The notes under the pieces: model-generated
The model's database searches: none
What the model saw: only the letters and a program-made list of their open reading frames with translations
What the model was told of the DNA's origin: nothing
Source of the DNA: Bacteroidetes bacterium UBA2475
GTDB taxonomy: Bacteria > Bacteroidota > Bacteroidia > B-17B0 > Aurantibacillaceae
DNA: 64,000 nt
NCBI GenBank assembly: GCA_002342065.1
Contig: DDPF01000010.1
Span: 327,507 to 391,506, forward strand
Direction of reading: 5' to 3'
Made by a program: the position numbers and the translations under genes
Shown here: one piece after another, positions 1 to 64,000 of the stretch
How positions within the stretch are numbered: the first letter of the stretch is position 1
How the letters are laid out: every line of letters starts with the position of its first letter

Positions 1-1693
1 ATTCACTCGTCTCTAAAGTTGAAACTAATTTAGAAGTACTTTGAGGGTCTACTTGTTTTTGATTTAATACGGTAGTAATTTTTTCACGTGAAAGATCTGC
101 AACAGGAATATTTAATTTATTACCAATATAGCTATTCAATGCTGTTAAAATTTCCGTGTAAAACTCATCCTTTTTATTTTGTTGCATTAATTTCTCAGCA
201 TTCACTAATTGTTTTTTGGCTAGTTTAGCGGCTTTACGTTCTTTCACTAAAACAGCGTTACTGTTATTCTTAATATAATTCCTTCTTAAGAATAAACCTG
301 TTCCTAAAGCCAATAAAGGCAAGATCAATAATAAAATGTGCTTCGATGAATTAAAAAATTCAGTTTCAGACTTTAGTAAAACAAAATCTCCTTTTTTAAT
401 ATAGCGGATATCGTTCTCGGTTTCTTTTACCTGGCTTTGTTGAATATAAACCTGCGCGCCTTTACTGTTGGGATCCGCAGGCAATACGTTGATCTTAATT
501 TCAGGTGCAGGAATAGTGATATACTTTTTCTGTTCTAAACTAAAATAAGAAAAATCAAGATTCTCTAGTTTAAATTCCCCTTCACTTCTTGCAATAATTA
601 GATAATCAAATGTTTTTGTATTTCCAGCTTCTGAGATCTTTGGATCGTAGGTCTCGAAACTCTCTGGTAAACTTAATTTAGGCGCATCTATTAATTTTAT
701 ATTTCCTTTTCCACTGATGGTCATTTTTAAATTAAAGGCATCGTTCGCTTTTAACTCATTACGCGTAGTTGCAACTTTGTATGAGAAATCACCAACCGCT
801 CCGTAATAGCTTGCCGGACGGCCCGCTTGTGGCACATCTAAAACTTCAACAACCAACGATTTACTTTTTACATTAACCGGAACATCTTCATAACCCGCAG
901 AACCGAAAAACTGCTCAAATATATTTTTTGGTTTTGCATTTGTTTGTCTTCTCACTACAACATCTCCTTCAACCGGACTCAAACTTATCTTCCCTGTTTT
1001 ATTTGCAATGGCAGAGCTACGGAATAATTCGTAAGTATAATAATTAACACCATCTACGTTCTCAACAATTGCTTGTCCTTTGCTAGTAGATTCCTGCGCT
1101 TGCGAATAAAAGCCATCGTATGTTGGTTGAGCAAATTTTTGGAAACCGATCATTTGCAAACGCGAGTATATTTTTTGAGTGATAGTAACCTGCTCGCCAA
1201 CGTAACATTTATTTTTACTTACACCGGTTCTTATAAACACATCGCCGCCACTTACTTTACTACTATACTTTGGATCATCCGTTGGATTTGTAGAAGTTTG
1301 ATTACCCGCTGCACCTTTAACAACCTCCAATGTTATTGGATTGGTTTCTAATTTTTGTCCACCGGATACAACACTTGCTGAGCCAATAGTAACTTTGCCT
1401 TCTTTTTTAGGAATCAAGCCGTAAGAAATAACTGCCTGTGAGGTAATAACACCATTGTTATTTTGAACACTATTTGTTTGGTTTGGACCACTTATAACAT
1501 CAAACTCTTTAAAGCTTGGAGGAGTATAATTTGTTGCATTAACAGTAACAACAACAGCAAACTCAAAAGGAACACCAACCTGCACGCGTTTTGAACTTAC
1601 CTGCGAATAAAAACTTTGTGCCTGTGCTGAAATAATAAAAAGGCAAGACACTACTAATAGTATCAATTTACTTTTTATTTTGTTGGTTATCAT
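1..1693 (-). CDS. batD: BatD family protein (partial, 3' end runs off the window)
   Basis: Not in the ORF track; translated by hand from ATG at 1693: MITNKIKSKLILLVVSCLFIISAQAQSFYSQVSSKRVQVGVPFEFAVVV...SGPNQ... It has a signal peptide, the same frame is open at the left edge (...KLVSTLETSE), and it follows batC. Confidence 0.85.
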   Translation of the reverse strand, partial: MITNKIKSKLILLVVSCLFIISAQAQSFYSQVSSKRVQVGVPFEFAVVVTVNATNYTPPSFKEFDVISGPNQTNSVQNNNGVITSQAVISYGLIPKKEGKVTIGSASVVSGGQKLETNPITLEVVKGAAGNQTSTNPTDDPKYSSKVSGGDVFIRTGVSKNKCYVGEQVTITQKIYSRLQMIGFQKFAQPTYDGFYSQAQESTSKGQAIVENVDGVNYYTYELFRSSAIANKTGKISLSPVEGDVVVRRQTNAKPKNIFEQFFGSAGYEDVPVNVKSKSLVVEVLDVPQAGRPASYYGAVGDFSYKVATTRNELKANDAFNLKMTISGKGNIKLIDAPKLSLPESFETYDPKISEAGNTKTFDYLIIARSEGEFKLENLDFSYFSLEQKKYITIPAPEIKINVLPADPNSKGAQVYIQQSQVKETENDIRYIKKGDFVLLKSETEFFNSSKHILLLILPLLALGTGLFLRRNYIKNNSNAVLVKERKAAKLAKKQLVNAEKLMQQNKKDEFYTEILTALNSYIGNKLNIPVADLSREKITTVLNQKQVDPQSTSKLVSTLETSE

Positions 1694-1713
1694 TTTTAGT
1701 TTCTAATGTATAT

Positions 1714-2469
1714 TTACCAATCTTTATCTACAGATGTTTTTCCGGCATCTTCCTGCTTTTGTTTACGTTTATCCTGTAGTTTCTTTTCCTGGTTCATTAA
1801 TGCTTTTAATAATTGTTCTGCCTGATCTTTATTCATTTGATTTTGTTGAGGCGCGGCATTTTTCTTCGGATCTTTTTTATCCTCTTCTTTTGGATTACCG
1901 CTGCCGCCGCCGCCTTTTTTATCTTTAGGCATATTTTTTAACGCGTACGCAAGGTTGTAGCGCGTTTCTTCATCTTTTGGATTGAACTTCAAAGATTTTT
2001 TGTACGCATCAACTGCCTGGCCATAATCTTTCTTTTGTAAATAACAGTTACCTATATTATGCCATGCCTGGTGTAAAGTATCTTTATTTGAAATTGAATT
2101 GGCAACCTGCGCAAAACTTTGTGCAGCTTCATCAAAGACCAAACCGGCTAAAGAATCAGGAGTAACTTTTTTTCCACCCTGAATAAAATTTTGTTTGCTT
2201 GCTTTTATCTGCAAGGCATTTTTATATAAAGAATTCCCTAAGTTAAAATTTGCTTTTTGATTATTAGGATTAACCTTTAACGCTTCCCTGTAACGATCTG
2301 TAGCGTCAATCGTTCTTCCTTCGTAATACAAATTATTACCGTCATATATATTCATAGCGTCTTTTTGCCCCAACAACAAACCTGTTGCAAAGAACAAACA
2401 CATAACTACAAAATATTTGATACTATTTAACTGCATTTCCAAATAAATTAATTTTTTTAAACCACTCAC
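1714..2469 (-). CDS. batC: BatC tetratricopeptide repeat protein
   Basis: TPR motifs (ANFNLGNSLY, AWHNIGNCY, TRYNLAYA), low-complexity linker and C-terminal 'VDKDW'. The real start may be the second Met at about 2436. Confidence 0.85.
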   Translation of the reverse strand: MSGLKKLIYLEMQLNSIKYFVVMCLFFATGLLLGQKDAMNIYDGNNLYYEGRTIDATDRYREALKVNPNNQKANFNLGNSLYKNALQIKASKQNFIQGGKKVTPDSLAGLVFDEAAQSFAQVANSISNKDTLHQAWHNIGNCYLQKKDYGQAVDAYKKSLKFNPKDEETRYNLAYALKNMPKDKKGGGGSGNPKEEDKKDPKKNAAPQQNQMNKDQAEQLLKALMNQEKKLQDKRKQKQEDAGKTSVDKDW

Positions 2470-3463
2470 TTACTCTTTCACTTATTAAAAATTCAATAAA
2501 AAATAAAATTAAAGCCAAACCTAAGAACCATTGGAACTGGTCTTCATAATCTGTATACATTTTATTTTCAATTTGCGCTTTATCCAACTCACTTATTTTA
2601 TCAAGAACCGCTCCTAAGCCAACATCGGCCTGACTAGCCTGAACAAACACACCATTTGCTTTTGATGCAATGGATTTTAGAAGATTTACATTTAATTTCG
2701 TGATAACCGTTTGTCCTTCCTTATCTTTTCGGTAACCTTTAACAACGCCATTTTCAATCAAAGGAATTGGAACACCTTTTTCAGATCCAATACCAATAGT
2801 GCTTATCATTATCCCTTTTTTGTTTGCATCTTCAGCCGCTTTCAATGCTTCCGAATCGTGGTTCTCGCCATCAGTAATTAAAATAATGGCCCTGTTCTTA
2901 CCCTCATCGCTACTAAATGATTCGGAGGCTTTAATGATCGCATCAGAAACATTTGTTCCTTGCACAGGAACCATTCCAGGACCAATAGATTCTAAAAATA
3001 ATTTTGCAGCGCTATAATCGCTTGTTATTGGTAATTGAACGTAAGCTTCTCCTGCAAAGATCACTAAACCTAAACGATCTCCTTCAAGGCCATCGATCAT
3101 TTTCTCTAAAGCATATTTAGCACGCGTTAAACGGTCAGGACTGAGATCCTGTGCCATCATACTATTACTAACGTCAATACAAACAATGATATCTGCGCCT
3201 TCACGTTTTACTTCAGTTAATTTACTTCCTGTTTGCAGATTGCATAATGCAATTACAAGACTGCTAAAGCCTAACATAAATAAAATAACTTTTATAATGC
3301 GTTTACGTCTACTTGAATAAGGAATTAATTCACTGATCAATTTTGCTTCGCCCAAACGTTTTAATTTTTTTCGACGCGATACAAAATACCATATTACCAG
3401 TATCAGCATCACCGGTAATGCGGCAAAAGCGTAAAAGTAAATAGTATGTTCAAATTTAAACAT
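2423..3463 (-). CDS. batB: BatB von Willebrand factor A domain membrane protein
   Basis: N-terminal TM segments, VWA MIDAS 'DVSNSM', 'LITDGE', position in the bat operon. Confidence 0.9.
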   Translation of the reverse strand: MFKFEHTIYFYAFAALPVMLILVIWYFVSRRKKLKRLGEAKLISELIPYSSRRKRIIKVILFMLGFSSLVIALCNLQTGSKLTEVKREGADIIVCIDVSNSMMAQDLSPDRLTRAKYALEKMIDGLEGDRLGLVIFAGEAYVQLPITSDYSAAKLFLESIGPGMVPVQGTNVSDAIIKASESFSSDEGKNRAIILITDGENHDSEALKAAEDANKKGIMISTIGIGSEKGVPIPLIENGVVKGYRKDKEGQTVITKLNVNLLKSIASKANGVFVQASQADVGLGAVLDKISELDKAQIENKMYTDYEDQFQWFLGLALILFFIEFLISERVSEWFKKINLFGNAVK

Positions 3464-4473
3464 TATGGTACCGCTCTAAATATAGTATAACGTAATAAAA
3501 ATTCTAATAACAATAATATTGCTGCGCCAAGGGCTAATGGTAAAAAATGTTCGGATTTATTTGTAAAACTTTTTTCGCTTACGATCGTTTTTTCCATTTT
3601 ATCAATTTCCTGGTAAATGTTCACTAAACTTTCTTTGTTAGTTGCTCTAAAATATTGTCCGCCGGTCATTTCAGAAATTTCTGTCATTACTTTTTCGTCC
3701 ACATCAACATCTACATAATCATACTCATATTCTCCCGGAGCATAAATAGCAACTGGTTGTAACGCTTTTCCTTTTGAACCAACACCAATGCAATACACGC
3801 GAATACCGTAAGTTTTAGCTAGTTCTCCTGCTGTAAGTGGCGCTACTTCACCAACGTTATTTACACCATCACTAACAAAAACAATTACTTTACTTTTTGC
3901 TTTACTTTCTTTTATACGTGCCACAGCAGTTGCCAAACCTAAACCAATGGCAGTTCCCTGATCTAACGAACCGGCTTTAACCTGGGTGAACATATTCTTT
4001 AAAACCTTGTGATCACTTGTTAACGGACATTGTGTAAATGCAACACCTCCGAATATTACCAAGCCAATTCTATCATTCGGACGCGCATCAATAAAATCAA
4101 CAATAACATCCTTTGCAACATCCATCCTGTTTGGCTTAAAATCTTTTGCAAGCATAGATAAAGAAACGTCTAATGATATGACGATATCAATTCCTTCAGT
4201 TTTACTATCCTTCCAGCTACTGCGCGATTGCGGTCTCGCCAAAGCAGCAATGATCAAAGCAAAAGCCATTAAACGTAAAGCAAATAATGAATGACGAAAT
4301 TTTGCTTTACCTGAAGATCTTATTTTATGAAATAAAGCAAACGAAGAATAATTGAATTCACCTTCGCGTTTCTTTAAACGAATAATGTACCAGATGATCA
4401 TTAATGGCAAGAGGCACATTAACCAAAACCAATGCTTTTCTGCAAACTGAATATCGTTAAAATAACTTATCAC
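3463..4473 (-). CDS. batA: BatA von Willebrand factor A domain membrane protein
   Basis: 'LARPQ', MIDAS 'DVSLSM', 'SDGVNN', N- and C-terminal TM segments. Confidence 0.9.
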   Translation of the reverse strand: MISYFNDIQFAEKHWFWLMCLLPLMIIWYIIRLKKREGEFNYSSFALFHKIRSSGKAKFRHSLFALRLMAFALIIAALARPQSRSSWKDSKTEGIDIVISLDVSLSMLAKDFKPNRMDVAKDVIVDFIDARPNDRIGLVIFGGVAFTQCPLTSDHKVLKNMFTQVKAGSLDQGTAIGLGLATAVARIKESKAKSKVIVFVSDGVNNVGEVAPLTAGELAKTYGIRVYCIGVGSKGKALQPVAIYAPGEYEYDYVDVDVDEKVMTEISEMTGGQYFRATNKESLVNIYQEIDKMEKTIVSEKSFTNKSEHFLPLALGAAILLLLEFLLRYTIFRAVP

Positions 4474-5459
4474 TGGGTTGGTTGATTATTAGTTTGAGGT
4501 TCGGGTATAGTAATTTCTTCTTCACGCTTGGTTCCATTCACAAAATCGAAAGCATTTTGTAAAGTGAATTTATGTTCATCTTCTATTGGCGTTAATTTTG
4601 CAAATTTCACAAGGTCACTTAAGGTTAATGTTTGCTCTAATTTTTCTTTGCTCTGTTTATCTACAACTTGCGTCCTGAATGCTTTCATGATCTCATCCGT
4701 TGTACTTTCTAAAGCGTTTACATTAAAGCGTTCTTCGATATATAAACGAACCGCATCCGAAATAGATGAATAGTATTCTTTTACCTGCCCTTCTTTCCAG
4801 ACCTGTTCTTCTTTTATCTTTTCTAAGCTTGCAAGCGCAGTAATATGTGCCGGGATCTTCGGCTTCTCGGGTATAATAACAACCTGTTTGTTTCGTTTTG
4901 TAAAGTAAACCGTGAGAAGTATTATAGCCGTAATAAAAACAATTATTCCTATGCCCCAATAAATATAATCAAGGTACCATTTCCAGTTAAACTCTTCATT
5001 AAAAGGTGGCTTTATGTCTTTTGTTTTTGTAGCACTGGTATCTGTTGGGACTGTATGAACTTCTAGCAAAAGTGTTTCTGTAAAGAACGGTCGCGTAGTA
5101 TCATCATTTACAATAAATTTAAAACCCGGCACTGCAAAATAACCGCTGTCGTAAGCGCTTACTAAAATTTGTTGATGCTGCTGGTAAATGGTGGGATTAT
5201 TTTTATCAGGAATTGTAGTATCAATTGGAGTAATAGAAACAACTTCGACTTTGCCCGTAATGGTATCGCCAATAGAAGGCCATTGAATCTTAAGATCGCG
5301 CTGTGACGCATCGTAGTTTACATACAGATCTAACTTAACCTGCTCGCCGATCCTGATCTTAGAAGAATCTAAAACAGCACTTACCCTAATTTGTCCAAGA
5401 AAAATATTGGAACAAAAAATTAAGATCGCAACAAAAAGTATATGTTTGAGATTTTTCAA
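4470..5459 (-). CDS. Conserved bat-locus membrane protein (signal peptide, Ig-like region, one TM)
   Basis: Lies between DUF58 and batA; signal peptide, central TM, C-terminal 'LSDLVKFAK' motif typical of this gene position. Confidence 0.75.
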   Translation of the reverse strand: MKNLKHILFVAILIFCSNIFLGQIRVSAVLDSSKIRIGEQVKLDLYVNYDASQRDLKIQWPSIGDTITGKVEVVSITPIDTTIPDKNNPTIYQQHQQILVSAYDSGYFAVPGFKFIVNDDTTRPFFTETLLLEVHTVPTDTSATKTKDIKPPFNEEFNWKWYLDYIYWGIGIIVFITAIILLTVYFTKRNKQVVIIPEKPKIPAHITALASLEKIKEEQVWKEGQVKEYYSSISDAVRLYIEERFNVNALESTTDEIMKAFRTQVVDKQSKEKLEQTLTLSDLVKFAKLTPIEDEHKFTLQNAFDFVNGTKREEEITIPEPQTNNQPTQ

Positions 5460-5461
5460 TT

Positions 5462-6328
5462 CTAACGATTCTTAAATAAATTCATTAAAGGCTTAACATA
5501 ATTTTCGTGCGTAAAAATATTTGTAGCATCTACCCCACTCCTGTTAAAGATATCTTTCAGGTTCTCTTCAAATTTCAAATGGTTAACAGCAAATTGTTTC
5601 CTGAATGTTTTATCGCTTGTATCCACCCACATTATTTTTCCCGACTCGTTATCTTTTAATTTTATCAAGCCCACATTCGGCAATTCCGTTTCAGACTTAT
5701 CTACAATACGTAAAGCAACCAGATCATGTTTTTTATTGGCGATCTTTAAAGCATCTTTATAATCTGAATCCGCAAAAAAATCGCTTATCAAGAACACGAT
5801 ACTTTTTTTCTTGATAAGGTTGGTTAAATATTTCAAAGCCACTTCTAGATTTGTTTTTTTATTCTGAGGTTTAAATTCAAGAAGTTCCCTGATAATTCTT
5901 AATACGTGCGACTTTCCCTTTTTTGGCGGAATAAACTTTTCGATCTTATCGCTAAAAAATATCACCCCAATTTTATCATTATTTTGTGCTGCAGAAAAAG
6001 CAACAACCGCACAAAGCTCTGTAATTAATTCTTGTTTAAATTGTTTGTTCGTTCCAAAAGCACCACTGGCACTTACGTCCACCACCAATACAACACTTAA
6101 CTCTCTTTCTTCTTCAAAAACTTTTACGAATGGTGTACTGAATCTTGCGGTAACGTTCCAGTCAATTGTTCTTACATCATCACCTGGTGTATATTCGCGA
6201 ACTTCAGAAAAGGCCATACCTCTACCTTTAAAAGCGCTATGATATTCTCCCGAAAAGATCTGACTGCTCAAACCACGGGTCTTAATTTCAATTTTGCGTA
6301 CTTTTTTTAAAAGTTCTGAGGTTTCCAC
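5462..6328 (-). CDS. DUF58 domain protein (MoxR partner)
   Basis: 'FSEVREYTPGDDVRTIDWNVTAR', 'FEEEREL'; GTG start. Confidence 0.9.
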   Translation of the reverse strand: METSELLKKVRKIEIKTRGLSSQIFSGEYHSAFKGRGMAFSEVREYTPGDDVRTIDWNVTARFSTPFVKVFEEERELSVVLVVDVSASGAFGTNKQFKQELITELCAVVAFSAAQNNDKIGVIFFSDKIEKFIPPKKGKSHVLRIIRELLEFKPQNKKTNLEVALKYLTNLIKKKSIVFLISDFFADSDYKDALKIANKKHDLVALRIVDKSETELPNVGLIKLKDNESGKIMWVDTSDKTFRKQFAVNHLKFEENLKDIFNRSGVDATNIFTHENYVKPLMNLFKNR

Positions 6329-6408
6329 TTGAAATAATTTTAAATTTTAGATTCTAAATTTTAAATGGTGAATTAAATTTATAATACAACATTTATAATT
6401 TAACATCC

Positions 6409-7398
6409 CTAAGGAACTTCAACTGTATTTAAAATTTCGGTAATGATATTTTCTGAAGTAATGTTCTCAGCTTCGGCTTCGTAAGTTAAACCAATACGAT
6501 GACGCATTACATCTGTGCAGATTGCGCGAACGTCTTCAGGAATTACATAACCACGACGTTTAATAAAAGCATATGCTTTTGCAGCTAAAGCTAAATTTAT
6601 ACTTGCACGGGGCGATCCACCGTAAGAAATTAAACCTTCAAATTTTTGAAGCTTATAATCTTTAGGAAAACGTGATGCAAAAACAATATCAACAATATAT
6701 CTTTCGATCTTCTCATCCATGTAAACATCTTTAACCACGGCACGTGCTTTTACAATTGCTTCAGGAGAAAGAACAGAATTTACCTGCGGCATACCGCTTG
6801 GTTGAATATTAGATGTAATAATTTTACGCTCATCTTCTTTTGTAGGATAACCTATCACAACTTTAAGCATAAAACGATCCATTTGTGCTTCAGGTAAAGG
6901 ATAAGTTCCTTCCTGCTCAATTGGGTTTTGAGTTGCAAGCACTAAAAAAGGATTTGGTAATTTAAATGTTTGATCGCCAATAGTAACCTGCTTTTCCTGC
7001 ATAGCCTCTAACAGCGCTGATTGAACCTTTGCCGGGGCACGATTGATCTCATCGGCCAATACAAAGTTCGCAAAAATAGGTCCTTTACGAATAGAAAAAG
7101 CTTCCTGTTTTTGATTGTAGATCTGGGTACCAATAACGTCGGCCGGTAAAAGATCCGGAGTAAACTGGATACGGCTGAACTGGCCATCAACGCACTTTGC
7201 CAATGTATTAATAGCTAAAGTTTTTGCAAGTCCGGGAACACCTTCTAACAAGATGTGACCATTACTTAATAAGCCGATCAACAAACGCTCGACCATACTC
7301 TTTTGACCAATAATAACTTTGTCCATTTCAACAGTTAGTATGTCTACAAAGGCACTTTCCTGCTGAATTCGTTCGTTAATTTCTTTAATATCTACCAT
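6409..7398 (-). CDS. moxR: MoxR family AAA+ ATPase
   Basis: Walker A 'GVPGLAKT', 'RIQFTPDLLPAD', Walker B 'LADEINRAPAKVQSALLEAM'. Confidence 0.95.
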   Translation of the reverse strand: MVDIKEINERIQQESAFVDILTVEMDKVIIGQKSMVERLLIGLLSNGHILLEGVPGLAKTLAINTLAKCVDGQFSRIQFTPDLLPADVIGTQIYNQKQEAFSIRKGPIFANFVLADEINRAPAKVQSALLEAMQEKQVTIGDQTFKLPNPFLVLATQNPIEQEGTYPLPEAQMDRFMLKVVIGYPTKEDERKIITSNIQPSGMPQVNSVLSPEAIVKARAVVKDVYMDEKIERYIVDIVFASRFPKDYKLQKFEGLISYGGSPRASINLALAAKAYAFIKRRGYVIPEDVRAICTDVMRHRIGLTYEAEAENITSENIITEILNTVEVP

Positions 7399-7498
7399 AA
7401 ATCTATTTTATTAGAATAACAGGTAAAGATAACATTGGTGAGGGTTTACAAAGATTTTATTGTAGTTAAAATATGTTAACTAGACTCTTAAAAAAATT

Positions 7499-7530
7499 AA
7501 AGGAAACATGGGGAATTCGTTTCCTTTTTT
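7499..7530 (-). terminator. Intrinsic terminator after pdxA
   Basis: Hairpin AAAGGAAAC/GTTTCCTTT followed by a T-rich tract on the minus strand, directly after the pdxA stop. Confidence 0.65.
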
Positions 7531-7533
7531 GGG

Positions 7534-8586
7534 CTATCTTTCTTTCTTAATTGTTCCGATATGGAGTGGATTTTCAGTTATTTCTCCATATAATTTCCGG
7601 TTCTTAAAAATATCAATTGCAGCATATAACGCCTTTTTAAATGACTGCTCATTGGCTTTATTTTTTCCTGCAATATCATAACCAGTACCATGGTCGGGGC
7701 TTGTTCTCACTACATTTAAGCCAGCTGTAAAATTTACACCTTCGTTAAAAGCAATGGTCTTAAAAGGTATCAAACCCTGGTCGTGATACATTGCTAAAAC
7801 AGCGTCGAATTGCTTGTAAGTTCCGTTCCCGAAAAAGCCATCAGCAGAATATGGCCCATATACCAAACCGTTTGTTTTTGTCTTTTCAATTGCAGGAATA
7901 ATGATCTCTTTATCCTCATTTCCAATTGCACCACCATCGCCCGCATGTGGATTTAGACCTAATACTGCAATTTTTGGTTTACGAATAGCAAAATCTTTGA
8001 CCATTGATTCGTGCAATTGAATTATTTTGTTCGATACTCCATCAATAGTTAGTTTGGAGGCAACATCTTTTAAAGGAACATGACCCGTTGCAACTGCAAT
8101 ACGTAAACCACTTTCAGAACACATTAACATTAAAGGATCGCCGGAAAATTTTGAACCTAAATATTCTGTATGACCAACAAATTTAAAATCCTCGCTTTGG
8201 ATATTACTTTTATTAATAGGTGCGGTTACAAGAGCATCAATATGTTTATCAAACAAAGCCATGCTGGCTTTTTCAAGAGAGATGAATGCGTATTTTCCGC
8301 TCACGTCTGTTGCCTTTCCCATTTCAATATTCACCTCTTCTTCATAACAAACAAAAACATTTACTTTTCTGGCGCTCAGTTGCGAAAAATCGCGCATAGG
8401 ATTAAAACTAAATTCTTCTAATCCTAAAACTTTTCTGTAATACGAAACTGTTTTTTGCGAGCTAAATAACACAGGAGTGCAAATATCTGCAATGCCCGGT
8501 TCCATTAAAGTTTTTAAAACAACTTCTAAACCTATTCCATTTATATCTCCCTGGGAGATGCCAACAATTACTTTATTCTCGATCAT
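7534..8586 (-). CDS. pdxA: 4-hydroxythreonine-4-phosphate dehydrogenase
   Basis: 'GDINGIG', 'LVTAPINK', 'GLNPHAGD', 'AMYHDQGLIPFK', 'RTSPDHGT'. Confidence 0.95.
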   Translation of the reverse strand: MIENKVIVGISQGDINGIGLEVVLKTLMEPGIADICTPVLFSSQKTVSYYRKVLGLEEFSFNPMRDFSQLSARKVNVFVCYEEEVNIEMGKATDVSGKYAFISLEKASMALFDKHIDALVTAPINKSNIQSEDFKFVGHTEYLGSKFSGDPLMLMCSESGLRIAVATGHVPLKDVASKLTIDGVSNKIIQLHESMVKDFAIRKPKIAVLGLNPHAGDGGAIGNEDKEIIIPAIEKTKTNGLVYGPYSADGFFGNGTYKQFDAVLAMYHDQGLIPFKTIAFNEGVNFTAGLNVVRTSPDHGTGYDIAGKNKANEQSFKKALYAAIDIFKNRKLYGEITENPLHIGTIKKER

Positions 8587-8588
8587 AA

Positions 8589-9875
8589 TTATTTAATTCC
8601 GTATTTAGTTTTGTATTTAAGGTACAATTCTGTTTGTTTATTTATAAGGTTAACGCTTTTTCCGGCAATATATGCTAAAACAATATTATTTGTTTTCATA
8701 TCTAAAATATCGCCATCACTAACAACTAACGAAGCTAATTTTCCTTCTTCAAGCGTGCCTGTTTCTTTCTCAATTCCTAAAATTTTTGCGGCATTATAAC
8801 TAATACTTGCAAGGGCTTGTTCTTTTGTAAGACCATAGGCAACAGCCACTCCGGCGTTAAACGGAAGGTTCCTGCTTTGCATCGCCTCCATATCTCCTTC
8901 TAATTGCAGGCAAAATAAAACACTGTCTTTTTGCAACAAATAAGGTGTACGATAAACAATATCCACATCATCATCAGCATTATCGGGAAGATCGTTCACA
9001 CGGTTTAACATTACCGGGATATTATTTTTCTTTAGAACTGAAGTGATCTTGTAAGACTCCTTGCCGCCTACTATTACAGGCTTTTTAATACTATATTTTT
9101 TTGCAAAGTTGATAGCACTTAAAATATCTTTTGCTTTTTCTGAGTGTAAATATAAATTAGCGGTGCCGTTAAAAACACCACGCATGGCTTCAAAACGAAT
9201 GTTTTTTTCGGCAGGTGTTGACATTAAACAATAAGCCTGCGCATCGGCAAAAAATTTATATAAGTAATTAATTTCAGTAGTGTAATTTTTATTTGTAGCA
9301 ACAGAAAGACCTTCTTCCTCAGTGAATTTACGTTTAACTGCTTTTGGGAAATTTAAATGAATACCGTCGTCAGCCTTTAGCACAGCATCTTCCCAGTTCC
9401 AACCTTCTAATGCCATAATTGAAGATGATCCACTAATTAATCCTTCACGCGGAGTTACTTGTGTGTATAGAATTCCGTTTGTTTTTACTGTTGGTATAAT
9501 TATGTTATCTGTATTGTAAGCAATTAATGTTCTGATATGTGGATTAATATTGCCCACCTCTGCAAAATCTTTTGTTGCTCTAACAGCTTCGGCATCGTGC
9601 AGACCAAGAATATTATTTGTATTAATTAAGCCCGGATAAATATGTTTACCCATAAGATCGATAACGGTATCGTAAGCACTTGGATTTAAACGTATGCCTG
9701 TAACACTGCTTACCATTTCTAATTTATTTTTATTGATAACAATTATACTGTTCTCAATTATATTTCCATTACCAATATGCGCAGTTGCATTAATTAAGGC
9801 AATGTGCGTATAGGTTTTTTGCGCTAAAGCATTTAAGCCAAGCATCAAAAAAATTATATATAATATGTTTTTCAT
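8589..9875 (-). CDS. Secreted amidohydrolase-family protein, probably non-catalytic
   Basis: Signal peptide and amidohydrolase fold ends ('TLEEGKLASLVV'); the metal-binding HxH is replaced ('PGLINTNN'). Confidence 0.75.
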   Translation of the reverse strand: MKNILYIIFLMLGLNALAQKTYTHIALINATAHIGNGNIIENSIIVINKNKLEMVSSVTGIRLNPSAYDTVIDLMGKHIYPGLINTNNILGLHDAEAVRATKDFAEVGNINPHIRTLIAYNTDNIIIPTVKTNGILYTQVTPREGLISGSSSIMALEGWNWEDAVLKADDGIHLNFPKAVKRKFTEEEGLSVATNKNYTTEINYLYKFFADAQAYCLMSTPAEKNIRFEAMRGVFNGTANLYLHSEKAKDILSAINFAKKYSIKKPVIVGGKESYKITSVLKKNNIPVMLNRVNDLPDNADDDVDIVYRTPYLLQKDSVLFCLQLEGDMEAMQSRNLPFNAGVAVAYGLTKEQALASISYNAAKILGIEKETGTLEEGKLASLVVSDGDILDMKTNNIVLAYIAGKSVNLINKQTELYLKYKTKYGIK

Positions 9876-9884
9876 AGATGTAAT

Positions 9885-12800
9885 TTATCTGTGTCCAGTA
9901 ACTTCTTCATCAACACCTTCTATGGTATTGCAGTGATACAGGCGTTCGTGTTTAGCTTTTAATTTTTCGACTTTACCACCTTTTTGTTTTTCCAATAATA
10001 ATTTTGCAATTATCCTTGCTCTTTCGGTTTTAATATATTGCTTTAGTTTTGCATCTTCTTCCCTGTCAAAATAAATTTGCCCGTCAATAATTGTTTTATC
10101 AGCAATAGCATAAACACTCATTGGATTATCGGTCCACAAAACTAGATCGGCGACTTTACCAACTTTAATACTGCCCACTTTATCATCTATATGCAACATT
10201 TTAGCGGGATTTAATGTCACTAATTTTAGGGCTTCTGTTTCTGTTAATCCACCATATTTAATTGCCTTTGCTGCTTCCTGGTTCAATCTGCGGGCCATCT
10301 CCGCATCATCGCTATTTATAGAAGTGTTAACTCCCATTCTTGTTAATATAGCTGCGTTGTATGGTATTGCTTCAATTACCTCATTCTTGTAAGCCCACCA
10401 ATCTGCAAATGTAGAAGCGTTTACGCCATGAGCTTTCATTTTATCGGCTACTTTGTATCCTTCTAAAATATGTGTGAAAGTGTTTACTTTAAATCCAAAG
10501 CTATCTGCCACGTGCATTAACATATTTATTTCGCTTTGCACATAACTATGACAAGTAATAAAACGTTTTCTATTTAAGATCTCCGCAAGAGCGTCTAACT
10601 CAAGATCTTTACGAGGAGTCCCAATTTTATTTTTTTCAATATCTTTTGGACTTAACTTTGAGAACCCTTGCCACTGAAGATCATATTCTTTAGCGCGTGA
10701 AAAATAATCATTGTAAACTTGCTCTACTCCCATTCTTGATTGAGGAAAACGAACGGAGTTATGATCACCCCAATTACTTTGTTTTACATTTTCGCCCAAA
10801 GCAAATTTTATAAAGCCATCTGCTTTTTCATATTTGAGATCTTCGGCAGTGTGACCCCATCGTAATTTGATCAAAACGCTTTGTCCACCAATTGGGTTAG
10901 CCGAACCATGCAATAATTGCGAAGTAGTAACACCACCTGAAAGCTGACGGTAAATATTTATGTCCTCCGGATTTAAAACGTCACCCATTCTAACTTCAGC
11001 ACTGCTTGCCTGCGTGCCTTCGTTAACACCTGCGGTTAAAGCAATGTGACTGTGTTCATCAATAATTCCGGGTGTTAAATGTTTTCCCTGCGCATCAATA
11101 ATTTTAGCGAAGGCCATTTTTGGAGCATCAATATTTTTAGCGATGCGTACAATTTTTCCTTCTACAACATATACATCATGATCTACCAAAACGCTGTCGC
11201 CACTATTTGTCCAAACTGTTGCATTCTTTATTAAGATAGCAGAATAACGGTTCTTAAATTTATTCCATTGGTCTTTAAAAAGGCCCTGCTCTTCCGGTAA
11301 GGGCTCACCATAAGCATTGAACGGATAAATAATTTTTCCTAGTTCTACTTTTTTCTCGGCTGGTTTTGGTTTTGTAGTTGTATCTACCGCAGATTCAAAT
11401 GCTAATTTAAAATCGAACCATTCTCCATTTGCTGATTGTGCTTTACCTTCAAAAAATTTATTTTCTAAACTATAATTTCCACTGCCACGAATTGATTTAG
11501 TAGAATCATACGAAAAGCTAAAAGAAATAAAGTTATTTGAAAACGAATAATTTAAATTTTTCTTTGTTGTATCAATAGTGATCTTGGCCTGTGGCATGTT
11601 AACATCACCTGAGAGTTTAATTTTAAAATTTTTATCTGGCGTACTTAAAACATAATTTCCACGAATATCAGGTGCATTTATATCTGAGAAAACAGTTGGC
11701 TCACCCGCAACCCATGTTTGCATAACACTTGCTTCATTATCAAAAATTGACCGGTTGCTAATAAAAAAATTAGCAAGTAACCCTTTTTTTAATGCGCCAA
11801 CTTTATCCTGTGCATTAATAAACGTTGCAGGATTAATGGTTAAAGCTTTTAAAGCAGTCTTTTCTGAAAGTCCATACTTCACGGCCTTTCGAAGGTTACT
11901 TAAGAACTGACTTTTCTCTTTTAAGTCGGCAGAGGTTAAACAAAACTGAATAAAAGATTTTTCAAAGGCTGCGGGATTTATTGGTGCTAATTCCCAATGC
12001 TTGAGATCTGTCAATGAAACTGCTTCTGCATCAAAAGGATCTTCTACATCATACGCAATTGGAAAATTTAAAGGCACAATATATTTTAATTGTGTGTTTT
12101 GAATATCGTTCATCCTTTGGTATTCATTTCCTCCCGCTTTGATAATATATTTTACACCAAACTCAGTTCCAATTTTTGCTGCGCGTAATGCATTGTATTT
12201 ATCATTTGCTTCAAAAATGCAAGGCAAGTCTTTTATTTTATTAAAAGCTTCAAGAGAAATATTATACTCGGTTTTGTTTTTATTTTGTCCGTACCACAAA
12301 GCATCGTAATAGGTTTGTCTTAATAATGCAATACAGCCAGTTAAAGAACTTGGGTATTCTTGCGTTGAAGTACCTTTTGATAATGAATAAAAGCCGGCAG
12401 CCTTATCCATAATTATACTTTCGTTCTCGTTCTTATTATTTAAATTCACAAATACACCAGTTCCTCTTACAATCCCATCCTTCGGGCAAGAAACAACGGC
12501 GCCAAAACCTATTTTCTTTAATTCTTCAGCTTTATCTTTATTTAAAATAAAAAGTTTGTGGCTTTCAATCTCGGCTTTTATTGCCTGGTTCCAGCCATAA
12601 GCACCTTTCACATTACTTTCCATTTGTGGTGCGCCGTCAGGACGACGATGACCGCCGGTATTAACAGGTTTTGCTTCCTGGAGTCCATAATCTGAATAAA
12701 GATCAATAAATGAAGGGTAAATGAATTTTCCATTCAGATCATAAACAATGGCATTTTTTGGAAGCTCTATTTTTTCCCCGGCATTTATAATTTTACCATC

Positions 12801-12980
12801 CTGTATCAAAAGGGTTCCCTTTTTAATAACGGTTTCAAAATCAATGTAAATAGTAGCGTTCACAAAAGCATAAATGCTGTGTGTGTTAAATGGTGCGCCA
12901 TTTGTGGGAAAAGTAGATTGCCCGAAAAAATTAAAATTTAAAAAACTTAATACTAAAATTAGTGCGCTTATTCTTTTCAT
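9885..12980 (-). CDS. Secreted two-domain amidohydrolase
   Basis: Signal peptide and tandem amidohydrolase domains; the C-terminal domain has 'PGIIDEHSH', 'HSY', 'HILEG', 'NSDD'. Confidence 0.85.
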   Translation of the reverse strand: MKRISALILVLSFLNFNFFGQSTFPTNGAPFNTHSIYAFVNATIYIDFETVIKKGTLLIQDGKIINAGEKIELPKNAIVYDLNGKFIYPSFIDLYSDYGLQEAKPVNTGGHRRPDGAPQMESNVKGAYGWNQAIKAEIESHKLFILNKDKAEELKKIGFGAVVSCPKDGIVRGTGVFVNLNNKNENESIIMDKAAGFYSLSKGTSTQEYPSSLTGCIALLRQTYYDALWYGQNKNKTEYNISLEAFNKIKDLPCIFEANDKYNALRAAKIGTEFGVKYIIKAGGNEYQRMNDIQNTQLKYIVPLNFPIAYDVEDPFDAEAVSLTDLKHWELAPINPAAFEKSFIQFCLTSADLKEKSQFLSNLRKAVKYGLSEKTALKALTINPATFINAQDKVGALKKGLLANFFISNRSIFDNEASVMQTWVAGEPTVFSDINAPDIRGNYVLSTPDKNFKIKLSGDVNMPQAKITIDTTKKNLNYSFSNNFISFSFSYDSTKSIRGSGNYSLENKFFEGKAQSANGEWFDFKLAFESAVDTTTKPKPAEKKVELGKIIYPFNAYGEPLPEEQGLFKDQWNKFKNRYSAILIKNATVWTNSGDSVLVDHDVYVVEGKIVRIAKNIDAPKMAFAKIIDAQGKHLTPGIIDEHSHIALTAGVNEGTQASSAEVRMGDVLNPEDINIYRQLSGGVTTSQLLHGSANPIGGQSVLIKLRWGHTAEDLKYEKADGFIKFALGENVKQSNWGDHNSVRFPQSRMGVEQVYNDYFSRAKEYDLQWQGFSKLSPKDIEKNKIGTPRKDLELDALAEILNRKRFITCHSYVQSEINMLMHVADSFGFKVNTFTHILEGYKVADKMKAHGVNASTFADWWAYKNEVIEAIPYNAAILTRMGVNTSINSDDAEMARRLNQEAAKAIKYGGLTETEALKLVTLNPAKMLHIDDKVGSIKVGKVADLVLWTDNPMSVYAIADKTIIDGQIYFDREEDAKLKQYIKTERARIIAKLLLEKQKGGKVEKLKAKHERLYHCNTIEGVDEEVTGHR

Positions 12981-13137
12981 TAACGAGATAATTTATATAT
13001 AGTTATTTATGATCCTGCAACCCTGAAGTCTTTCAATTCATAAACCCTCAAATTTAAACAGATTTACCAAAATTACTAGCTCTAATTTGCATTTTATTCT
13101 GCCTTTTATTGCTATTTTTACAGTAAATATCCATATT

Positions 13138-13761
13138 ATGTATAAAGGTTTTTTACACACCCATTATTTAGTTGTTAGTCTTTTTTTATTGCTTTACGTT
13201 ATAAAAACTGTACTCCTTTTAAGTAACAAAACAGACCTTCTTAAAACGTTCTCAAAAAAGACAAGGCTTTTTGAAATTATCATCAGTTTTTTATTCTTAC
13301 TTACAGGTATTTATTTAATGACACAGATACCGTATGGTGGTAAATACGATTATATGTTATGGATAAAACTGGTAATGATATTTGCCTCTATACCTATTGC
13401 TGTTATTGGTTTTAGAAAAAATAATAAAACATTGGCTGCTTTAAGTTTATTAATGATAACCGGTAGTTTTGGTCTTGGTGAGGTTTACCACAAAAAGAAA
13501 GGTATTGCAAAGGAAGTTGATACTACAATTGCTGCTAATGACGGCAAAGCTCTATATGAAGCAAACTGTAATTTATGTCATGGTGCTGATGGAAAACTAG
13601 GCATGTCGGGCGCAAAAGATCTGACAGCTTCAGTAATGGACCTTGCCGCTATTAAAGAAATAATTATTCATGGCAAAGGTGCTATGCCAGCCGCACAGGT
13701 TAACGAAGAGCAAGCAACAGCAATTGCGGCGTATGTTAACGATCAAATAAAAGGGCACTAA
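13138..13761 (+). CDS. SirB2-like 4-TM membrane protein fused to a C-terminal c-type cytochrome
   Basis: Four hydrophobic helices, then heme motif 'CNLCH' and 'GKGAMP'. ATG at 13138 is preferred over the track's TTG at 13087. Confidence 0.75.
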   Translation: MYKGFLHTHYLVVSLFLLLYVIKTVLLLSNKTDLLKTFSKKTRLFEIIISFLFLLTGIYLMTQIPYGGKYDYMLWIKLVMIFASIPIAVIGFRKNNKTLAALSLLMITGSFGLGEVYHKKKGIAKEVDTTIAANDGKALYEANCNLCHGADGKLGMSGAKDLTASVMDLAAIKEIIIHGKGAMPAAQVNEEQATAIAAYVNDQIKGH

Positions 13762-13769
13762 AAAAATTA

Positions 13770-14966
13770 ATGAAAGAAACGAACTCTACGGCAATACCAA
13801 CGCACACCTGTGTTTTAATGGGTGTTATAAATAAGTTACAGGACGACGGACTTGCAAAAGAATACTTAGAAGAACTTGCTTTTTTAGCTGAGACCTATGG
13901 CCTTGAGACCAAAAAAACATTTACCCAAAAATTAGAGAAACCCGATAAAGCCACTTTTATTGGCAAAGGAAAGGTAAGTGAAATAAAAAATTATGTTCTC
14001 GAAAATAAAATAGACGTTGTGATCTTTGACGATGAACTTTCGCCATCGCAACAACGTAATCTTGAAAAAGAATTCGGTAAAAAAATATTAGATCGTACCA
14101 CATTAATTCTTGAAATATTTGAGCAGCGCGCACAAACAGCACATGCTAAAACACAAGTGCAATTAGCTCAATACCAATACATGCTTCCACGCTTAACCGG
14201 TATGTGGACCCACTTGGAACGACAACGTGGTGGAACCGGAACTCGCGGCGGAGCTGGTGAAAAAGAAATTGAAACTGACAGAAGGATCGTAAGGGATAAA
14301 ATTGCTTTACTGAAAGAAAGGTTAAAAGAAATAGATAAGCAAATGGCCACTCAGCGTAAGAACCGCGGCGAATTAATTCGTGTGGCTTTGGTTGGTTATA
14401 CAAATGTTGGCAAAAGCACAATTATGAATTTATTAAGCAAAAGCACTGTTTTTGCCGAAAATAAATTGTTTGCTACTTTAGATACAACGGTTAGAAAAGT
14501 GACCATTGATAATGTTTTTTTTCTATTGAGTGATACTGTTGGATTTATAAGGAAATTACCTACCGAATTAGTTGAAAGTTTTAAATCTACTTTAGATGAA
14601 GTGCGCGAAGCCGATCTGCTTATTCATGTTGTAGATATCTCGCATAAGAATTTTGAAGACCATTTAAATGTTGTAAAACAAACACTGCAGGACATTGGTG
14701 CCGGCGATAAACCCGTAATATTAGTATTCAATAAGATCGACGCTTTTACCTATACAAAAAAAGATGATGATGATCTTACACCAACAACCCGAGAGAATTT
14801 ATCATTAGAAGATATTAAGAACACCTGGATGAAAAGCCTTAATAACCCATGTTTATTTATTAGCGCGCAAACCAAAGAAAATATTGATGAGCTAAAGAAA
14901 ACCGTTTACGATCTTGTAAAAGAAATGCATATAAAACGTTATCCTTATCACAATTTATTATACTAA
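13770..14966 (+). CDS. hflX: GTPase HflX
   Basis: 'GYTNVGKST', 'LFATLDTT', 'DTVGFI', 'NKID'. Confidence 0.97.
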   Translation: MKETNSTAIPTHTCVLMGVINKLQDDGLAKEYLEELAFLAETYGLETKKTFTQKLEKPDKATFIGKGKVSEIKNYVLENKIDVVIFDDELSPSQQRNLEKEFGKKILDRTTLILEIFEQRAQTAHAKTQVQLAQYQYMLPRLTGMWTHLERQRGGTGTRGGAGEKEIETDRRIVRDKIALLKERLKEIDKQMATQRKNRGELIRVALVGYTNVGKSTIMNLLSKSTVFAENKLFATLDTTVRKVTIDNVFFLLSDTVGFIRKLPTELVESFKSTLDEVREADLLIHVVDISHKNFEDHLNVVKQTLQDIGAGDKPVILVFNKIDAFTYTKKDDDDLTPTTRENLSLEDIKNTWMKSLNNPCLFISAQTKENIDELKKTVYDLVKEMHIKRYPYHNLLY

Positions 14967-15463
14967 TGCAGGTTGAATTTAAATATGCCACTTTCACCGA
15001 TCTTCCAAAGATCGTAGCAACATATAATTCAACAGTTGCTTCGCGATTGGTTACCGCAGACCTTGAGCCGGTTAGCAACGAAAGTAAATTAGACTGGTTC
15101 AATGCGCATTCGCCGGAGCGCAGGCCACTTTGGTTAATAATGATGGATAATGAATATGCAGGTTGGATGAGCTTTAATTCGTTTTACGGTCGCCCAGCAT
15201 ATGATGGCACGGTTGAAGTAAGTATTTATTTAGAAGAAAAAGCAAGAGGAAAAGGTTTAGGAAAGATCTGTTTACAAAAAGCAATTGATATTTCTCCATC
15301 TCTAAAGATTCATTCACTTTTAGGTTTTATTTTTGGTCATAACGAGCCGAGTTTAAAATTATTTTACCAATTCGGCTTCGAAAAATGGGCGCACTTACCC
15401 GCTATTGCCAATATGGATGGAACCATGCGCGACCTTATTATTCTTGGCAAAAAGACGGTTTAA
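14966..15463 (+). CDS. GNAT N-acetyltransferase (phosphinothricin/methionine-sulfoximine acetyltransferase-like)
   Basis: 'YGRPAYDGTVEVSIYL', 'RGKGLGK', 'NEPSLKLF'; TAATG overlap with hflX. Confidence 0.85.
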   Translation: MQVEFKYATFTDLPKIVATYNSTVASRLVTADLEPVSNESKLDWFNAHSPERRPLWLIMMDNEYAGWMSFNSFYGRPAYDGTVEVSIYLEEKARGKGLGKICLQKAIDISPSLKIHSLLGFIFGHNEPSLKLFYQFGFEKWAHLPAIANMDGTMRDLIILGKKTV

Positions 15464-15513
15464 ATTGATTTGGCATATTTTGAGTATTTAAGTAAATTGC
15501 AGGTAATTATCCC

Positions 15514-16407
15514 ATGTCATTCTTCTCAGAAATAGCTCACGAATTTTCATCTCAAAACACACAGTTTTGGAATTACACAAAAGATAGCTTAAAACATCCT
15601 GGACTTAAAAATGTATACTACGCGGTTCTCTTAGCTTATCTATTTTGTTTTTTTCTGGAAGTAGTGCTTCCCAGGCAACGAAAACATGGTGTAATGTCGC
15701 GCAAATATTTTTGGCAGGATACGTTCTATATTTTATTTAACGACTTGCTTTTAAACGTATTGGGCTTTTTTGCTTTATGCGCAGTAACGGAATTTGTGTT
15801 GTTAAAATTTTTACTTCTATTCGATATTCATAGTTTAAAAGTTACAGATATAACGCACCTCAATCCGCTTTTGCAGATCCTTATCATGTTCATTTTGCAG
15901 GATTTTTGCGAATATATAGCTCATATTTTTTTACACCGTTCCAATTTTTTCTGGGAATTTCACAAGATCCATCATGCTCAGGAAGAGCTCGGCGCAGCCT
16001 CTACACGTCATTTTCACTGGGTTGAAATGCTGGTTTTTAAACCCCTGATCTACATTCCATTTGCCTTAATTGGCTATTCTGCTATTGACTATTTCCTTTT
16101 TCAGATAACGGTTCAAAATGTTTGGGGATTTTTTACACATTGCAACATAAAAGTAAGATGGGGTTGGTTAAATTATATTTTTAATACCCCCGAAACCCAT
16201 GCTTGGCATCACGCTAAAAATATTGACAAAAAATACGGAGTAAATTTTGCCTCTATCCTTAATATTTGGGATCTTATGTTTGGGCATTTTTATTTACCAA
16301 AAGATAAACAACCCATTTTAGGCGTTGAAGGCGGAAAAGAAGTACCTAATTCTTTTATCGGGCAGTTCTTTTACCCATTTAAAAAACATTTCGGTAAGAA
16401 AAAGTAA
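15514..16407 (+). CDS. Sterol desaturase / fatty acid hydroxylase superfamily protein
   Basis: Membrane protein with His boxes 'HIFLH', 'HKIHH', 'HAWHH'. Confidence 0.85.
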   Translation: MSFFSEIAHEFSSQNTQFWNYTKDSLKHPGLKNVYYAVLLAYLFCFFLEVVLPRQRKHGVMSRKYFWQDTFYILFNDLLLNVLGFFALCAVTEFVLLKFLLLFDIHSLKVTDITHLNPLLQILIMFILQDFCEYIAHIFLHRSNFFWEFHKIHHAQEELGAASTRHFHWVEMLVFKPLIYIPFALIGYSAIDYFLFQITVQNVWGFFTHCNIKVRWGWLNYIFNTPETHAWHHAKNIDKKYGVNFASILNIWDLMFGHFYLPKDKQPILGVEGGKEVPNSFIGQFFYPFKKHFGKKK

Positions 16408-16469
16408 AATCTTATATTTAACTTACATTCTCATTAAAATTGTTATTAAATTTAGTGCTTCTAACAGAT

Positions 16470-17666
16470 ATGACACACTTATCAAACAGAGTAAATAAAA
16501 TATCCGAATCGCAAACAATTGCGATGGCGCGAAAAAGTCGTGAGTTAAAAGCAGCTGGAATTGACATTATCAGTTTAAGTCTGGGCGAACCCGATTTTTC
16601 TACACCACAAATTATTAAGGACGTTGCTAAAAAAGCGATCGACGAAAATTTCAGTTACTATACACACGTATCCGGTTATCTCGAATTGAGAGAAGCTATT
16701 TGTGGAAAATTTAAACGTGATAATAATCTTGTTTATACTTCCGACCAAATTGTAGTTTCTACCGGTGCAAAACAAAGTATTGCAAATGCTGTATTGTGTT
16801 TAATTAATCCTGGCGACGAAGTAATTATCCCTGCACCGTTTTGGGTAAGTTATCTAGAGATATTAAAACTGGCGGAAGGAACCCCGGTAATTGTTGATAC
16901 AAAAATTGATGCGGATTTTAAAATAACACCTGCACAATTAGAAAAAGCGATCACGCCAAAATCAAGATTGATCATGTTAAGCACTCCTTGTAATCCAACG
17001 GGTAGTGTTTATACAAAAGCAGAATTAAAAGCTTTAGCGGAAGTGATCGCAAAACACGAAGAGCTTTATATTATAAGCGACGAGATCTACGAACATATTA
17101 ATTTTGTTGGCGGACACGAAAGTTTTGCCCAATTTGATTTTATAAAAGAACGCGTTATTACTATTAACGGCGTTTCAAAAGGTTTTGCCATGACAGGCTG
17201 GCGCGGAGGAATTATGGCCGCACCAAAATGGATAGCACAAGCTTGTGATAAAATGCAGGGACAATTTACATCTGCTACTTGCAGTATAACACAAAAAGCC
17301 ATGCACAAAGCAATGGAGTTGGATTATGACACTTACATAAAACCAATGCGTGACGCATTTTTAAAACGCCGCGATCTTGTGTTGAGTTTAATGAAAGAGA
17401 TACCGGGATTAAAAACTAACGTCCCGCAGGGTGCCTTTTATGTTTATCCTGAGGTAACTTATTATTTCGGTAAAAAATACAAAGATCATGTAATTAATAA
17501 TGCCACCGATCTTTCACTTTTTTTATTGGATGAAGGACACCTGGCGTTAGTGCCGGGCGCTGCCTTTGGTGATGATATCTATATTCGTTTTTCTTACGCA
17601 ACCAGCGAAGAGAATTTAAAAGAAGCTTTAAAAAGAATGAAAGAAGCTTTAGCAAAACTTCAATAA
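16470..17666 (+). CDS. Aspartate aminotransferase-like class I/II PLP aminotransferase
   Basis: 'GEPDF', 'PCNPTG', 'SDEIYE', 'SKGFAMTGWRGG'; ATG at 16470. Confidence 0.9.
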   Translation: MTHLSNRVNKISESQTIAMARKSRELKAAGIDIISLSLGEPDFSTPQIIKDVAKKAIDENFSYYTHVSGYLELREAICGKFKRDNNLVYTSDQIVVSTGAKQSIANAVLCLINPGDEVIIPAPFWVSYLEILKLAEGTPVIVDTKIDADFKITPAQLEKAITPKSRLIMLSTPCNPTGSVYTKAELKALAEVIAKHEELYIISDEIYEHINFVGGHESFAQFDFIKERVITINGVSKGFAMTGWRGGIMAAPKWIAQACDKMQGQFTSATCSITQKAMHKAMELDYDTYIKPMRDAFLKRRDLVLSLMKEIPGLKTNVPQGAFYVYPEVTYYFGKKYKDHVINNATDLSLFLLDEGHLALVPGAAFGDDIYIRFSYATSEENLKEALKRMKEALAKLQ

Positions 17667-17673
17667 TTTTCAG

Positions 17674-18690
17674 ATGAAAAAATTTTCTATTAAAAAAGAT
17701 CACATTCGCGAAATTTTCAGGTCCTTCAATAACTTAAACGTCCTAGTTATTGGCGACGTTATGATAGATAGTTATTTGTGGGGAAAAGTAAACCGGATTT
17801 CGCCCGAAGCTCCAGTACCAATTGTAGCTGTAAGTAAAAAAGAAAGAAGGCTGGGTGGTGCAGCAAATGTTGCACTGAACATACAGGCTTTAGGTGCAAA
17901 TCCAATTTTATGTTCGGTAGTTGGTGTTGACTATGAAGGCTTAGCATTTTTAGATCTTTTAAGAGCGCAAAAACTAAGTCAGAAAGGTATTTTAAAATTA
18001 CGTGACAGGATCACTACAGTTAAGACACGCGTAATCGGTAACAATGCGCAACTATTAAGAGTAGATGAAGAAGTTGAAGAAGATATTGATCCATCGGACG
18101 TACAACAATTATTAACGCTTATTTCATACATTATTAACCACGATAAAATTGACGTAATAATTTTTGAGGATTATAACAAAGGTTTAATTACATCTAAACT
18201 CGTAAGTAAAGTAGTTGAGCTTGCAAAAAGCAAGAATATTCCAACCTGCGTTGATCCAAAAAAGAAAAATTTCAATACATATAAAGGCGTTAGTTTATTT
18301 AAACCAAATTTAAAAGAACTTCGCGAAGGAATTAAAATGGATGTGAGCGGCGATCACATCAACGAACTACAGCGTGCTGTAAGCAGCTTTAGGGTAAAAC
18401 AAAAAATGGAAACTATTTTGGTTACCCTTGCAGATAAAGGGATAATAACCAATTCACGCAAAGTAAAAGAACATTTGACCGCGCATGTTAGAAGTATTGC
18501 CGATGTAAGTGGTGCCGGTGATACGGTTATAAGCGTTGCAGCATTATGCAGAGCATTGGAATGCAATGATATTGTAACTGCAGCTTTAGCAAATCTTGCC
18601 GGTGGACTGGTATGTGAACAAGTTGGTGTTATTCCCATTGATAAATCTCAACTTTTTGAAGAAGCTTTAAAACTCGATATTGTAAAATAA
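17674..18690 (+). CDS. rfaE1: D-glycero-beta-D-manno-heptose-7-phosphate kinase (HldE/RfaE domain I only)
   Basis: 'GDVMID..GKVNRISPEAPVP', 'GGAANVA', 'DYNKG', 'DVSGAGDTV'; no adenylyltransferase domain. Confidence 0.88.
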   Translation: MKKFSIKKDHIREIFRSFNNLNVLVIGDVMIDSYLWGKVNRISPEAPVPIVAVSKKERRLGGAANVALNIQALGANPILCSVVGVDYEGLAFLDLLRAQKLSQKGILKLRDRITTVKTRVIGNNAQLLRVDEEVEEDIDPSDVQQLLTLISYIINHDKIDVIIFEDYNKGLITSKLVSKVVELAKSKNIPTCVDPKKKNFNTYKGVSLFKPNLKELREGIKMDVSGDHINELQRAVSSFRVKQKMETILVTLADKGIITNSRKVKEHLTAHVRSIADVSGAGDTVISVAALCRALECNDIVTAALANLAGGLVCEQVGVIPIDKSQLFEEALKLDIVK

Positions 18691-18730
18691 TTTAAACGTA
18701 GAGTTAAAAGCTTTCTGTAAATCAAAAACA

Positions 18731-19459
18731 ATGCTACACGATAACGTTACTCCCTATAAGAACAAAGACCCTAAAAAAGAACAGGTTGCACAAATGTTTG
18801 ACAACATTGCCGACCGTTATGATTTTTTAAATGGTTTATTATCGATGGGCACCCATAAAGGCTGGCGCAAAAAATGTGTGAGCCTTTTAAAAACAAAACA
18901 ACCAAAAACAATACTAGACGTTGCGACAGGAACAGCCGATTTTGCTATTGAATGTGCTAAATTAAACCCAACAAAAATAATTGGCATTGATATCAGCGAT
19001 GGCATGATGCAATTTGGGAGAGAGAAAATTAAAAACTTAAAATTAGAAAGCCTGATCATACTTGAGAATGGAAATGCAGAAACGGTTGCCTTTCCTGATA
19101 ATATGTTTGATGCTATTGTGGTTGGTTTTGGTGTACGTAATTTTCAAAATTTAGAGAAAGGTTTAGAGAATTTGTATCGTGTTTTAAAACCGGGTGGACA
19201 ATTGGTAATACTTGAATTCGCATATCCACGCAATTGGTTCATTAAAGGACTTTACAATTTTTATTTCTCTTACATTACTCCGGCCATTGGAAAAATATTC
19301 TCAAAAGATAACAGGGCCTATACTTATTTAACTGAAAGTGTAAAAGCATTTCCAAACAACGAAAATTTTATTGCGATTTTAAATAAACTAAAATATAAAA
19401 ATACAAGTTTTAAAAGTTTAAGTTTTGGTGTGGCAGCAATTTATTACGCTGAAAAATAG
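18731..19459 (+). CDS. menG: Demethylmenaquinone methyltransferase (UbiE/MenG)
   Basis: 'MFDNIA..YDFLN', 'LDVATGTAD', 'FGVRNF', 'YLTESV'. Confidence 0.93.
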   Translation: MLHDNVTPYKNKDPKKEQVAQMFDNIADRYDFLNGLLSMGTHKGWRKKCVSLLKTKQPKTILDVATGTADFAIECAKLNPTKIIGIDISDGMMQFGREKIKNLKLESLIILENGNAETVAFPDNMFDAIVVGFGVRNFQNLEKGLENLYRVLKPGGQLVILEFAYPRNWFIKGLYNFYFSYITPAIGKIFSKDNRAYTYLTESVKAFPNNENFIAILNKLKYKNTSFKSLSFGVAAIYYAEK

Positions 19460-19525
19460 GTGCTAAAACTTTTAACTTAGATAACTCGTATATTTAAAAA
19501 AAATTATTTATTAAACATACAATCT

Positions 19526-20305
19526 ATGAGCAATTATCTTTCAATTCCGTTAATTTCCTGGGCAGTAGTCGCCGTTATCATGGTAATTATATGGTTCTGG
19601 GCCTTAAAGATCAAGAACAATGGCATTGTAGATATTTTTTGGGCATTTAACTTTACGGTTATTGCAGGTATTATCTGGTATTTAGCGGATGGCAATCCTG
19701 AAAGAAAGATTTTAGTTTGTGCACTGGCCGGTTTATGGAGTTTACGTTTAGGAATCTACTTATTGATCCGTGTTGGCGGCCATATAAAAGAAGAAGAAGG
19801 TCGCTACAAACAATTACGTTTAGAATGGAATGATGCAAAATTCTTTTTCTTCTTCCAGATGCAGGCTTTTTCAAATGTAATGTTAGCGCTTCCATTTTTT
19901 ATCATCGCTCTTAATCCAAATCCGGAAATATCCATCATCGAATACATTGGTGCGGGCTTATGGTTCTTATGCATTATTGGCGAAGGCATTTCTGACTGGC
20001 AACTACAATACTTTAAAAAACATAATACAGTAAAAGGAAAAGTTTGTGAGTTTGGTCTGTGGAATTATTCCCGTCACCCAAATTATTTTTTCCAATTTTC
20101 TTTATGGATCTCGGTTTTAATTTTTGCTTTACCTAGTCCTTACGGTTGGATCTCCGCGATCTGTCCTTTGTCCATCGGGTATTTATTATTTAAAGTAACA
20201 GGTATTCCAATGACGGAAGAACAGGCCGTTCGTAGCCGTGGCGAAGCATACAAAGAGTATCAACGCACAACAAGTGTTTTTGTACCCTGGTTTAAAAAGA
20301 AATAA
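19526..20305 (+). CDS. DUF1295 / steroid 5-alpha-reductase-like membrane protein
   Basis: 'VDIFW', 'WSLRLG', 'EEGRY', 'GLWNYSRHPNYF'. Confidence 0.88.
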   Translation: MSNYLSIPLISWAVVAVIMVIIWFWALKIKNNGIVDIFWAFNFTVIAGIIWYLADGNPERKILVCALAGLWSLRLGIYLLIRVGGHIKEEEGRYKQLRLEWNDAKFFFFFQMQAFSNVMLALPFFIIALNPNPEISIIEYIGAGLWFLCIIGEGISDWQLQYFKKHNTVKGKVCEFGLWNYSRHPNYFFQFSLWISVLIFALPSPYGWISAICPLSIGYLLFKVTGIPMTEEQAVRSRGEAYKEYQRTTSVFVPWFKKK

Positions 20306-20376
20306 GGAAAATGTAAAAGGAAAAATGGAAGATGTAATACTCTCCCTTTTCCATATTACCTTTTCCATTTTACATT
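20306..20376 (+). repeat. Inverted pair of degenerate heptamer tandem arms, no enclosed gene
   Basis: Left arm aaaatgt-aaaagga-aaaatgg-aagatgt; right arm ttttcca-tattacc-ttttcca-ttttaca. Confidence 0.75.
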
Positions 20377-20386
20377 AGTATAAATT

Positions 20387-21415
20387 ATGTTTTACAATAA
20401 ATTACTTGAAAAAGATAAACTTCCTGATTCTCTCATTCGCATTGGTATTCGCAAGTTATTAAAGCAGCGTTTACAAGATGAGAATAAAGGAAATACCGAA
20501 GCACAACAAGCACATTTAATGCAATTGATAGCTGAATTAAAAGCATCACCAATTGCAGTTAATACACAAGAAGCAAACGATCAACATTACGAAGTTCCAA
20601 CTCAATTCTATCAATACTGTTTAGGTAAACATTTAAAATACAGTAGCGGTTATTGGAAAGAAGGGGTTGCTGATATCGATACTTCCGAAAAAGACATGCT
20701 TGAACTAACCTGTCAACGGGCAGAATTAAAGGATGGGCAAGAGGTATTGGAATTAGGTTGCGGTTGGGGCTCTCTTTCATTATTTATGGCAGCTAAATTT
20801 CCTAAAAGTAATTTTACGGTTGTATCTAATTCCCGCACACAAAAAATTTATATCGACGATCAGGCAAAACAAAGAAACGTTAATAATTTAACTGTTATTA
20901 CTATAAACATTAACGATTTTGTTTTAGATAAAACCTTTGATCGTATTGTTTCGGTGGAGATGTTTGAGCACATGCGTAATTACCAAAAATTAATGCGTAA
21001 AGTAGCTACGCTTTTAAAACCCGAAGGAAAATTGTTCGTTCATATTTTTACACATAAAGAGTATGCGTATAAATTCGAAGTAAAAGATGAAAGCGATTGG
21101 ATGAGTAAATATTTTTTTACCGGCGGCATTATGCCAAGCGATGACCTTCTACTTTATTTTAACGAACATTTAAGTATCGAAAAGCACTGGCATGTGAGCG
21201 GTACTCATTATAGCAAGACATCTGAGGCCTGGCTTCAGAATATGGATAAACACAAAACAGAAATAATTCCTTTATTTGAGCAAACCTACGGCAAAGAAAA
21301 TGCGGTAAAATGGTGGGTATACTGGAGGATTTTTTATATGGCCTGCGCCGAATTATGGAACTTTAATAATGGCGAAGAATGGATAGTGAGTCACTATTTA
21401 TTTACCAAAAAATAA
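20387..21415 (+). CDS. Class I SAM-dependent methyltransferase, CMAS/cfa-related
   Basis: 'HYEVP', 'LKYSS', 'LELGCGWG', 'IVSVEMFEH', 'FFTGGIMPS'. Confidence 0.88.
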   Translation: MFYNKLLEKDKLPDSLIRIGIRKLLKQRLQDENKGNTEAQQAHLMQLIAELKASPIAVNTQEANDQHYEVPTQFYQYCLGKHLKYSSGYWKEGVADIDTSEKDMLELTCQRAELKDGQEVLELGCGWGSLSLFMAAKFPKSNFTVVSNSRTQKIYIDDQAKQRNVNNLTVITININDFVLDKTFDRIVSVEMFEHMRNYQKLMRKVATLLKPEGKLFVHIFTHKEYAYKFEVKDESDWMSKYFFTGGIMPSDDLLLYFNEHLSIEKHWHVSGTHYSKTSEAWLQNMDKHKTEIIPLFEQTYGKENAVKWWVYWRIFYMACAELWNFNNGEEWIVSHYLFTKK

Positions 21416-21419
21416 AACT

Positions 21420-22550
21420 ATGTGGCGTTTACTTGTTGCAGTTCTTCTTTTCCTTTTATCCTTAATGGTGTTCTTTAAGGCGCCAACTAATTTTTTATGG
21501 AGAGTATCAGTTGCAATTACAGAATTTCCGTACATCTTTATTCTTGCTTCGCTTTTATTTTTCTTTGTATGCTTAAAAGCCACTAAATACAAAACAGCAG
21601 TTGTAACTCTAAGTAGCATAACTACTTTAATATATATCCTTCCCATTATCCAGGTTTACATGCGTGGAAATAACTTAACTGAAGATCTCAAAAAAAAATT
21701 CCCCTTTAGAGAGAATGAACAACATCTACAACAGCCCTACTCCTTTTTAAAAATGTTTAGCAGTATTAAGGGTGAAGAGATTACACCACAAATTTTTGCA
21801 TACAAAAAATTACAAGAAAGGAACCTGAATATTGATCTTTACCCCTCACAATCAAACACTGTGTCTCCCTGTGTAATTGTTATCCACGGCGGTTCCTGGG
21901 CAGAAGGCGATAGCAAACAATTACCGGACCTGAACAGTTATTTAGCAAACAAAGGTTATCATGTGGTAGCTATCAATTACCGGTTAGCTCCAAAATATAA
22001 ATCACCTGCACCGGTTGAAGACCTTAGAGATGTAATAAACTACTTAACTGCTAATTCAGAAAAATTAAAGATCGATACATCCAACTTTGTTTTGCTTGGT
22101 CGTTCGGCGGGTGGACAAATTGCTTTATGTGCTGCTTATACTTATAACTTACCAAATATTAAAGGCGTAATTTCTTTTTATGCTCCGGCTGATATGGTTT
22201 GGGGCGCAAGAATAAAAAGTAATAAACTTGTTTTAAACACGGATAAGGTATTTACAGATTATTTAGGAGGACTAATAGATGAAGTCCCACAAAAATATCA
22301 AGAGGCAGGTGCAGTGGATCATGTAAACAAAAATTCACCTCCAACGTTAATTATTCATGGCGCACATGATGCCATGGTCGCATATGGACATAGTGAACGC
22401 CTGGATAAAAAATTAGAGGAGAATAATGTCCAACATTACTTCTTAAATTTACCCTGGGCCACACATGGCTGCGACTATAATATTAATGGGCCAAGTGGCC
22501 AAATAACAACTTTTACAATTGAACGTTTTTTAAACTCAGTAACAAATTAA
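21420..22550 (+). CDS. Membrane-anchored alpha/beta hydrolase (HSL-like esterase)
   Basis: N-terminal TM segments, 'HGGSW', nucleophile 'GRSAGG', 'HGAHD', 'HGCD'. Confidence 0.85.
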   Translation: MWRLLVAVLLFLLSLMVFFKAPTNFLWRVSVAITEFPYIFILASLLFFFVCLKATKYKTAVVTLSSITTLIYILPIIQVYMRGNNLTEDLKKKFPFRENEQHLQQPYSFLKMFSSIKGEEITPQIFAYKKLQERNLNIDLYPSQSNTVSPCVIVIHGGSWAEGDSKQLPDLNSYLANKGYHVVAINYRLAPKYKSPAPVEDLRDVINYLTANSEKLKIDTSNFVLLGRSAGGQIALCAAYTYNLPNIKGVISFYAPADMVWGARIKSNKLVLNTDKVFTDYLGGLIDEVPQKYQEAGAVDHVNKNSPPTLIIHGAHDAMVAYGHSERLDKKLEENNVQHYFLNLPWATHGCDYNINGPSGQITTFTIERFLNSVTN

Positions 22551-23797
22551 TGCAAACATTAGCTATCATAGGAACAGGAATTGCAGGCATGGGTTGCGGA
22601 CATTTGCTTCAAAAAAAATACAATATAACTTTGTTTGAACAGAACAATTATATTGGCGGACATACTAACACGTTTTCCACTGAAGAGGATGGCAATAAAG
22701 TTTTTATGGATACAGGTTTTATGGTCTTTAATTTTGAGACATATCCAAATCTTTGCAAATTATTTGATGAAATAAAAGCACCGATCAAAAAAACGGACAT
22801 GTCGTTTAGTGTGCAACACACTGCGAGCGGCCTTGAATACTGTGGTTCCGGACTGAATGGTTTATTTGCTCAACGTAAAAATATCTTTAGTATCGGTTAT
22901 ATTAAAATGCTAATAGAAATAACACGCTTTAATAAAATAAGTGTAGAAATTTTAGATGATCCGAAATATGAGAATCATTCTTTAGCACAATACATTAAAG
23001 AATTTAATTTTAGTGAAGAGATGCTTTGGAAATATTTAGTACCTATGAGCTCTGCAGTTTGGAGTACGCCAATGGATAAGATGTTAGATTTTCCAGCCGT
23101 TGCACTTATTCGATTTTTTAAGAACCATGGCTTTTTGGGATTGAATACGCAACACCAATGGTATACGTTAGAAAACGGGAGTCAATCTTATCGCGAGATC
23201 TTAATTAAGCCATTTAAAGACAAGATTCATATTAATAATGGTGCTGTAAAAGTTAGTCGTAATGCAAATGGAAAGGCCACTCTACATTTAAAAGATGGGA
23301 CTTCAAAAGAATTTGATAAAGTTATTTTTGCTTCGCACGCTGATGAAACTTTGAAAATATTAGACCAACCAACAGCAGAGGAAAAAAGATTATTGAGTCC
23401 ATTTAAATACCAAAAAAATATTGCCACGGTTCATACAGATGAATCAACTATGCCAAAAAACAAGAAAACATGGAGCAGTTGGAATTATAGGATAGAAGAA
23501 CGAAATGGAAAACAGGTTCCAACAACTATTTATTGGATGAACAGTTTACAAGGCGTTTCTAAAAAGAAAAATTATTTTGTTTCTATAAATGCCATTCCCG
23601 GAACTGTAGATAAGGCTAAGATATTAAAAGAAATAGATTACGAACACCCCTTATTTGATGTAGCGGCCATTAATGCGCAAAATGAATTACAAACATTAAA
23701 TGAAAGCGGACCTTTGTACTATTGCGGAAGTTACTTTAAATACGGCTTTCATGAAGATGCTTATGCCAGTGCGGTAGAACTGTGTAAACGAATGTAA
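22550..23797 (+). CDS. FAD-dependent oxidoreductase of the cfa/DUF1365 cluster (UfaD-like)
   Basis: 'IIGTGIAG', 'GGHTNT', 'DTGFMVFN..TYPN', 'YGFHEDA'. Confidence 0.88.
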   Translation: MQTLAIIGTGIAGMGCGHLLQKKYNITLFEQNNYIGGHTNTFSTEEDGNKVFMDTGFMVFNFETYPNLCKLFDEIKAPIKKTDMSFSVQHTASGLEYCGSGLNGLFAQRKNIFSIGYIKMLIEITRFNKISVEILDDPKYENHSLAQYIKEFNFSEEMLWKYLVPMSSAVWSTPMDKMLDFPAVALIRFFKNHGFLGLNTQHQWYTLENGSQSYREILIKPFKDKIHINNGAVKVSRNANGKATLHLKDGTSKEFDKVIFASHADETLKILDQPTAEEKRLLSPFKYQKNIATVHTDESTMPKNKKTWSSWNYRIEERNGKQVPTTIYWMNSLQGVSKKKNYFVSINAIPGTVDKAKILKEIDYEHPLFDVAAINAQNELQTLNESGPLYYCGSYFKYGFHEDAYASAVELCKRM

Positions 23798-23823
23798 AAT
23801 GTAAGATGGCAAAGGGAAAATGG
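23791..23823 (+). repeat. Left heptamer arm of the four-helix-bundle cassette
   Basis: aatgt-aaaatgt-aagatgg-caaaggg-aaaatgg, starting over the upstream gene's stop codon. Confidence 0.7.
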
Positions 23824-23844
23824 AGTGAATTAAAACAATAGAAA

Positions 23845-24207
23845 ATGAATGATAGAACTCAACAATTATTAGATAGAACATTTGATTTCGGAGTAAATAT
23901 TCTTAAATTTTTACGAAAGCTTCCAGATGATCATATTTATAGAATACCGAAAGTACAGGTTGGCAGGTCTTCCATTTCGATTGGTGCAAATTATGAAGAA
24001 GCTCAGGGTGCAGTATCAAAAAGAGATTTTTCTAATAAAATTGGCATTAGCTATAAAGAAGCCCGTGAAAGTCTTTATTGGTTAAGAGTTTTACAAAAAT
24101 TATATGAAGAAGAGAAATATCAAAAAGAGTTTGAAATATTTTTAAAAGAATCCCAAGAGCTAAAAAATATTTTTGCTGCTATTAAAAAATCGTCCAAAGA
24201 AAGCTAA
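23845..24207 (+). CDS. Four helix bundle protein (23S rRNA IVS-protein / TIGR02436-like family)
   Basis: 120 aa; 'QVGRSSISIGANYEEAQ', 'SKRDFSNKIGISYKEARESLYWL'. Confidence 0.9.
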   Translation: MNDRTQQLLDRTFDFGVNILKFLRKLPDDHIYRIPKVQVGRSSISIGANYEEAQGAVSKRDFSNKIGISYKEARESLYWLRVLQKLYEEEKYQKEFEIFLKESQELKNIFAAIKKSSKES

Positions 24208-24210
24208 TGA

Positions 24211-24247
24211 ACTTTACATTTTCCATATTACCTTTTACATTTTCCAT
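24211..24247 (+). repeat. Right heptamer arm of the four-helix-bundle cassette
   Basis: ctttaca-ttttcca-tattacc-ttttaca-ttttcca; inverse complement of the left-arm unit. Confidence 0.75.
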
Positions 24248-24250
24248 AAC

Positions 24251-25048
24251 ATGAACTCCTGTCTATATAAAGCCACAGTAATGCATAATCGCTTGAAACC
24301 TACTTCTCACCGGTTTCATTACAATGTGTTTATGTTTTATATTGACCTGGATGAAATAGCGCATTTAAAAAAGAAACTCCTCCTCTTCAGTCATAATAGA
24401 TTTAATTTTTTTAGTTTCAGAGATAATGAGCATTTGCAATTGCCAATTGAAAATCCTGATAAAAGCAAAACAACAAAACAGCATATCTTAGACTATCTTC
24501 AAAAAAATAACGTTACAACTGCTCCGGCAAAAATAATGTTGCTTACCAATTTAAATGTGCTTGGTTATAATTTTAATCCGGTTTCTTTTTATTATTGTTT
24601 TGACGAAAAAGATCAAGCCATTTGTTGCATTGCCGAAGTTGGAAATACTTTCAGGGAAATGAAACCCTTTCTTTTAACTAAAGAGAATTTAAGAGATAAT
24701 ACATTTCATTTAAATACCGCCAAGTACTTTTACGTGTCTCCTTTTATAGACCACGATGCTAATTTTGATTTTAACCTTGTAATTCCAACCGAAAAACTCA
24801 ATAATAAGATAGATACTTATAAAGATGGAGAGCGTATTTTTATAAGCACTTTAACCGGGGTTAAAAAACCAATAAATAACCGGAATTTATTTTGGTACAG
24901 CATCCGTTTTCCCTTTATTACCCTCAAAATTATTACTTTAATACACTGGAACGCCCTGAAACTCTGGCTAAAAAAGATACCATATCACAAAAAAGACGAA
25001 AACCCACATCTGCAAAAGGATGTTTTTCGTAAGTATAAAAACGATTAA
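24251..25048 (+). CDS. DUF1365 family protein (UfaO-like)
   Basis: 'HNRLKP..HRFHY', 'LGYNFNPVSFYYC', 'EVGNTF', 'KYFYVSPF', 'IHWNALKLWLK'. ATG at 24251; the track's longer start runs through the repeat arm. Confidence 0.88.
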   Translation: MNSCLYKATVMHNRLKPTSHRFHYNVFMFYIDLDEIAHLKKKLLLFSHNRFNFFSFRDNEHLQLPIENPDKSKTTKQHILDYLQKNNVTTAPAKIMLLTNLNVLGYNFNPVSFYYCFDEKDQAICCIAEVGNTFREMKPFLLTKENLRDNTFHLNTAKYFYVSPFIDHDANFDFNLVIPTEKLNNKIDTYKDGERIFISTLTGVKKPINNRNLFWYSIRFPFITLKIITLIHWNALKLWLKKIPYHKKDENPHLQKDVFRKYKND

Positions 25049-25117
25049 AAATGTAAGGATTAGACAAAAAATTCGTCTATTTTTAGGTTAATATTCTTAA
25101 ATTCGTGATTAAGATAA

Positions 25118-26356
25118 ATGTCAACAGTAACCACCATAGCAACAAAACAGGGCTTTTATGAGAAAGTGATCTTAGATCTGCTTTCTAAAATGCAATTGGG
25201 TACGCTTAACATAACCTTACCAAATGGCCAGTTAATTAAGATCGGTAATGGGGGAAGTAATATTGAAGCAAATATAGAAATCACTGATCCCAATTTTTTT
25301 AAGCGTTGTGTTTTATACGGTGATATTGGTTTTGGAGAATCGTACACTGACGGAGAATGGGATACTGATAATATTACCAATGTTATAAAATGGTTCCTGC
25401 TTAATGTAGATAACGCTCCTACCGCATCTGGAAGTACAACAAAAAGTCTTGCATTAAATCTTTTTAAAATAGCAAACAAGCTATCTCATTTAAAAAGAAG
25501 CAATAGTGTTAGTGGTTCAAGAAAAAATATATCAGCGCATTACGACCTCAACAACGAATTTTTTGCGCTTTTTTTAGATGAGACCATGACCTACTCTTCT
25601 GCCTATTTTAAAAAAGAAGGCATGACCTTAAAAGAAGCACAATTAGCAAAGTATGATCGTTTATGTAAGCAATTAAATTTAAAAGCAAGTGATCATGTGT
25701 TAGAAATTGGGAGCGGCTGGGGCGGCAATGCTATTTATATTGCCCAAAACTATAATTGCAAAGTTACAACCGTTACTATTTCTCAAGAGCAATACAAATT
25801 GGCAAAAGAGCGCGTTGAAAAAGAGAACTTAACAGATAAAATTACAGTAGTACTAAAAGATTACCGTTTATTGGAAGGTAAATTTGACAAGATAATTTCT
25901 ATTGAAATGCTGGAAGCGGTTGGTGCAGAATTTTACAATATTTATTTTAAAAAATGCAGTGATCTTTTAAAGAAAGATGGCATTTTTGCGATACAGGTTA
26001 TTACCTGTCCTGACTCTCGTTTTGAGAGCTTAAAAAATGGTGTTGACTGGATACAAAAACATATTTTCCCCGGCTCTTTATTGCCCTCGGTAGCTGCAAT
26101 AAACAAGTCTGTTAACGAATCCTGCGACCTTACTTTGGTAGACCTAAAAGATATTGGATTAGATTACGCACACACGTTAAAGATCTGGCACCAGGAATTC
26201 AATAAAAATATTGATAAAGTTAAAGCGTTAAATTTTGACGATTATTTTATCCGCAAATGGAATTATTATTTGTGTTACTGCGAAGCCGCTTTTGCCATGC
26301 GCAATATTAACGTAATGCAGTTGGTTTATACAAGACCGAATAATACAGGAAGATAA
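25118..26356 (+). CDS. cfa: Cyclopropane-fatty-acyl-phospholipid synthase family methyltransferase (UfaM-like)
   Basis: 'GFGESY', 'NISAHYDLNNEFF', 'MTYSSA', 'LEIGSGWG', 'SIEMLEAVG', 'KHIFPG'. Confidence 0.9.
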   Translation: MSTVTTIATKQGFYEKVILDLLSKMQLGTLNITLPNGQLIKIGNGGSNIEANIEITDPNFFKRCVLYGDIGFGESYTDGEWDTDNITNVIKWFLLNVDNAPTASGSTTKSLALNLFKIANKLSHLKRSNSVSGSRKNISAHYDLNNEFFALFLDETMTYSSAYFKKEGMTLKEAQLAKYDRLCKQLNLKASDHVLEIGSGWGGNAIYIAQNYNCKVTTVTISQEQYKLAKERVEKENLTDKITVVLKDYRLLEGKFDKIISIEMLEAVGAEFYNIYFKKCSDLLKKDGIFAIQVITCPDSRFESLKNGVDWIQKHIFPGSLLPSVAAINKSVNESCDLTLVDLKDIGLDYAHTLKIWHQEFNKNIDKVKALNFDDYFIRKWNYYLCYCEAAFAMRNINVMQLVYTRPNNTGR

Positions 26357-26377
26357 TGATCTATTAACTTTTCCCTA

Positions 26378-27721
26378 TTAACTATTTACTTTCTTCTCTT
26401 TAAATCTCATAAAAATAATTGCTGCTAAAAAGCAAAGCACAAAACCTAAAATTCCGTTCAGGCGAATACCAAAATCATTTCCTACATCTTTGCCATAAAT
26501 TAAGAACATAGCAAATAAAGCAATACCAAAGGTTTGGGCGATCTTTACAAAAAAGTAACGCACTGCAAAATAAATAGCTTCTTTATTCTCATTGGTCTCT
26601 TCTGTATCTTTTTCAATGATCTCGGCAAGAATAGCATTAGGCAATATATTTAACGACGCTAAAGGAATAGCCGCAAAAGCGATCAATGAATAGATCTGTA
26701 CTAAAGGATCAATTTCGGACTTCCCTAAAAAATAGATCCCTAAAAATATAGTAGATAATAGAGCCAAAGAAAAAACAACAATTATTTTCTTGCCAATTTT
26801 TTTTGCCAGGTAATTTATTACAGGGTAAAAGATAAACGACACCAGCACCATCATGATCATGAGTTTGTTACCAATGGTTTCGGGCAATTGTAATAAGACG
26901 GTTACAAAATACATTAAACCGGAAGTGATAATTGTAACCGCAATAAAATAAGAGAAATCGGCCACAATAAATAATTGAAAATTTTTGTTAGTTAGTGTTT
27001 GTCGTAATGCTTTTTTCATGGGCACTGCGCTTGGTTTGCTATCACAATATTTTCTTTCGTCGATAGCCAAAACTGTTACCAACATAAAAAGCGCAGCCAA
27101 CGCGGCCATTAAAACAATAGTTAATTGCAATGCGGAAATACGAGAAACAATACTTAAAGAATGTTGGAGAAGATCCGTTAAATTAAATGCGTTAGATGCT
27201 ATACCAATACCAAATACATAACCAACCGATTGCCAGGTGGCCAAGCGTACTTTATCTTCCGAGCCCGGTGCTAATTCCGGAAGCAACGCATTATAAGGAA
27301 TGATATATGTTGTAGACGAAACATAAAACCCGATCAACATAAAAACTAACCAAACAATATTTAACGTACTCTCTTCTTCACGCAATGGATAAAAAACAAG
27401 GCAACAAAAAATAAGCGAAGGAATAATTGCCAGCTTCATTATGGGAATTCTTCGTCCTTTAGGGTTTTTGCTTTGATCGCTGAACTGCGCGATGAATGGA
27501 TCGTAAACCGCATCTATCAATCTACCACTGGCAGTAACAATTGCAATAACATTAAAGATCCCAAAAATAGCAACCTGTGTTATTAAATTTGGAAGACCGC
27601 TGCTGGTTGGAGGAATGTATAGATATACAAGAATAACACTTATTAAATTGATCATAATGCTCCAACCCATCATACCAAAAGCATAAGCAATTTGTTTAAC
27701 GAGAGGAAGTTTTTGTGTCAA
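26378..27721 (-). CDS. MFS transporter, GPH / Na+-melibiose symporter-like
   Basis: About 12 TM segments; 'GRLIDAVYDP', 'GRRIP', 'PYNALLPEL'. Confidence 0.88.
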   Translation of the reverse strand: MTQKLPLVKQIAYAFGMMGWSIMINLISVILVYLYIPPTSSGLPNLITQVAIFGIFNVIAIVTASGRLIDAVYDPFIAQFSDQSKNPKGRRIPIMKLAIIPSLIFCCLVFYPLREEESTLNIVWLVFMLIGFYVSSTTYIIPYNALLPELAPGSEDKVRLATWQSVGYVFGIGIASNAFNLTDLLQHSLSIVSRISALQLTIVLMAALAALFMLVTVLAIDERKYCDSKPSAVPMKKALRQTLTNKNFQLFIVADFSYFIAVTIITSGLMYFVTVLLQLPETIGNKLMIMMVLVSFIFYPVINYLAKKIGKKIIVVFSLALLSTIFLGIYFLGKSEIDPLVQIYSLIAFAAIPLASLNILPNAILAEIIEKDTEETNENKEAIYFAVRYFFVKIAQTFGIALFAMFLIYGKDVGNDFGIRLNGILGFVLCFLAAIIFMRFKEKKVNS

Positions 27722-27726
27722 GAGAT

Positions 27727-30039
27727 CTAAATTTTAATACCAATTACAAGCACATCATCCACCTGCGCTACAGAACCACGCCATTTCTCAAACGTATTGT
27801 ACAAAGTAGCTTTTTGTTCTTCCATAGACTGATCTTGCATATTAATAAGCGTTTCTTTAAAACGTTTATATAAAAATTTCTTTTCTTTTTCGCCACCAAA
27901 CTGATCTGCATAACCGTCTGTGAAAAGGTATATACAATCGCCTTTTTGTAACGTAAACAACGTATTTGTAAACGGTTTCGATTCTGAATCCATTGCCGCG
28001 GTAATTGGTTGTTTATCGCCTTTAAATTCAAATAACTTTTTGTTACGAACAACATACAAAGGGTTATTAGCGCCTGCAAATTCTAAACGCATTCCCTGAA
28101 TATCAATGCAGCAAAAGGCTACATCCATCCCATCTCTTATGGGTGTTTCGTTACTATTTTGATTTAAACTTTTTTTAAGTTCGCTATTTAAGAAATCTAA
28201 AGCCACGGCTGCGGAATTTATTTCTGAATTATTGATTGTTTGATTTAATAAGGTATTTCCAATGATACTCATAAATGCACCAGGCACTCCATGTCCGGTA
28301 CAATCTACCGCAGCTATTACCAAAACATTGGTGCCGGCTTTGTATTCGTAACCTGTTTTTGAATATAAATCTTCTTTGATCTCATAATTTGTAAACCAAT
28401 AAAAATCGCCACTTACAATATCTCGAGGTTTAAAAAATATAAACGACTCAGGAGCATACTCTTTCAATTTTGCTTTTTCGATTAAGATGGATCGCTGAAT
28501 ACGTTTTGAATATTCAATACTATCAGAAATATCTTTATTCTTTTCATCGATCTCGTGACGCTGTTCGTTGATCTCTTTTTCTAAACGCATACGTTCTGTT
28601 ATATCACGTGCATAAATAACAATTGCCGGGCGGCCTGCGAAAGGCGCAACTTTGGCCGAACACTCAACAGGAATTAAATTTCCTGATTTTGTAATAAAAG
28701 GAACATCTTTATAAATCAAACCTCCCTTTTCCCAAACGTCTGCAACAATACTTGAACTTTTTTCAAGATATTCTTTTGGATGAAGATCAAACAAAGAAAG
28801 TTTTTCTAATTCTTCTTCCGAATATTCTAACAATTTAGTAGCACTTGGGTTTGTTTGGTGAATTTTACCATCCACAATATCAATGACGAGCATAGCATCG
28901 TTGGCTTGATCGATAATGCTTTCATAATTACTTAGTTGTTTTTTTAATGAAGCAATTGTTTCTTCGTAATTCTTTACTTCTTCACTCGTGGATGCTTTTT
29001 TAGAAGATGTTTCTTTAAGCTGTATTTCCTCTTCTGAAGGATCTTTAGAAGTTTTATATTTTCCATCCAACTCCTCTATAATTGGAAAAATTAACGAAGG
29101 ATTTAAAAACTCCCCTACTTTATCGGGACGCGAAACATAACGCACCACTCCTGTTTTATCAATTAAAAAAGAAGCGGGTAATGGAATACCTTCTTCATAC
29201 TTCTCAGCAAAATCGTTATCATATTCTTTTAGCTGGACACCATATATCATAGCCGTTTTTTGTCCCTCATCGGCCAACACTTTAAAATCCAAGCCTAACT
29301 TTTCTACCATCCCTTTGTTAACACCAACAGGATCGGGACCAATAGCCATTACTAAAATATTTTTGGACTGGAATTTATCATTATTTTTTTCGTAAGTACG
29401 TAGCATCATGTGGCAACCCGGACACCAATCGCCACGCACAAATATTAAAAGTAAATGACGTTTATCTTTAAAATCAGAGAGCTTAACGATCTCTCCATTT
29501 TGATCGGGCAATGCAAATTCGTTAGCAGGTTTACCAATTTGCACGCGGTAACCACCCGAGTGAATCTTTAATTGTTTTTTATCTTTTAAAATGCCCCAAC
29601 CTAAAACAGCGGCAAATAAAATTATTAAAGAAGGAAATGCCCAACCCTGCCAACCATAAGGAAAAATTATATTACCGGCTAAATAACAAACGAAGGCCAA
29701 ACCAAACATTAAAGGTTCGAACCATGAATAACCCGTATATGAAAAAGTGGTAAAAAATACGATCCGCAAAATAGATCCAAAACCAGCTATTAATAAAGCA
29801 ATAGTTAAAAGAGGAAAATGTTCAAAAGGAAGATCTAACGAAGCGCCAATTAAAAATGCAGAAACAAAAACAGTAATAAATTGGTACCAACTGGTATATT
29901 TTGAAACTTCTTTAACGGAAGCAAAATAGGCTACCAATGATAATATAGATGCCGGCAAAGTATAGCCTAAAAAAAGGCAAACAATGGAACCAATATTGAG
30001 GACAACTGCAAGTGTGGTACCTGGGTGGATCTTTTTCAT
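27727..30039 (-). CDS. Membrane / AhpC-TSA redoxin / PAS / SpoIIE (PP2C-type) phosphatase fusion
   Basis: aa 1-150 hydrophobic; 'FALPDQNG...FVRGDWCPGC...PASFLIDKTGVVRY'; PAS ending 'YARDITER'; SpoIIE motifs 'PRDIVSGDFYW', 'DCTGHGVPGAFMS', 'DGMD', 'TDGYADQFGG', 'DDVLVIG'. Confidence 0.85.
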   Translation of the reverse strand: MKKIHPGTTLAVVLNIGSIVCLFLGYTLPASILSLVAYFASVKEVSKYTSWYQFITVFVSAFLIGASLDLPFEHFPLLTIALLIAGFGSILRIVFFTTFSYTGYSWFEPLMFGLAFVCYLAGNIIFPYGWQGWAFPSLIILFAAVLGWGILKDKKQLKIHSGGYRVQIGKPANEFALPDQNGEIVKLSDFKDKRHLLLIFVRGDWCPGCHMMLRTYEKNNDKFQSKNILVMAIGPDPVGVNKGMVEKLGLDFKVLADEGQKTAMIYGVQLKEYDNDFAEKYEEGIPLPASFLIDKTGVVRYVSRPDKVGEFLNPSLIFPIIEELDGKYKTSKDPSEEEIQLKETSSKKASTSEEVKNYEETIASLKKQLSNYESIIDQANDAMLVIDIVDGKIHQTNPSATKLLEYSEEELEKLSLFDLHPKEYLEKSSSIVADVWEKGGLIYKDVPFITKSGNLIPVECSAKVAPFAGRPAIVIYARDITERMRLEKEINEQRHEIDEKNKDISDSIEYSKRIQRSILIEKAKLKEYAPESFIFFKPRDIVSGDFYWFTNYEIKEDLYSKTGYEYKAGTNVLVIAAVDCTGHGVPGAFMSIIGNTLLNQTINNSEINSAAVALDFLNSELKKSLNQNSNETPIRDGMDVAFCCIDIQGMRLEFAGANNPLYVVRNKKLFEFKGDKQPITAAMDSESKPFTNTLFTLQKGDCIYLFTDGYADQFGGEKEKKFLYKRFKETLINMQDQSMEEQKATLYNTFEKWRGSVAQVDDVLVIGIKI

Positions 30040-30076
30040 TTGATGCTATAAATATAATACAACAATTACGTAAAAC

Positions 30077-30108
30077 AAAAAAATCCCTTTAGCTTTCACT
30101 AAAGGGAT
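30077..30108 (-). terminator. Intrinsic terminator after dnaK-secG-like
   Basis: 10-bp stem ATCCCTTTAG/CTAAAGGGAT followed by a T run on the minus strand. Confidence 0.8.
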
Positions 30109-30132
30109 CCTTCATTTAAACTTTAAAGTCTA

Positions 30133-30327
30133 TTATTTAATTAAGATCGCAAACACCATCACTAATAACGCTAATGACCATGTTGTTTTTTCTATAAAGC
30201 TATTTGCTTTATTTATACTTACAACTTGCCTTGCTACTTTACTTTGAAATTCACCTTTTGAGTTTTGCATCAAAACAGCAATAATAAGTAAAGAACAGAG
30301 CGATAATAGTGCGATTGATAAGATCAT
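30133..30327 (-). CDS. secG: Short SecG-like membrane protein
   Basis: Two TM segments, 'LLIIAVLMQNSKG' and 'FIEKTTW' match SecG, but the Gly-rich loop is missing and it is only 64 aa. Confidence 0.6.
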   Translation of the reverse strand: MILSIALLSLCSLLIIAVLMQNSKGEFQSKVARQVVSINKANSFIEKTTWSLALLVMVFAILIK

Positions 30328-30350
30328 GTTTCTCTTTTTAAATTATTAAA

Positions 30351-32273
30351 TTATTTTACTTCTTCAAAATCAACATCGGTTACATTTTCGCCGCCATTTT
30401 TATTTGCTTCGTTTTGCGCACCGTTATTGTTTGGATCCGTATTATTATTTTGTTGATTTGCACCTGCGTTTTGTTGCGCTTTGTACATATCTTCGCTTGC
30501 CGCAGCCCACAAGGTATTTATACTTGCTAAAGCCGCAGTTATTTTTTCTACATCTTTTGATGCATGCGCCGCTTTTAATTCAGTTAATGCATTCTCGATA
30601 GGCGCTTTTTTCTCTGCAGGAATTTTATCTCCAAACTCTTTTAATTGTTTTTCTGTCTGGAAGATCATTGCATCTGCTTCGTTCAGTTTATCAACTTCTT
30701 CTTTTGCTTTTTTATCTGAATCGGCATTTGCTTCTGCTTCGCGTTTCATACGGTCTATCTCTTCCTGGCTTAAACCACTCTTAGCTTCGATACGGATGTT
30801 GTGCGATTTGCCTGTTGCTTTATCTTTTGCGCTTACATTTAAAATACCGTTCGCGTCAATATCAAATGTAACTTCAATTTGCGGTACGCCACGTTGTGCA
30901 GGCGGTAAACCATCTAGGTTAAATTCACCCAGTTTACGGTTATCACGTGCCATAGGACGCTCACCCTGGTAAACCACGATCTGTACAGAAGGTTGATTAT
31001 CCGCAGCGGTACTAAAGTCCTGCGATTTTTTTGTTGGTATAGTTGTATTCGATTCAATTAGTTTTGTGAATACACCACCCATTGTTTCGATACCTAATGA
31101 TAAAGGCGTAACATCTAACAACAACACGTCTTTTACTTCGCCAGTTAAAACACCACCTTGTATAGCAGCTCCTAAAGCAACAACCTCATCAGGATTAACT
31201 CCTTTGTTTGGTGCTTTACCAAAGAATTTCTCAACTGCCGCTTGAACAGCAGGGATACGTGTTGAACCACCTACTAAAATAATTTCATCTACTTCTGAAG
31301 TTGACAGGCCTGCATTTTTTAATGCTGATTTACATGGCTCAATAGTACGTTGAATTAAACTATCTGCTAAAGATTCAAATTTTGCACGGGTTAAGTTTTT
31401 TACCAAATGTTTTGGTATACCATTAACCGGCATAATGTATGGCAAATTAATTTCGGTACTTGTAGAACTTGATAATTCTATCTTGGCTTTTTCTGCAGCT
31501 TCTTTTAAACGTTGTAAAGCCATTGGATCCTGACGTAAATCTAATCCTTCATCTTTTTTAAATTCATCGGCTAACCAATCAATAATTACCTGGTCAAAGT
31601 CGTCACCACCTAAGTGAGTATCACCATCGGTAGATTTTACTTCAAACACACCATCACCTAATTCTAACACAGACACGTCATGCGTTCCACCACCACAATC
31701 AAATACAACAAGCTTAATATCTTTACCTTTTTTATCCATACCATAAGCTAAAGCAGCAGCGGTTGGTTCGTTAATGATACGTTTTACTTTTAAGCCTGCA
31801 ATTTCGCCGGCTTCTTTAGTTGCCTGACGTTGCGCATCGTTAAAGTAAGCAGGTACTGTAATTACAGCATCTGTAACTTCTGTTCCTAAAAAATCTTCAG
31901 CAGTTTTTTTCATTTTTTGCAAAATGATCGCTGAAATTTCTTGCGGAGTATATTTACGGTCGTCAATTTCTACACGAGGTGTATTATTGTCGCCTTTAAC
32001 TACTTTATATGGCATACGGGCTGCTTCGCTTGTGATCTCGTCAAAAGTATGACCCATAAAACGTTTAATTGAATAAACTGTTTTACGTGGATTTGTGATT
32101 GCCTGGCGTTTTGCCGGGTCGCCCACTTTACGTTCGCCACCTTCAACAAAGGCCACAACTGAAGGGGTTGTACGTTTACCTTCGTTATTTGGTATAACCA
32201 CAGCTTCATTACCTTCCATAACCGAAACGCAGCTATTTGTGGTTCCTAGATCTATTCCTATAATTTTTCCCAT
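30351..32273 (-). CDS. dnaK: Chaperone DnaK
   Basis: 'GIDLGTTNS', 'TVPAYFND', 'INEPTAAAL', 'GVNPDEVVA'. Confidence 0.99.
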
Positions 32274-32317
32274 TTTATTTATTTTTATTATTTGTTCTGT
32301 TATTTACGGGGGTTATT

Positions 32318-32333
32318 TCAATAAATATGCCAA
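32318..32333 (-). promoter_or_regulatory. Sigma-54-like -24/-12 element upstream of dnaK
   Basis: Minus strand TTGGCATATTTATTGA against consensus TGGCACGNNNNTTGC; spacing is correct, with one mismatch in the -12 box. Confidence 0.45.
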
Positions 32334-32432
32334 AGGAAAATGAACAAAAATAAGCGACAACCTGTCACAAAAAGCCATGAAAAAAGCATCAAAATGGCGT
32401 AAATAATTAAGGATCTTGCGAAAAAGGCAGGT

Positions 32433-33551
32433 TTAGTTACACCAGCTTTGTGCCACTAGCTGGGAAGTATAAAAATGATACTTACAAGTATTAGGATTAA
32501 AAGAGAATTGAGAGATAAATGCGCTTGCCATTTCTTTATAAACCGAATGCCGGGTTCTAAAGGTAAAGATACCCATAGCGGCTCTATCATCAAAATTAGA
32601 ATAAATTGGTTTGTCCTGTGCTATACTTAGCGAGGGAGCGGTAAACTGCAGATAATCTACATATTCTTGTGTAGAGGTATAAGCAATGGCTTGCATTTTG
32701 TACATTTTACGGCCATTGATATTATTGGTCAACCCCATTTTTGATAAAGAATAGCCTAATGATGTAAAAAGGTCGATTCCTTTAAAGTCGAAAGCAAAAA
32801 CCTTAAAATTCTGAATCGTTCTAAGGTCTTTCATATACTGGTTACCAAAATCGTAATCCACATAACGATAAACTTTACTGTTATCGAATAAAGAATCAAA
32901 AAAATGAAATCTTAGTTTCATAGTATAAATTGAACCATCGTTAGGATAGAATTTTGGAGAATAAAGTTGGTTCTGAGCACTGTAATCAGGATAGATATCA
33001 GGATTGCTAGGATTTGAGCCCACTGGAACAGGATAATAAGGCGGGGTAAAAGGTGTAAAACCACTTGGTTTAATACTATCTATTGCATTTGCTCTGGCAG
33101 TAAATACTTTAGAAGTTTTTACGTTTGTTACTTTTAAAATGTATTGACCTGTAACATATAACCTGTCTGAAGTAACATATACCCTTTGTGTTGTATTAAA
33201 TGGCCCAGGATTTGCCTGGATAACCGAATCGTGAAATGTAATTACATTATGATAAGTTCCTGAGGGAGTTGCCCATGCCGGTGCACCATTAACTGTACGC
33301 TCTAAAGTTACCAAAAGGTCGCCTGCCTGGTAGTTAATAGAATCGGCTACCTGAGCCATATCGTTTGCATTGCCTTCACCTAAAAATACTTTATTAACCC
33401 TTACCATCTGGATAGTTTCCTGTGGGTTTAAAATGGCATAAATTGTTGGAACTTCTTTATAGGGAGCATTAATATTAAGATCGTTCTTGCAAGAAGAAAA
33501 AAATAAGATGCCAGAGCATGCTAAAATATATGAAAAATTTAAAAATTTCAT
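32433..33551 (-). CDS. Lipoprotein, DUF4249-like
   Basis: Lipobox 'FFSSC'; 'IYAILNP', 'PIYSNF...MGIF' resemble DUF4249 proteins. Confidence 0.6.
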   Translation of the reverse strand: MKFLNFSYILACSGILFFSSCKNDLNINAPYKEVPTIYAILNPQETIQMVRVNKVFLGEGNANDMAQVADSINYQAGDLLVTLERTVNGAPAWATPSGTYHNVITFHDSVIQANPGPFNTTQRVYVTSDRLYVTGQYILKVTNVKTSKVFTARANAIDSIKPSGFTPFTPPYYPVPVGSNPSNPDIYPDYSAQNQLYSPKFYPNDGSIYTMKLRFHFFDSLFDNSKVYRYVDYDFGNQYMKDLRTIQNFKVFAFDFKGIDLFTSLGYSLSKMGLTNNINGRKMYKMQAIAYTSTQEYVDYLQFTAPSLSIAQDKPIYSNFDDRAAMGIFTFRTRHSVYKEMASAFISQFSFNPNTCKYHFYTSQLVAQSWCN

Positions 33552-33581
33552 GTTTTAAAGGTACACTATTTTTTTATTACC

Positions 33582-34946
33582 CTAAAGCTCATTTACTGTT
33601 TGGTGCAAGTTTTTATAGATACGGTCGTAACCGGGGTATAAATGGTTAGAAAAGGTGCGTTCGTGAAAAACTGACACAAATAAACCGTTAACATTTTTAA
33701 CTTCTTTAGCCAAAGAAAGCAAAGAGTTAAGCATAGTTTCGGGACTTAATTTATCATACACAAAATAAGCACCATCCATTGCACAAAAAGGAACCATTAA
33801 AAAATCATCCTGTTTATTTGTATTGAAATTAAAATAATAAAAAGGAAATGATGTGCCGGCCCTGAAGCCCGGTGCTGAGGCAAAACCCATTGAAAAATCG
33901 GCAACAAAACCATTCTGCATTAACTGTGCTGGTGTTGTGCGAATATTAAATCGTAAATAATGTTGTCGCGATAAAGTGATCTTTTCGTTTGCTTTTTGCA
34001 CGAGCATGTTTTGTTCATATATCAAAAGACCTTTTTCAACAGAAGAGTTATAAGATGGGTGTAAGCCTATAAAAGCTGAGTGCTGTTTTATTCGTTTAAA
34101 CACCTCAACAAATGCGTTCGAATTTGGGTCAACTGTGCGATCGTATTTTGTACCGTTGCGAAAAAGAAAAAAATAAATAAGAGGGATCTTTTTATCTAAA
34201 CAGAATTCTGAAACCGAAGAATAAATATCAAAAGGGTCTTCAGCTTTTTTTGAGAGAACAGTTCTTCTGTGTTTTAGATTGGTAAGGTCAAACTTCAAAA
34301 GATCTTTACAAATTGCGCCCGCCGTTCTTAAAAAACCTTTTTCTTTGTATGCATATAAATTGTCAACATCAATAGTGCTAATTACTTTGAATTTATTTTT
34401 CGGGAAAGTAATTTCTTTAAAAAACTTTTCTAATTCATCTTTAAATTCCAATATCCAAATATCAACTACAGGTTTTAAGTGCATTTTATTTTTAAATAAG
34501 ATGCTTTCCTTTGCTTCAAAACGACCATGCATATCAGGTTCAAAAGCCTGCCACTCTTCATAACGGGAGATAAAATAAAAGACTGAAGAAAAAATATCGT
34601 AATTAAAATGAGAAAGGCCTTCATTTTCAAAAAAATAGATCAGCTCATTTTTTAATGTAGCTTTTGGTTTATTTTCAGTAACACCGGTCTCAAATAAAAG
34701 AGTGTTTGGTTTGATCTGAAATGTGCCCGCAATTGACTTTGAAGAATAATTGATCTTAAATAATTTTGAACTTTCAAATTCAGAAGGGGTGTTTGTAATG
34801 TTTACATTTACTTTTAATACGTTCTCAAAAATAAATTTTGCTGTATAATTTAATCGTGCGCTTTGTTTTTCGCAATAAATAATAAAGCCGGGCGATCCCG
34901 CTCCTATCTCAAGGTTAAGTAATTTATGTAACCCTGCTCTATCCAC
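33582..34946 (-). CDS. Polysaccharide deacetylase-like protein (DUF7033-type N-terminus)
   Basis: 'FYFISRYEE', 'TIDVD', 'GLHPSY', 'RQHYLR', 'VFHE'. Confidence 0.7.
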   Translation of the reverse strand: MDRAGLHKLLNLEIGAGSPGFIIYCEKQSARLNYTAKFIFENVLKVNVNITNTPSEFESSKLFKINYSSKSIAGTFQIKPNTLLFETGVTENKPKATLKNELIYFFENEGLSHFNYDIFSSVFYFISRYEEWQAFEPDMHGRFEAKESILFKNKMHLKPVVDIWILEFKDELEKFFKEITFPKNKFKVISTIDVDNLYAYKEKGFLRTAGAICKDLLKFDLTNLKHRRTVLSKKAEDPFDIYSSVSEFCLDKKIPLIYFFLFRNGTKYDRTVDPNSNAFVEVFKRIKQHSAFIGLHPSYNSSVEKGLLIYEQNMLVQKANEKITLSRQHYLRFNIRTTPAQLMQNGFVADFSMGFASAPGFRAGTSFPFYYFNFNTNKQDDFLMVPFCAMDGAYFVYDKLSPETMLNSLLSLAKEVKNVNGLFVSVFHERTFSNHLYPGYDRIYKNLHQTVNEL

Positions 34947-35003
34947 TAGATCGTATTAAAGCTATTAATTAAAGATCTCATCTGGATCAATAACGATGAG
35001 AAT

Positions 35004-36398
35004 TTATTTATCGTGTGTGAATTTAATAAAACTTAAATTAAATTTCGGTCTGAGTAATGTATTTGGATGACTGTTACCGGCAAATACTACCCTTTCGGCA
35101 TAATTGTCGCGGCGAACCACTATGGTAGGATCAGGGTCGGCAACAACAATATGAAAGCCATAATTTTTTCTCTTACCATTTAATATTGCCTGCACATGGC
35201 GTGGCAAATTAAAAACGTAGCTGTTATTTGTAGCATCATAAACACCACCATAACGTAAAAAATCTGTGTTGCTCAATTGATCTACGGCATATGTTTCTTT
35301 TCCTAAAGAATCTAAAGGCAATAACGCTAATTTAGGAGGCGTGTAATACAAGGCTGTGCCAACAGATGAAGCAAAAGCAGGATCGATATAATATACAAAC
35401 TCAGCACGGTTAATGGCAATTGGAACCGTATCGGCATACGCTTTTAAATAATCTAAGAACGGAAGCTGAACTTTAATTCTTGCACCAGCCAATCCTTTTA
35501 AAAATAAATTTTGTTGTCCTAAAATTTTATTGCCCGCCAGTTGCTGGTAAAGTAATGTATTGCCGCTTTGGGTAGGTTGGTAATTAACGGTAATAAACCT
35601 TAAAGCATCGGTACCCGAAAAATTAAATTTAAAACTAAGATCTTCTTTAGTTGCAGATGGCACACCTTTTTGATAACGCAAATAAAAACCACTGATCGCA
35701 TCTGCGAGGTCAAATCTTGCAATTACGCCATGAGTACTGGGTGTTGTTCCCGGACTTATAGCGCTTTCGGCTGCAGTAATATAAAAACCTTTATAGTTGT
35801 TTAAAAAAGTAGCGTTATCAACCAGGTATTGCGGATTATTTAAAATAGACTTTGCATAGTTATTATCAATTGGTATACGTAATACCATTTTACCATCCAG
35901 TGTTGAATACGTGCCTGTATAAACACCCAAAAGCACATTTTTATTATGCAATTTATCGTTGTTAGAAAAATAAAGACGGTTTGTACTTAAAGAAGAGTCC
36001 AGTGCAAAGACCGAATAAGTTAAAGGAGTACTTTGATCACCAACAAAATTTAAACTATAAACTGCTAAAACTATTTCGGCCGAAACAAGATTGGCATCTT
36101 CGCCAAAAGAAGTAAAGGTAACGCCATTTGGAATGTTAGCGTTTAAATACAAACCAACATCCATCCGTCCAAAAGTTGGATCCTGACTACTTCCTAAAAA
36201 TTTGTACTGGTCATTGAAAGATGCAAATGAATCTACCTTTACGCTATATCCTGAAAGTATTGCTGTATCGCAAAAACTTGCGTTTACGTCGTCGTTCTCT
36301 GGCTGCACTTCTACACCTAAAACACTGTGGTCTTTTTTACAGCTTAAAAAAACTATTAAAAAAATAAGTGATAGAGCGGTATTTTTTACAATTTTCAA
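35004..36398 (-). CDS. DUF4270 family lipoprotein
   Basis: Lipobox 'VFLSC', 'LGSSQDPTFG'; downstream of the glgA-like gene, as usual in Bacteroidota. TTG start. Confidence 0.75.
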   Translation of the reverse strand: MKIVKNTALSLIFLIVFLSCKKDHSVLGVEVQPENDDVNASFCDTAILSGYSVKVDSFASFNDQYKFLGSSQDPTFGRMDVGLYLNANIPNGVTFTSFGEDANLVSAEIVLAVYSLNFVGDQSTPLTYSVFALDSSLSTNRLYFSNNDKLHNKNVLLGVYTGTYSTLDGKMVLRIPIDNNYAKSILNNPQYLVDNATFLNNYKGFYITAAESAISPGTTPSTHGVIARFDLADAISGFYLRYQKGVPSATKEDLSFKFNFSGTDALRFITVNYQPTQSGNTLLYQQLAGNKILGQQNLFLKGLAGARIKVQLPFLDYLKAYADTVPIAINRAEFVYYIDPAFASSVGTALYYTPPKLALLPLDSLGKETYAVDQLSNTDFLRYGGVYDATNNSYVFNLPRHVQAILNGKRKNYGFHIVVADPDPTIVVRRDNYAERVVFAGNSHPNTLLRPKFNLSFIKFTHDK

Positions 36399-36473
36399 AT
36401 TAATGTTATAAGCGATAAAAATAGGTAATTATTTAAACATGATTTTTTATTATTTACTAAAAAAACAAAAAAA

Positions 36474-36497
36474 ATACCCCAACATAAGTCGGGGTAT
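36474..36497 (-). terminator. Intrinsic terminator after glgA-like gene
   Basis: Stem ATACCCC/GGGGTAT followed by a T run on the minus strand. Confidence 0.65.
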
Positions 36498-36518
36498 CTA
36501 ATATAGTTTGCTTACATC

Positions 36519-37349
36519 TTAGCTTAAAACGTTTGCTTCTTCAAGCATTACATCGTAAAACTCGTTAAACGAATCCATGTATTCTAATTCGTTCTTGTAA
36601 GTTAAGAAAGGTTTACCCGATTTTTTAATGAATTTTTCAAGTTCGGGGTTTAAAGTTTCAGTTCCTTGGATTATACCATCAGCATACTCTAAAGATTGTT
36701 TCAACATGTTAATGTGACTTGAATCTTCCGAGATATGTTTAAGATCTTTTTTATTAAATCCATCAAAAGCTAACTTATCCATGAATTTTTTATTTAAAGC
36801 TTTTGGATACTCATCATCATAAAGCGATACAACAACTTTTGTATCAGCAAATAAAGGATCTTCTGCATAATACTTTTTAATGTATAATGGCATTAATGAT
36901 GTGAACCAACCGTGACAGTGGATAATATCCGGCTGCCAGCCTAGTTTTTTTACTGTTTCGGCTACGCCACGAACAAAGAACATAGCTCGTTCATCATTAT
37001 CATCAAAATATTTACCGCTGGTTTTGTCTGTTAAAACAGCTTTGCGGCTAAAATACTCTTCATTATCAATAAAATACACTTGCATACGCGCACTTGGTAT
37101 ACTTGCAACTTTAATAATTAATGGATGATCAACATCGTTAATGACCATATTCATCCCCGAAAGGCGAATTACTTCATGTAGTTGATGTCTTCTTTCGTTG
37201 ATACAGCCGTATTTTGGCATGAAAGTACGAATTTCTTTACCACGCTCCTGAATACCCTGCGGTAGCTTTCTGGCAATTTTTCCAACATAGGTTTCGTCTA
37301 AATAAGGGGTAATGTCTTGCGAAACAAAAAGAACTCTGGCTTTCTTCAT
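36519..37349 (-). CDS. Glycogen/starch synthase N-terminal domain protein (GT5-like, short)
   Basis: 'RVLFVSQ', 'EIRTFMPKYG', 'DNDER..FF', 'PDIIHCHGW'; 276 aa, no C-terminal GT-B domain. Confidence 0.8.
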   Translation of the reverse strand: MKKARVLFVSQDITPYLDETYVGKIARKLPQGIQERGKEIRTFMPKYGCINERRHQLHEVIRLSGMNMVINDVDHPLIIKVASIPSARMQVYFIDNEEYFSRKAVLTDKTSGKYFDDNDERAMFFVRGVAETVKKLGWQPDIIHCHGWFTSLMPLYIKKYYAEDPLFADTKVVVSLYDDEYPKALNKKFMDKLAFDGFNKKDLKHISEDSSHINMLKQSLEYADGIIQGTETLNPELEKFIKKSGKPFLTYKNELEYMDSFNEFYDVMLEEANVLS

Positions 37350-37380
37350 ACTTAATTTTTAGTTTCCTCAAATAATTATA

Positions 37381-37412
37381 CAAAAGTAATAAAAAAAAAT
37401 CCATATTTCAAA
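37381..37412 (-). promoter_or_regulatory. Bacteroidota sigma-70-type promoter for glgA-like gene
   Basis: Minus strand TTTG, then 20 nt, then TACTTTTG. Confidence 0.6.
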
Positions 37413-37420
37413 GTAAAATG

Positions 37421-37428
37421 TACATTTG
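37421..37428 (+). promoter_or_regulatory. -7 element (TACATTTG) upstream of panC
   Basis: Matches TAnnTTTG; no clear -33 TTG. Confidence 0.45.
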
Positions 37429-37440
37429 CCCTGCACAAGC

Positions 37441-38280
37441 ATGTTAATATTCACCAAAATAGCAGAGTTAAAGGGCTTTTTAAAGCAAATAAAAAGCGCA
37501 GACCAGTCTGTAGGCTTCGTGCCAACCATGGGCGCTCTGCACAACGGTCATATCTCACTTATAGCTATCTCAAAAAAAGCCTGCAATATAACGGTTTGCA
37601 GCATTTTCGTCAATCCAACGCAGTTTAATGACAAGGCAGATCTTAAAAGATACCCAAGAATGCCTGAGAAAGACGCTGCTTTTTTAGAAAAAGCAGGTTG
37701 TGATGTTTTATTTATGCCATCTGTTGAGGAGATTTATCCAACCGAAAAAAAAGAAACCTATGATTTTGGCTATTTAAACACCGTTTTAGAAGGAAAATAC
37801 AGGCCAGGACACTTTAACGGTGTTGCTCAGGTAGTAAAACGCCTTTTTGAAATTGTTGAGCCTGATAAAGCCTTTTTTGGCAGCAAAGACTATCAGCAGG
37901 TAATGATCATAAAAGCGCTGGTTAAACAAATGAATTCTAATATAGAGATCGTTAACTGCCCTATATTAAGAGAAACTGATGGTTTAGCCATGAGCTCGCG
38001 TAATACTTTATTAAGTAAAGAAGAAAGAGAGATCGCGAGCCGCGTTCCAAAAATAATGCTGGAGGCAAAACAAATTGCTTTAAGTAAAGGTATAAACGAA
38101 GCCAAACATTTTGTAACAGAGCAAATTTCTAAAGTAACAGATATGAAATTGGAGTATTTTGAAATTTGTGATGTTGAGCTTAAAGAGTTAACAGATATTA
38201 AAGAAGCAAATAATGCAATTGGGTTAATTGCAGTGTTTGTTGGTAAAATAAGATTGATAGATAACTTAATGTTTAATTAG
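37441..38280 (+). CDS. panC: Pantoate--beta-alanine ligase
   Basis: 'FVPTMGALHNGH', 'SIFVNPTQF', 'RPGHFNGV', 'GLAMSSRN', 'RLIDN'; ATG at 37441. Confidence 0.96.
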   Translation: MLIFTKIAELKGFLKQIKSADQSVGFVPTMGALHNGHISLIAISKKACNITVCSIFVNPTQFNDKADLKRYPRMPEKDAAFLEKAGCDVLFMPSVEEIYPTEKKETYDFGYLNTVLEGKYRPGHFNGVAQVVKRLFEIVEPDKAFFGSKDYQQVMIIKALVKQMNSNIEIVNCPILRETDGLAMSSRNTLLSKEEREIASRVPKIMLEAKQIALSKGINEAKHFVTEQISKVTDMKLEYFEICDVELKELTDIKEANNAIGLIAVFVGKIRLIDNLMFN

Positions 38281-39583
38281 CTTTTGATTGCTCTAATAGC
38301 CAAACTGCATCTATCGTTATCATAGAATCTACAGAGATATTTCTGTCTAAAGCTTTTTCTGTTATTTGCTCCATCCATTTTTTATCTCCCATAATTGCGT
38401 TTTTCTTTTCAAGTAATTGTTCGGCAGGCGATAATACTTTTATTTTCTTTGGCTTACTACTAAAATAATTTTCCATGTTCTCTAAAAAACCCCAACCAAT
38501 TGTTGACAAAGTATGCTCTGTTGCCATTACAATAAAAACGTCGTGTGCATTTATTTCTTTTTCAATATCCAATTCATCAACCAACAAAGAATACTTATTT
38601 GATTCGGGATATACCTGCTCATTATAATACCAAAAATGTTCATTATAGAACGAATTTGCGATTCCAAAATAATACATACCCCAATAAAAACTATCTGATA
38701 CGACTAGTACATTTGGTTTTGTTTTATTCTTCGCATCCTCTGAGCTTATTCTTGGATAAGCCATATCAACGCTCTTTAACCTTGTAATTAAATTCATTCC
38801 ATCTGCAATATCATAATCAATTCCAAAAGGTTGTTTCATGTCAATTTTATCATAGATCAAATTAGGCATATCAATATTTCTTAAATATTGAATGTAATTT
38901 ATTATTGAGTCTGCGGCCAGCACTGCTCCATAATTACTCCAGTGATTGGCATACTTAGGATACAACGGATACTTTGACTTGTATTTATTATCAATGAACC
39001 ATTTATTAAAATCAATAACATTTAAGCTGGTTTGTTTTATGGCTGAAGAAAGAAATTTATAATTCGTGCTATCATTTATTTTAGGATATGAATCGGGAAT
39101 ATATTCAGGATAAAATGACGCCTTGCTCGGAGCAAAAATTATCATGAGTTGTTTACCCCTTTTTGCCAAACATTCTGAAACAAATTTTATTTGTGCAACA
39201 AGAAGGTCTACACTGTCTAAACCCATAAAATCCTGACCACGATATGTTTGAATATATTTTTCTTCGTATAAATAGTTTTCTTTTCCTAACACTACACCAT
39301 TTGCATTTACTTTCTTAAAAAAACAAAAGTCCATTTGATTGTTTAGTCTAACATACAAACTCCTGAACCCAAAATTAGAGTTTACATAATCTTCTTGGTG
39401 CAATTGGTATTCGCCCGAAAACCATGTAGAGTCGTTTAATAATGGTTTCTCAGGAACATAAATATATCCTTTTAACGGCGGGATCTTAATGAAGTTAAAA
39501 TCGTTATAGATCATGTGAATAAACATGATAACAAAGGTCATCCCTAAAAGTATTTTTTTAAATATGTCAGATCCTTTATTCAT
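38273..39583 (-). CDS. AlgJ/AlgX-like SGNH O-acetyltransferase partner
   Basis: N-terminal TM, 'GKENYLYE', 'NHWSNYGA', 'VVSDSF'; coupled to the MBOAT gene. Confidence 0.7.
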   Translation of the reverse strand: MNKGSDIFKKILLGMTFVIMFIHMIYNDFNFIKIPPLKGYIYVPEKPLLNDSTWFSGEYQLHQEDYVNSNFGFRSLYVRLNNQMDFCFFKKVNANGVVLGKENYLYEEKYIQTYRGQDFMGLDSVDLLVAQIKFVSECLAKRGKQLMIIFAPSKASFYPEYIPDSYPKINDSTNYKFLSSAIKQTSLNVIDFNKWFIDNKYKSKYPLYPKYANHWSNYGAVLAADSIINYIQYLRNIDMPNLIYDKIDMKQPFGIDYDIADGMNLITRLKSVDMAYPRISSEDAKNKTKPNVLVVSDSFYWGMYYFGIANSFYNEHFWYYNEQVYPESNKYSLLVDELDIEKEINAHDVFIVMATEHTLSTIGWGFLENMENYFSSKPKKIKVLSPAEQLLEKKNAIMGDKKWMEQITEKALDRNISVDSMITIDAVWLLEQSKAN

Positions 39584-40998
39584 TAAAACCTAAAATATAT
39601 AAATGGGTTAAAACCTGATGAAGTAATTGAACTGATGGATAAGCCAAATAATATTATTGTAACCAACCAAATTATTGAATGTTTTGTATTTGAATACGCG
39701 TTATAGTATATAGCATTTTGTAATTTTTTCCCATAACCAGAGATGGTAAAAAAGGAAAAGAAAACAGCAAGAAAAAAGTAAGGCCAAAATTCAGGATCGA
39801 AACTATTTTGCTTATTAAGATCAAATGCAAACATCCTTTTTATATATAAAAAAGCATCTTTAATTTTTTCTACCCTAAAAAACACCCAACCAATACTTAC
39901 AATTAAAAATGTAATTAATAAACTTGGCAGCTTACCTATTTTTAATAAAATACTTCCAAAAAAGGCCCGTTCTATTACTAAAAAGAAACCGTGAAAAGCA
40001 CCCCAAAAAACAAAGCTCCAACTGGCACCATGCCAAAGACCGGATGCTAAAAAAACCAACCATAGGTTAAAGTATAATCTGCCTTTACTTACTTTATTTC
40101 CACCCAAAGGGATGTATAAATAATTTTTCATCCAACTGCCTAAGGTCATATGCCAACGGCGCCAGAATTCGGTTATACTTTGTGAGATATAAGGATTATT
40201 AAAATTTTCGGGGAATTTAAAGCCCATCATCTTTGCTATACCAATGGCCATATCGCTATAACCGCTAAAATCAAAATAGATCTGGAATGTATAGGCAAGA
40301 CAACCAACCCAGGCGGTAACGGTATCCATGTTTGCATAATTTAATCCAAAGATCTCATCGGCTACCGCACCCATTTGATTAGCAATAAGTACTTTTTTTG
40401 CCAGACCAAAAACAAAACGGTAAAAGCCCGTTAGCCTGTCGTCCATTGTTTCTTTACGCTCTGCTATTTGATCAGCTAACTCGTGATACCTAATAATTGG
40501 GCCGGCAATAAGTTTTGGAAAAAGAATAATATACAATTGATAATCCCAAAATTTAGTTAAAGGTTTATGTACCCGTCTGTAAACATCTACAACATAAGTT
40601 ATGGTCTCGAAGGTATAAAATGAAATACCTATAGGTAATACTAATTTGGTCCAGTGTATTTTACCTCCACCAAAAATAGAAAGCGCAGAATTTACATTCT
40701 CAATAAAAAAATTTGAGTATTTAAAATAAACCAATAAGCCTAAATTGACCGTAATAGAAATACAGAGTAGCAATTTCCGATGTTTTTCATTGGTCATCCT
40801 ATCCATCCAACCCACCAGATAAAAATCAAGTAAGGTTGTAAATAGAATAACAAAAATGAATTTTGGTGCTCCCCAGGCATAAAAGAAAATACTTCCAATA
40901 AGTATAACGGCGTTCTTGTAGCGTTTATCAATGAAAAAATAGACCAGCAAAAAAACCGGCAAAAAATAAAGTAAAAATATGATGCTACTGAAGACCAT
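39583..40998 (-). CDS. MBOAT family O-acyltransferase (AlgI/DltB-like)
   Basis: 'LPIGISFYTF', 'FPKLIAGPI', 'QIYFDFSGYSDMAIG', 'FWRRWHMTL', 'SGLWHGA'. Confidence 0.92.
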   Translation of the reverse strand: MVFSSIIFLLYFLPVFLLVYFFIDKRYKNAVILIGSIFFYAWGAPKFIFVILFTTLLDFYLVGWMDRMTNEKHRKLLLCISITVNLGLLVYFKYSNFFIENVNSALSIFGGGKIHWTKLVLPIGISFYTFETITYVVDVYRRVHKPLTKFWDYQLYIILFPKLIAGPIIRYHELADQIAERKETMDDRLTGFYRFVFGLAKKVLIANQMGAVADEIFGLNYANMDTVTAWVGCLAYTFQIYFDFSGYSDMAIGIAKMMGFKFPENFNNPYISQSITEFWRRWHMTLGSWMKNYLYIPLGGNKVSKGRLYFNLWLVFLASGLWHGASWSFVFWGAFHGFFLVIERAFFGSILLKIGKLPSLLITFLIVSIGWVFFRVEKIKDAFLYIKRMFAFDLNKQNSFDPEFWPYFFLAVFFSFFTISGYGKKLQNAIYYNAYSNTKHSIIWLVTIILFGLSISSITSSGFNPFIYFRF

Positions 40999-41117
40999 TA
41001 TCTGAACGCGAGGCTAAGATAAACTTATTTTTGTTAATGAAAATGAGAGAATCCTCTTTCTAAAGCCATAAAAAACACTAATTTTGACTCTTTAAACTTT
41101 AATTTTTAGATCCGATA

Positions 41118-42665
41118 ATGAGCAATATAAAACCCGAAGATTTTTTTAAGAATATTATTTCTCACAGTAAAGAGTATGGCTTTATTTTTCCGAGTAGCGA
41201 AATTTACGACAATGGATTAAGCGCTGTGTATGATTACGGACAACTTGGTGCCGAGTTAAAAAAGAACATTCGCGATTATTGGTGGAAAGCCATGGTGCAA
41301 ATGAACGAGAATATTGTTGGTATTGACTCTGCCATTTTTATGCACCCTACAACCTGGAAAGCCAGCGGACACGTGGATGCATTTAACGACCCTTTAATTG
41401 ATAATAAAGATAGCAAGAAACGTTACCGTGCTGATGTGCTGATAGAAGAGCACGTTGCAAAAATAGAAGATAAAATAAATAAAGAAGTTGAAAAAGCAGC
41501 AAAGCGTTTTGAGAATTTTGATGCTGCTATGTTCAGATCAACGAACGCACGCGTAAAAGAGTACCAGGATAAAATTGATTCGATCAACGAACGTTTTAAA
41601 ACAGCTTTAAACGCAAACAATTTAGATGAAGTAAAACAAATTATTGTTGATCTTGAAATTGTTTGTCCTATAAGTGGTACTAAGAACTGGACAGATGTTC
41701 GTCAGTTCAATTTAATGTTCAATACATCTACAGGTGCTGTTACCGATGAAACAAATATTATCTATTTACGTCCCGAAACCGCACAAGGAATTTTTGTAAA
41801 TTATTTGAACGTTCAAAAAACCGGGCGTATGAAATTGCCGTTTGGTATTGCACAAACCGGTAAAGCCTTTAGAAATGAAATTGTAGCGAGACAATTTATT
41901 TTTAGAATGCGTGAGTTTGAACAAATGGAAATGCAATTTTTTGTGAAGCCTGGAACAGAAATGGAATGGTACGAGTACTGGAAAAAAACACGTTTGAACT
42001 GGCATTTATCTTTAGGTTTAGGAAAAGAAAAATACCGTTTTCATGATCATTTAAAATTAGCACATTACGCTAATGCTGCGGCAGACATTGAACATCAATT
42101 TCCGTTTGGTTTTAAAGAACTGGAAGGTATACATAGCAGAACAGATTTTGATCTTAAACAACATGAACAATTCTCCGGTAAAAAATTACAATATTTTGAC
42201 CCGGAATTAAATCAAAGTTATGTGCCTTATGTTGTAGAAACATCAGTTGGATTAGATAGATTATTTTTATCGATCTTATCATCTGCTTTAAAAGAAGAAT
42301 CATTAGAAGGTGGAGATACAAGAACAGTATTAAGCTTACCTCCTGCCCTGGCCCCTTATAAAGCGGCTGTTTTTCCATTAGTTAAAAAAGATGGCTTACC
42401 TGAATTAGCGGAAAGTATTATGAAAGATCTTAAGTTTGATTTTATGATGGCTTATGATGAAAAAGACACTGTAGGGAAACGTTACCGCAGACAAGATGCT
42501 ATTGGTACACCATTTTGCATTACAGTAGATCATCAAAGTTTAGAAGATAAAACGGTAACTATTCGCGATCGCGATACTATGAAACAAGATCGTGTAGCTA
42601 TTGATAAGTTACATTCCATTCTTACTGAAAAAACAAGTTTGCAAAGTTTGTTGAAGACGTTGTAG
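41118..42665 (+). CDS. glyS: Glycine--tRNA ligase (GRS1, alpha2 type)
   Basis: 'YDYGQLG', 'WKASGH', 'YLRPETAQG', 'FRMREFEQME', 'RYRRQDAIGTP'. Confidence 0.96.
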   Translation: MSNIKPEDFFKNIISHSKEYGFIFPSSEIYDNGLSAVYDYGQLGAELKKNIRDYWWKAMVQMNENIVGIDSAIFMHPTTWKASGHVDAFNDPLIDNKDSKKRYRADVLIEEHVAKIEDKINKEVEKAAKRFENFDAAMFRSTNARVKEYQDKIDSINERFKTALNANNLDEVKQIIVDLEIVCPISGTKNWTDVRQFNLMFNTSTGAVTDETNIIYLRPETAQGIFVNYLNVQKTGRMKLPFGIAQTGKAFRNEIVARQFIFRMREFEQMEMQFFVKPGTEMEWYEYWKKTRLNWHLSLGLGKEKYRFHDHLKLAHYANAAADIEHQFPFGFKELEGIHSRTDFDLKQHEQFSGKKLQYFDPELNQSYVPYVVETSVGLDRLFLSILSSALKEESLEGGDTRTVLSLPPALAPYKAAVFPLVKKDGLPELAESIMKDLKFDFMMAYDEKDTVGKRYRRQDAIGTPFCITVDHQSLEDKTVTIRDRDTMKQDRVAIDKLHSILTEKTSLQSLLKTL

Positions 42666-42683
42666 AACTGAATAACATTATTA

Positions 42684-42720
42684 AACAAAAAAGCCGCTCT
42701 ATTAAAGCGGCTTTTTTGTT
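42684..42720. terminator. Bidirectional terminator between glyS and secA
   Basis: AACAAAAAAGCCGCT ... AGCGGCTTTTTTGTT between convergent stop codons. Confidence 0.85.
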
Positions 42721-42734
42721 AGAACATATTTTAA

Positions 42735-45700
42735 TTACAATCCCTGTCCGTGACAGCTCTTGTATTTTTTACCACTACCGCAAGGACAAGGATCATTACG
42801 TCCGATCTTTGCATCTACACGTATTGGTTGAATTTTTGGTTTTTGTTGCGCATTTTGTTCTTCAACAATATTTTCATCACGACTCTCCGTCAACTTTTCT
42901 TTCTTTTGTTTTGGTTGTTCTTGCGTGAACTTTGCCTGAGTAACTTGTTGTTGATTATTCTCCACCGGTAAACCACCTTTCATTAAGAAAGAGATAACCT
43001 CTTTATTACTCTTAATGATCATTTCTTTAAACAAGTTAAACGATTCTAACTTATAAATAACCAAAGGATCTTTTTGTTCCAAAGAAGCATTTTGAACAGC
43101 TTGTTTTAAGTCGTCCAATTCACGTAAATGTTCTTTCCACGAATCATCGATCATTGCTAGTACAACAGATTTTTCGAAACCTAAAACCAATTCGCGACCT
43201 CTTGATTCGAATGCCTTTTTTAAATTGGCAACTACCTGAACACCACGAATACCATCAGTAAATGGCGTAACAATATTCTCGAAAGTGTTATTTGGATTGG
43301 TATAAACATCTTTTACAACCGGGAATGCCTGCTCTGCAACTACCGCTGATTTTTGAGCGTAATATTTTTGAACCGCATCAAATAATTGTTCGGCCAACTC
43401 ATTTTCTTTACCTGAGTTAAATTGTTGGTCAGTGAACGGACTTTCAATTCCGAAATTTTTAATGCACTCTAAATTAAATCCATCAGCATCCCTTGTCGCT
43501 TGGTATTCTTCAATTATACTGCTTGCCACTTCATAGATCATGTTGGCAATATCAATACTTAATTTATCTCCATATAATGCATTACGACGACGTTTGTAAA
43601 TAACATCGCGTTGCGCATTCATTACATCATCATACTCTATCAAACGTTTACGTGTGCCAAAGTTATTCTCTTCAACTTTCTTTTGGGCACGCTCAATACT
43701 TTTACTGATCATGCTATGCTGAATAACTTCGCCCTCTTTTAATCCCATACGATCCATTAACGAAGCTATACGCTCGCTACCGAATAAACGCATTAAATTA
43801 TCTTCAAGAGAAACAAAGAATTGTGAACTTCCCGGATCTCCCTGACGACCCGCACGACCACGTAACTGCCTGTCTACACGACGAGACTCATGACGCTCTG
43901 TACCAATAATTGCTAAACCACCCGCTTCTTTAACGCCTGCACCTAATTTAATATCCGTTCCACGACCAGCCATGTTTGTAGCAATGGTAACGGTTCCTGC
44001 CTTGCCGGCTTCAGCAACAATATCTGCTTCTTTTGCGTGTAATTTCGCGTTCAACACATTGTGTTTAATGCCGCGTAATTTTAGCATACGACTTAACAAC
44101 TCAGAGATCTCAACCGTTGTAGTACCAATAAGCACCGGTCTTCCGGCGGCCACTAATTTTACAACCTCTTCAATAACGGCATTGTATTTTTCACGTTTTG
44201 TTTTGTAAACAAAATCCTGTTCGTCTTTACGGGTCATTGGTCTGTTGGTTGGAATTTCCACCACATCCAATTTATAGATACTCCAAAACTCTTGTGCTTC
44301 TGTAGTTGCAGTACCTGTCATACCCGCCAACTTATTATACATACGAAAATAATTCTGTAATGTAATAGTTGCATAAGTTTGTGTAGCAGCTTCGATCTTT
44401 ACATTTTCTTTTGCTTCGATGGCCTGGTGCAGTCCATCGCTGTAACGACGGCCTTCCATGATACGACCTGTTTGCTCGTCAACAATTTTTACTTGTCCAT
44501 TATCAATAACATACTCAGTATCTTTTTCAAAAACCGTGTATGCTTTTAATAATTGGTTCATAGTGTGAATACGTTCGCTTTTTATGCTGAACTCGCGCAT
44601 CACTGCCTCTTTAGCTAATAACTTTTCTTTAGGATCGATAATTGTTTTTTCTATCTCTGCAACCTCATCACCTACATTTGGGATCACGAAGAACTTAGTA
44701 TCATCCGTATTACCGGTAATAAAATCAATTCCTTTTTCAGATAACTCAACGTGATTATTTTTTTCGTCGATCGTAAAATAAAGTTCCACATCAATTTTAT
44801 GCATCTCTTTATTTTGATCCTGCATATAATGATTTTCGGTTTTTTGTAATAACGCTCTAACACCATTCTCGCTTAAGAATTTAATTAAAGCCGTATTCTT
44901 TGGTAAACCTCTAAATGCTCTTAATAATGGAATACCCGCTTCTTTTTCTTTTCCTTCGGCAAATAATTTTTTTGCTTCGGTAATACAGGTATTTAAATAT
45001 TGTTTTTGTATGTTAACCAGTTTTTCAATTCTTGGCTTGTAATCTAAAAATTCGTGCTTGTCGCCTTGCGGTGTTGGTCCGCTAATAATTAACGGCGTAC
45101 GCGCATCGTCAATTAAAACAGAATCGACCTCATCAACAATAGCAAAATTGTGTTTACGTTGCACTAACTCATCAACACTACGTGCCATATTATCACGTAG
45201 GTAATCAAAACCAAATTCGTTATTGGTACCATAAGTAATATCAGAGTTGTAGGCTTTGCGACGCTCGTCTGTATTTGGCTCGTGCTTGTCAATACAATCA
45301 ACAGTTAAACCATGAAAATAAAATAAAGGTGCGTTCCATTCGCTGTCACGTTTAGCCAAATAACTATTTACAGTAACAACATGAACACCGCGACCTGATA
45401 ATGCATTTAAGAACACAGGTAAAGTAGATACTAAGGTTTTACCTTCACCCGTTGTCATCTCAGAAATTTTTCCGGAGTGTAACACCATGCCACCAATTAA
45501 CTGTACATTGTAATGTACCATATCCCAGGCTATCTCGTTACCCGCTGCCAACCATTTGTTTTTATAAATAGCTTTTGATCCGTTCAATTCAATATTAGCG
45601 TGTTCTTTAGAAAGTTCTTTATCTACATCTGTAGCAGTAACCTCCATACTTGGATTTTCTTTAAAACGACGAGCTGTTTCTTTTAAAATGGCAAAAGCTT

Positions 45701-46028
45701 CGGGTAGAATTTCGTTTAAAACCTCTTCAATTTTTTTCGTGATCTCTTTATCGATCTCATCAATTTGTTTGTAAGATTCTTCTTTCGCATCTACATTAAT
45801 ATCGGGGTTAGATTCGATCTCAGATTTTATTTTTGCTATCTCATCTGTTTGAGGTTTGATGGCAGTTTGAATTTTTGCTTTTAAAGCGGCAGACTTTGCT
45901 CTGAGCTCATCATGTGAAATAGAATTTAAGGAAGTATAGATGGTATTTATTTCTTCAACTTTTGATTCAAGGCCTTTAACATCTTTTTCGCTTTTAGTAC
46001 CTAAAAGCTTTTTTAGAAAATCGAACAT
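42735..46028 (-). CDS. secA: Preprotein translocase ATPase SecA
   Basis: 'MTTGEGKT', 'VDEVDSVLIDDARTPLIIS', 'ATNMAGRGTDI', C-terminal SEC-C 'CPCGSGKKYKSCH'. Confidence 0.98.
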   Translation of the reverse strand: MFDFLKKLLGTKSEKDVKGLESKVEEINTIYTSLNSISHDELRAKSAALKAKIQTAIKPQTDEIAKIKSEIESNPDINVDAKEESYKQIDEIDKEITKKIEEVLNEILPEAFAILKETARRFKENPSMEVTATDVDKELSKEHANIELNGSKAIYKNKWLAAGNEIAWDMVHYNVQLIGGMVLHSGKISEMTTGEGKTLVSTLPVFLNALSGRGVHVVTVNSYLAKRDSEWNAPLFYFHGLTVDCIDKHEPNTDERRKAYNSDITYGTNNEFGFDYLRDNMARSVDELVQRKHNFAIVDEVDSVLIDDARTPLIISGPTPQGDKHEFLDYKPRIEKLVNIQKQYLNTCITEAKKLFAEGKEKEAGIPLLRAFRGLPKNTALIKFLSENGVRALLQKTENHYMQDQNKEMHKIDVELYFTIDEKNNHVELSEKGIDFITGNTDDTKFFVIPNVGDEVAEIEKTIIDPKEKLLAKEAVMREFSIKSERIHTMNQLLKAYTVFEKDTEYVIDNGQVKIVDEQTGRIMEGRRYSDGLHQAIEAKENVKIEAATQTYATITLQNYFRMYNKLAGMTGTATTEAQEFWSIYKLDVVEIPTNRPMTRKDEQDFVYKTKREKYNAVIEEVVKLVAAGRPVLIGTTTVEISELLSRMLKLRGIKHNVLNAKLHAKEADIVAEAGKAGTVTIATNMAGRGTDIKLGAGVKEAGGLAIIGTERHESRRVDRQLRGRAGRQGDPGSSQFFVSLEDNLMRLFGSERIASLMDRMGLKEGEVIQHSMISKSIERAQKKVEENNFGTRKRLIEYDDVMNAQRDVIYKRRRNALYGDKLSIDIANMIYEVASSIIEEYQATRDADGFNLECIKNFGIESPFTDQQFNSGKENELAEQLFDAVQKYYAQKSAVVAEQAFPVVKDVYTNPNNTFENIVTPFTDGIRGVQVVANLKKAFESRGRELVLGFEKSVVLAMIDDSWKEHLRELDDLKQAVQNASLEQKDPLVIYKLESFNLFKEMIIKSNKEVISFLMKGGLPVENNQQQVTQAKFTQEQPKQKKEKLTESRDENIVEEQNAQQKPKIQPIRVDAKIGRNDPCPCGSGKKYKSCHGQGL

Positions 46029-46127
46029 GTAATTATAAATTTTAAGCCAATAAAGGTAACAAAATTTGAGAGTTCTGTGTTACTTAATTTTGATTTGTTA
46101 ACAGAATTCTATATTGAAGATGTATAC

Positions 46128-46160
46128 AATCCTGTCAGGTTTTTAAAACCTGACAGGATT
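46128..46160. repeat. 33-nt near-perfect palindrome (REP-like)
   Basis: AATCCTGTCAGGTTTT-T-AAAACCTGACAGGATT, with 16-bp arms. Confidence 0.8.
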
Positions 46161-46178
46161 TGGGTTCATGATATAGTT

Positions 46179-46209
46179 TTGCAAATCAATCTTTTAATGA
46201 TTAAATTTG
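46179..46209 (+). promoter_or_regulatory. Bacteroidota promoter for the deiminase gene
   Basis: TTG, then 20 nt, then TAAATTTG. Confidence 0.55.
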
Positions 46210-46228
46210 AGATGCAAATTAAAATCTC

Positions 46229-47989
46229 ATGAAAAAAATATTTACTCTTTTCTTAGCAATTTGTTCATCTTTCATTTCATTTTCACAAGACCTCCCAAAA
46301 GGTTTTGCCGATGGTGAAAAAGAAAAAATGCCAGCCTATTTAGAGCAGGTAAAAAAGAATGACGGCTTAAATAAATCATTATTTACAACGGTGCCGCCTT
46401 ACACAAAATTAAGGAACGCTGCCGAATGGGAGGAGATACAAACCTTGGTTATTACCTGGACTTCTTTTACAGCCATTCACCGCGAGATCATTAAAGCCGC
46501 GCAGCTTGAAACAAAAATTACAATTATCTGCTCAGATTCAAACGTTGTTAAAAACAATCTTATTACGAACCTGGTGCCCCTTACCAATTTAAAATACATT
46601 ATTGCGCCTTTTAATTCTATCTGGATGCGTGATTATTTTGGTAATTCAGTATATGGAAAATATGTTGATTCTTTGATACTTGTAGACTGGATCTACAATC
46701 GTCCAAGGCCTTTGGACGATGTTATTCCAACAGTGGTTGCAAACAACATGAACATCCCGATCTACGAAACAAAAGTAGCACCAAACGATATTATTCATAC
46801 CGGTGGTAATTATATGAGTGATGGTTTTGGAACCGCTTTTTCTTCGCAATTAACCGATAACGAAAACCCAACACATACCGCCGCGGCCATTGATACCATT
46901 ATGAAAAAATACATGGGCATTAACCGTTACATTCGTTTTCCGGTATTGCCTTATGATGGCATTCATCATATTGATATGCATATGAAATTATTGGATGAAG
47001 AAACATTATTGGTTGGGCAATACCCTTTAGGAGTAGCTGATGGTCCGCAGATAGAGGCCAACCTCCAATATATTTTAACCAATTATAATTCGGTTTTTGG
47101 CACACCATATAAAGTTATAAGAATACCAATGCCAAAGGATAAAAACAATAAATGGCCAAACCAAAGCGGTGGCTGGTATTGCACTTATACTAACGGTGTT
47201 TTTGTAAATAAGACCTATATTTTTCCAACCTATTACCAGCAATACGATACAACCGCTTACCGTATATTAACACAAAGTTTGCCTGGTTATAAAGTAATAG
47301 GTATAGATTGTGATAATGGTACATCACCCATTATTTCTCAAAGTGGTGCTATACATTGCATCACACATTGTGTAAATACTGCAGATCCGCTATTGATCTC
47401 GCATCAACCGCGCTCATTATCATGTGATACCGGAAGTTATTTGATAAACGCCAAAATAATGCATAGATCGGGCATTTCAAGCGCTAAAGTGCATTGGACA
47501 ACAGATACTTTATTAGGCTATACCCAAACAAATATGACACTGGTAAACCCAACAACCGGAATGTACAGCTGTAACATCCCTGCCCAGACAGCAGGCGATA
47601 CAGTTTATTATTATATTGGAGCCACTGCGGTTAACGGTAAAACTATGACAAGACCAATGACAGCGCCACTTGGCCGTTACAGGTTCAAGATCCAGGCTTG
47701 CAGTTCGCCAACTTCTTTAAAAGAAAATGCTTTAATTACAACAAAGCCTATTTATCCAAATCCGGCTTCATTTATTACCTGCATTCCATTAAGCTCTACC
47801 AGCACCCAAAACGTAAAAGTAAGTATGCTTAACATACTTGGCCAAACCGTTGATATCATTTATGATGGCGAGATAAATGCCGGTGAAAAAAATGTATTTC
47901 TGCATGCTGAAAATTATGCCAAAGGAGTATATTTTATTGAAGTAAAAACAGCTACAGAGCGAAGCGTTCAAAAACTGTTAATTCGCTAA
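46229..47989 (+). CDS. Agmatine/peptidylarginine deiminase family protein with T9SS C-terminal sorting domain
   Basis: Signal peptide; 'WMRD', 'HHID', 'YTN', 'GAIHCIT'; C-terminal 'IYPNPA...KGVYFIEV...KLLIR'. Confidence 0.88.
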   Translation: MKKIFTLFLAICSSFISFSQDLPKGFADGEKEKMPAYLEQVKKNDGLNKSLFTTVPPYTKLRNAAEWEEIQTLVITWTSFTAIHREIIKAAQLETKITIICSDSNVVKNNLITNLVPLTNLKYIIAPFNSIWMRDYFGNSVYGKYVDSLILVDWIYNRPRPLDDVIPTVVANNMNIPIYETKVAPNDIIHTGGNYMSDGFGTAFSSQLTDNENPTHTAAAIDTIMKKYMGINRYIRFPVLPYDGIHHIDMHMKLLDEETLLVGQYPLGVADGPQIEANLQYILTNYNSVFGTPYKVIRIPMPKDKNNKWPNQSGGWYCTYTNGVFVNKTYIFPTYYQQYDTTAYRILTQSLPGYKVIGIDCDNGTSPIISQSGAIHCITHCVNTADPLLISHQPRSLSCDTGSYLINAKIMHRSGISSAKVHWTTDTLLGYTQTNMTLVNPTTGMYSCNIPAQTAGDTVYYYIGATAVNGKTMTRPMTAPLGRYRFKIQACSSPTSLKENALITTKPIYPNPASFITCIPLSSTSTQNVKVSMLNILGQTVDIIYDGEINAGEKNVFLHAENYAKGVYFIEVKTATERSVQKLLIR

Positions 47990-48077
47990 TAAAAAGTCAG
48001 TTTCTACTTTCCTGCTCGTTGGCCAATATAATTCACTCAAAATTAACCTATTGGCAAACAATTATTTTCTCCAAAAA

Positions 48078-48110
48078 TTGGGAAAGATGCCGTAAAATGA
48101 TATATTTGCA
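48078..48110 (+). promoter_or_regulatory. Bacteroidota promoter for secDF
   Basis: TTG, then 20 nt, then TATATTTGCA. Confidence 0.7.
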
Positions 48111-48148
48111 CCCTTAAATTAAAAAAATTACAAGTAGAATTTTAGATT

Positions 48149-51100
48149 ATGCAAAACAAAGGTGCTGTTAAATTATTTGCCATTTTATTAGGCTTAGCGT
48201 GTATATTTTATTTATCATTTACATGGATAACAAAAGGTGTTGAAAAAGACGCAGAAGAATATGCCAAAAATATAATTGAATCTGCTAAAACAGCTAAGGC
48301 TGCCAGCGAATTCGCGAAAGGCGATGGTAAAAAAGTTGAAAGATACAAAGACTCTGTTGAAAGTTACTTAGTTGATCGTTACTTGGATTCGATGAAAAAG
48401 ATAACAGTGTATGATATCTTAATTGCTGAATATACTTACGAAGAGTGTCAGAAAAATGCTATCAATTTAGGTCTTGACTTACGTGGTGGTATGAACGTTA
48501 CCTTAGAAGTTTCGGTAATTGACATTGTGAGGAACTTAAGTAACAATAGTGCTGATGTTCAGTTTAACCAGGCTTTAAATGAAACGCAAAAAAATCTTGG
48601 TGTTAAGAACAACGATGACTTTCTTACTTTATTTGAAAAAACGTATAAACAAATTGCACCGCAAGGTCGTTTAGCGCCATTGTTCCAAACTATTGAGAAC
48701 AAAAGTAAACTTCCTTATAACTCTACCAATGAACAAGTACTTAAATTTATTGATGAACGTGTTAAAGAAGCGATCGGAAATGCTGAGAAAACATTCCGCA
48801 GTCGTATTGACCGTTTTGGTGTAACACAACCTAACATCCAACAATTAGAAGCAAGAGGTCGTATACTTGTTGAATTACCTGGCGTAAAAGATAAAGCACG
48901 TGTACGTGAATTATTACAAGGTACAGCAAACTTAGAGTTCTGGGAAACTTATGAAAATGCCGAGATAGCGCAATTATTTGACAAGGTAAATTTTTTGGTA
49001 AGAAGTACTATCAGTCCTGAGACAATTACTTCGGGTACAGATTCAACTTTAATTACAATTTCAGATTCTGCAAGAGCTGCAAATCCTGTATTAGCTGCAA
49101 AAATAGATTCAACAAATAATGCTAATAAAAAAACAGACTCTACAACTAAATCTGCTTCAACCCCTACTGTAAATCCGCAAGATACTGCATTAAAGAATTT
49201 CGTTAAGCGTTACCCTTTATATTCAATGTACTCTCCATTAAAACCAAATGTTGTAATGGATGAAAAAGGTCAACCAAAAAGCTATGGCGAAGGTCCGGTT
49301 GTTGGTCGTTCGTATTCAAAAGCAGATACAGCTTTGGTTAATCAATATTTAAAGATCGCAAAAACGAAAAGCATCTTCCCTTCTAAATTAAAATTCATGT
49401 GGGGTTCAAAAGAAGTTGAACAGAAAAATGAAGAAGGACAAGTTGTTGCTACTTATTTTGAATTATTCGCTATTAAACAAACAGGCACTAATGGCAAAGC
49501 TGCATTAAGCGGAGATATTATTACTGATGCACGTAAAGATTACGATCAACGTCAGGGTGGCGTTCCTTTAATTAGCATGAGCATGAACTCTGAAGCTGCG
49601 CAAAAATGGGCAACCATTACAGGCGCTAACAAAGGTAAATGTGTTGCTGTTGTAATGGATAACATGGTATTCTCTGCTCCACGTGTAAATGGCGCAATTA
49701 CCGGTGGTCAATCTCAAATTACAGGAAATTTTACGGATACTGAAGCAGATGCATTAGCAGCTATTTTAAGTGCCGGTAAATTACCAGCGCCTGCACACAT
49801 TGTAGAAGAAAGTATTGTTGGACCAACATTAGGACAAGAAGCAATTGACTCTGGTCTAATGAGTTTTGGTATCGCTTTATTGGTGATCTTAATTTTTATG
49901 GCGGCTTATTATAATAAGTCAGGTTTAGTTGCCAACGTTGCCCTGGTAGCCAATATGTTCTTTATTATGGGAATATTAACCTCGCTCGGCGCCGTGTTAA
50001 CATTACCGGGTATTGCAGGTATAGTATTAACCATTGGTTTGGCAGTGGATGCCAACATCTTAATATTTGAGCGTGTACGTGAGGAATTAGCTTTAGGCAA
50101 GGCAACCAGCCAGGCCATTAAAGAGGGTTTTAAACATGCCATGTCATCTATCATTGACTCTAACGTTACTTTAGCAATTCTTGCCGTTATCCTTTACGTA
50201 TTTGGTTCTGGGCCGGTTCAAGGTTTTGCTACTACTTTATTTATCGGTATCTGTACTTCTTTATTCTCAGCTATCTTAATTACACGTGTTATTTTTGAAT
50301 GGATGTTAGAGCGCAAAATGGAAATTCCATTTGACACGACTGCTACACGTAATGCATTTAAGAATATCTCTTTTGATTTTGTTGGAAGAAGAAAATTATA
50401 CTATGCTATTTCAACTGTAATTATAATTTTAGGTATTGTATTTTATTTTAAAAATGGCGGATTGAATTTAGGGGTTGATTTTAAAGGTGGACGTACATAT
50501 CAGGTTCAGTTTGATAAGGAAGTGAACACAGAAGATGTTAAAAAATCTTTAGCGCCTTTATTCGAAGGAGCACCTGAAGTAAAAACTATTGGTGGAAATT
50601 CAAGTAAAGTAAAGATTACTACAACTTATCGTGTAAGCGATAACGATCCAAATGCTGATAAAGAAGTAGAAGATAAATTATTGACAGGGTTAAAAGAATT
50701 TGGCGCAAACTCTAACAATATCGTCTCACAACAAAAAGTTGGACCAACCATTGCAACAGACATCGTTTATGGTGCTTATGCCGCGGTATTATTCTCTTGC
50801 TTAATGATGTTCTTTTACATTGTTATTCGTTTCCGTAAATGGCAATATGGTTTAGGTTCGGTTGTGGCTTTATTCCATGACGTATTAATTGTATTGTCTT
50901 GTTACACAATTTTCCATGGCCTATTCCCTTCATTATTAAATTTAGAGATTGGCCAGGATTTTATCGCCGCTATCTTAACTGTAATGGGTTACACCATGAC
51001 TGAAACGGTGGTTGTGTTTGACAGGATCCGTGAGAAATTAGCTGACAGTGGAAAATCAGATGTATTTGGTGAAGAAAGAAACAAGCTTATTAACTTTGCA

Positions 51101-51292
51101 TTGAACAGTACATTAAGTCGTACTATCCTAACATCGTTAACTGTATTCTTCGTGTTATTAGTGATCTTTATATTTGGTGGTGATAGTATCCGCGGATTTA
51201 TCTTCGCCTTATTAATTGGTCGTGTAATTGGTACTTATTCATCATTATGTATCTCTACACCAATAGTTGTTGATTTTGATAAAAGGAAATAA
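48149..51292 (+). CDS. secDF: Fused protein translocase subunit SecDF
   Basis: 'NLGLDLRGG', 'ELPG', 'VGPTLG', 'AVDANILIFER', 'GVDFKGG', 'VVVFDRIRE'. Confidence 0.96.
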   Translation: MQNKGAVKLFAILLGLACIFYLSFTWITKGVEKDAEEYAKNIIESAKTAKAASEFAKGDGKKVERYKDSVESYLVDRYLDSMKKITVYDILIAEYTYEECQKNAINLGLDLRGGMNVTLEVSVIDIVRNLSNNSADVQFNQALNETQKNLGVKNNDDFLTLFEKTYKQIAPQGRLAPLFQTIENKSKLPYNSTNEQVLKFIDERVKEAIGNAEKTFRSRIDRFGVTQPNIQQLEARGRILVELPGVKDKARVRELLQGTANLEFWETYENAEIAQLFDKVNFLVRSTISPETITSGTDSTLITISDSARAANPVLAAKIDSTNNANKKTDSTTKSASTPTVNPQDTALKNFVKRYPLYSMYSPLKPNVVMDEKGQPKSYGEGPVVGRSYSKADTALVNQYLKIAKTKSIFPSKLKFMWGSKEVEQKNEEGQVVATYFELFAIKQTGTNGKAALSGDIITDARKDYDQRQGGVPLISMSMNSEAAQKWATITGANKGKCVAVVMDNMVFSAPRVNGAITGGQSQITGNFTDTEADALAAILSAGKLPAPAHIVEESIVGPTLGQEAIDSGLMSFGIALLVILIFMAAYYNKSGLVANVALVANMFFIMGILTSLGAVLTLPGIAGIVLTIGLAVDANILIFERVREELALGKATSQAIKEGFKHAMSSIIDSNVTLAILAVILYVFGSGPVQGFATTLFIGICTSLFSAILITRVIFEWMLERKMEIPFDTTATRNAFKNISFDFVGRRKLYYAISTVIIILGIVFYFKNGGLNLGVDFKGGRTYQVQFDKEVNTEDVKKSLAPLFEGAPEVKTIGGNSSKVKITTTYRVSDNDPNADKEVEDKLLTGLKEFGANSNNIVSQQKVGPTIATDIVYGAYAAVLFSCLMMFFYIVIRFRKWQYGLGSVVALFHDVLIVLSCYTIFHGLFPSLLNLEIGQDFIAAILTVMGYTMTETVVVFDRIREKLADSGKSDVFGEERNKLINFALNSTLSRTILTSLTVFFVLLVIFIFGGDSIRGFIFALLIGRVIGTYSSLCISTPIVVDFDKRK

Positions 51293-51306
51293 AAATTATA
51301 CATCAC

Positions 51307-51339
51307 AAAAAAACCTCCGTTAAAAGCGGAGGTTTTTTT
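51307..51339 (+). terminator. Intrinsic terminator after secDF
   Basis: AAAAAAACCTCCG ... CGGAGGTTTTTTT. Confidence 0.85.
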
Positions 51340-51355
51340 ATTTAATAATGTTATT

Positions 51356-51520
51356 ATGAAAAATGCCTGGTTAGGTTATTTAGGTTCTTGTTTAACGCTT
51401 TTAGGGGGCGTTGTAATGATCGTTGCAGAACAATATATTATGGGTGCCGTGTTAATAATAGCAGCTATTGCAGGTGTAATTGTAAAAATTTATTTAGGAA
51501 AAAAATCCGAAAATTCTTGA
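51356..51520 (+). CDS. Small 54-aa two-helix membrane protein (below the ORF-track cutoff)
   Basis: MKNAWLGYLGSCLTLLGGVVMIVAEQYIMGAVLIIAAIAGVIVKIYLGKKSENS*; AT-rich leader, two hydrophobic segments, basic tail. Confidence 0.6.
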   Translation: MKNAWLGYLGSCLTLLGGVVMIVAEQYIMGAVLIIAAIAGVIVKIYLGKKSENS

Positions 51521-51526
51521 TACGAA

Positions 51527-51584
51527 TGTCATGTCGAGCGCAGTCGAGACACTTATACGCTTCTCCACTGCGCTCGAAGTGACA
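51527..51584. repeat. REP-like palindromic element, copy 1
   Basis: TGTCATGTCGAGCGCAGTCGAGA ... TCTCCACTGCGCTCGAAGTGACA; 23-bp arms with 3 mismatches. Confidence 0.85.
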
Positions 51585-51603
51585 ACTATTAAATCTTAAG
51601 AAA

Positions 51604-52590
51604 TTACTTATTCAACGTTTCTAAATTCCTATGTTCGGTTTTATTTAGTTCGTCTTTACTTAACGATTTAAAATATTCAAACGTAATTTTTAAACCTTCT
51701 GCCCTATTCACTTTCGGTTCCCAACCTAAAATTTCTCTGGCTTTTGTAATATCCGGTCTGCGTTGTTTAGGATCATCCTTTGGTAACGGCAACGAAATTA
51801 ATTTTTGTTTAGCACCAGTTAATTTTAAGATCTCTTCGCCAAATTCTTTAATGGTTATTTCGCTTGGATTACCAACATTTACAGGCATGTGATAGTTACT
51901 CATTAATAAACGGAAAATACCATCAACCAGATCGTCTACATAACAAAAACTTCTAGTTTGGCTGCCATCACCAAACATAGTAAGATCTTCTCCCCTTAAT
52001 GCCTGGCCAATAAATGCAGGTAACACGCGACCATCATTAAGACGCATGCGTGGACCATAAGTATTAAATATTCTGATAATTCTTGTTTCTACATTATGCG
52101 TATCATGATAAGCCATGGTTAATGCTTCCATAAAACGTTTTGCTTCATCGTAACAACCACGAGGACCAACAGGATTTACATTGCCCCAGTATTCTTCTGT
52201 TTGCGGGTGCACATGCGGATCGCCATACACCTCGCTGGTAGAAGCAACTAAAACCCTTGCATTTTTTACACGGGCCAATCCTAAAACGTTATGCGTTCCT
52301 AAAGAAGAAACCTTTAAAGTTTGAATAGGGATCTTTAAATAATCTATAGGGCTTGCCGGTGAAGCAAAATGCAAAATGTAATCTACATTACCCGGAACAT
52401 GAATAAATTTTGAAACATCGTGATGATAAAATTCAAACTGTGGTAATTTAAAAAGATGCTCAATGTTTTTAAGATCCCCTGTTATCAAGTTATCCATGGC
52501 AACTACATTCATACCTTCTTTAATGAATCTATCGCATAAATGCGATCCCAAAAATCCTGCCGCGCCGGTTATAAGTATCCTCTTTTTCAT
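51604..52590 (-). CDS. UDP-glucuronate decarboxylase (UDP-xylose synthase)
   Basis: '[11 protein letters not shown]', 'ASPASP', '[10 protein letters not shown]', 'YDEAKR', '[10 protein letters not shown]'. Confidence 0.92.
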
Positions 52591-52598
52591 AGTTTATA

Positions 52599-52684
52599 AA
52601 TTAGTCAATTCGATAATGTGACGATTAGTCAATTAACGAAATATGTTTTTAATTATCTAAAACCAATAGTCTCATTGACTAATT
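52599..52684. repeat. Inverted octamer tandem arms between ugd and uxs
   Basis: ttagtcaa-ttcgataa-tgtgacga-ttagtcaa-ttaacgaa facing ttatctaa...ttgactaa. Confidence 0.7.
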
Positions 52685-54001
52685 AGTTTTAATACCAATA
52701 CAATAGTAACTGTATCCTAATTTTTTCATGTCTTGTGGATCAAAAATATTTCTTCCATCGAACATTACTTTTTGTTTTAAACGCTTTCCAAGTTCGTCAA
52801 AATTAGGTACTCTAAATTCAGGCCATTCTGTTACAACCAATAAAGCATCTGTATCATTTAAACAATCATACATATCTGTTGCATACGAAACTGTTTTTCC
52901 TATCATACGCTCTGCTTCATGCATTGCTACTGGATCATAGGCTATCACGCTTGCTCCTTCGCTTAGTAATTTTTCGATGATCACCAACGATGGTGCTTCA
53001 CGCATATCATCTGTTTTAGGCTTAAAAGATAAACCCCAAAGTGCAAGTTTCTTTCCTTTAAGATCGCCTTTAAAATGTGTTTTTACTTTATTAAATAAAA
53101 CTTCTTTTTGATTGTCGTTCACTTCTTCAACAGCGTTTAAGATACGCATGTTATAGTTTTTTTCTTTAGCTGTTTTTATTAAAGCCTTTACATCTTTAGG
53201 AAAACAACTTCCTCCATAACCAACACCGGGATAAATAAATTTAGTGCCAATACGCGCATCGCTGCCAATACCCTTACGCACCATGTTTACATCGGCTCCC
53301 ATTATCTCGCAAAGATTTGCAATATCATTCATAAAACTGATCTTGGTTGCAAGCATGGAGTTAGCAGCATACTTTGTCATTTCTGCAGAAGGGATATCCA
53401 TAAAAATGATCGGGTGGCCATTCATTAAAAATGGTTTATATAATTTGCGCATGATCTCTTCTGCTTCCGGTCTGTCTGTTCCAACAACGATCCTGTCGGG
53501 TTTCATAAAATCTTCAATGGCTGCGCCTTCTTTTAAAAATTCAGGATTGGATGCAACATAAAAATCAATTTTTGCTCCACGTTTATCCAATTCAGTTTGT
53601 ACAGCGTTTCTAACTTTTTCGGCTGTAGTAACCGGCACAGTAGATTTTGTAACAACCACCAAAGGTATTTCCATATGCTGACCTATAGATGCAGCAACCG
53701 CTAAAACATATTTAAGATCGGCAGAACCATCTTCATCGGGAGGCGTGCCCACCGCTATAAATGCTACTTCTACATTTTTAATGCTATCAACTAATGATGT
53801 AGAAAAATGTAAGCGTTGTTTGTGTGTATTACGCAAAACCATTTCTTCTAACCCCGGTTCGTAAATAGGTAGAATACCTTTATTTAAATTTTCAATTTTT
53901 TTTTGATCAATGTCAACACAAGTAACATCAACACCAACTTCTGCAAAACAAGTTCCTGTTACTAAACCAACATATCCTGTTCCTATAACTGTAATTTTCA
54001 T
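52679..54001 (-). CDS. ugd: UDP-glucose 6-dehydrogenase
   Basis: 'IGTGYVGLV', 'KSTVP', 'NPEFLKEG', 'GYGGSCFPKD', 'FKPKTDDMREAP'. Confidence 0.95.
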   Translation of the reverse strand: MKITVIGTGYVGLVTGTCFAEVGVDVTCVDIDQKKIENLNKGILPIYEPGLEEMVLRNTHKQRLHFSTSLVDSIKNVEVAFIAVGTPPDEDGSADLKYVLAVAASIGQHMEIPLVVVTKSTVPVTTAEKVRNAVQTELDKRGAKIDFYVASNPEFLKEGAAIEDFMKPDRIVVGTDRPEAEEIMRKLYKPFLMNGHPIIFMDIPSAEMTKYAANSMLATKISFMNDIANLCEIMGADVNMVRKGIGSDARIGTKFIYPGVGYGGSCFPKDVKALIKTAKEKNYNMRILNAVEEVNDNQKEVLFNKVKTHFKGDLKGKKLALWGLSFKPKTDDMREAPSLVIIEKLLSEGASVIAYDPVAMHEAERMIGKTVSYATDMYDCLNDTDALLVVTEWPEFRVPNFDELGKRLKQKVMFDGRNIFDPQDMKKLGYSYYCIGIKTN

Positions 54002-54044
54002 ATTCTTTTATTTAATGGCATTTTCTTTTTGCTCCATTTTCTTT

Positions 54045-54080
54045 TTAATTATCAAATCGACTAATTATCTAATTGACTAA
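54045..54080. repeat. Octamer tandem arm at the degT 3' end
   Basis: ttaa-ttatcaaa-tcgactaa-ttatctaa-ttgactaa; overlaps the last codons of degT. Confidence 0.7.
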
Positions 54081-55205
54081 TTGTAAAATTGTATCTGTAA
54101 TATATTTTAATGTCTCGCCGTCTAATTCAGTATGCATAGGAAGCGAAAGAACATTAGCACATAATTTTTCTGTAACCGGAAAATCGCCTTTTTTAAATCT
54201 ATCGCTTTTAAATGCGTTTTGCATATGTAAAGGAATAGGATAATAGATCATTGCCGGAATTCCTTTTTCTGCTAATTGCTCGCGCAACATAGTTCTATCA
54301 ACACCGTTTAATTGTAAAGTGTATTGATGAAAAACATGATTAGATTTTTTTGTGCGCACCGGTATTTTTAATTTTGAGCTATTAGCAAAAGCCTTATCGT
54401 AATGATCTGCTACTTTATTTCTTGCGGCTGCATATTCATCCAAATGCTTTAACTTAACTTTTAGTACTGCAGCTTGTATAGTATCTAAACGCGAATTCAC
54501 ACCTAAAACATCGTGCACATATTGTACACTTTGTCCGTGATGCGCTACCATTTTCATTTTTTTTGCCAACTCATCATCATTGGTGTACATAGCACCACCA
54601 TCGCCATAACAACCTAAATTCTTACTTGGGAAGAATGACGTACAGCCAATAGTACCAATGGTTCCGGCCTTTGCTTTTTTCCCATCAGAAAAAATATAAT
54701 CAGCGCCAATTGCCTGTGCAACATCTTCTATTACATATAAATTATGCTTTTTTGCTATAGCCATTATGCGTTCCATATCGGCACACTGACCAAATAAATG
54801 TACAGGTACAATAGCTTTTGTTTTTGCTGTAATGTTGCGTTCTATAGCTTCAATATCTATATCAAAAGTATCAGGATAAACATCTACTAAAACAGGTGTT
54901 AAACCTAAAAGACCAATAACCTCAGCAGTAGCAACATAGGTAAAACTGGCAGTAATAACTTCATCGCCTGGCTTTAAACCAAGGGCCATCATAGCTATTT
55001 GCAGAGCGTCCGTTCCATTAGCGCAAGGTATAACATGCTTTACTTTTAAATAAGCTTCAAGATCGGCTTGGAATTCTTTCACGGCTGGTCCATTAATAAA
55101 CGCGGTGGTATTAAGTACTTCCTGTATCCCTTTATCAACTTCGCTTTTTATTTTCTCGTATTGACCTTTAAGGTCAACCATTTGAATTTTTTTAGTAGAG
55201 ATCAT
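54069..55205 (-). CDS. DegT/DnrJ/EryC1/StrS sugar aminotransferase (WbpE-like)
   Basis: 'NGTDALQIA', 'PVHLFGQ', 'EDVAQAIGA', 'SFFPSKNLGCYGDGG', 'NSRLDTIQAA'. Confidence 0.92.
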   Translation of the reverse strand: MISTKKIQMVDLKGQYEKIKSEVDKGIQEVLNTTAFINGPAVKEFQADLEAYLKVKHVIPCANGTDALQIAMMALGLKPGDEVITASFTYVATAEVIGLLGLTPVLVDVYPDTFDIDIEAIERNITAKTKAIVPVHLFGQCADMERIMAIAKKHNLYVIEDVAQAIGADYIFSDGKKAKAGTIGTIGCTSFFPSKNLGCYGDGGAMYTNDDELAKKMKMVAHHGQSVQYVHDVLGVNSRLDTIQAAVLKVKLKHLDEYAAARNKVADHYDKAFANSSKLKIPVRTKKSNHVFHQYTLQLNGVDRTMLREQLAEKGIPAMIYYPIPLHMQNAFKSDRFKKGDFPVTEKLCANVLSLPMHTELDGETLKYITDTILQLVN

Positions 55206-55253
55206 GTTAAATGAATAGATGAGCGAAATTAAGCAATTTTAGCTATAAAATGC

Positions 55254-55661
55254 TCAAAAAAATGGGTCAAATCCTTTTTGAAACCAATCGGGGATCTTGC
55301 ACATTTTATTGGTTGCTTTATCTAACAATACAAGGGTAACTTTGCCTGTGTTCAATAGCTCTCCTTCGGTGTTAAAACACTCGTAGTCAAAGATAAGACG
55401 CAGGCCTGTTGGGCGTTCGCGCATATAAGTAACAACGGTTATTTCATCATCATAAAAGGCTGGTTTTTTGTAAGAGATAGAAAAATCTATTACAGGCATT
55501 AATATGCCTCTTTCTTCAACCTGCTTGTAACTAAAGCCTAATTTGCGCATAGCCTCTACCCTACCCACTTCGTAATATTGCGCATAAACACCATAATAAA
55601 CGTAACCCATTTGGTCAGTTTCGCCATAACGTACTCGTATCTTTGTTTCAGCTTTTATCAT
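55254..55661 (-). CDS. Acyl-CoA thioesterase (YbgC/FadM hotdog family)
   Basis: 'RVRYGETDQMGYVYYGVYAQYYEVGR'. Confidence 0.9.
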   Translation of the reverse strand: MIKAETKIRVRYGETDQMGYVYYGVYAQYYEVGRVEAMRKLGFSYKQVEERGILMPVIDFSISYKKPAFYDDEITVVTYMRERPTGLRLIFDYECFNTEGELLNTGKVTLVLLDKATNKMCKIPDWFQKGFDPFF

Positions 55662-55745
55662 GTCAATGTTAAATTTTTACCGATGCTTAAATATAATAAA
55701 ACAAGGCTGGTTTAAAATATTATTTTTACAAAAATAAGTTTTTTA

Positions 55746-56486
55746 ATGAAAGGCAGGATCCTATATCTTTTTTTATCTATATTAATTTTTAGCTCTTGTT
55801 CTAAAACTTATCTAAAACAAAAAGCAGACTTTACACATTATTCTGTAAAAGAAAATACCGAAAGTCAAAGCGCAAAGATCACCATTGCAGAATACAAAGT
55901 AAAAGTAAATGCAGAAACAGAAAAAATAATTGGAAATTCAACTGGAGCAATTTTAAAAGATGGTGATGAATCTGCTCTAGGAAATTTTGTTTGCGATGCT
56001 TTAAAATATAATGCAGAAAAAGAATTCAAAAATTTACCCATTGATGTTGTGTTAATTAACCGCGGAGGATTACGTGTCAATTTGCCAAAAGGCGATATTA
56101 AGGTGATAAATATTTTTGAGTTAATGCCTTTTGAAAATGATCTTATACTTGTAAAAATTTCTGGTCAAAAATTATTAGAAGGTGTGCAAATTATTTTTGA
56201 AAAACGCCATCCCTTTTTAGGATTAAAAATAAAAGCAGAAAATAATAAGATAACAGAAGCTACTATAAATGGAAATTCTATTGATAAAGAAAAAATTTAC
56301 ACGGTAGTTACCAGCGACTATTTAGCTTATGGTGGCGATAATTTTCTCTTTTTGAAAGAGCCGTTTACAATGGAGAAAAGCAATTTAAAGATCAGGGATG
56401 TTATTATTAAATATTGTGATTATTTAACTGAAAATAAAAAACAACTTATACCCTATATTGATGGGCGACTTCAAATTTCAAAATAG
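55746..56486 (+). CDS. 5'-nucleotidase C-terminal domain lipoprotein
   Basis: Lipobox 'IFSSC', 'LGNFVCDA', 'NRGGLR', 'LMPFEN', 'DYLAYGGD'. Confidence 0.85.
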   Translation: MKGRILYLFLSILIFSSCSKTYLKQKADFTHYSVKENTESQSAKITIAEYKVKVNAETEKIIGNSTGAILKDGDESALGNFVCDALKYNAEKEFKNLPIDVVLINRGGLRVNLPKGDIKVINIFELMPFENDLILVKISGQKLLEGVQIIFEKRHPFLGLKIKAENNKITEATINGNSIDKEKIYTVVTSDYLAYGGDNFLFLKEPFTMEKSNLKIRDVIIKYCDYLTENKKQLIPYIDGRLQISK

Positions 56487-57402
56487 ACGCGAATTTTTAA
56501 AATTCACATTAGGTGCCGCGGCCACTGTTTATGGGCTAAACAGCTATGCGCAAAATAATTTGTTGTTAGAAAAAGGATTTACAAAGCTCACCATTTTATA
56601 TACAAATGATCAGCATAGCAGAATAGAACCTTTTCCGGAGAACGATGCAAAATATGCTGGCGAAGGTGGTTTTGCAAAGCGGGCTACTATGATCGAAAAA
56701 ATAAGATCGGAAGATAAAAATGTTTTGCTTTTAGATGCTGGTGATATTTTCCAGGGCACGCCCTATTTTAATTATTATCATGGCGAAATAGAATATAAAT
56801 TAATGACCTTAATGCAGTACGATGCCGTAACTTTTGGCAATCATGATTTTGACCTTGGATGCGAAAATATACTTACACAAATGCCACATGCAGGTTTTGA
56901 TTTTATTAATTGCAATTATAGTTTCGAAGACACAGCGCTTGCTAAAAACAAAAAAATTTCGCCTTACAAAATATACAAAAAAGGTCCTTTAAAAATTGGT
57001 GTGTTAGGCGTTGGAATTGATCTTGAAAATTTGGTAGATATAAAATATACCAAAGGGATAATTTATAAAGATCCTATTGCAAATGCCAATGAAATAGCTT
57101 CTACGTTAAAGAACGAAGAAAAGTGCGATTACGTGATTTGCCTTTCGCATCTTGGTTACAAATACGATACAAATAAAGTTTCAGATCTGGCTTTAGCCGA
57201 ACGATCTAAAAATATTGATCTTATAATCGGAGGTCATACACATACCTTTTTAGAAACGCCGCAAATAGCTTTAAATAGCATTGGCAAAGAAGTTCAAATT
57301 ACGCAAGTTGGCTGGGCAGGTATCTGGCTTGGCAAAATAGAAGTATTCTTCTCTTCATATAACAAAAAAACCTTACAAAACAACAAAAATATGAGGATTT
57401 AG
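56461..57402 (+). CDS. 5'-nucleotidase metallophosphoesterase domain protein
   Basis: Tat-like 'NRREFLK', 'TNDQHS', 'DAGDIFQG', 'GNHDFD', 'LSHLG', 'GGHTH'. Confidence 0.88.
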   Translation: MGDFKFQNRREFLKFTLGAAATVYGLNSYAQNNLLLEKGFTKLTILYTNDQHSRIEPFPENDAKYAGEGGFAKRATMIEKIRSEDKNVLLLDAGDIFQGTPYFNYYHGEIEYKLMTLMQYDAVTFGNHDFDLGCENILTQMPHAGFDFINCNYSFEDTALAKNKKISPYKIYKKGPLKIGVLGVGIDLENLVDIKYTKGIIYKDPIANANEIASTLKNEEKCDYVICLSHLGYKYDTNKVSDLALAERSKNIDLIIGGHTHTFLETPQIALNSIGKEVQITQVGWAGIWLGKIEVFFSSYNKKTLQNNKNMRI

Positions 57403-57531
57403 AAGGCCACGTAAAAAAAAACTAATCCTGCAAGTTTTGGGCTAAAATTTTCTTAAACTTTTTTTTCGGTTTTTTTGTTGCAAAGACAAATAATCCCATT
57501 ATATTTACAAACACGAATAAGTTAATTACTT

Positions 57532-57540
57532 TTATACACA
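57532..57540 (+). promoter_or_regulatory. DnaA box upstream of dnaA
   Basis: TTATACACA fits TTWTNCACA; 25 nt before the start codon. Confidence 0.55.
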
Positions 57541-57565
57541 ACAATAATATTTAAATTTTTTTATA

Positions 57566-59005
57566 ATGATGAAGGAGAAAACTGCAGAACAGATTTGGAA
57601 TGGATGTCTCGAAATAATAAAGGACAATGTTAGCCCTCAAAATTTTAAAACATGGTTTGATCCGATTAAACCAATTAAATTAATAAATAACGTTTTAACC
57701 ATCCAAGTTCCATCACAGTTTTTTTACGAATGGATCGAAGAACATTATATTACTTTAATTAAAAAAGTAATTAAAAAAGAATTAGGCGCTGAAGGTAGAT
57801 TAGAATATAATATCATCATGGATAATGCTTCAGGTAAAACTGAAACACCAATTACTTTTAAATTACCAAACATTAATACCAACCTAAAAAATCCATCCGT
57901 ATCAATGCCAATTGATATCGGATCTAATCCAATTAAAAATCCATTTGTAATTCCGGGTTTAAAAAAGGTTCAAGTAGAATCGCAATTAAATCCTAACTAC
58001 AGTTTTGATAATTCAGTAGAAGGTGATTGTAATCGTTTAGCGCGTAGTGCTGGATTTGCAGTTGCACAAAAACCAGGTGGAAATGCTTTTAACCCATTAT
58101 TGCTTTATGGTGGTGTTGGTTTAGGTAAAACTCACTTAGCACAAGCTATTGGTATCGAAGTAAAAAAGAACTTCCCTAACAAAACCGTTTTATACGTTCA
58201 GTCAGAAAAATTCATCACTCAATTTATTGAGTCTATAAAAAACAATAACCAAAACGATTTCGTTCATTTTTATCAAATGATAGATGTTTTGATCATTGAC
58301 GATGTACAGTATTTTGCAGGTAAAGAAAAAACACAAGATGTGTTCTTCCATATCTTTAACCACTTACACCAATTAGGAAAACAGATCGTTCTAACTTCAG
58401 ATCGTCCACCGGTTGATATTCAAGGAATTGAGCAACGTTTATTATCCCGTTTCAAATGGGGGCTTAGCGCTGACTTACAAGCTCCGGGTTTAGAAACAAG
58501 AATTGCTATCCTTGAGAAAAAAGTTTACAATGAAGGTATTCAGCTTCCAAAAGAAGTTATTGAATATTTAGCTTACAGCATTACTTCAAACGTTCGCGAA
58601 CTGGAAGGTGCATTGATCTCGTTATTAGCACAATCAAGCTTAAACAAAAAAACGATTACTTTGGAATTAGCCAAAACAATGATCGACAAATTTGTGAAAA
58701 GCACTGCCCGCGAGGTTTCTATCGATTATATCCAAAAAGTTGTTTGCGATTATTTTGATCTTGCAATAGACACAATGAAGTCTAAGACCCGCAAACGCGA
58801 AGTAGTTCAGGCCCGTCAAATAGCCATGTACTTTGCAAAAAGTATGACCAAATCTTCATTAGCTACTATTGGTATGCACTGTGGAGGCAAAGACCACGCC
58901 ACTGTTTTACACGCTTGCCGTACGGTAAACAATTTAATGGATACCGATAAGCGTTTTAAAGCTTATATCGAAGAACTTGAGAAAAAGATAAGCATTAGCA
59001 ACTAA
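57566..59005 (+). CDS. dnaA: Chromosomal replication initiator DnaA
   Basis: 'FNPLLLYGGVGLGKTHL', 'IDDVQ', 'RLLSRFKWGL', 'NVRELEGAL', 'GGKDHATVLHA'. Confidence 0.99.
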   Translation: MMKEKTAEQIWNGCLEIIKDNVSPQNFKTWFDPIKPIKLINNVLTIQVPSQFFYEWIEEHYITLIKKVIKKELGAEGRLEYNIIMDNASGKTETPITFKLPNINTNLKNPSVSMPIDIGSNPIKNPFVIPGLKKVQVESQLNPNYSFDNSVEGDCNRLARSAGFAVAQKPGGNAFNPLLLYGGVGLGKTHLAQAIGIEVKKNFPNKTVLYVQSEKFITQFIESIKNNNQNDFVHFYQMIDVLIIDDVQYFAGKEKTQDVFFHIFNHLHQLGKQIVLTSDRPPVDIQGIEQRLLSRFKWGLSADLQAPGLETRIAILEKKVYNEGIQLPKEVIEYLAYSITSNVRELEGALISLLAQSSLNKKTITLELAKTMIDKFVKSTAREVSIDYIQKVVCDYFDLAIDTMKSKTRKREVVQARQIAMYFAKSMTKSSLATIGMHCGGKDHATVLHACRTVNNLMDTDKRFKAYIEELEKKISISN

Positions 59006-59023
59006 TTCTATAGAACATTAATT

Positions 59024-59054
59024 AAAAACCTCAAACCCTAAGTTTGAGGTTTTT
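59024..59054 (+). terminator. Intrinsic terminator after dnaA
   Basis: AAAAACCTCAAAC-cctaa-GTTTGAGGTTTTT. Confidence 0.8.
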
Positions 59055-59246
59055 ATTTGTAAAGGCAAATGTTTAAAATTTTCTTTGTTTAAACCAAAAT
59101 TCTAAGCTAGATTTAGTCTTCAAAAATTAAACGGTGAAAGTCAAATTGACTAAATACATTTAGACTAATTAGATTGAAACGATAAAAGAATTAAGAACAA
59201 ACAACGAAGCAAAATAAAATTCGCTTCATTATTAAAAAAACAAAAG

Positions 59247-60155
59247 ATGAAAAATATAACAGTAATAGGAAGTGGCACAATGGGAAATGGAATTGCCCAT
59301 GCTTTTGCTCAATGCGACTATAAAGTAAACTTAGTTGATATTAACGAAGCGGCTCTTCAAAAAGCATTAGCAACCATTACTAAGAATTTAGACCGCCAGG
59401 TTCAAAAAGGAACTATTACTGAAGAAGCAAAAAATATTACGCTTAAGAACATTACCACTTTTACTGATCTTGCTACTGGCGCAAAAAATGCTGACCTTGT
59501 TGTTGAAGCTGCCAGCGAAAATGTAGATATTAAATTAAAGATCTTTAAACAATTGGATGAGATCTGTTCGCCAAATACCATTTTAGCAAGTAATACTTCT
59601 TCTATCTCTATCACTCAAATTGCAGCGGTTACAAAACGTGCCGATAAAGTAATTGGAATGCACTTTATGAACCCGGTGCCAATTATGAAGCTGGTTGAAA
59701 TTATTCGTGGTTACAGCACTTCTGATGAAGTAACTGACCTGATAATGGCAACTTCAAAAAAATTAAATAAAGTTCCGGTAGAGGTAAATGACTTTCCTGG
59801 CTTTGTGGCTAACAAAATTTTAATGCCAATGATCAACGAAGCTATCATTACTTTAAATGAAGGCGTTGCAGGTGTTGAAGAAATTGACACAGTTATGAAA
59901 TTAGGAATGGCACATCCAATGGGTCCGTTACAATTAGCAGATTTTATTGGCCTAGATGTTTGTTTAAATATTTTACGCGTTTTACAAGACGGATTTGGCA
60001 ACCAAAAATATGCGCCTTGCCCGTTGTTAGTTAATATGGTTACTGCAGGCCACCTTGGTGTAAAATCAGGAAAAGGCTTTTACGATTACAGCGGCGGAAC
60101 TAAAGATCTTGTTCTGGCTGACAGATTTAAAAAAAAAGTAACTGAGTTAGCTTAA
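59247..60155 (+). CDS. hbd: 3-hydroxybutyryl-CoA dehydrogenase
   Basis: 'GSGTMGNG', 'LASNTSS', 'GMHFMNPVP', 'HPMGPLQLADFIGLD'. Confidence 0.93.
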   Translation: MKNITVIGSGTMGNGIAHAFAQCDYKVNLVDINEAALQKALATITKNLDRQVQKGTITEEAKNITLKNITTFTDLATGAKNADLVVEAASENVDIKLKIFKQLDEICSPNTILASNTSSISITQIAAVTKRADKVIGMHFMNPVPIMKLVEIIRGYSTSDEVTDLIMATSKKLNKVPVEVNDFPGFVANKILMPMINEAIITLNEGVAGVEEIDTVMKLGMAHPMGPLQLADFIGLDVCLNILRVLQDGFGNQKYAPCPLLVNMVTAGHLGVKSGKGFYDYSGGTKDLVLADRFKKKVTELA

Positions 60156-60230
60156 TATAAAACAGAATTTATCTCAAACAGTTATACAAATATTCTTCCT
60201 ATTGAGTACCCAAACATTCCAAGTGCGGGT

Positions 60231-60599
60231 GTGTATTATTTTAATACAAAAAGCGCGCTTAGGTATGAAGTAAGGTTTGGACGGTTGCAGGATAATATTT
60301 TACACTCTAATATTGTATTTGGTGTGGTTAACGATGAGTTTGAAGGCGAAGAATATGTAGCTACCAACAAAGGCGAAGTTTATCAGGTAATGAATACGAT
60401 AGTTGAGATCGTAAAAAATTACATGAAAGAACACCCTAAGGTAAACGTTTACGAATTTAATGCTGTCGGCCGCGATAACGAAGACGATTCTATTGAGAAT
60501 GGCCGCATGGTATTATACCGCCGTTTCCTTCCTAAAATTTTCGAAAAAGGCTGGCACTTTAAAATTGAAGGCAATTTTGCTTTGGTTACTAAACTGTAG
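60231..60599 (+). CDS. Hypothetical protein (start uncertain; frame is open back to 60156)
   Basis: 122 aa from GTG with globular composition; no ATG upstream in frame. Confidence 0.6.
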   Translation: MYYFNTKSALRYEVRFGRLQDNILHSNIVFGVVNDEFEGEEYVATNKGEVYQVMNTIVEIVKNYMKEHPKVNVYEFNAVGRDNEDDSIENGRMVLYRRFLPKIFEKGWHFKIEGNFALVTKL

Positions 60600-60626
60600 A
60601 TTCTTGACATATTAAATAAATTAATC

Positions 60627-61067
60627 ATGAAATTAATTTTATCATTTTTAATTTTCTTCTTTCTTTTCCTTACTTCTTGTTGCACAAAGAAACATTGCAC
60701 AGAAGGATTTTTTATGTTTGAATTATATGACTTTAATTTATCTGAAATAGATACCATAATTATTTCAAAATTCGAAAAAGGAAATAATTTTGCAAACCCA
60801 TTAGAAGTAAACTATACTTCTGTATCGGAATCTTCTGGCTCAGGATATTATATAGCCTATTTAGAAACTATTAATGCTGATTATGATTTTTTCATTTCAA
60901 TACCAGGTGCGTCACGTACCTATACGATGATGGATTTTAAAACAAAAAAGGAAAAGTGTAATTCCTGCTTTCCATATTCACCTAAAAGCAATTATTACAA
61001 AATAATAAGTGAATATAAATTAAATGGTCAGACCGAAAGCAAAACTATTATTAAAATTTATAAGTAA
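60627..61067 (+). CDS. Hypothetical lipoprotein
   Basis: Lipobox 'LTSC', plus 'KHC' and 'CNSC' cysteines. Confidence 0.65.
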   Translation: MKLILSFLIFFFLFLTSCCTKKHCTEGFFMFELYDFNLSEIDTIIISKFEKGNNFANPLEVNYTSVSESSGSGYYIAYLETINADYDFFISIPGASRTYTMMDFKTKKEKCNSCFPYSPKSNYYKIISEYKLNGQTESKTIIKIYK

Positions 61068-61083
61068 AAAGCATAATAACGAA

Positions 61084-62073
61084 TCAAATCCCCAACCAAC
61101 TTTTCGCACTGACTCCTAAAATAATTTCTTTTTCTTTATCAGAGATAGGTGCTGAGCGCACTAATTCGCCCGGCACAGCTTCGCCTAAAGGAAAAGGATA
61201 ATCGCTTCCCTGCATTACTTTATCGGTACCAACCAAATCAATTACATATTGCAACATTTTATGATCACACACGTGGCTGTCTACCCAAAATTTACCTAAA
61301 TATTCTTTCGGGTTAATTGGGTTATCTATGGCTACAAGGTCAGGACGGCAATCCCAGCCATGTTCAATACGGCTAATAGTTGGTAAAAAAGAACCGCCGC
61401 CATGCGCAAAACATACTTTTAATTTTTTATATTTTTCAAACACACCACCAAAGATCATACTGCAAATAGCGCGGCTAATTTCTGCGGGCATACCAACTAA
61501 CCATGGTAACCAGTATTTGCTCATATGTTCCTGCCCCATCATTTGCCACGGGTGCACAAGTATGGCTGCGTTCAAATTTTCGCAGGCTGCAAAAAATTCG
61601 TCAAACTGTGGCTCGTGTAAATTTAAATTATTTATGTTGCTGCCAATTTGCACACCTTTAAAACCACTTTTCATAGCGCGTTCTAATTCCTGCACTGCCA
61701 GTTTTGTATCCTGCATTGGTATTGTTGCAAGGCCAATAAATTTATCAGGATGTACGTTTAATGTTGTTGCAATATCATCATTCAAAAATTTACTTACCTC
61801 TAAACAATCGTTTGCTTTTGCCCAATAGCTAAACATAACAGGAATGGTGCAAATAACCTGCATATCGGCTTTGTGCGCTTCCATCTCTCGAATTCGCGTT
61901 TCAGCATCCCAACAATTCTCAGTTATCTCTCTAAAACGCTTATTTCCCTGCATCATCCAGGCTTTGCCTTTTTCGTGATGATCGAGCATAATAAAATCGC
62001 CATAGCCAAATTTTTTATTAAAATCAGGAATGTGTTTTGGGATAATGTGGGTGTGGGTATCTATTGTAAACAT
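61084..62073 (-). CDS. 2-amino-3-carboxymuconate-6-semialdehyde decarboxylase (ACMSD, amidohydrolase 2)
   Basis: 'IDTHTH', 'LVHPW', 'WLVGMPAE', 'AHGGG', 'GSDYPFPLGE'. Confidence 0.85.
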   Translation of the reverse strand: MFTIDTHTHIIPKHIPDFNKKFGYGDFIMLDHHEKGKAWMMQGNKRFREITENCWDAETRIREMEAHKADMQVICTIPVMFSYWAKANDCLEVSKFLNDDIATTLNVHPDKFIGLATIPMQDTKLAVQELERAMKSGFKGVQIGSNINNLNLHEPQFDEFFAACENLNAAILVHPWQMMGQEHMSKYWLPWLVGMPAEISRAICSMIFGGVFEKYKKLKVCFAHGGGSFLPTISRIEHGWDCRPDLVAIDNPINPKEYLGKFWVDSHVCDHKMLQYVIDLVGTDKVMQGSDYPFPLGEAVPGELVRSAPISDKEKEIILGVSAKSWLGI

Positions 62074-62097
62074 GATAATACTTTTTATTATTAAGAG

Positions 62098-62157
62098 TTG
62101 TCACGTCGAGCGGAGTCGAGACGCGTATATGTTTCTCGACTGCGCTCGAAATGACAA
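62098..62157. repeat. REP-like palindromic element, copy 2
   Basis: TGTCACGTCGAGCGGAGTCGAGA ... TCTCGACTGCGCTCGAAATGACA; same family as 51527. Confidence 0.85.
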
Positions 62158-63357
62158 TTATTTTTTCTTCGCAAAGATGATCACATCCTTTTTACTTCCC
62201 CAATGGTAACCTAAATGGAATGGTAATTTTTTTACATTTAAACTATCTTTATGAAAAGCTTCCTGTAATGGCTTTTGTAAACTTAAGTAAGGGAAATCTT
62301 CAACAGGGCGCGTGTATTGTCCGTATAGTTTTGTTTCGAATTTACCCTCTTCAAAGAATTTATAAGGAATACCGGTATCATCCTGTATTACGCTGCTTGA
62401 ATTATTTAAGATAAGCGTGCGCATATTGCTCATAAAACCGGCGTGCAATAAGTAGGATGCGCTTTTAATGTATGTAATGGCACCTTGTGTATTATCGCTA
62501 ATATATTTTCTAAATACAGTTGTATCATTAAAATTCTTGTTGCTTACATCATACTTAAAATAGTATACCGATTTTTGTTTTCCTTCCTGCAAAAAATCTA
62601 CACGCACACCAAACGGCTTTTTATCTGCGCTTTTAAAATCATAAGCAACTTCAGAAATGCTATCCTGCTCGTAACGGACTAAATATTTTATATCTAATAT
62701 TTCGTTTCCTGTACGTTGTATAAAGAAAGCAAGAATTGGTAAAAGACCATTTACTTTTTGTGCCTGAAAATCGCTTTGCATTTTACGTGTGATAAAATAA
62801 CTTTTGTCAAAAATATCACCCAACGATTTTTTAAAATCTGTAGAATATTCAGAAGGCTCGCCTCTTTTAAATTTATCAAGCTCCGGTAATTTCCCCACAG
62901 GTTCTAAACCCAGCATTATATACTTATCTGCATTTGGGAAAAAAGCGTTGGCCGTTAAATAATCCGGTCCACTAAAAGGATAAAAAATAATATTGGTTTT
63001 TGCTGCAACATCTTTAAACTCTTCTCTACCCCAATCTTTCATAGCTTTTAAACGCTTGCGTTCTAAACGACTCCAGCTACTATCAATAAATTTTGAATGC
63101 GCATCCCAAATAACTGTATCAAATAAATAATTTAAATTATTTGCTTTGCCTTTATAACCCGAAAGTACGGCTGTAATATTATTGAATTGGTTATTGGTAT
63201 TAAAAGTTGGTGTGGCAACAACTTCGGGTATTGTATCATTTGGGATCTCTACTTTTACAGTGTCTTTTTTTACAACAGTTTGTTCTTTTGTTGCATCGGT
63301 GGAATTGCATCCAAAAAGTAAAGTAATGGTTAAAAATAAAAAAAGGGTGTTTTTCAT
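62158..63357 (-). CDS. Conserved hypothetical lipoprotein
   Basis: Start at MKNTLF (63357) gives lipobox 'LLFGC'; motifs 'FYPFSGPD', 'GLEPVG', 'KSASYLLH', 'QDDTGIPY'. Confidence 0.7.
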   Translation of the reverse strand: MKNTLFLFLTITLLFGCNSTDATKEQTVVKKDTVKVEIPNDTIPEVVATPTFNTNNQFNNITAVLSGYKGKANNLNYLFDTVIWDAHSKFIDSSWSRLERKRLKAMKDWGREEFKDVAAKTNIIFYPFSGPDYLTANAFFPNADKYIMLGLEPVGKLPELDKFKRGEPSEYSTDFKKSLGDIFDKSYFITRKMQSDFQAQKVNGLLPILAFFIQRTGNEILDIKYLVRYEQDSISEVAYDFKSADKKPFGVRVDFLQEGKQKSVYYFKYDVSNKNFNDTTVFRKYISDNTQGAITYIKSASYLLHAGFMSNMRTLILNNSSSVIQDDTGIPYKFFEEGKFETKLYGQYTRPVEDFPYLSLQKPLQEAFHKDSLNVKKLPFHLGYHWGSKKDVIIFAKKK

Positions 63358-63384
63358 AGCGAAGCTAAAAGTAAGAATTTCTTT

Positions 63385-63409
63385 TGTCAGTTCGAGCGAA
63401 GTCGAGAAC
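63385..63409 (+). repeat. REP-like half element, copy 3
   Basis: TGTCAGTTCGAGCGAAGTCGAGAAC, a single arm. Confidence 0.7.
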
Positions 63410-63410
63410 A

Positions 63411-63444
63411 AAAAAAACGCCTTTCCAAAATTGAAAAGGCGTTT
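63411..63444 (-). terminator. Intrinsic terminator after the DUF4870-like gene
   Basis: AAACGCCTTT ... AAAGGCGTTT with an A7 run on the plus strand (T run on minus). Confidence 0.7.
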
Positions 63445-63465
63445 GATCATTAAGGGTTAAATTCG

Positions 63466-63828
63466 TTATTTTCCTATAGAAGCGAACCATTTCTGGAAGG
63501 CTTCACCCATTAAAGGCAAAGGCTTTTCTTCTCCATTGATAGCAGAAACCAGGCCCAGGATCCAAAAGATCAAAAGCGCTATAGATATTAATAAATTTGC
63601 ACCCCAGCCAATAAAAGGTATGAACATTAAAGGGATACGGATAACAATAGTAGAAATTGCCAATAGCATTAAGCCTAATGACTGACGAAGGTGATATCCA
63701 CCTATTGAGGTTTTATTGCTGCCATGCATTACCAGGGCAACTATCCAACCAATAAGGGTGATATAAGAGATAATGGCAATTGTTTTGCCTTGTTCTGCAT
63801 TTGCCTGAGGGGTATTTGTATTTTCCAT
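63466..63828 (-). CDS. DUF4870-like small membrane protein
   Basis: 'IAIISYITLIGWIVA', 'YHLRQSLGL', 'AINGEEKPLP'. Confidence 0.75.
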   Translation of the reverse strand: MENTNTPQANAEQGKTIAIISYITLIGWIVALVMHGSNKTSIGGYHLRQSLGLMLLAISTIVIRIPLMFIPFIGWGANLLISIALLIFWILGLVSAINGEEKPLPLMGEAFQKWFASIGK

Positions 63829-63837
63829 TTTATTGAA

Positions 63838-64000
63838 TTATGCCTCGTTATTACCTAATTTAATAAGCTTGGCTTTAATTTCTTTTAGCTTGGCAATTAC
63901 TTCTTCGTTATCACCTTTTTTTGAAGCAGGTTTGTTTTTTAGCTGCTCTTTAGCGCCTTGTATAGTAAAGCCTTTTTGTTTTACTAATTCAACTATCTGT
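63838..64000 (-). CDS. MerR family transcriptional regulator, C-terminal part (partial)
   Basis: Hand translation: ...QIVELVKQKGFTIQGAKEQLKNK...EVIAKLKEIKAKLIKLGNNEA*, resembling the 'LVKEKG.T..GA' tail of Bacteroidota MerR proteins. Confidence 0.65.
   Translation of the reverse strand, partial: QIVELVKQKGFTIQGAKEQLKNKPASKKGDNEEVIAKLKEIKAKLIKLGNNEA

Follow-up and report, generated by a model that had tools for sequence, protein, structure and literature searches.

Our analysis of a 64,000-nucleotide stretch of DNA from Bacteroidetes bacterium UBA2475 (the window) indicated that a 71-base hairpin at 20306-20376, between two genes of a lipid operon, is probably (at a likelihood of roughly 0.6) a gene-less member of a clade-specific family of dispersed imperfect palindromes, namely an old REP/MITE-like insertion that is carried in the operon transcript and does not descend from a four-helix-bundle (4HB) gene cassette nearby. 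The hairpin is real and non-random, and its 18-nt identity to that cassette is ordinary within the family. Each family member consists of three to five tandem ATGKAAR heptamers opposite three to five inverted ones, and according to the mechanism we propose, the present copy would have entered a site at which the stop codon of the DUF1295 gene and the next start codon formerly lay a few bases apart (TAA-AAT/ATT-ATG). Orthologous copies survive in at least four other species, and in others the element would have decayed or been cleanly removed. Its behavior resembles that of a selfish, non-autonomous repeat of the REP/REPIN or MITE kind with a preference for gene 3' ends. The hairpin and the 4HB cassette have an arm type in common without descent from that cassette copy, and in the mRNA the element would serve at most as a weak double-stranded target of RNase III or as a brake on the coupling of the two cistrons. 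We infer that the element spreads by copying rather than by local origin and that its effect on the operon is small.

The sequence-only reading that preceded this work had described heptamers and inverted heptamers following the DUF1295 stop, and the sequence indeed reads in this way, with four ATGKAAR-type heptamers facing four inverted ones. The stop codon TAA of the DUF1295 gene (20303..20305; PF06966, E = 1.3e-60; this and all other window features described here are on the + strand) directly adjoins a purine-rich left arm of approximately four degenerate heptamers (20306..20337; GGAAAATGTAAAAGGAAAAATGGAAGATGTAA), which scored 25/28 in a periodic scan and is 89% complementary to the right arm of the 4HB cassette. 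A loop at 20338..20346, which contains no coding remnant, leads to the pyrimidine-rich right arm (20347..20376; TTTTCCATATTACCTTTTCCATTTTACATT, last base 20376), which matches repeat family D2 at 86% over 37 nt. Bases 20333-20346 are unpaired in the minimum-energy fold, giving a loop length of about 10-14 nt, and the folding energy of -17.2 kcal/mol (z = -2.26) marks a moderate hairpin. The next start codon, at 20387, is separated from the right arm by 10 nt (20377-20386), and the TAA-ATT-ATG at 20381..20389, comprising a second TAA and the start codon of a CMAS-like methyltransferase gene, equals the whole stop-spacer-start junction of a related genome, G016. The right arm holds the 18-mer TTTTCCATATTACCTTTT, whose reported identity to the cassette's right arm was confirmed as exact (20347-20364 and 24219-24236), with no third site in the 4.15-Mb genome. 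When up to three mismatches were allowed, six matches were found in the window compared with 0.51 expected; a chance origin of the 18-nt match was rejected, since 0/100 shuffles reached the observed count and the shuffled genome contained no arms. A search of Rfam at the hairpin returned no match to rRNA or any other family.

The genome of the hairpin's own strain (G000; other G numbers denote the genus genomes compared with it) was scanned for arms with a periodic (ATGKAAR)x4 pattern, for which at least 22 of 28 matching positions were required. At 24 or more of the 28 positions, 44 arms were present in the genome and none in the shuffled genome. Forward and reverse arms formed 21 pairs, of which 20 are gene-less hairpins of 66-102 nt and one is occupied by a gene (456 nt), and one lone strong arm lies outside the pairs; this count of occupied and empty sites bears out the earlier claim that the arms persist independently of the passenger gene. 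The gene-less copies mean that what had been seen as the "arms" of IVS-like gene cassettes constitutes a repeat population in its own right. An exact run of at least 18 nt is common to 28 of the 210 element pairs, and the longest match of the hairpin is one of 20 nt to the copy at C7:804276, compared with 18 nt to the cassette; because such sharing is common and the best match lies elsewhere, the shared 18-mer reflects family membership and not direct descent from the cassette. A special kinship between the hairpin and the neighboring cassette was accordingly rejected, the hairpin being at least as close to other members of the family as it is to the arms of the cassette.

When all copies are aligned, the arms end in (A)ATGTAAA or ATGGAAA, and a GGAGT(G) motif at the end of the cassette's left arm is kept in several gene-less copies. 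Neither G000 nor G056 was seen to carry near-identical copies at two separate loci, and there is therefore no sign of recent movement; recent transposition was rejected, as the best-matching G056 copies have one arm alone in common (30-31 nt). Across 10 copies, no target-site duplication was detectable, the longest direct repeat averaging 3.8 nt in an element's own flanks and 3.6 nt in mismatched flanks. ATAA (ATTAA in G012) does flank the 78-nt segment between the two TAA codons that holds the 20306-20376 copy, and ATTAAA flanks the copy at C1:48879, although the ATAA may be due to chance. No transposase or nuclease is linked to the heptamer arm type. The term "MITE-like" used in the sequence-only reading was thus a fair analogy in that the family shares with MITEs its terminal inverted repeats, small size, absence of coding capacity, and presence or absence between relatives; it is limited in that no target-site duplication could be detected and no autonomous, transposase-encoding parent is known, the sole gene-bearing copy encoding a PF05635 four-helix-bundle protein.

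That sole occupied copy, the 4HB cassette, lies 3.4 kb downstream of the hairpin (23792-24247), at the junction between an amine-oxidase-like gene (AO) and a DUF1365 gene. The first unit of its left arm (23792..23826) overlaps the last codons and the stop of the amine-oxidase-like gene, the 4HB gene (23845..24207) belongs to the 23S rRNA-IVS protein family (PF05635, E = 1.3e-14; TIGR02436, E = 2.1e-20), and the right arm (24213..24247) ends 3 nt before the DUF1365 start codon. At the orthologous AO|DUF1365 junction, the 4HB cassette is present in G000, G016, G012, and G001; in G074, it carries a TGA stop inside the 4HB gene, and in G075, an internal deletion has reduced the gene to N- and C-terminal pieces within an arm-pair span of 330 nt. 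The junction is tight and overlapping in G021, G004, and G028. G009, the sister species (L051 3972-4542), and G005 (L054 1821-2667) instead contain a GxxExxY gene (TIGR04256) with TACGAAT-type heptamer arms where G000 has the 4HB gene, which is a replacement of one cassette by another at a single site. These states indicate that cassettes are vertically kept, decay in place, and can be replaced. A deletion inside a cassette, as in G075, is also a plausible route for the origin of the heptamer family.

Other members of the 4HB gene family were observed elsewhere. A 4HB gene approximately 45% identical to that of the window lies between the pyruvate dehydrogenase (PDH) E1 and E2 genes in many congeners (L026-L031, ~1440-1900 per locus), and its arm heptamers vary by species (AATGTTA, TAAAGAT, and AAAATTA types). 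The other two PF05635 genes of G000 (C7:737954-738268, - strand; C16:196471-196782, + strand) are likewise framed by a purine-rich and a pyrimidine-rich inverted arm, of different sequence, and each of these arm types has two to three gene-less relatives in the genome.

Comparison of the DUF1295|CMAS1 junction in close relatives, which the sequence-only reading had proposed, revealed hairpin, right-arm-only, near-empty, and other-arm-family states. A full heptamer hairpin is present in G012, G001, G010, and G075, and the left arm in G012 is nearly identical to that in G000. The right arm alone is kept in G021 and G005, while G009 (TAA-AAT-ATG), G016 (TAA-ATT-ATG), and G074 (a 10-nt spacer) carry no hairpin, their stop and start codons lying 3-10 nt apart. 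Unrelated sequence or other arm families occupy the junction in G003, G004, G017, G013, G018, and G028. In a maximum likelihood tree of the locus built from two proteins (AO and DUF1365), G000 and G009 were sisters (support 100/99), as were G012 and G021 (99/98); both pairs formed one clade with G016 and G075 (97/99), and G001, G074, and G005 fell outside it. Because junction states differ within sister pairs, clean losses or allele replacement are needed to explain them. The insertion is probably old, since G001, with the hairpin, and G005, with half of it, lie outside the clade; if so, a clean loss or the acquisition of an empty allele through recombination probably accounts for G009, G016, and G074. 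The alternative, several independent gains at one spot, is hard to reconcile with the nearly identical arms of G000 and G012. As a separate observation on this operon, its BD-FAE/esterase gene (window 21420-22550) is missing in G021 (L052) and G074 (L140), two genomes in which the oxidase gene comes immediately after the CMAS-like gene.

The same comparison bears on the claim that the hairpin is a deletion derivative or a pre-integration form of the neighboring cassette. In the former case, a 4HB cassette would once have occupied DUF1295|CMAS1 and later lost its gene while leaving the arms, an event for which the remnants in G075 and the TGA stop in G074 at the neighboring junction offer a precedent. 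The GGAGT(G) motif kept in several gene-less copies would also agree with it, but may be simply part of the arm consensus. However, the 4HB gene was found at DUF1295|CMAS1 in none of the species examined, and at the five filled sites, namely the present one and its orthologs in G012, G001, G010, and G075, the arms enclose no gene; their loops measure 10-30 nt (~10-14 nt in the hairpin itself) and bear no similarity to the 4HB gene. In addition, a former cassette would be required at each of ~20 separate sites per genome. We therefore consider in-situ deletion very improbable, and this part of the sequence-only reading was not sustained.

The heptamer family occurs in part of the genus, with any match in 29 of 76 genomes and five or more in about 19. 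All six genomes with the cognate 4HB gene contain many heptamer arms, but G056, G009, G063, and G047 have many arms and no cognate 4HB gene, so that arm abundance and the gene correlate only partially across the 76 genomes. These arm-rich genomes, among them G056 with 85 arm matches and G009 with 24, provide the strongest support for arms persisting without the passenger, as had been claimed. When the flanks of the 19 other hairpins of G000 were joined and searched in five relatives, many sites that were filled in one or more species were empty to within 0-5 nt in others (e.g., C11:9762, C12:64452, and C1:48879), and at several the same spot was taken by a different arm family (TACGAAT-type or AATTTAAAA-type). 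Such patchy filling, together with the presence of different families at the same spot, indicates that gene junctions in the genus are recurrently colonized by several hairpin-forming repeat families; the presence of different arm families at the same junctions could also be explained if gene ends were locally selected to carry some hairpin. The arms of IVS-like cassettes thus come, go, and replace one another where the genes of an operon lie closest together.

All 20 gene-less hairpins are intergenic, and most adjoin stop codons. Between co-oriented genes, 13 of 13 copies (the occupied one included) adjoin the upstream stop codon with a gap of -8 to +7, the TAA often falling inside the first ATGTAAA unit of the element, and the distance from these copies to the next start codon ranges from 3 to 870 nt. 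Four further copies lie between convergent genes, each in contact with both stop codons, and three or four lie between divergent genes. This placement could point to a functional RNA element of the operon, such as a terminator or attenuator, an RNase III processing site, or a 3'-end stabilizer of the upstream cistron as proposed for REP, a reading that we regard as unlikely. The regular position directly after the stop codon and the contact with both stops between convergent genes favor it, as do the occurrence of some hairpin family in some species at nearly every compared junction and the cleavage by RNase III of 23S rRNA intervening sequences with similar heptamer-bearing stems (PMC4990558), whereas the copies between divergent genes do not. 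A canonical terminator was rejected, as the + strand has no G+C-rich stem plus T run and the scan for canonical terminators found no + strand site at 20306-20376, the only nearby match being a 6-pair stem on the - strand; likewise, neither sigma-70 promoter nor terminator scans at the hairpin gave anything above shuffle expectation. The next start codon follows the right arm after only 10 nt, three relatives manage without any hairpin, and strong termination would leave the rest of the operon silent. In genome annotation, heptamer hairpins should not be taken as terminators by default.

The pairing of the arms likewise spoke against an RNA function. In a chimera test, in which the left half of one element was joined to the right half of another, the real elements of G000 folded at -20.5 kcal/mol and the chimeras at -25.6 kcal/mol, a weakness reached in 0/10,000 permutations, and arm-duplex energies pointed in the same direction, own arms pairing more weakly than chimeric ones. 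The weaker own-arm pairing was replicated in G001 (n=11, p = 0.02) and G056 (n=15, p = 0.003) and was not abolished by MAFFT orientation of the elements. Compensatory covariation of the stem, which would be expected of a maintained RNA structure, was thus rejected, the opposite having been found in all three genomes. Moreover, among the 12 copies with a clear transcription direction, 10 form a weaker fold on the sense strand than on the antisense strand. These results suggest that family members hold to a common heptamer motif but avoid or purge strong pairing within the molecule, which would then be selected against and not for. The weak pairing of partner arms speaks against the common view that such palindromes persist for the sake of the hairpin. 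The cause may lie in the instability of near-perfect palindromes in DNA or in the harm done by strong structure in operon mRNA.

Conservation of the motif without conservation of pairing would also be consistent with a protein-recognized array, in which the heptamers are putative binding sites of the 4HB protein or another factor that maintains or copies the arms, similar to RAYT-REPIN or Ssn-NTS. Single arms that are identical between elements with differing partner arms (over 30 nt between two elements in G056) fit such an array, as do the presence of the 4HB gene in the sole gene-bearing copy, the abundance of arms in all six genomes with an ortholog, and the same layout in other G000 arm families around GxxExxY genes. 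Nevertheless, G056, G009, G063, and G047 have many arms and no cognate 4HB gene, the orthologous PDH E1|E2 4HB gene carries arm sequences that differ by species, and to our knowledge the 4HB family (PF05635/TIGR02436) has no catalytic activity, nuclease activity included. On this evidence, an array maintained by such a factor appears improbable, and a dispersed selfish repeat remains our preferred reading.

With REP/REPIN elements and their RAYT genes (PMC3116915, PMC3733652), the heptamer family shares short imperfect palindromes in tens of copies per genome, an extragenic location mostly at gene 3' ends or inside operons, clade-specificity with patchy presence at orthologous sites, and a gene that is present once, inherited vertically, and bordered by the repeat itself. 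It differs in that the conserved GTAG/CGTC head is absent, the arms consisting instead of tandem heptamers, and in that the flanked gene encodes a four-helix-bundle protein and not a Y1 transposase. The genome has four Y1_Tnp (PF01797) matches, whose flanks hold G+C-rich palindromes of other kinds in place of heptamer arms; a cognate Y1 (RAYT) gene with heptamer arms is absent, and a RAYT link to the heptamer hairpins was rejected. Two of these RAYT-like genes (C17:114539-114880 and C1:261878-262231) carry palindromes of their own (TTGCCACGACCTTCAGGTCGTGG; CACCTGTCAGG...CCTGACAGGTG), suggesting that a classical REP/RAYT system coexists with the heptamer repeats.

In structure, the heptamer elements come nearest to the 23S rRNA intervening sequence. 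In Coxiella burnetii, this sequence, which RNase III cuts, has a stem with a variable number of tandem GACAGAT heptamers and an S23p/4HB ORF inside (PMC4990558). The likeness comprises the inverted-terminus stem, the tandem heptamers, a passenger of the same protein family, and the existence of ORF-less forms; however, the intervening sequence sits in helix 25 or 45 of the rRNA, whereas the heptamer hairpin lies in an mRNA operon between protein-coding genes. A further parallel is Ssn, a GIY-YIG single-strand nuclease shown to cut its own repeat (PMC11893778), which is likewise a small gene framed by a hairpin-forming repeat (NTS/SRM) with many gene-less copies (PMC11893778), although the gene framed here matches PF05635/TIGR02436 only. 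By analogy with these systems, the heptamer hairpins and the 4HB cassette might form a partnership of the REPIN/RAYT or Ssn/NTS type, in which an Avd/S23p-type 4HB protein would recognize the arrays and keep the arms uniform or spreading, and the 23S rRNA intervening sequences, long without an explanation, would be the same elements inserted in rRNA; we consider this conjecture quite unlikely. If it were true, partner arms would pair more weakly than random ones because what is maintained is the motif and not the hairpin. With one occupied copy, approximately 20 empty ones, and sister species that differ at single sites, the family offers tangible material for studying the nature of 23S rRNA intervening sequences and of their conserved four-helix-bundle ORF.

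Further repeat families were observed in the same genome. A second, larger family in G000, with ends (TT)AACCACATAGACACATAG, comprises 110 arms, 22 of them lone, and 44 gene-less pairs that span 120-172 nt and contain an internal GC hairpin (e.g., C1:14907-15043 and C1:346433-346569); its ends also frame two GxxExxY (PF13366) genes, with an occupied copy at C14:129031-129498. A third family, with GGAACGCTGATGACGCTGAT arms, has ~21 matches, including several gene-less pairs of 70-120 nt (such as C14:125298-125385 and C16:102464-102554) and one copy with a GxxExxY gene (C17:165071-165591). Arm families other than the ATGKAAR one include those with CCACATAG and GGAACGCTGAT. In related genomes, heptamer arms also occur in other arrangements. 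G001 contains tandem heptamer-arm clusters at a spacing of 64-73 nt (C1:1125055-1125221 and 1783940-1784096), reminiscent of the enterobacterial mosaic REP clusters (BIMEs), and arm pairs in G056 (L094, C119:14800-15400; L095, C12:15250-15750) enclose, in place of a 4HB gene, a shared non-coding passenger of ~100-250 nt that reads TTCAGGGTTGTGACGCAAAAA...CACATTTGAC.

Follow-up and report, generated by a model that had tools for sequence, protein, structure and literature searches.

Intervening sequences (IVS) of 23S rRNA that carry an open reading frame occur in Leptospira, Xanthomonas and Brucella as well as, at helix-45, in Coxiella burnetii. To our knowledge their origin and role have lacked an answer for more than 30 years, and we know of no function for the very large four-helix-bundle (4HB) family of "23S rRNA IVS proteins" outside diversity-generating retroelements, where the pentameric Avd protein holds the reverse transcriptase and a structured RNA. 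The Coxiella IVS combines a 28-bp terminal stem, within which RNase III cuts, with GACAGAT heptamers and an S23p ORF (PMC4990558), and small genes framed by repeats are likewise described for the Ssn GIY-YIG single-strand nucleases, which cut the NTS/SRM repeats around their own genes (PMC11893778). Here we describe what appears to be an IVS-type unit living in an ordinary operon, a layout of which a full-text literature search returned no description outside rRNA. That layout combines arms conserved far beyond the neutral level, a period of 7 that holds across phyla, matching gene-less hairpins, and alternative occupants of the same junction in sister species.

The window, that is, the whole stretch of DNA that was analysed, comprises 64,000 nucleotides of Bacteroidetes bacterium UBA2475. 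Within it the cassette occupies a junction of a lipid-modification operon of which seven genes were scanned (19526-26356), including DUF1295, CMAS-like, BD-FAE hydrolase, FAD oxidoreductase, DUF1365 and CMAS genes (Table 1). An earlier note, made from the sequence, had described a 120-aa 4HB ORF that stands between the FAD oxidoreductase and DUF1365 genes and is enclosed by complementary heptamer arms; ORF, profile and repeat analyses bear this description out. The fit is tight from the stop of the one host gene to the start of the other: the left arm begins in the final sense codon of the FAD oxidoreductase gene, whose TAA stop (23795-23797) falls within heptamer 1, and the right arm ends 3 nt short of the DUF1365 start codon. 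No Rfam match was obtained for 19500-26500. Since the cassette is oriented in the same direction as the operon, has no terminator and shows promoter-like sites only at chance level, it is, to judge from its sequence, most likely transcribed together with the operon.

Table 1. Coordinates of the cassette, its host genes and the related gene-less hairpin in the same operon (positions within the window).
Feature	Position	Strand	Remarks
Host upstream gene, FAD/amine oxidoreductase	22550..23797	+	Pfam PF01593 and PF13450
Left arm, five degenerate heptamers	23791..23825	+	AATGTAA AATGTAA GATGGCA AAGGGAA AATGGAG
A-rich leader, left arm to cargo start codon	23826..23844	+	Diverged between species
Cargo gene, 120-aa 4HB protein, S23p / 23S rRNA IVS protein / Avd-like family	23845..24207	+	PF05635, TIGR02436, 2rld, model
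Right arm, five heptamers	24212..24247	+	CTTTACA TTTTCCA TATTACC TTTTACA TTTTCCA, followed by T
Host downstream gene, DUF1365	24251..25048	+	PF07103, 243.8 bits; true ATG at 24251 by frame check
Hairpin built from the same words but without a gene, at the DUF1295/CMAS-like junction of this operon	20306..20376	+	34-nt arm, 7-nt loop, 30-nt arm

The protein family and the architecture agree with those of the ORF-bearing 23S rRNA IVS, as had been suggested at the outset: terminal inverted arms, heptamers and an internal ORF of the pentameric S23p/PF05635 4HB family are common to both (PMC4990558), the stem that encloses the ORF being of about 28-30 bp (in our case in a predicted RNA fold). As in Coxiella, tandem heptamers in the 5' arm directly precede the start codon and the total length is about 430-460 nt. 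Unlike the 23S rRNA IVS, however, the cassette is set in an mRNA operon, with a protein-coding gene on either side, outside any rRNA helix (25/45), and is part of a dispersed family in which about 18 hairpins are gene-less; its excision by RNase III is putative. Whereas the ORF of the Coxiella IVS is decaying, the cassette protein is under strong purifying selection, as indicated by a dN/dS of about 0.05 at saturated synonymous sites (pS 0.62-0.71).

PF05635 is the sole Pfam match of the cargo protein (54.7 bits; cut-off 33.8), which also matches TIGR02436 with 73 bits and PDB entry 2rld with an E value of 9e-14. An AlphaFold model (pLDDT 97) has four helices and matches 2rld, 2gsc and Avd (4dwl/8ub7) best in fold; the relationship to Avd that had been claimed for the protein thus finds its counterpart in a shared predicted fold, with a TM of about 0.6-0.8 and a sequence identity of about 10%. 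The 4HB cargo contains no known catalytic motif and no nuclease or recombinase motif. Another ORF of 120 aa in the window (63466-63828), considered as a further 4HB gene, was rejected on account of a weak DUF4870 match as its only match.

The left arm is purine-rich, with one C only, the right arm is pyrimidine-rich, with no G, and together they form an inverted repeat of 29 nt at 83% complementarity. Duplex energy of the flanks proved too noisy a measure, GC-rich controls being long-tailed and single loci reaching z values of only -2 to -3, and arms were instead detected by a local inverted-repeat score compared with shuffles; for the cassette this score is 33 (z = 7.5) and was reached by 0 of 200 shuffles. 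The terminal stem, which is AU-rich and weak, is predicted when the entire 483-nt RNA is folded, in the MFE and the centroid structure alike. The fold of the whole cassette is no better than that of shuffles (z = +0.89), so that the overall energy is uninformative and only the terminal stem carries information. Since a shift by one heptamer pairs almost equally well (31 nt at 77%), the complementarity of the arms may be a mere by-product of both arms holding one word in opposite orientations.

The arms stand out for their conservation. The left arm is invariant at 31 of 32 aligned positions in G000, G016 and G012 and the right arm at 29 of 31 core positions in four species, against a background of 53-64% identity at neighbouring third codon positions and of diverged linkers. 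By this comparative measure both arms are under strong purifying selection, as sequence and beyond pairing alone, and because the sequence is kept even at positions without pairing, the conservation points to recognition of sequence rather than of a generic stem. Mismatches between the arms comprise G:U and A:C in equal numbers (45 each, without an excess of G:U); pairing at the RNA level is hence not specifically supported by them, and nothing in their distribution favours pairing of the sense RNA over a process at the DNA level. The purine-rich arm is the 5' arm in 35 of 39 cassettes and in 17/17 solo period-7 hairpins. This polarity was considered as an orientation relative to transcription, a reading that was rejected: an inverted repeat reads the same on both strands, and the polarity therefore shows only that the words point towards the dyad.

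Arms are not peculiar to this one gene. The search for them at other 4HB genes that the earlier note proposed was positive, both here and in other phyla. Within the genome each of the three 4HB genes is armed, with different words in each case (z = 7.5, 4.8 and 6.6), and across phyla arms at z > 5 were found at 42 of 75 4HB genes (56%). Among 229 neighbour genes only 9 (3.9%) had them, and 4 of these were 4HB genes themselves. The period is 7 in 43 and 8 in 7 of the 50 strongly periodic arms, shuffles having yielded none, and the cargo is co-oriented with both of its neighbours at 50 of 69 loci. Comparable cassettes are known from other, unrelated operons and from other phyla. Arms of their own likewise frame the genome's four GxxExxY genes; among these arms, the words ccacata and cgctgat match families of gene-less hairpins.

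The word family of the cassette is represented at 19 loci of the genome, about 18 of them gene-less and of about 70 nt, with only 2 lying deep in ORFs; almost all were read as hairpins by eye, blastn having paired both arms at 3. The search relied on blastn-short with the arm as query, given that a scan for arrays of exact words missed even the cassette because its heptamers are degenerate; a census of intergenic hairpins by MFE folding returned 430, mostly meaningless, and was too permissive for so AT-rich a genome. Solo copies extend beyond operons, being found between divergent and convergent genes as well. Genomes that carry an orthologue of the cargo have word counts of 22, 27, 14, 14, 11 and 10 versus a median of 2 (p = 4e-5, uncorrected for phylogeny). 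The family also persists in congeners that have no 4HB orthologue (30 words in G046, 12 in G070, and 10 each in G009 and G055), so that the hairpins do not strictly depend on this protein.

The history of the junction was surveyed in 32 same-genus genomes. The initial statement that the host genes ordinarily sit side by side is borne out by 10 congeners, in which they abut or overlap as ATAATG; the 4HB cassette is present in 6, a GxxExxY nuclease-fold gene framed by different arms in 8, and a solo hairpin or short spacer in the remaining 8. The 4HB gene is hence not fixed at the orthologous junctions, and because the same junction is empty in relatives the cassette is, on this comparison, an insert. 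Two of the six 4HB-holding junctions have decayed, one to a fragment (G068) and one by an internal TGA (G067), and the host-gene tree requires at least 13 changes of junction state. The 4HB subfamily has long been associated with the same operon, as seen in G022 and in Pedobacter, where P. mendelii has a 63%-identical 4HB protein and the same words at the same junction. Across 76 congeners, orthologues of at least 75% identity are confined to this junction, no gain or transposition of the cassette was observed and, unlike in a transposon or MITE, there is neither a transposase nor any copy at a new site. Target-site duplications are unreadable here, since the stop codon forms part of the first heptamer. 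The idea of a mobile element that has colonised several operon junctions is not sustained by this pattern, which indicates that the cassette is long inherited at the junction and has repeatedly been lost, decayed or given way to a GxxExxY cassette. Close relatives whose junctions are differently occupied become less identical in its vicinity (83 versus 89, 81 versus 87 and 89 versus 95), but pairs in the same state dip at gene ends as well (85 versus 88) and G000 is no closer there to other 4HB carriers; the pattern is therefore only suggestive of an exchange of alleles around the junction.

We propose that the locus is an IVS-type hairpin cassette in an ordinary operon, co-transcribed with it and largely vertically inherited as a selfish or commensal unit that is not actively transposing, a reading in which we place about as much trust as doubt. 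The stretch 23791-24247 would then be the only one to carry a gene among the genome's "period-7 hairpin elements", which number at least 19, each with two inverted arms of about 33 nt and 4-5 degenerate heptamers per arm (AAAATGK in one arm and MCATTTT in the opposite one). Its arms enclose an S23p/Avd-family 4HB gene where other copies have a short loop; in design it would match the 23S rRNA IVS that carry an ORF, but its place is between two genes whose translation is coupled. Once transcribed, the arms would pair imperfectly over about 30 bp, in a stem that joins the upstream stop to the downstream start and loops out the cargo. By analogy with the rRNA IVS, RNase III probably cuts this stem, which would make the insert bearable for the operon and set the cargo mRNA free. 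Heptamer arrays would serve as specific recognition sites of the family, their most likely reader being the cargo protein, whose five protomers would correspond to the roughly five units of each arm; with such a reader, it would make sense that every cargo paralogue comes with words and gene-less hairpins of its own. Framed in this way, the vague idea of a "selfish element" becomes a set of concrete questions about a pentamer on five heptamers, RNase III and translational coupling. A bolder generalization, which we advance tentatively and consider rather unlikely, is that pentameric S23p/Avd-like 4HB proteins and GxxExxY nuclease-fold proteins are sequence-specific readers of two parallel sets of period-7 inverted arrays, each paralogue keeping its own heptamer word (a five-fold ring being matched by some five units in each arm) and gene-less hairpins. 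The 23S rRNA IVS would then be the rRNA-resident minority of a large class of cassettes, combining a protein with its repeats, that occupy operon junctions throughout bacteria and of which the literature searched gives no description. Cassettes of this type would account for numerous small "hypothetical" genes, and for odd repeats between genes, in Bacteroidota as in other phyla.

Much of the same evidence can be accommodated by a repeat system of the REP/RAYT or Ssn/NTS type that operates on DNA, the arrays being read as double strands or single-strand hairpins by the cargo or a host factor, the gene-less hairpins being non-autonomous copies that this machinery keeps uniform, and the mRNA pairing being incidental. 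We judge such a system unlikely, though to be taken seriously: one gene-bearing copy accompanied by some 18 gene-less doublets of the same words (a relation repeated by the ccacata and cgctgat families of GxxExxY), the equality of G:U and A:C, the conservation of unpaired arm positions, the constant direction of the words towards the dyad, the near-universal period of 7 and the occurrence of solo copies in every gene context all speak in its favour. The cassette does share with REP/REPIN and RAYT a single-copy gene, flanks of inverted short repeats, the scattering of the repeat as gene-less inverted doublets and a mostly vertical inheritance; yet its cargo is a 4HB protein (PF05635 only) and not a Y1/HUH transposase, and its arms are arrays of 7-nt units, unlike the REP palindrome. 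Small nuclease genes associated with, and often surrounded by, repeats that they cut and that are multicopy around other genes provide a published precedent (PMC11893778), from which the cassette differs in repeat architecture and in its protein, which has another (modelled) fold and neither a GIY-YIG nor any other nuclease motif. The want of a nuclease or recombinase motif, the survival of the word family without an orthologue in several congeners and the lack of any observed movement speak against a DNA-level system, as does the fact that the homologous rRNA elements act as RNA (PMC4990558).

It seems improbable to us that the hairpins are instead a host regulatory device, in which intercistronic stems tune mRNA stability or translational coupling within operons and one of the hairpins happens to encode the 4HB protein, a regulator belonging to the host. 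Purifying selection on both protein and arms, the tight stop-to-start placement and the old tie of the 4HB subfamily to this operon would suit such a device, but 10 of the 32 congeners lack any insert at the junction, two others have a decayed cargo, an unrelated GxxExxY gene with other arms takes the same place, and the same type of cassette is met in unrelated operons and phyla. That the arms are functionless low-complexity sequence born of chance or slippage, or the gene a leftover Avd of a decayed diversity-generating retroelement, might be thought from the AT-rich sequence, the simple repeats of the arms and the Avd-like fold; we regard this as highly implausible, since no shuffle matched the observed score, the arms are near-invariant in four species despite saturated synonymous sites, and arms are enriched at 4HB genes over their neighbours, conservation and enrichment arguing strongly against it. 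Unlike in such a retroelement, moreover, no reverse transcriptase is encoded among the seven operon genes scanned.

Five other sites in the window had been proposed to hold the same element, a proposal that stands for one of them. Those at 26357-26377 and 54002-54068 (named as 26362 and 54045) do not fold, and those at 6329-6408 and 52591-52678 (6334 and 52599) are weak hairpins of other words (z -1.85 and -1.7). The site at 20306 is a clean gene-less hairpin of the same words (fold z = -2.4), which is absent in G009 and G016, where a 6-nt gap is found, and present in G012 and G001.

The FAD/amine oxidoreductase and DUF1365 genes of this genome (4.15 Mb, GC 34.8%; window at C16:327507-391506) are separated by a four-helix-bundle (4HB) gene of the PF05635 family which, as the earlier note had claimed, is bracketed by inverted arms of heptamers: the arms form an inverted repeat of 29 nt at 83%, with a second register exactly 7 nt off (31 nt at 77%), and their local inverted-repeat score (z = 7.5) was reached in 0 of 200 shuffles. 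The operon genes are all co-directional, in the order DUF1295, CMAS-like methyltransferase, BD-FAE hydrolase, FAD/amine oxidoreductase, 4HB, DUF1365 and CMAS, and the oxidoreductase stop codon (23795-23797) lies inside the first heptamer of the left arm; for DUF1365, a frame check led us to reject the TTG start of the ORF list and to place the start at ATG 24251. The cargo protein also matches TIGR02436 "four helix bundle protein" (73 bits) and PDB 2rld (E 9e-14), and its AlphaFold model (59 homologues as input; pLDDT 97) has four helices and is structurally closest to 2rld and 2gsc of the S23 family, the latter a homopentamer (PMC4990558), followed by Avd of diversity-generating retroelements (4dwl, 8ub7; TM 0.6-0.8). 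Among four species compared, pN of the gene is 0.05-0.10, pS is 0.62-0.75 and dN/dS, for pairs where dS is estimable, is 0.02-0.05. When a 483-nt RNA is folded, the MFE and centroid structures agree in pairing the arms; the folding energy of the whole is ordinary (z = +0.89), an Rfam search of 19500-26500 returned no family, and the cassette region holds no terminator and promoter-like sites at chance level.

Positions of the cassette, the related hairpin and the GxxExxY genes of the genome (window coordinates unless a contig is named)
Feature	Position	Strand	Description
Left arm	23791-23825	+	AATGTAA AATGTAA GATGGCA AAGGGAA AATGGAG
Cargo 4HB ORF	23845-24207	+	120 aa; PF05635 "23S rRNA-intervening sequence protein", 54.7 bits (cut-off 33.8)
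Right arm	24212-24247	+	CTTTACA TTTTCCA TATTACC TTTTACA TTTTCCA T; then AAC, then DUF1365 ATG
Gene-less hairpin, same heptamer family	20306-20376		Between DUF1295 and CMAS-like genes
GxxExxY (PF13366) gene	C17:165176-165511		Flanking words CGCTGAT
GxxExxY (PF13366) genes	C13:7837-8166, C14:129093-129413, C7:451031-451378		Flanking words CCACATA twice, CACTAAG

Comparison between species indicates that the arms are constrained as sequence, beyond the mere upkeep of a helix, because near-invariance (31/32 positions of the left arm in three species, 29/31 of the right-arm core in four) extends to positions unpaired with the other arm, while the leader and trailer linkers of the cassette have diverged and third codon positions of the cargo gene are only 53-64% identical. 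Upkeep of a stem in sense RNA should leave more G:U than A:C pairs; arm alignments of 42 cassettes, in a count made without a positive control, gave 1197 Watson-Crick pairs, 128 other mismatches and no such excess (45 G:U, 45 A:C). Taken with the conserved unpaired positions, this equality speaks for recognition of the words, or for some process at the DNA level by which the arms would stay alike, rather than for a generic stem of double-stranded RNA. RNase III processing of the window cassette is putative, inferred from the homologous rRNA elements, and the mismatch pattern lends it no specific support; for the Coxiella element, which has a 28-bp terminal stem with GACAGAT heptamers, cuts in the stem have been shown experimentally (PMC4990558). 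One congener (G001) has a 4HB cassette whose left arm has grown to ~16 heptamers.

When gathered from 32 genomes of the genus, the junction proves to exist in four states, and the 4HB cassette to be an insert there. In ten genomes the host genes directly adjoin or overlap each other (ATAATG or TAAATG), so the 4HB gene is not fixed at the locus; six carry the orthologous cassette with the same arms (as two fragments only in G068, with an internal TGA in G067); eight carry instead a GxxExxY gene (TIGR04256, 109 bits) with TACGAAT/ATTCGTA arms, one copy of which (G036) aligns in two pieces, a possible frameshift; and the remaining eight have a gene-less hairpin or short spacer, five of them clear hairpins with words of their own (CACGAAA, CACGAAG, CACGGAG, CGCAAAG, and less regular units in G059). 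Mapped onto a tree built from both host proteins, these states require no fewer than 13 changes; carriers of 4HB and of GxxExxY are intermixed inside one well-supported clade of 11 genomes, and GxxExxY occupies the junction in both closest relatives of the window's genome (host proteins 90-94% identical). Cargo identity roughly follows host divergence (4HB 91, 88, 83 and 75%; GxxExxY 92 down to 73%), and close pairs with different occupants show a weak dip in identity near the junction. The mobility that the earlier note ascribed to the element was not borne out, since no gain was caught among the genomes compared and, in 76 congeners, no orthologue of the window 4HB occurs away from this junction; we conclude from these comparisons that the cassette has long resided here, has often been lost or has decayed, and has been subject to replacement of some kind. 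In the orthologous solo hairpins of four genomes closely related to one another (G013, L020; G082, L116; G069, L119; G059, L124) the word differs (CACGAAA, CACGAAG, CACGGAG) in every unit of both arms, as if all units had changed in concert. The right arm of the GxxExxY gene in G005 (L012/L024) is stretched to ~300 nt of ATTCGTA words in super-repeats of ~33 nt, and G001 (L022:1640-2400) has one more GxxExxY cassette, whose arms consist of CACAGAG/CTCTGTG words, between two genes that in the window's genome are adjacent upstream of the operon.

The arm words also occur without a gene. A blastn query with the right arm found 19 loci in the genome, in every gene context and just two of them well within ORFs. 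The blastn matches joined the two arms at three loci only, but by eye almost all 19 read as hairpins of ~70 nt, in which each arm has 4-5 heptamers and the loop measures ~4-20 nt. Five other window sites had been proposed as the same element, a claim that holds for the hairpin at 20306 alone, one of the 19 loci and situated in the cassette's own operon. This hairpin recurs in G012 and G001, is half left in G005 and gives way to a gap of 6 nt in G009 and G016, which are closer relatives; the weak intergenic hairpins at 6329-6408 and 52591-52678 are composed of different repeated words (of the AAATTTT/TAAATGT and AATTAGTCAAT types) and may belong to other word families, and no fold was found at 26357-26377 or 54002-54068. 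The motif TTACATTTTMCAT has 22, 27, 14, 14, 11 and 10 hits in the carriers of the 4HB orthologue against a median of 2 elsewhere in the genus (p = 4e-5, phylogeny not corrected for); four non-carriers still have 10-30 hits, and in the richest, G046, the one 4HB gene checked has other arms. Clear inverted arms flank three of the genome's four GxxExxY genes, all outside the window, and at the C7 copy the right arm alone was seen; the CCACATA and CGCTGAT arms match gene-less hairpin families, CCACATA words occurring in dozens of such hairpins, and a query with the CACTAAG arm found one other locus only.

As architecture, the label of a cassette like an rRNA intervening sequence was right: arms, heptamers and a PF05635 ORF reproduce every tested structural feature of an ORF-bearing intervening sequence but the defining one, residence in 23S rRNA. 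A single gene framed by a repeat that is also dispersed gene-less recalls REP/RAYT and Ssn/NTS (PMC11893778), but the protein here is neither a transposase nor a nuclease; a diversity-generating retroelement was rejected, as the neighbouring operon genes include no reverse transcriptase. In a full-text literature search we came across no account of operon cassettes of this kind. The chief new points are the four-state junction within one genus, the conservation of the arms at the sequence level, the constancy of the 7-nt period and the coexistence of one gene-bearing copy with ~18 gene-less hairpins.

Nor are arms peculiar to this copy: all three PF05635 genes of the genome have a purine-rich arm and a complementary one, with different words per pair (z = 7.5, 4.8, 6.6), and of 80 PF05635 loci fetched from many phyla, 75 had full flanks; inverted arms at z > 5 occur in 56% of those, versus 3.9% of 229 neighbour genes (of these nine, four are 4HB genes themselves and another four lie right beside a cassette). 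The arms have a median length of 33.5 nt and lie ~14 nt from the ORF; where strongly periodic, the period is 7 (43 arms) or 8 (seven) and no other (shuffles 0). The cargo is co-oriented with both neighbours in 50/69 loci, and the purine-rich arm comes first (5') in 35/39 cassettes and in 17/17 solo period-7 hairpins between co-directional genes of the window's genome (ordinary hairpins, 98 to 115), a property that is the same on both strands and thus shows the words to be directed at the dyad, being silent on how they are oriented with respect to transcription. Cassette pairs with similar words have somewhat more similar proteins (identity 49.0% vs 44.5%, p = 0.002); among them, an Oscillospiraceae and a Flavobacterium 4HB (L055, L063), 63% identical with near-identical words (AATTAGG/AATTATG), suggest a joint transfer of gene and arms between phyla. 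Pedobacter mendelii (L028), of a different class, has a 63%-identical 4HB in the corresponding junction of this operon, and arrays of the window cassette's words (AAAATGG, GAGATGG/CCATTTTCCAT) surround it: ~11 AAAATGG/GAGATGG heptamers follow the oxidoreductase stop and three super-repeats of ~60 nt with CCATTATCCAT words lie in the right flank (L028:2275-2500, 2860-3095). Ten congeners (L127-L136) have another subfamily of 4HB genes, with 39-48% identity to that of the window, at a second conserved junction, directly before a gene starting MAEIV(R/K)MPKLSDTM in at least 8/10 loci and directly after one ending ...PNYPFII in 6/10, with arm words that vary by species (TAAATGT, AAAAATT, TAAAGAT, TTAGTGC).

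Follow-up and report, generated by a model that had tools for sequence, protein, structure and literature searches.

The open reading frame (ORF) considered here joins a membrane domain, a thioredoxin-fold redoxin and a PAS domain to a SpoIIE-type phosphatase, and so raises two questions: is the gene real, and what would the redoxin tell the phosphatase? It lies on the minus strand of a 64,000-nucleotide stretch of the Bacteroidetes bacterium UBA2475 genome (contig DDPF01000010.1), which is called the window below. The ORF is a single ATG-started frame without internal stops (30039..27727). An earlier reading made from the DNA letters only, hereafter the sequence-only reading, had placed an uninterrupted 770-residue frame at 27727-30039; these coordinates are exact and the strand is minus. 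The features of the ORF are as follows.

27727..30039, minus strand: whole ORF (770 aa plus stop), comprising six transmembrane (6TM) helices, CxxC redoxin, linker, PAS, helix and PP2C (SpoIIE) phosphatase.
29551..30039, minus strand: N-terminal six-helix membrane domain (aa 1-163), from hydropathy and AF2 helices with pLDDT of about 90-98.
29065..29547, minus strand: thioredoxin-fold redoxin domain (aa 165-325), predicted to be cytoplasmic, from Pfam, PDB matches and Foldseek.
29413..29424, minus strand: C206-P-G-C209 redox motif (TGT CCG GGT TGC), read from the sequence and present in 73 of 73 species.
28945..29064, minus strand: variable K/E/S-rich linker (aa 326-365), conservation 0.31, pLDDT below 50 at residues 333-352.
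28585..28944, minus strand: PAS domain (aa 366-485), from Pfam and TIGR00229, conservation 0.84.
28450..28584, minus strand: long helix connecting PAS to phosphatase (aa 486-530), AF2 helix at 481-518 with pLDDT of about 80-90.
27730..28449, minus strand: PP2C/SpoIIE phosphatase domain (aa 531-770), SiaA-like, from Pfam, NF038263, PDB 6k4e and Foldseek.

Pfam matches above the gathering scores were obtained for AhpC-TSA (residues 168-302, E 4e-27), Redoxin (168-307), PAS_9 (381-482, 3e-9) and SpoIIE (573-769, 3e-18). The order AhpC/TSA, PAS, SpoIIE proposed from the letters is therefore correct, and it is kept across related species. Proteins of the same architecture, at 59-90% identity, form about 97 protein clusters in NCBI, JGI, ENA and Logan, and a cultured carrier is Aurantibacillus circumpalustris (WP_317900146.1). 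Since the same fusion occurs in about 30 independent species-level genome assemblies (61-95% identity), the gene is real and conserved in Bacteroidota, and is not an assembly artefact. Databases name the proteins of this family solely "redoxin domain-containing protein" or "PAS domain S-box protein", and a literature search for the architecture returned nothing relevant. Neither a second copy of the membrane domain nor another redoxin-SpoIIE protein was found by a search of the genome.

The membrane domain had been read as 5-6 transmembrane segments. It does lie at the N-terminus, and the count is exactly six, with helices at residues 6-23, 27-48, 51-69, 77-94, 107-125 and 130-163, on which the hydropathy peaks and two AlphaFold models agree. 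The second of these models, of good quality, covers residues 1-330 and used a more diverse alignment; in the full-length model the redoxin domain is of low confidence (pLDDT 30-60, pTM 0.44). Lysine and arginine residues per loop alternate as 1.7/0.1/1.8/0.1/1.1/0.6/5.2, which indicates an N-in, C-in arrangement, and no transmembrane helix is predicted after residue 170. Because of the six helices, the alternating positive charge and the lack of helices past that residue, the redoxin, PAS and PP2C domains are all predicted to share the cytoplasm. The six-helix domain matches no Pfam family. The best 50 Foldseek matches of the model of residues 1-330 all fall on the redoxin domain, and none among them is a PDB fold match to the six helices. 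An alignment of 73 species shows R92 and E108 to be invariant in the membrane domain and reveals no conserved cysteine or known cofactor motif there.

C206 and C209 of the redoxin domain sit in FVRGDWCPGC, in agreement with the RGDW-C206-P-G-C209 motif and the AhpC/TSA-type domain noted from the letters. The whole stretch R202-G-D-W-C-P-G-C-H-M-M-L-R214 is invariant in 73 of 73 species, as is the cis-Pro loop IPLPASFLID. Mean conservation across these species is highest in the redoxin and PAS domains (0.84 each) and is 0.68 in PP2C. By profile the domain belongs with the peroxiredoxins (PF00578, AhpC-TSA, 95 bits against a cut-off of 26). Its best PDB match by sequence is ResA (4nmu, 1.6e-12), with PrxQ also matched (2ywn, 3e-10). 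By fold it is nearest to the BCP/PrxQ peroxiredoxins, with a TM score of 0.81 to Bcp1 (3drn) and a range of 0.75-0.81 for Bcp1, AhpE and PrxQ, against 0.67-0.75 for ResA. C209 takes the position of the peroxidatic cysteine. Other residues stand where BCP/PrxQ have their catalytic Pro, Thr and Arg. In alignments with 2ywn and 3drn the PxxxT/SxxC motif is absent, Pro being replaced by R202 and Thr by C206 so that only the cysteine is kept; both replacements are invariant in the 73 species. The conserved arginine (R-x-x-F-x-I-D) of the same two structures aligns with P288 of IPLPASFLID. WCPGC aligns with WCKPC/WCPHC of ResA and PLPA with its PLPT, as in the ResA/TlpA group.

On these active-site alignments we rejected the identification of the domain as a peroxiredoxin. 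Judged by its motifs, the active site is of the oxidoreductase type and not of the peroxidase type. Classical peroxidase chemistry is unlikely, since the peroxiredoxin Thr and Arg are missing while the WCxxC and the cis-Pro loop are of the ResA/TlpA type, and fast peroxide reactivity is not expected with R202, C206 and P288 in place of Pro, Thr and Arg. Of the earlier proposal of a "thiol-redox or peroxide-sensing" phosphatase tied to the membrane, the thiol-redox part, with its invariant CxxC, is still the best reading, whereas peroxide sensing of the peroxiredoxin type is unlikely.

ResA, TlpA and CcmG are extracytoplasmic reductants for cytochrome maturation, held by a single anchor. The domain described here shares with them a thioredoxin fold within the AhpC/TSA profile, the W-C-x-x-C motif and a cis-Pro loop of the form PLP(A/T)(S/T)FLI. 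It differs by a 16-residue insert before that loop and by its connection to a signalling protein. No extracytoplasmic placement behind a single signal anchor or lipoprotein signal was found; the domain follows six transmembrane helices and is predicted to be cytoplasmic, an unusual location because ResA/TlpA-type domains are normally extracytoplasmic. The motif also resembles what we take to be the RGxWCPxC motif of Prx-like2/SelL, for which a literature search gave no confirmation; a weak NCBIfam match to NF040769 (2.8e-7) is below the cut-off.

The 6TM-redoxin unit forms a family in its own right, with 67 representatives at E < 1e-30, nearly all of about 325 residues. Some divergent paralogues are solitary and have no phosphatase, so that the redoxin module can serve a role of its own. 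Related redoxin domains also precede histidine kinases in two proteins, P0382 (redoxin-PAS-HisKA-HATPase) and P0389; a search seeded with P0382 for a wider spread of such fusions gave two proteins only.

The charged linker at about residues 326-365 is present as described earlier; no other part of the protein is so weakly conserved (0.31 mean column conservation), and its pLDDT is low. The PAS assignment likewise holds, with matches to PAS_9, PAS, PAS_4 and TIGR00229 and a fold resembling the PAS domains of FixL and LOV proteins. Its C460 (TGT at 28660-28662) is family-specific and present in 73 of 73 species. A cysteine occupies this position in 80 of 80 family PAS domains and Leu or Ile in five other PAS domains, a thin baseline made up of those recovered with the family HMM. 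C460 is probably buried and apparently faces the pocket. Because it takes a Leu/Ile position and is probably buried, a simple disulfide relay to PAS is disfavoured. The segment that follows, previously called a coiled coil, is helical and is modelled by AlphaFold as one long helix (481-518).

The phosphatase domain scores 67 bits against PF07228 (SpoIIE; cut-off 25). Its metal-binding motifs are intact, as had been seen, with D545, D579, D636, D639, D708, D761 and D762 invariant in 73 species. SiaA of the Pseudomonas aeruginosa SiaABCD system is a PP2C phosphatase that acts on the SiaC phosphoprotein. The SiaA structure 6k4e is the best match to helix plus PP2C both in sequence (residues 488-768, 6e-30) and in fold (Foldseek TM 0.86); SpoIIE, RssB and RsbX are also matched in fold. 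The protein falls below the NF038263 SiaA equivalog cut-off (177 bits against 700; 6e-52), with only model positions 395-656 aligned. By these comparisons the phosphatase is closest to SiaA, and not to RsbU or SpoIIE. It differs from SiaA in a wholly different N-terminal input and in the absence of siaB, siaC and siaD next to the ORF, which is flanked by secG/dnaK and an MFS_2 transporter gene.

The genome encodes 58 SpoIIE genes, 11 SiaC-family genes, one STAS gene and one RsbW-like gene. Seven of the 11 SiaC genes have a SpoIIE gene no more than 6 kb away. No STAS antagonist or anti-sigma kinase was found near the ORF in the window or in 80 related loci, and the sole STAS and RsbW-like genes lie away from the ORF. 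Sigma-factor partner switching, which the sequence-only reading gave as the established role of SpoIIE/RsbU phosphatases, is thus neither the sole nor the likeliest output, given a SiaA-like phosphatase and 11 SiaC-family genes against one STAS.

We favour, with moderate confidence, a fused two-part, membrane-anchored module that senses thiol redox state and controls a PP2C Ser/Thr phosphatase. The six-helix domain would hold the cytoplasmic thioredoxin-fold domain at the inner membrane face. There, W-C206-P-G-C209 would switch from dithiol to disulfide and back under the influence of an oxidant or thiol-reactive signal close to the membrane, for which lipid-derived oxidants, the quinone pool and singlet-oxygen damage are candidates. 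The redoxin would then act on the adjoining PAS, as RsbQ acts on the PAS domain of RsbP in Bacillus, and PAS would signal to PP2C by way of the long helix 481-518, which is the linker-helix route of PPM phosphatases. Dephosphorylation of a small phosphoprotein by PP2C would change, the substrate most likely being a SiaC-family protein and less likely the single STAS protein. We infer, in this scheme, the CxxC redox state as the signal, the redoxin-PAS contact, the oxidant, the substrate and the output.

The closest known logic, by analogy and not by homology, is that of RsbQ-RsbP in the energy stress response of Bacillus subtilis, where an alpha/beta hydrolase is paired with a protein made of PAS, coiled coil and PPM phosphatase (Nadezhdin, Brody and Price 2011, PMC3183031). 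RsbQ and the PAS domain together make up a two-part sensor, whose genes lie side by side and which is found with various outputs (PMC3183031), and linker helices are the route by which PPM phosphatases are regulated (PMC12143880). As with RsbQ-RsbP, an enzyme-fold accessory gene adjoins a PAS-helix-PP2C gene in the relatives that encode the module as two genes, the pair is conserved, and other outputs exist, here the rare redoxin-histidine kinase fusions. Unlike RsbQ, which is a soluble alpha/beta hydrolase, the accessory is a CxxC redoxin on a six-helix membrane domain. Here each partner has a membrane anchor, a single clade contains both fused and split forms in alternation, the phosphatase resembles SiaA, and RsbV/RsbW genes are not adjacent.

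The concept of a thiol enzyme acting on a regulator is common to this module and to peroxiredoxin-based redox relays, such as yeast Orp1-Yap1, in which the thiol enzyme hands its oxidation state to the regulator; in the present module no relay cysteine was identified on an exposed surface of a partner. In ArcB and in RegB/PrrB with PrrC/SenC, a membrane-proximal cysteine or a Sco-like thioredoxin-fold part reports quinone or respiratory redox state. These systems drive histidine kinases, and it is the kinase itself or a Sco-type copper protein that carries their cysteines; the resemblance to our module is one of logic only.

The neighbourhood of the ORF includes the following features.

30133-30327: SecG gene, identity confirmed.
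30078..30113, minus strand: terminator-like hairpin following secG and immediately preceding the ORF.
26378..27721, minus strand: MFS_2 transporter gene, beginning 5 nt past the ORF stop.
19526..26356, plus strand: lipid-modification cluster, convergent to the ORF, from Pfam.

Because the hairpin separates it from secG, the ORF probably has its own promoter. The MFS_2 gene is probably co-transcribed with the ORF; no terminator-like site was found between the two, which also lie next to each other in 16 related loci. Clustering of the flanks of 83 loci revealed no universal neighbour besides the 6TM-redoxin/PAS-SpoIIE pair itself. The commonest flanking genes (metallophosphoesterase, HAD hydrolase, MFS_2, SBP and glyoxalase) are all lineage-specific. 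The lack of a conserved partner-switch substrate gene beside the pair counts against the favoured reading.

The convergent cluster encodes DUF1295, CMAS-like, BD-FAE esterase, FAD amine-oxidase-like (UfaD-like), DUF1365 (UfaO-like) and CMAS proteins. It is possibly a functional associate of the ORF, and is not part of the gene. DUF1365/UfaO occurs in 39 of 42 genomes of the order with the module and in 17 of 143 without it, and in 26 of 30 against 24 of 371 genomes in the class, kinship being ignored in both counts. The odds ratio is about 95 in order and class, compared with 5.4 for a catalase control, which is itself a real background association. The module and the DUF1365/UfaO genes are mostly at unlinked sites. 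Regulation of furan fatty acid synthesis outside the alpha-proteobacteria was not described in the literature searched.

A more specific reading, which we regard as doubtful, is that in Bacteroidia the module serves specifically to sense oxidised membrane lipids or damage by singlet oxygen, and controls or is tuned by a UfaM/UfaD/UfaO-like furan-fatty-acid system for membrane protection, with the CxxC held at the bilayer by an undescribed lipid- or quinone-facing six-helix domain. In Rhodobacter this job is done by the sigmaE-ChrR pathway, of which the module, if this reading is true, would be a thiol-based, phosphatase-driven counterpart.

The same association bears on an alternative that is possible, although clearly less probable than the thiol-redox sensor. 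The redoxin may be a working reductase on a membrane substrate (a lipid hydroperoxide or endoperoxide, an oxidised furan fatty acid or a quinone) or may pass reducing equivalents to UfaO-type chemistry, PAS then reading the product, substrate or turnover and not the state of the CxxC. The nearest fold, that of BCP/PrxQ, would suit an enzyme, as would a large 6TM-redoxin family with some solitary members, and the reductant of UfaO, with which the module so strongly co-occurs, is not known (Lemke et al. 2020, PMC7380195). C460 apparently faces the PAS pocket, and the RsbQ model is likewise one in which activity is needed for PAS. Against an enzyme stand the missing peroxidase Thr and Arg and a membrane domain lacking conserved cysteines or known cofactor motifs, and no ligand can be named. 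This alternative overlaps the thiol-redox sensor, from which it differs solely in what PAS reads.

How the two halves are encoded in relatives bears on whether the redoxin is needed for signalling. The module is fused in about 30 species and encoded by two genes, 6TM-redoxin followed by PAS-SpoIIE, in about 45. The split genes are always adjacent and in constant order, with gaps mostly of -20 to +30 nt, and the adjacent or fused state holds in all loci long enough for both parts. At the position of the linker, in split relatives, one gene ends with its stop codon and the next opens with its start codon and one transmembrane anchor. All 46 split PAS-SpoIIE proteins carry this N-terminal anchor of their own, so both split partners are membrane-located. 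On a tree of the 73 loci that were complete enough, every deep branch is of the split form, the 12 nearest relatives of the ORF are fused, and the state changed at least 3-4 times. The split state is thus ancestral and the fusion derived. The two-gene relatives that were to count against a real fusion are indeed many, but they represent the natural ancestral state and not a sign of misassembly. Constant adjacency and order, together with the repeated changes between fused and split, are classic evidence that the 6TM-redoxin and PAS-SpoIIE halves work together.

It is improbable, on this pattern, that PAS senses an unrelated signal (energy, oxygen or a metabolite) and that the 6TM-redoxin merely localises the phosphatase or keeps C460, C580 and the Mn site reduced. 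The same genomes encode many PAS-PP2C proteins whose additional inputs are different or absent, PAS-SpoIIE paralogues neighbour some module loci, and a split PAS-SpoIIE protein could function at the membrane on its own anchor. Yet that anchor makes a second one redundant in the split form, where the redoxin gene is always kept next door, and it is lost in the fused form. An invariant 13-residue motif and cis-Pro loop across about 75 species would be superfluous for an anchor, which would not be expected to rank among the most conserved parts of the protein, as the redoxin does. A sequencing or assembly error that removed a stop and a start between two genes, or a decaying pseudogene, might be suggested by close two-gene relatives, one of which (L003, with its two genes at 4021-5001 and 5001-6332) shares the flanking genes of the ORF, but is extremely improbable when about 97 protein clusters and about 30 independent assemblies have the fused form, no split form is among the 12 nearest relatives on the tree, every catalytic residue is intact, and a 40-residue soluble linker replaces the transmembrane anchor, for which a one-base error is insufficient.

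Sensor PP2C phosphatases are a major, poorly understood signalling class, and the input signal is known for almost none of them. For this module the input chemistry can be guessed from two invariant cysteines in a thioredoxin fold at the membrane, the natural fused and split forms suit interaction and reconstitution work, and the co-occurrence with UfaO-type genes gives a tangible starting point in physiology. PPM phosphatases have PAS, GAF, REC and HAMP as their recognised sensory inputs (PMC12143880). If the thiol-redox sensor is true, a thioredoxin-fold domain would join these inputs, and the "enzyme plus PAS" principle of RsbQ-RsbP would extend to a second enzyme fold.

The ORF proposed in the sequence-only reading is real, lies exactly at 27727-30039 and encodes a protein with the following domains and surroundings.

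27727-30039, minus strand: studied ORF, 770 residues, stop-free
Residues 168-307: AhpC-TSA/Redoxin (Pfam, above gathering score)
Residues 371-483: PAS (Pfam, above gathering score)
Residues 573-769: SpoIIE (Pfam, above gathering score)
30113-30078: strong terminator-like hairpin, after secG and upstream of the studied gene
30133-30327, minus strand: secG, 64 aa, between dnaK and the studied gene

The N-terminus contains six hydrophobic segments, and both AlphaFold models comprise six helices in this region (residues 6-23, 27-48, 51-69, 77-94, 107-125 and 130-163). An MFS_2 transporter gene begins 5 nt past the stop of the studied gene.

We performed a search of 5.8 billion proteins, which revealed the same full-length architecture in ~97 clusters (90% identity clustering) with 59-90% identity, from NCBI, JGI, ENA and Logan assemblies. 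These proteins are named only 'redoxin domain-containing protein' or 'PAS domain S-box protein', and include one from a cultured carrier, Aurantibacillus circumpalustris (WP_317900146.1). When one genome per species was scanned, relatives turned up in 152 species, and 80 loci were kept. The gene is fused in ~30 of these, whereas in ~45 the module is split into a ~326-aa 6TM-redoxin gene directly followed by a ~440-aa PAS-SpoIIE gene, with intergenic gaps mostly of -20 to +30 nt. The genes downstream of one split locus, L003, are shared with the window. Two-gene relatives, which the sequence-only reading had associated with a possible misassembly, thus do exist; the fusion is nonetheless genuine, as it recurs in the ~97 clusters from four sources and in the ~30 species-level loci. 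More divergent fused forms were also found (P0295 and P0298, from the redoxin-domain search).

The split pairs are not broken fusions: their redoxin protein stops right after its domain, and the PAS-SpoIIE protein has its own membrane anchor. This anchor, one TM segment with a basic stretch after it, opens 46/46 split PAS-SpoIIE proteins. In fused forms it gives way to ~40 linker residues that are variable, disordered and rich in K/E/S (conservation 0.31, pLDDT <50). In a tree of 73 concatenated sequences, both deep clades are all split (34/34), the 30 fused sequences are nested together with 8 split ones in a single derived clade, and at least 3-4 changes between the states occur. This distribution argues that the two-gene pair is ancestral and that the fusion in the window is derived.

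In some genomes, two or three 6TM-redoxin genes, ~40-45% identical among themselves, stand in tandem before a single PAS-SpoIIE gene (loci L043, L060, L065 and L071; genomes G201, G374, G430 and G458). Arrays of more PAS-SpoIIE genes lie directly downstream at several of these loci. Within one subclade (L001, L015, L025, L044, L046), the gene immediately upstream of the redoxin gene codes for a second PAS-SpoIIE paralogue, a soluble protein of 386 aa (33-39% identity). At locus L084 (G125:C21), a 210-aa ORF (4647-5279, minus strand) downstream of a divergent 6TM-redoxin paralogue holds the family PAS and only the start of PP2C; it is possibly a phosphatase partner that is truncated or in decay.

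Mean column conservation over 73 species is 0.84 for both the redoxin and PAS domains, the most conserved parts of the protein, 0.68 for PP2C and 0.58 for the membrane domain. Invariant residues include the redoxin stretch R202-G-D-W-C206-P-G-C209-H-M-M-L-R214, the loop I285-P-L-P288-A-S-F-L-I-D, R92 and E108 of the membrane domain, and C460 of the PAS. The catalytic centre of PP2C is intact, with all its metal-binding Asp residues invariant. Mean K+R counts from the N-terminus to the segment past TM6 are 1.7, 0.1, 1.8, 0.1, 1.1, 0.6 and 5.2, an alternation that places both ends of the membrane domain inside. No TM segment was found beyond residue 170 of the studied protein. The predicted topology thus places redoxin, PAS and PP2C alike in the cytoplasm, with the redoxin held beside the membrane.

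In fold, the redoxin most resembles BCP/PrxQ peroxiredoxins (3drn, TM 0.81) and ResA marginally less; its best sequence match among solved structures is ResA (4nmu, 1.6e-12), and PrxQ comes next. Despite the peroxiredoxin-like fold, the Pro, Thr and Arg of the Prx active site are replaced by R202, C206 and P288, and only the peroxidatic Cys is kept, as C209. ResA, by contrast, aligns exactly at both W-C-x-x-C and the P-L-P cis-Pro loop, although the studied redoxin has a 16-residue insert ahead of that loop. A classical peroxidase was thus rejected, and these residue-level alignments point to a Prx-like scaffold carrying a CxxC site of the thiol:disulfide oxidoreductase type. Of the thiol-redox or peroxide sensing proposed from sequence, the former is plausible at the membrane, and peroxiredoxin-type peroxide sensing is unlikely. 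The domain by itself, searched against 1.8 billion representatives, yielded a sizeable '6TM + this redoxin' family of 67 representatives at E <1e-30, nearly all ~325 aa and some from outside Bacteroidota. Related soluble redoxins with a YRGxWCPxC-type motif are rarely N-terminal to histidine kinases; only P0382 (586 aa) and P0389 (469 aa) were found, fused to PAS-HisKA-HATPase or HisKA-HATPase.

Residues 488-768 best match the PP2C domain of P. aeruginosa SiaA in sequence (6e-30) and structure (TM 0.86), and residues 488-769 partially match the NCBIfam SiaA phosphatase model (6e-52), far under its equivalog cut-off. The 4.15 Mb host genome contains 58 SpoIIE/PP2C-domain ORFs, many of 650-1100 aa, one of 1753 aa and one of 2596 aa. 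It also harbors 11 SiaC-family (DUF1987) genes, 7 of them no more than 6 kb from a SpoIIE gene, versus a lone STAS gene and a single clear RsbW-like kinase. The output is SiaA-like rather than RsbU-like, and the host clade appears to have a large SiaA/SiaC-type phosphatase signalling network. No SiaC, STAS or RsbW-like gene was found near the studied gene, and none is conserved beside the pair in other loci. Our best guess for the substrate is a SiaC-type phosphoprotein.

The module is an accessory trait, present in 46/185 genomes of the order and in 22/199 sampled genera of the class; its named sources are all Bacteroidota and nearly all uncultured. Convergent with the studied gene is a lipid cluster.

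19526-26356, plus strand: DUF1295, CMAS-like (342 aa), BD-FAE esterase, FAD amine-oxidase-like, DUF1365/UfaO-like, CMAS (412 aa)

The cluster matches the UfaM/UfaD/UfaO furan-fatty-acid genes of Rhodobacter, which belong to the singlet-oxygen regulon and whose products protect membranes (PMC7380195). Only some members of the derived clade retain its adjacency to the module. Co-occurrence of DUF1365 with the module is strong, also at unlinked positions: DUF1365, itself patchy (56/185 genomes of the order, 50/401 of the class), occurs in 39/42 genomes of the order with a module orthologue and 17/143 without (odds ratio 96, Fisher p 5e-23, kinship ignored). For the class (401 genomes, ~11 families), the counts are 26/30 and 24/371 (odds ratio 94, Fisher p 5e-23, kinship ignored). 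The catalase control in the order gives 19/42 and 19/143 (odds ratio 5.4, Fisher p 4e-5, kinship ignored). A link of the module to furan-fatty-acid-type lipids is a lead, not a result, and we consider it rather unlikely. Between the amine-oxidase-like and DUF1365 genes lies a 23S-rRNA-IVP-type four-helix-bundle gene (23845-24207, plus strand), with BLAST matches at the same place in loci L006, L014 and L058 and none in, e.g., L004, L005, L007 and L011; this pattern suggests a variable insert.

In its logic, the module most closely resembles the known RsbQ-RsbP pair. RsbQ, an enzyme-fold protein, is encoded beside RsbP, a phosphatase of PAS-coiled coil-PPM architecture, and contacts its PAS domain; RsbQ and the RsbP PAS form a bipartite sensor also found with other outputs (PMC3183031). 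PPM phosphatases are controlled via a helical linker between sensor and phosphatase dimers (PMC12143880). By analogy, the membrane-tethered CxxC domain would be the primary sensor and would act on the PAS, presumably by contact, and helix 481-518 would relay the change to the PP2C domain. The anatomy, topology, type of active site, conserved pairing and intact catalytic centre are computational results; we infer the redox switching and redoxin-PAS contact, as well as the stimulus and substrate of the module. In the few other PAS domains that could be aligned, Leu or Ile stands in place of C460, which is therefore probably buried. This weighs against a plain disulfide relay and would allow for a ligand or cofactor. 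The studied gene encodes an uncharacterised sensor PPM phosphatase with a proposed bipartite enzyme-plus-PAS input, well suited to experiment.
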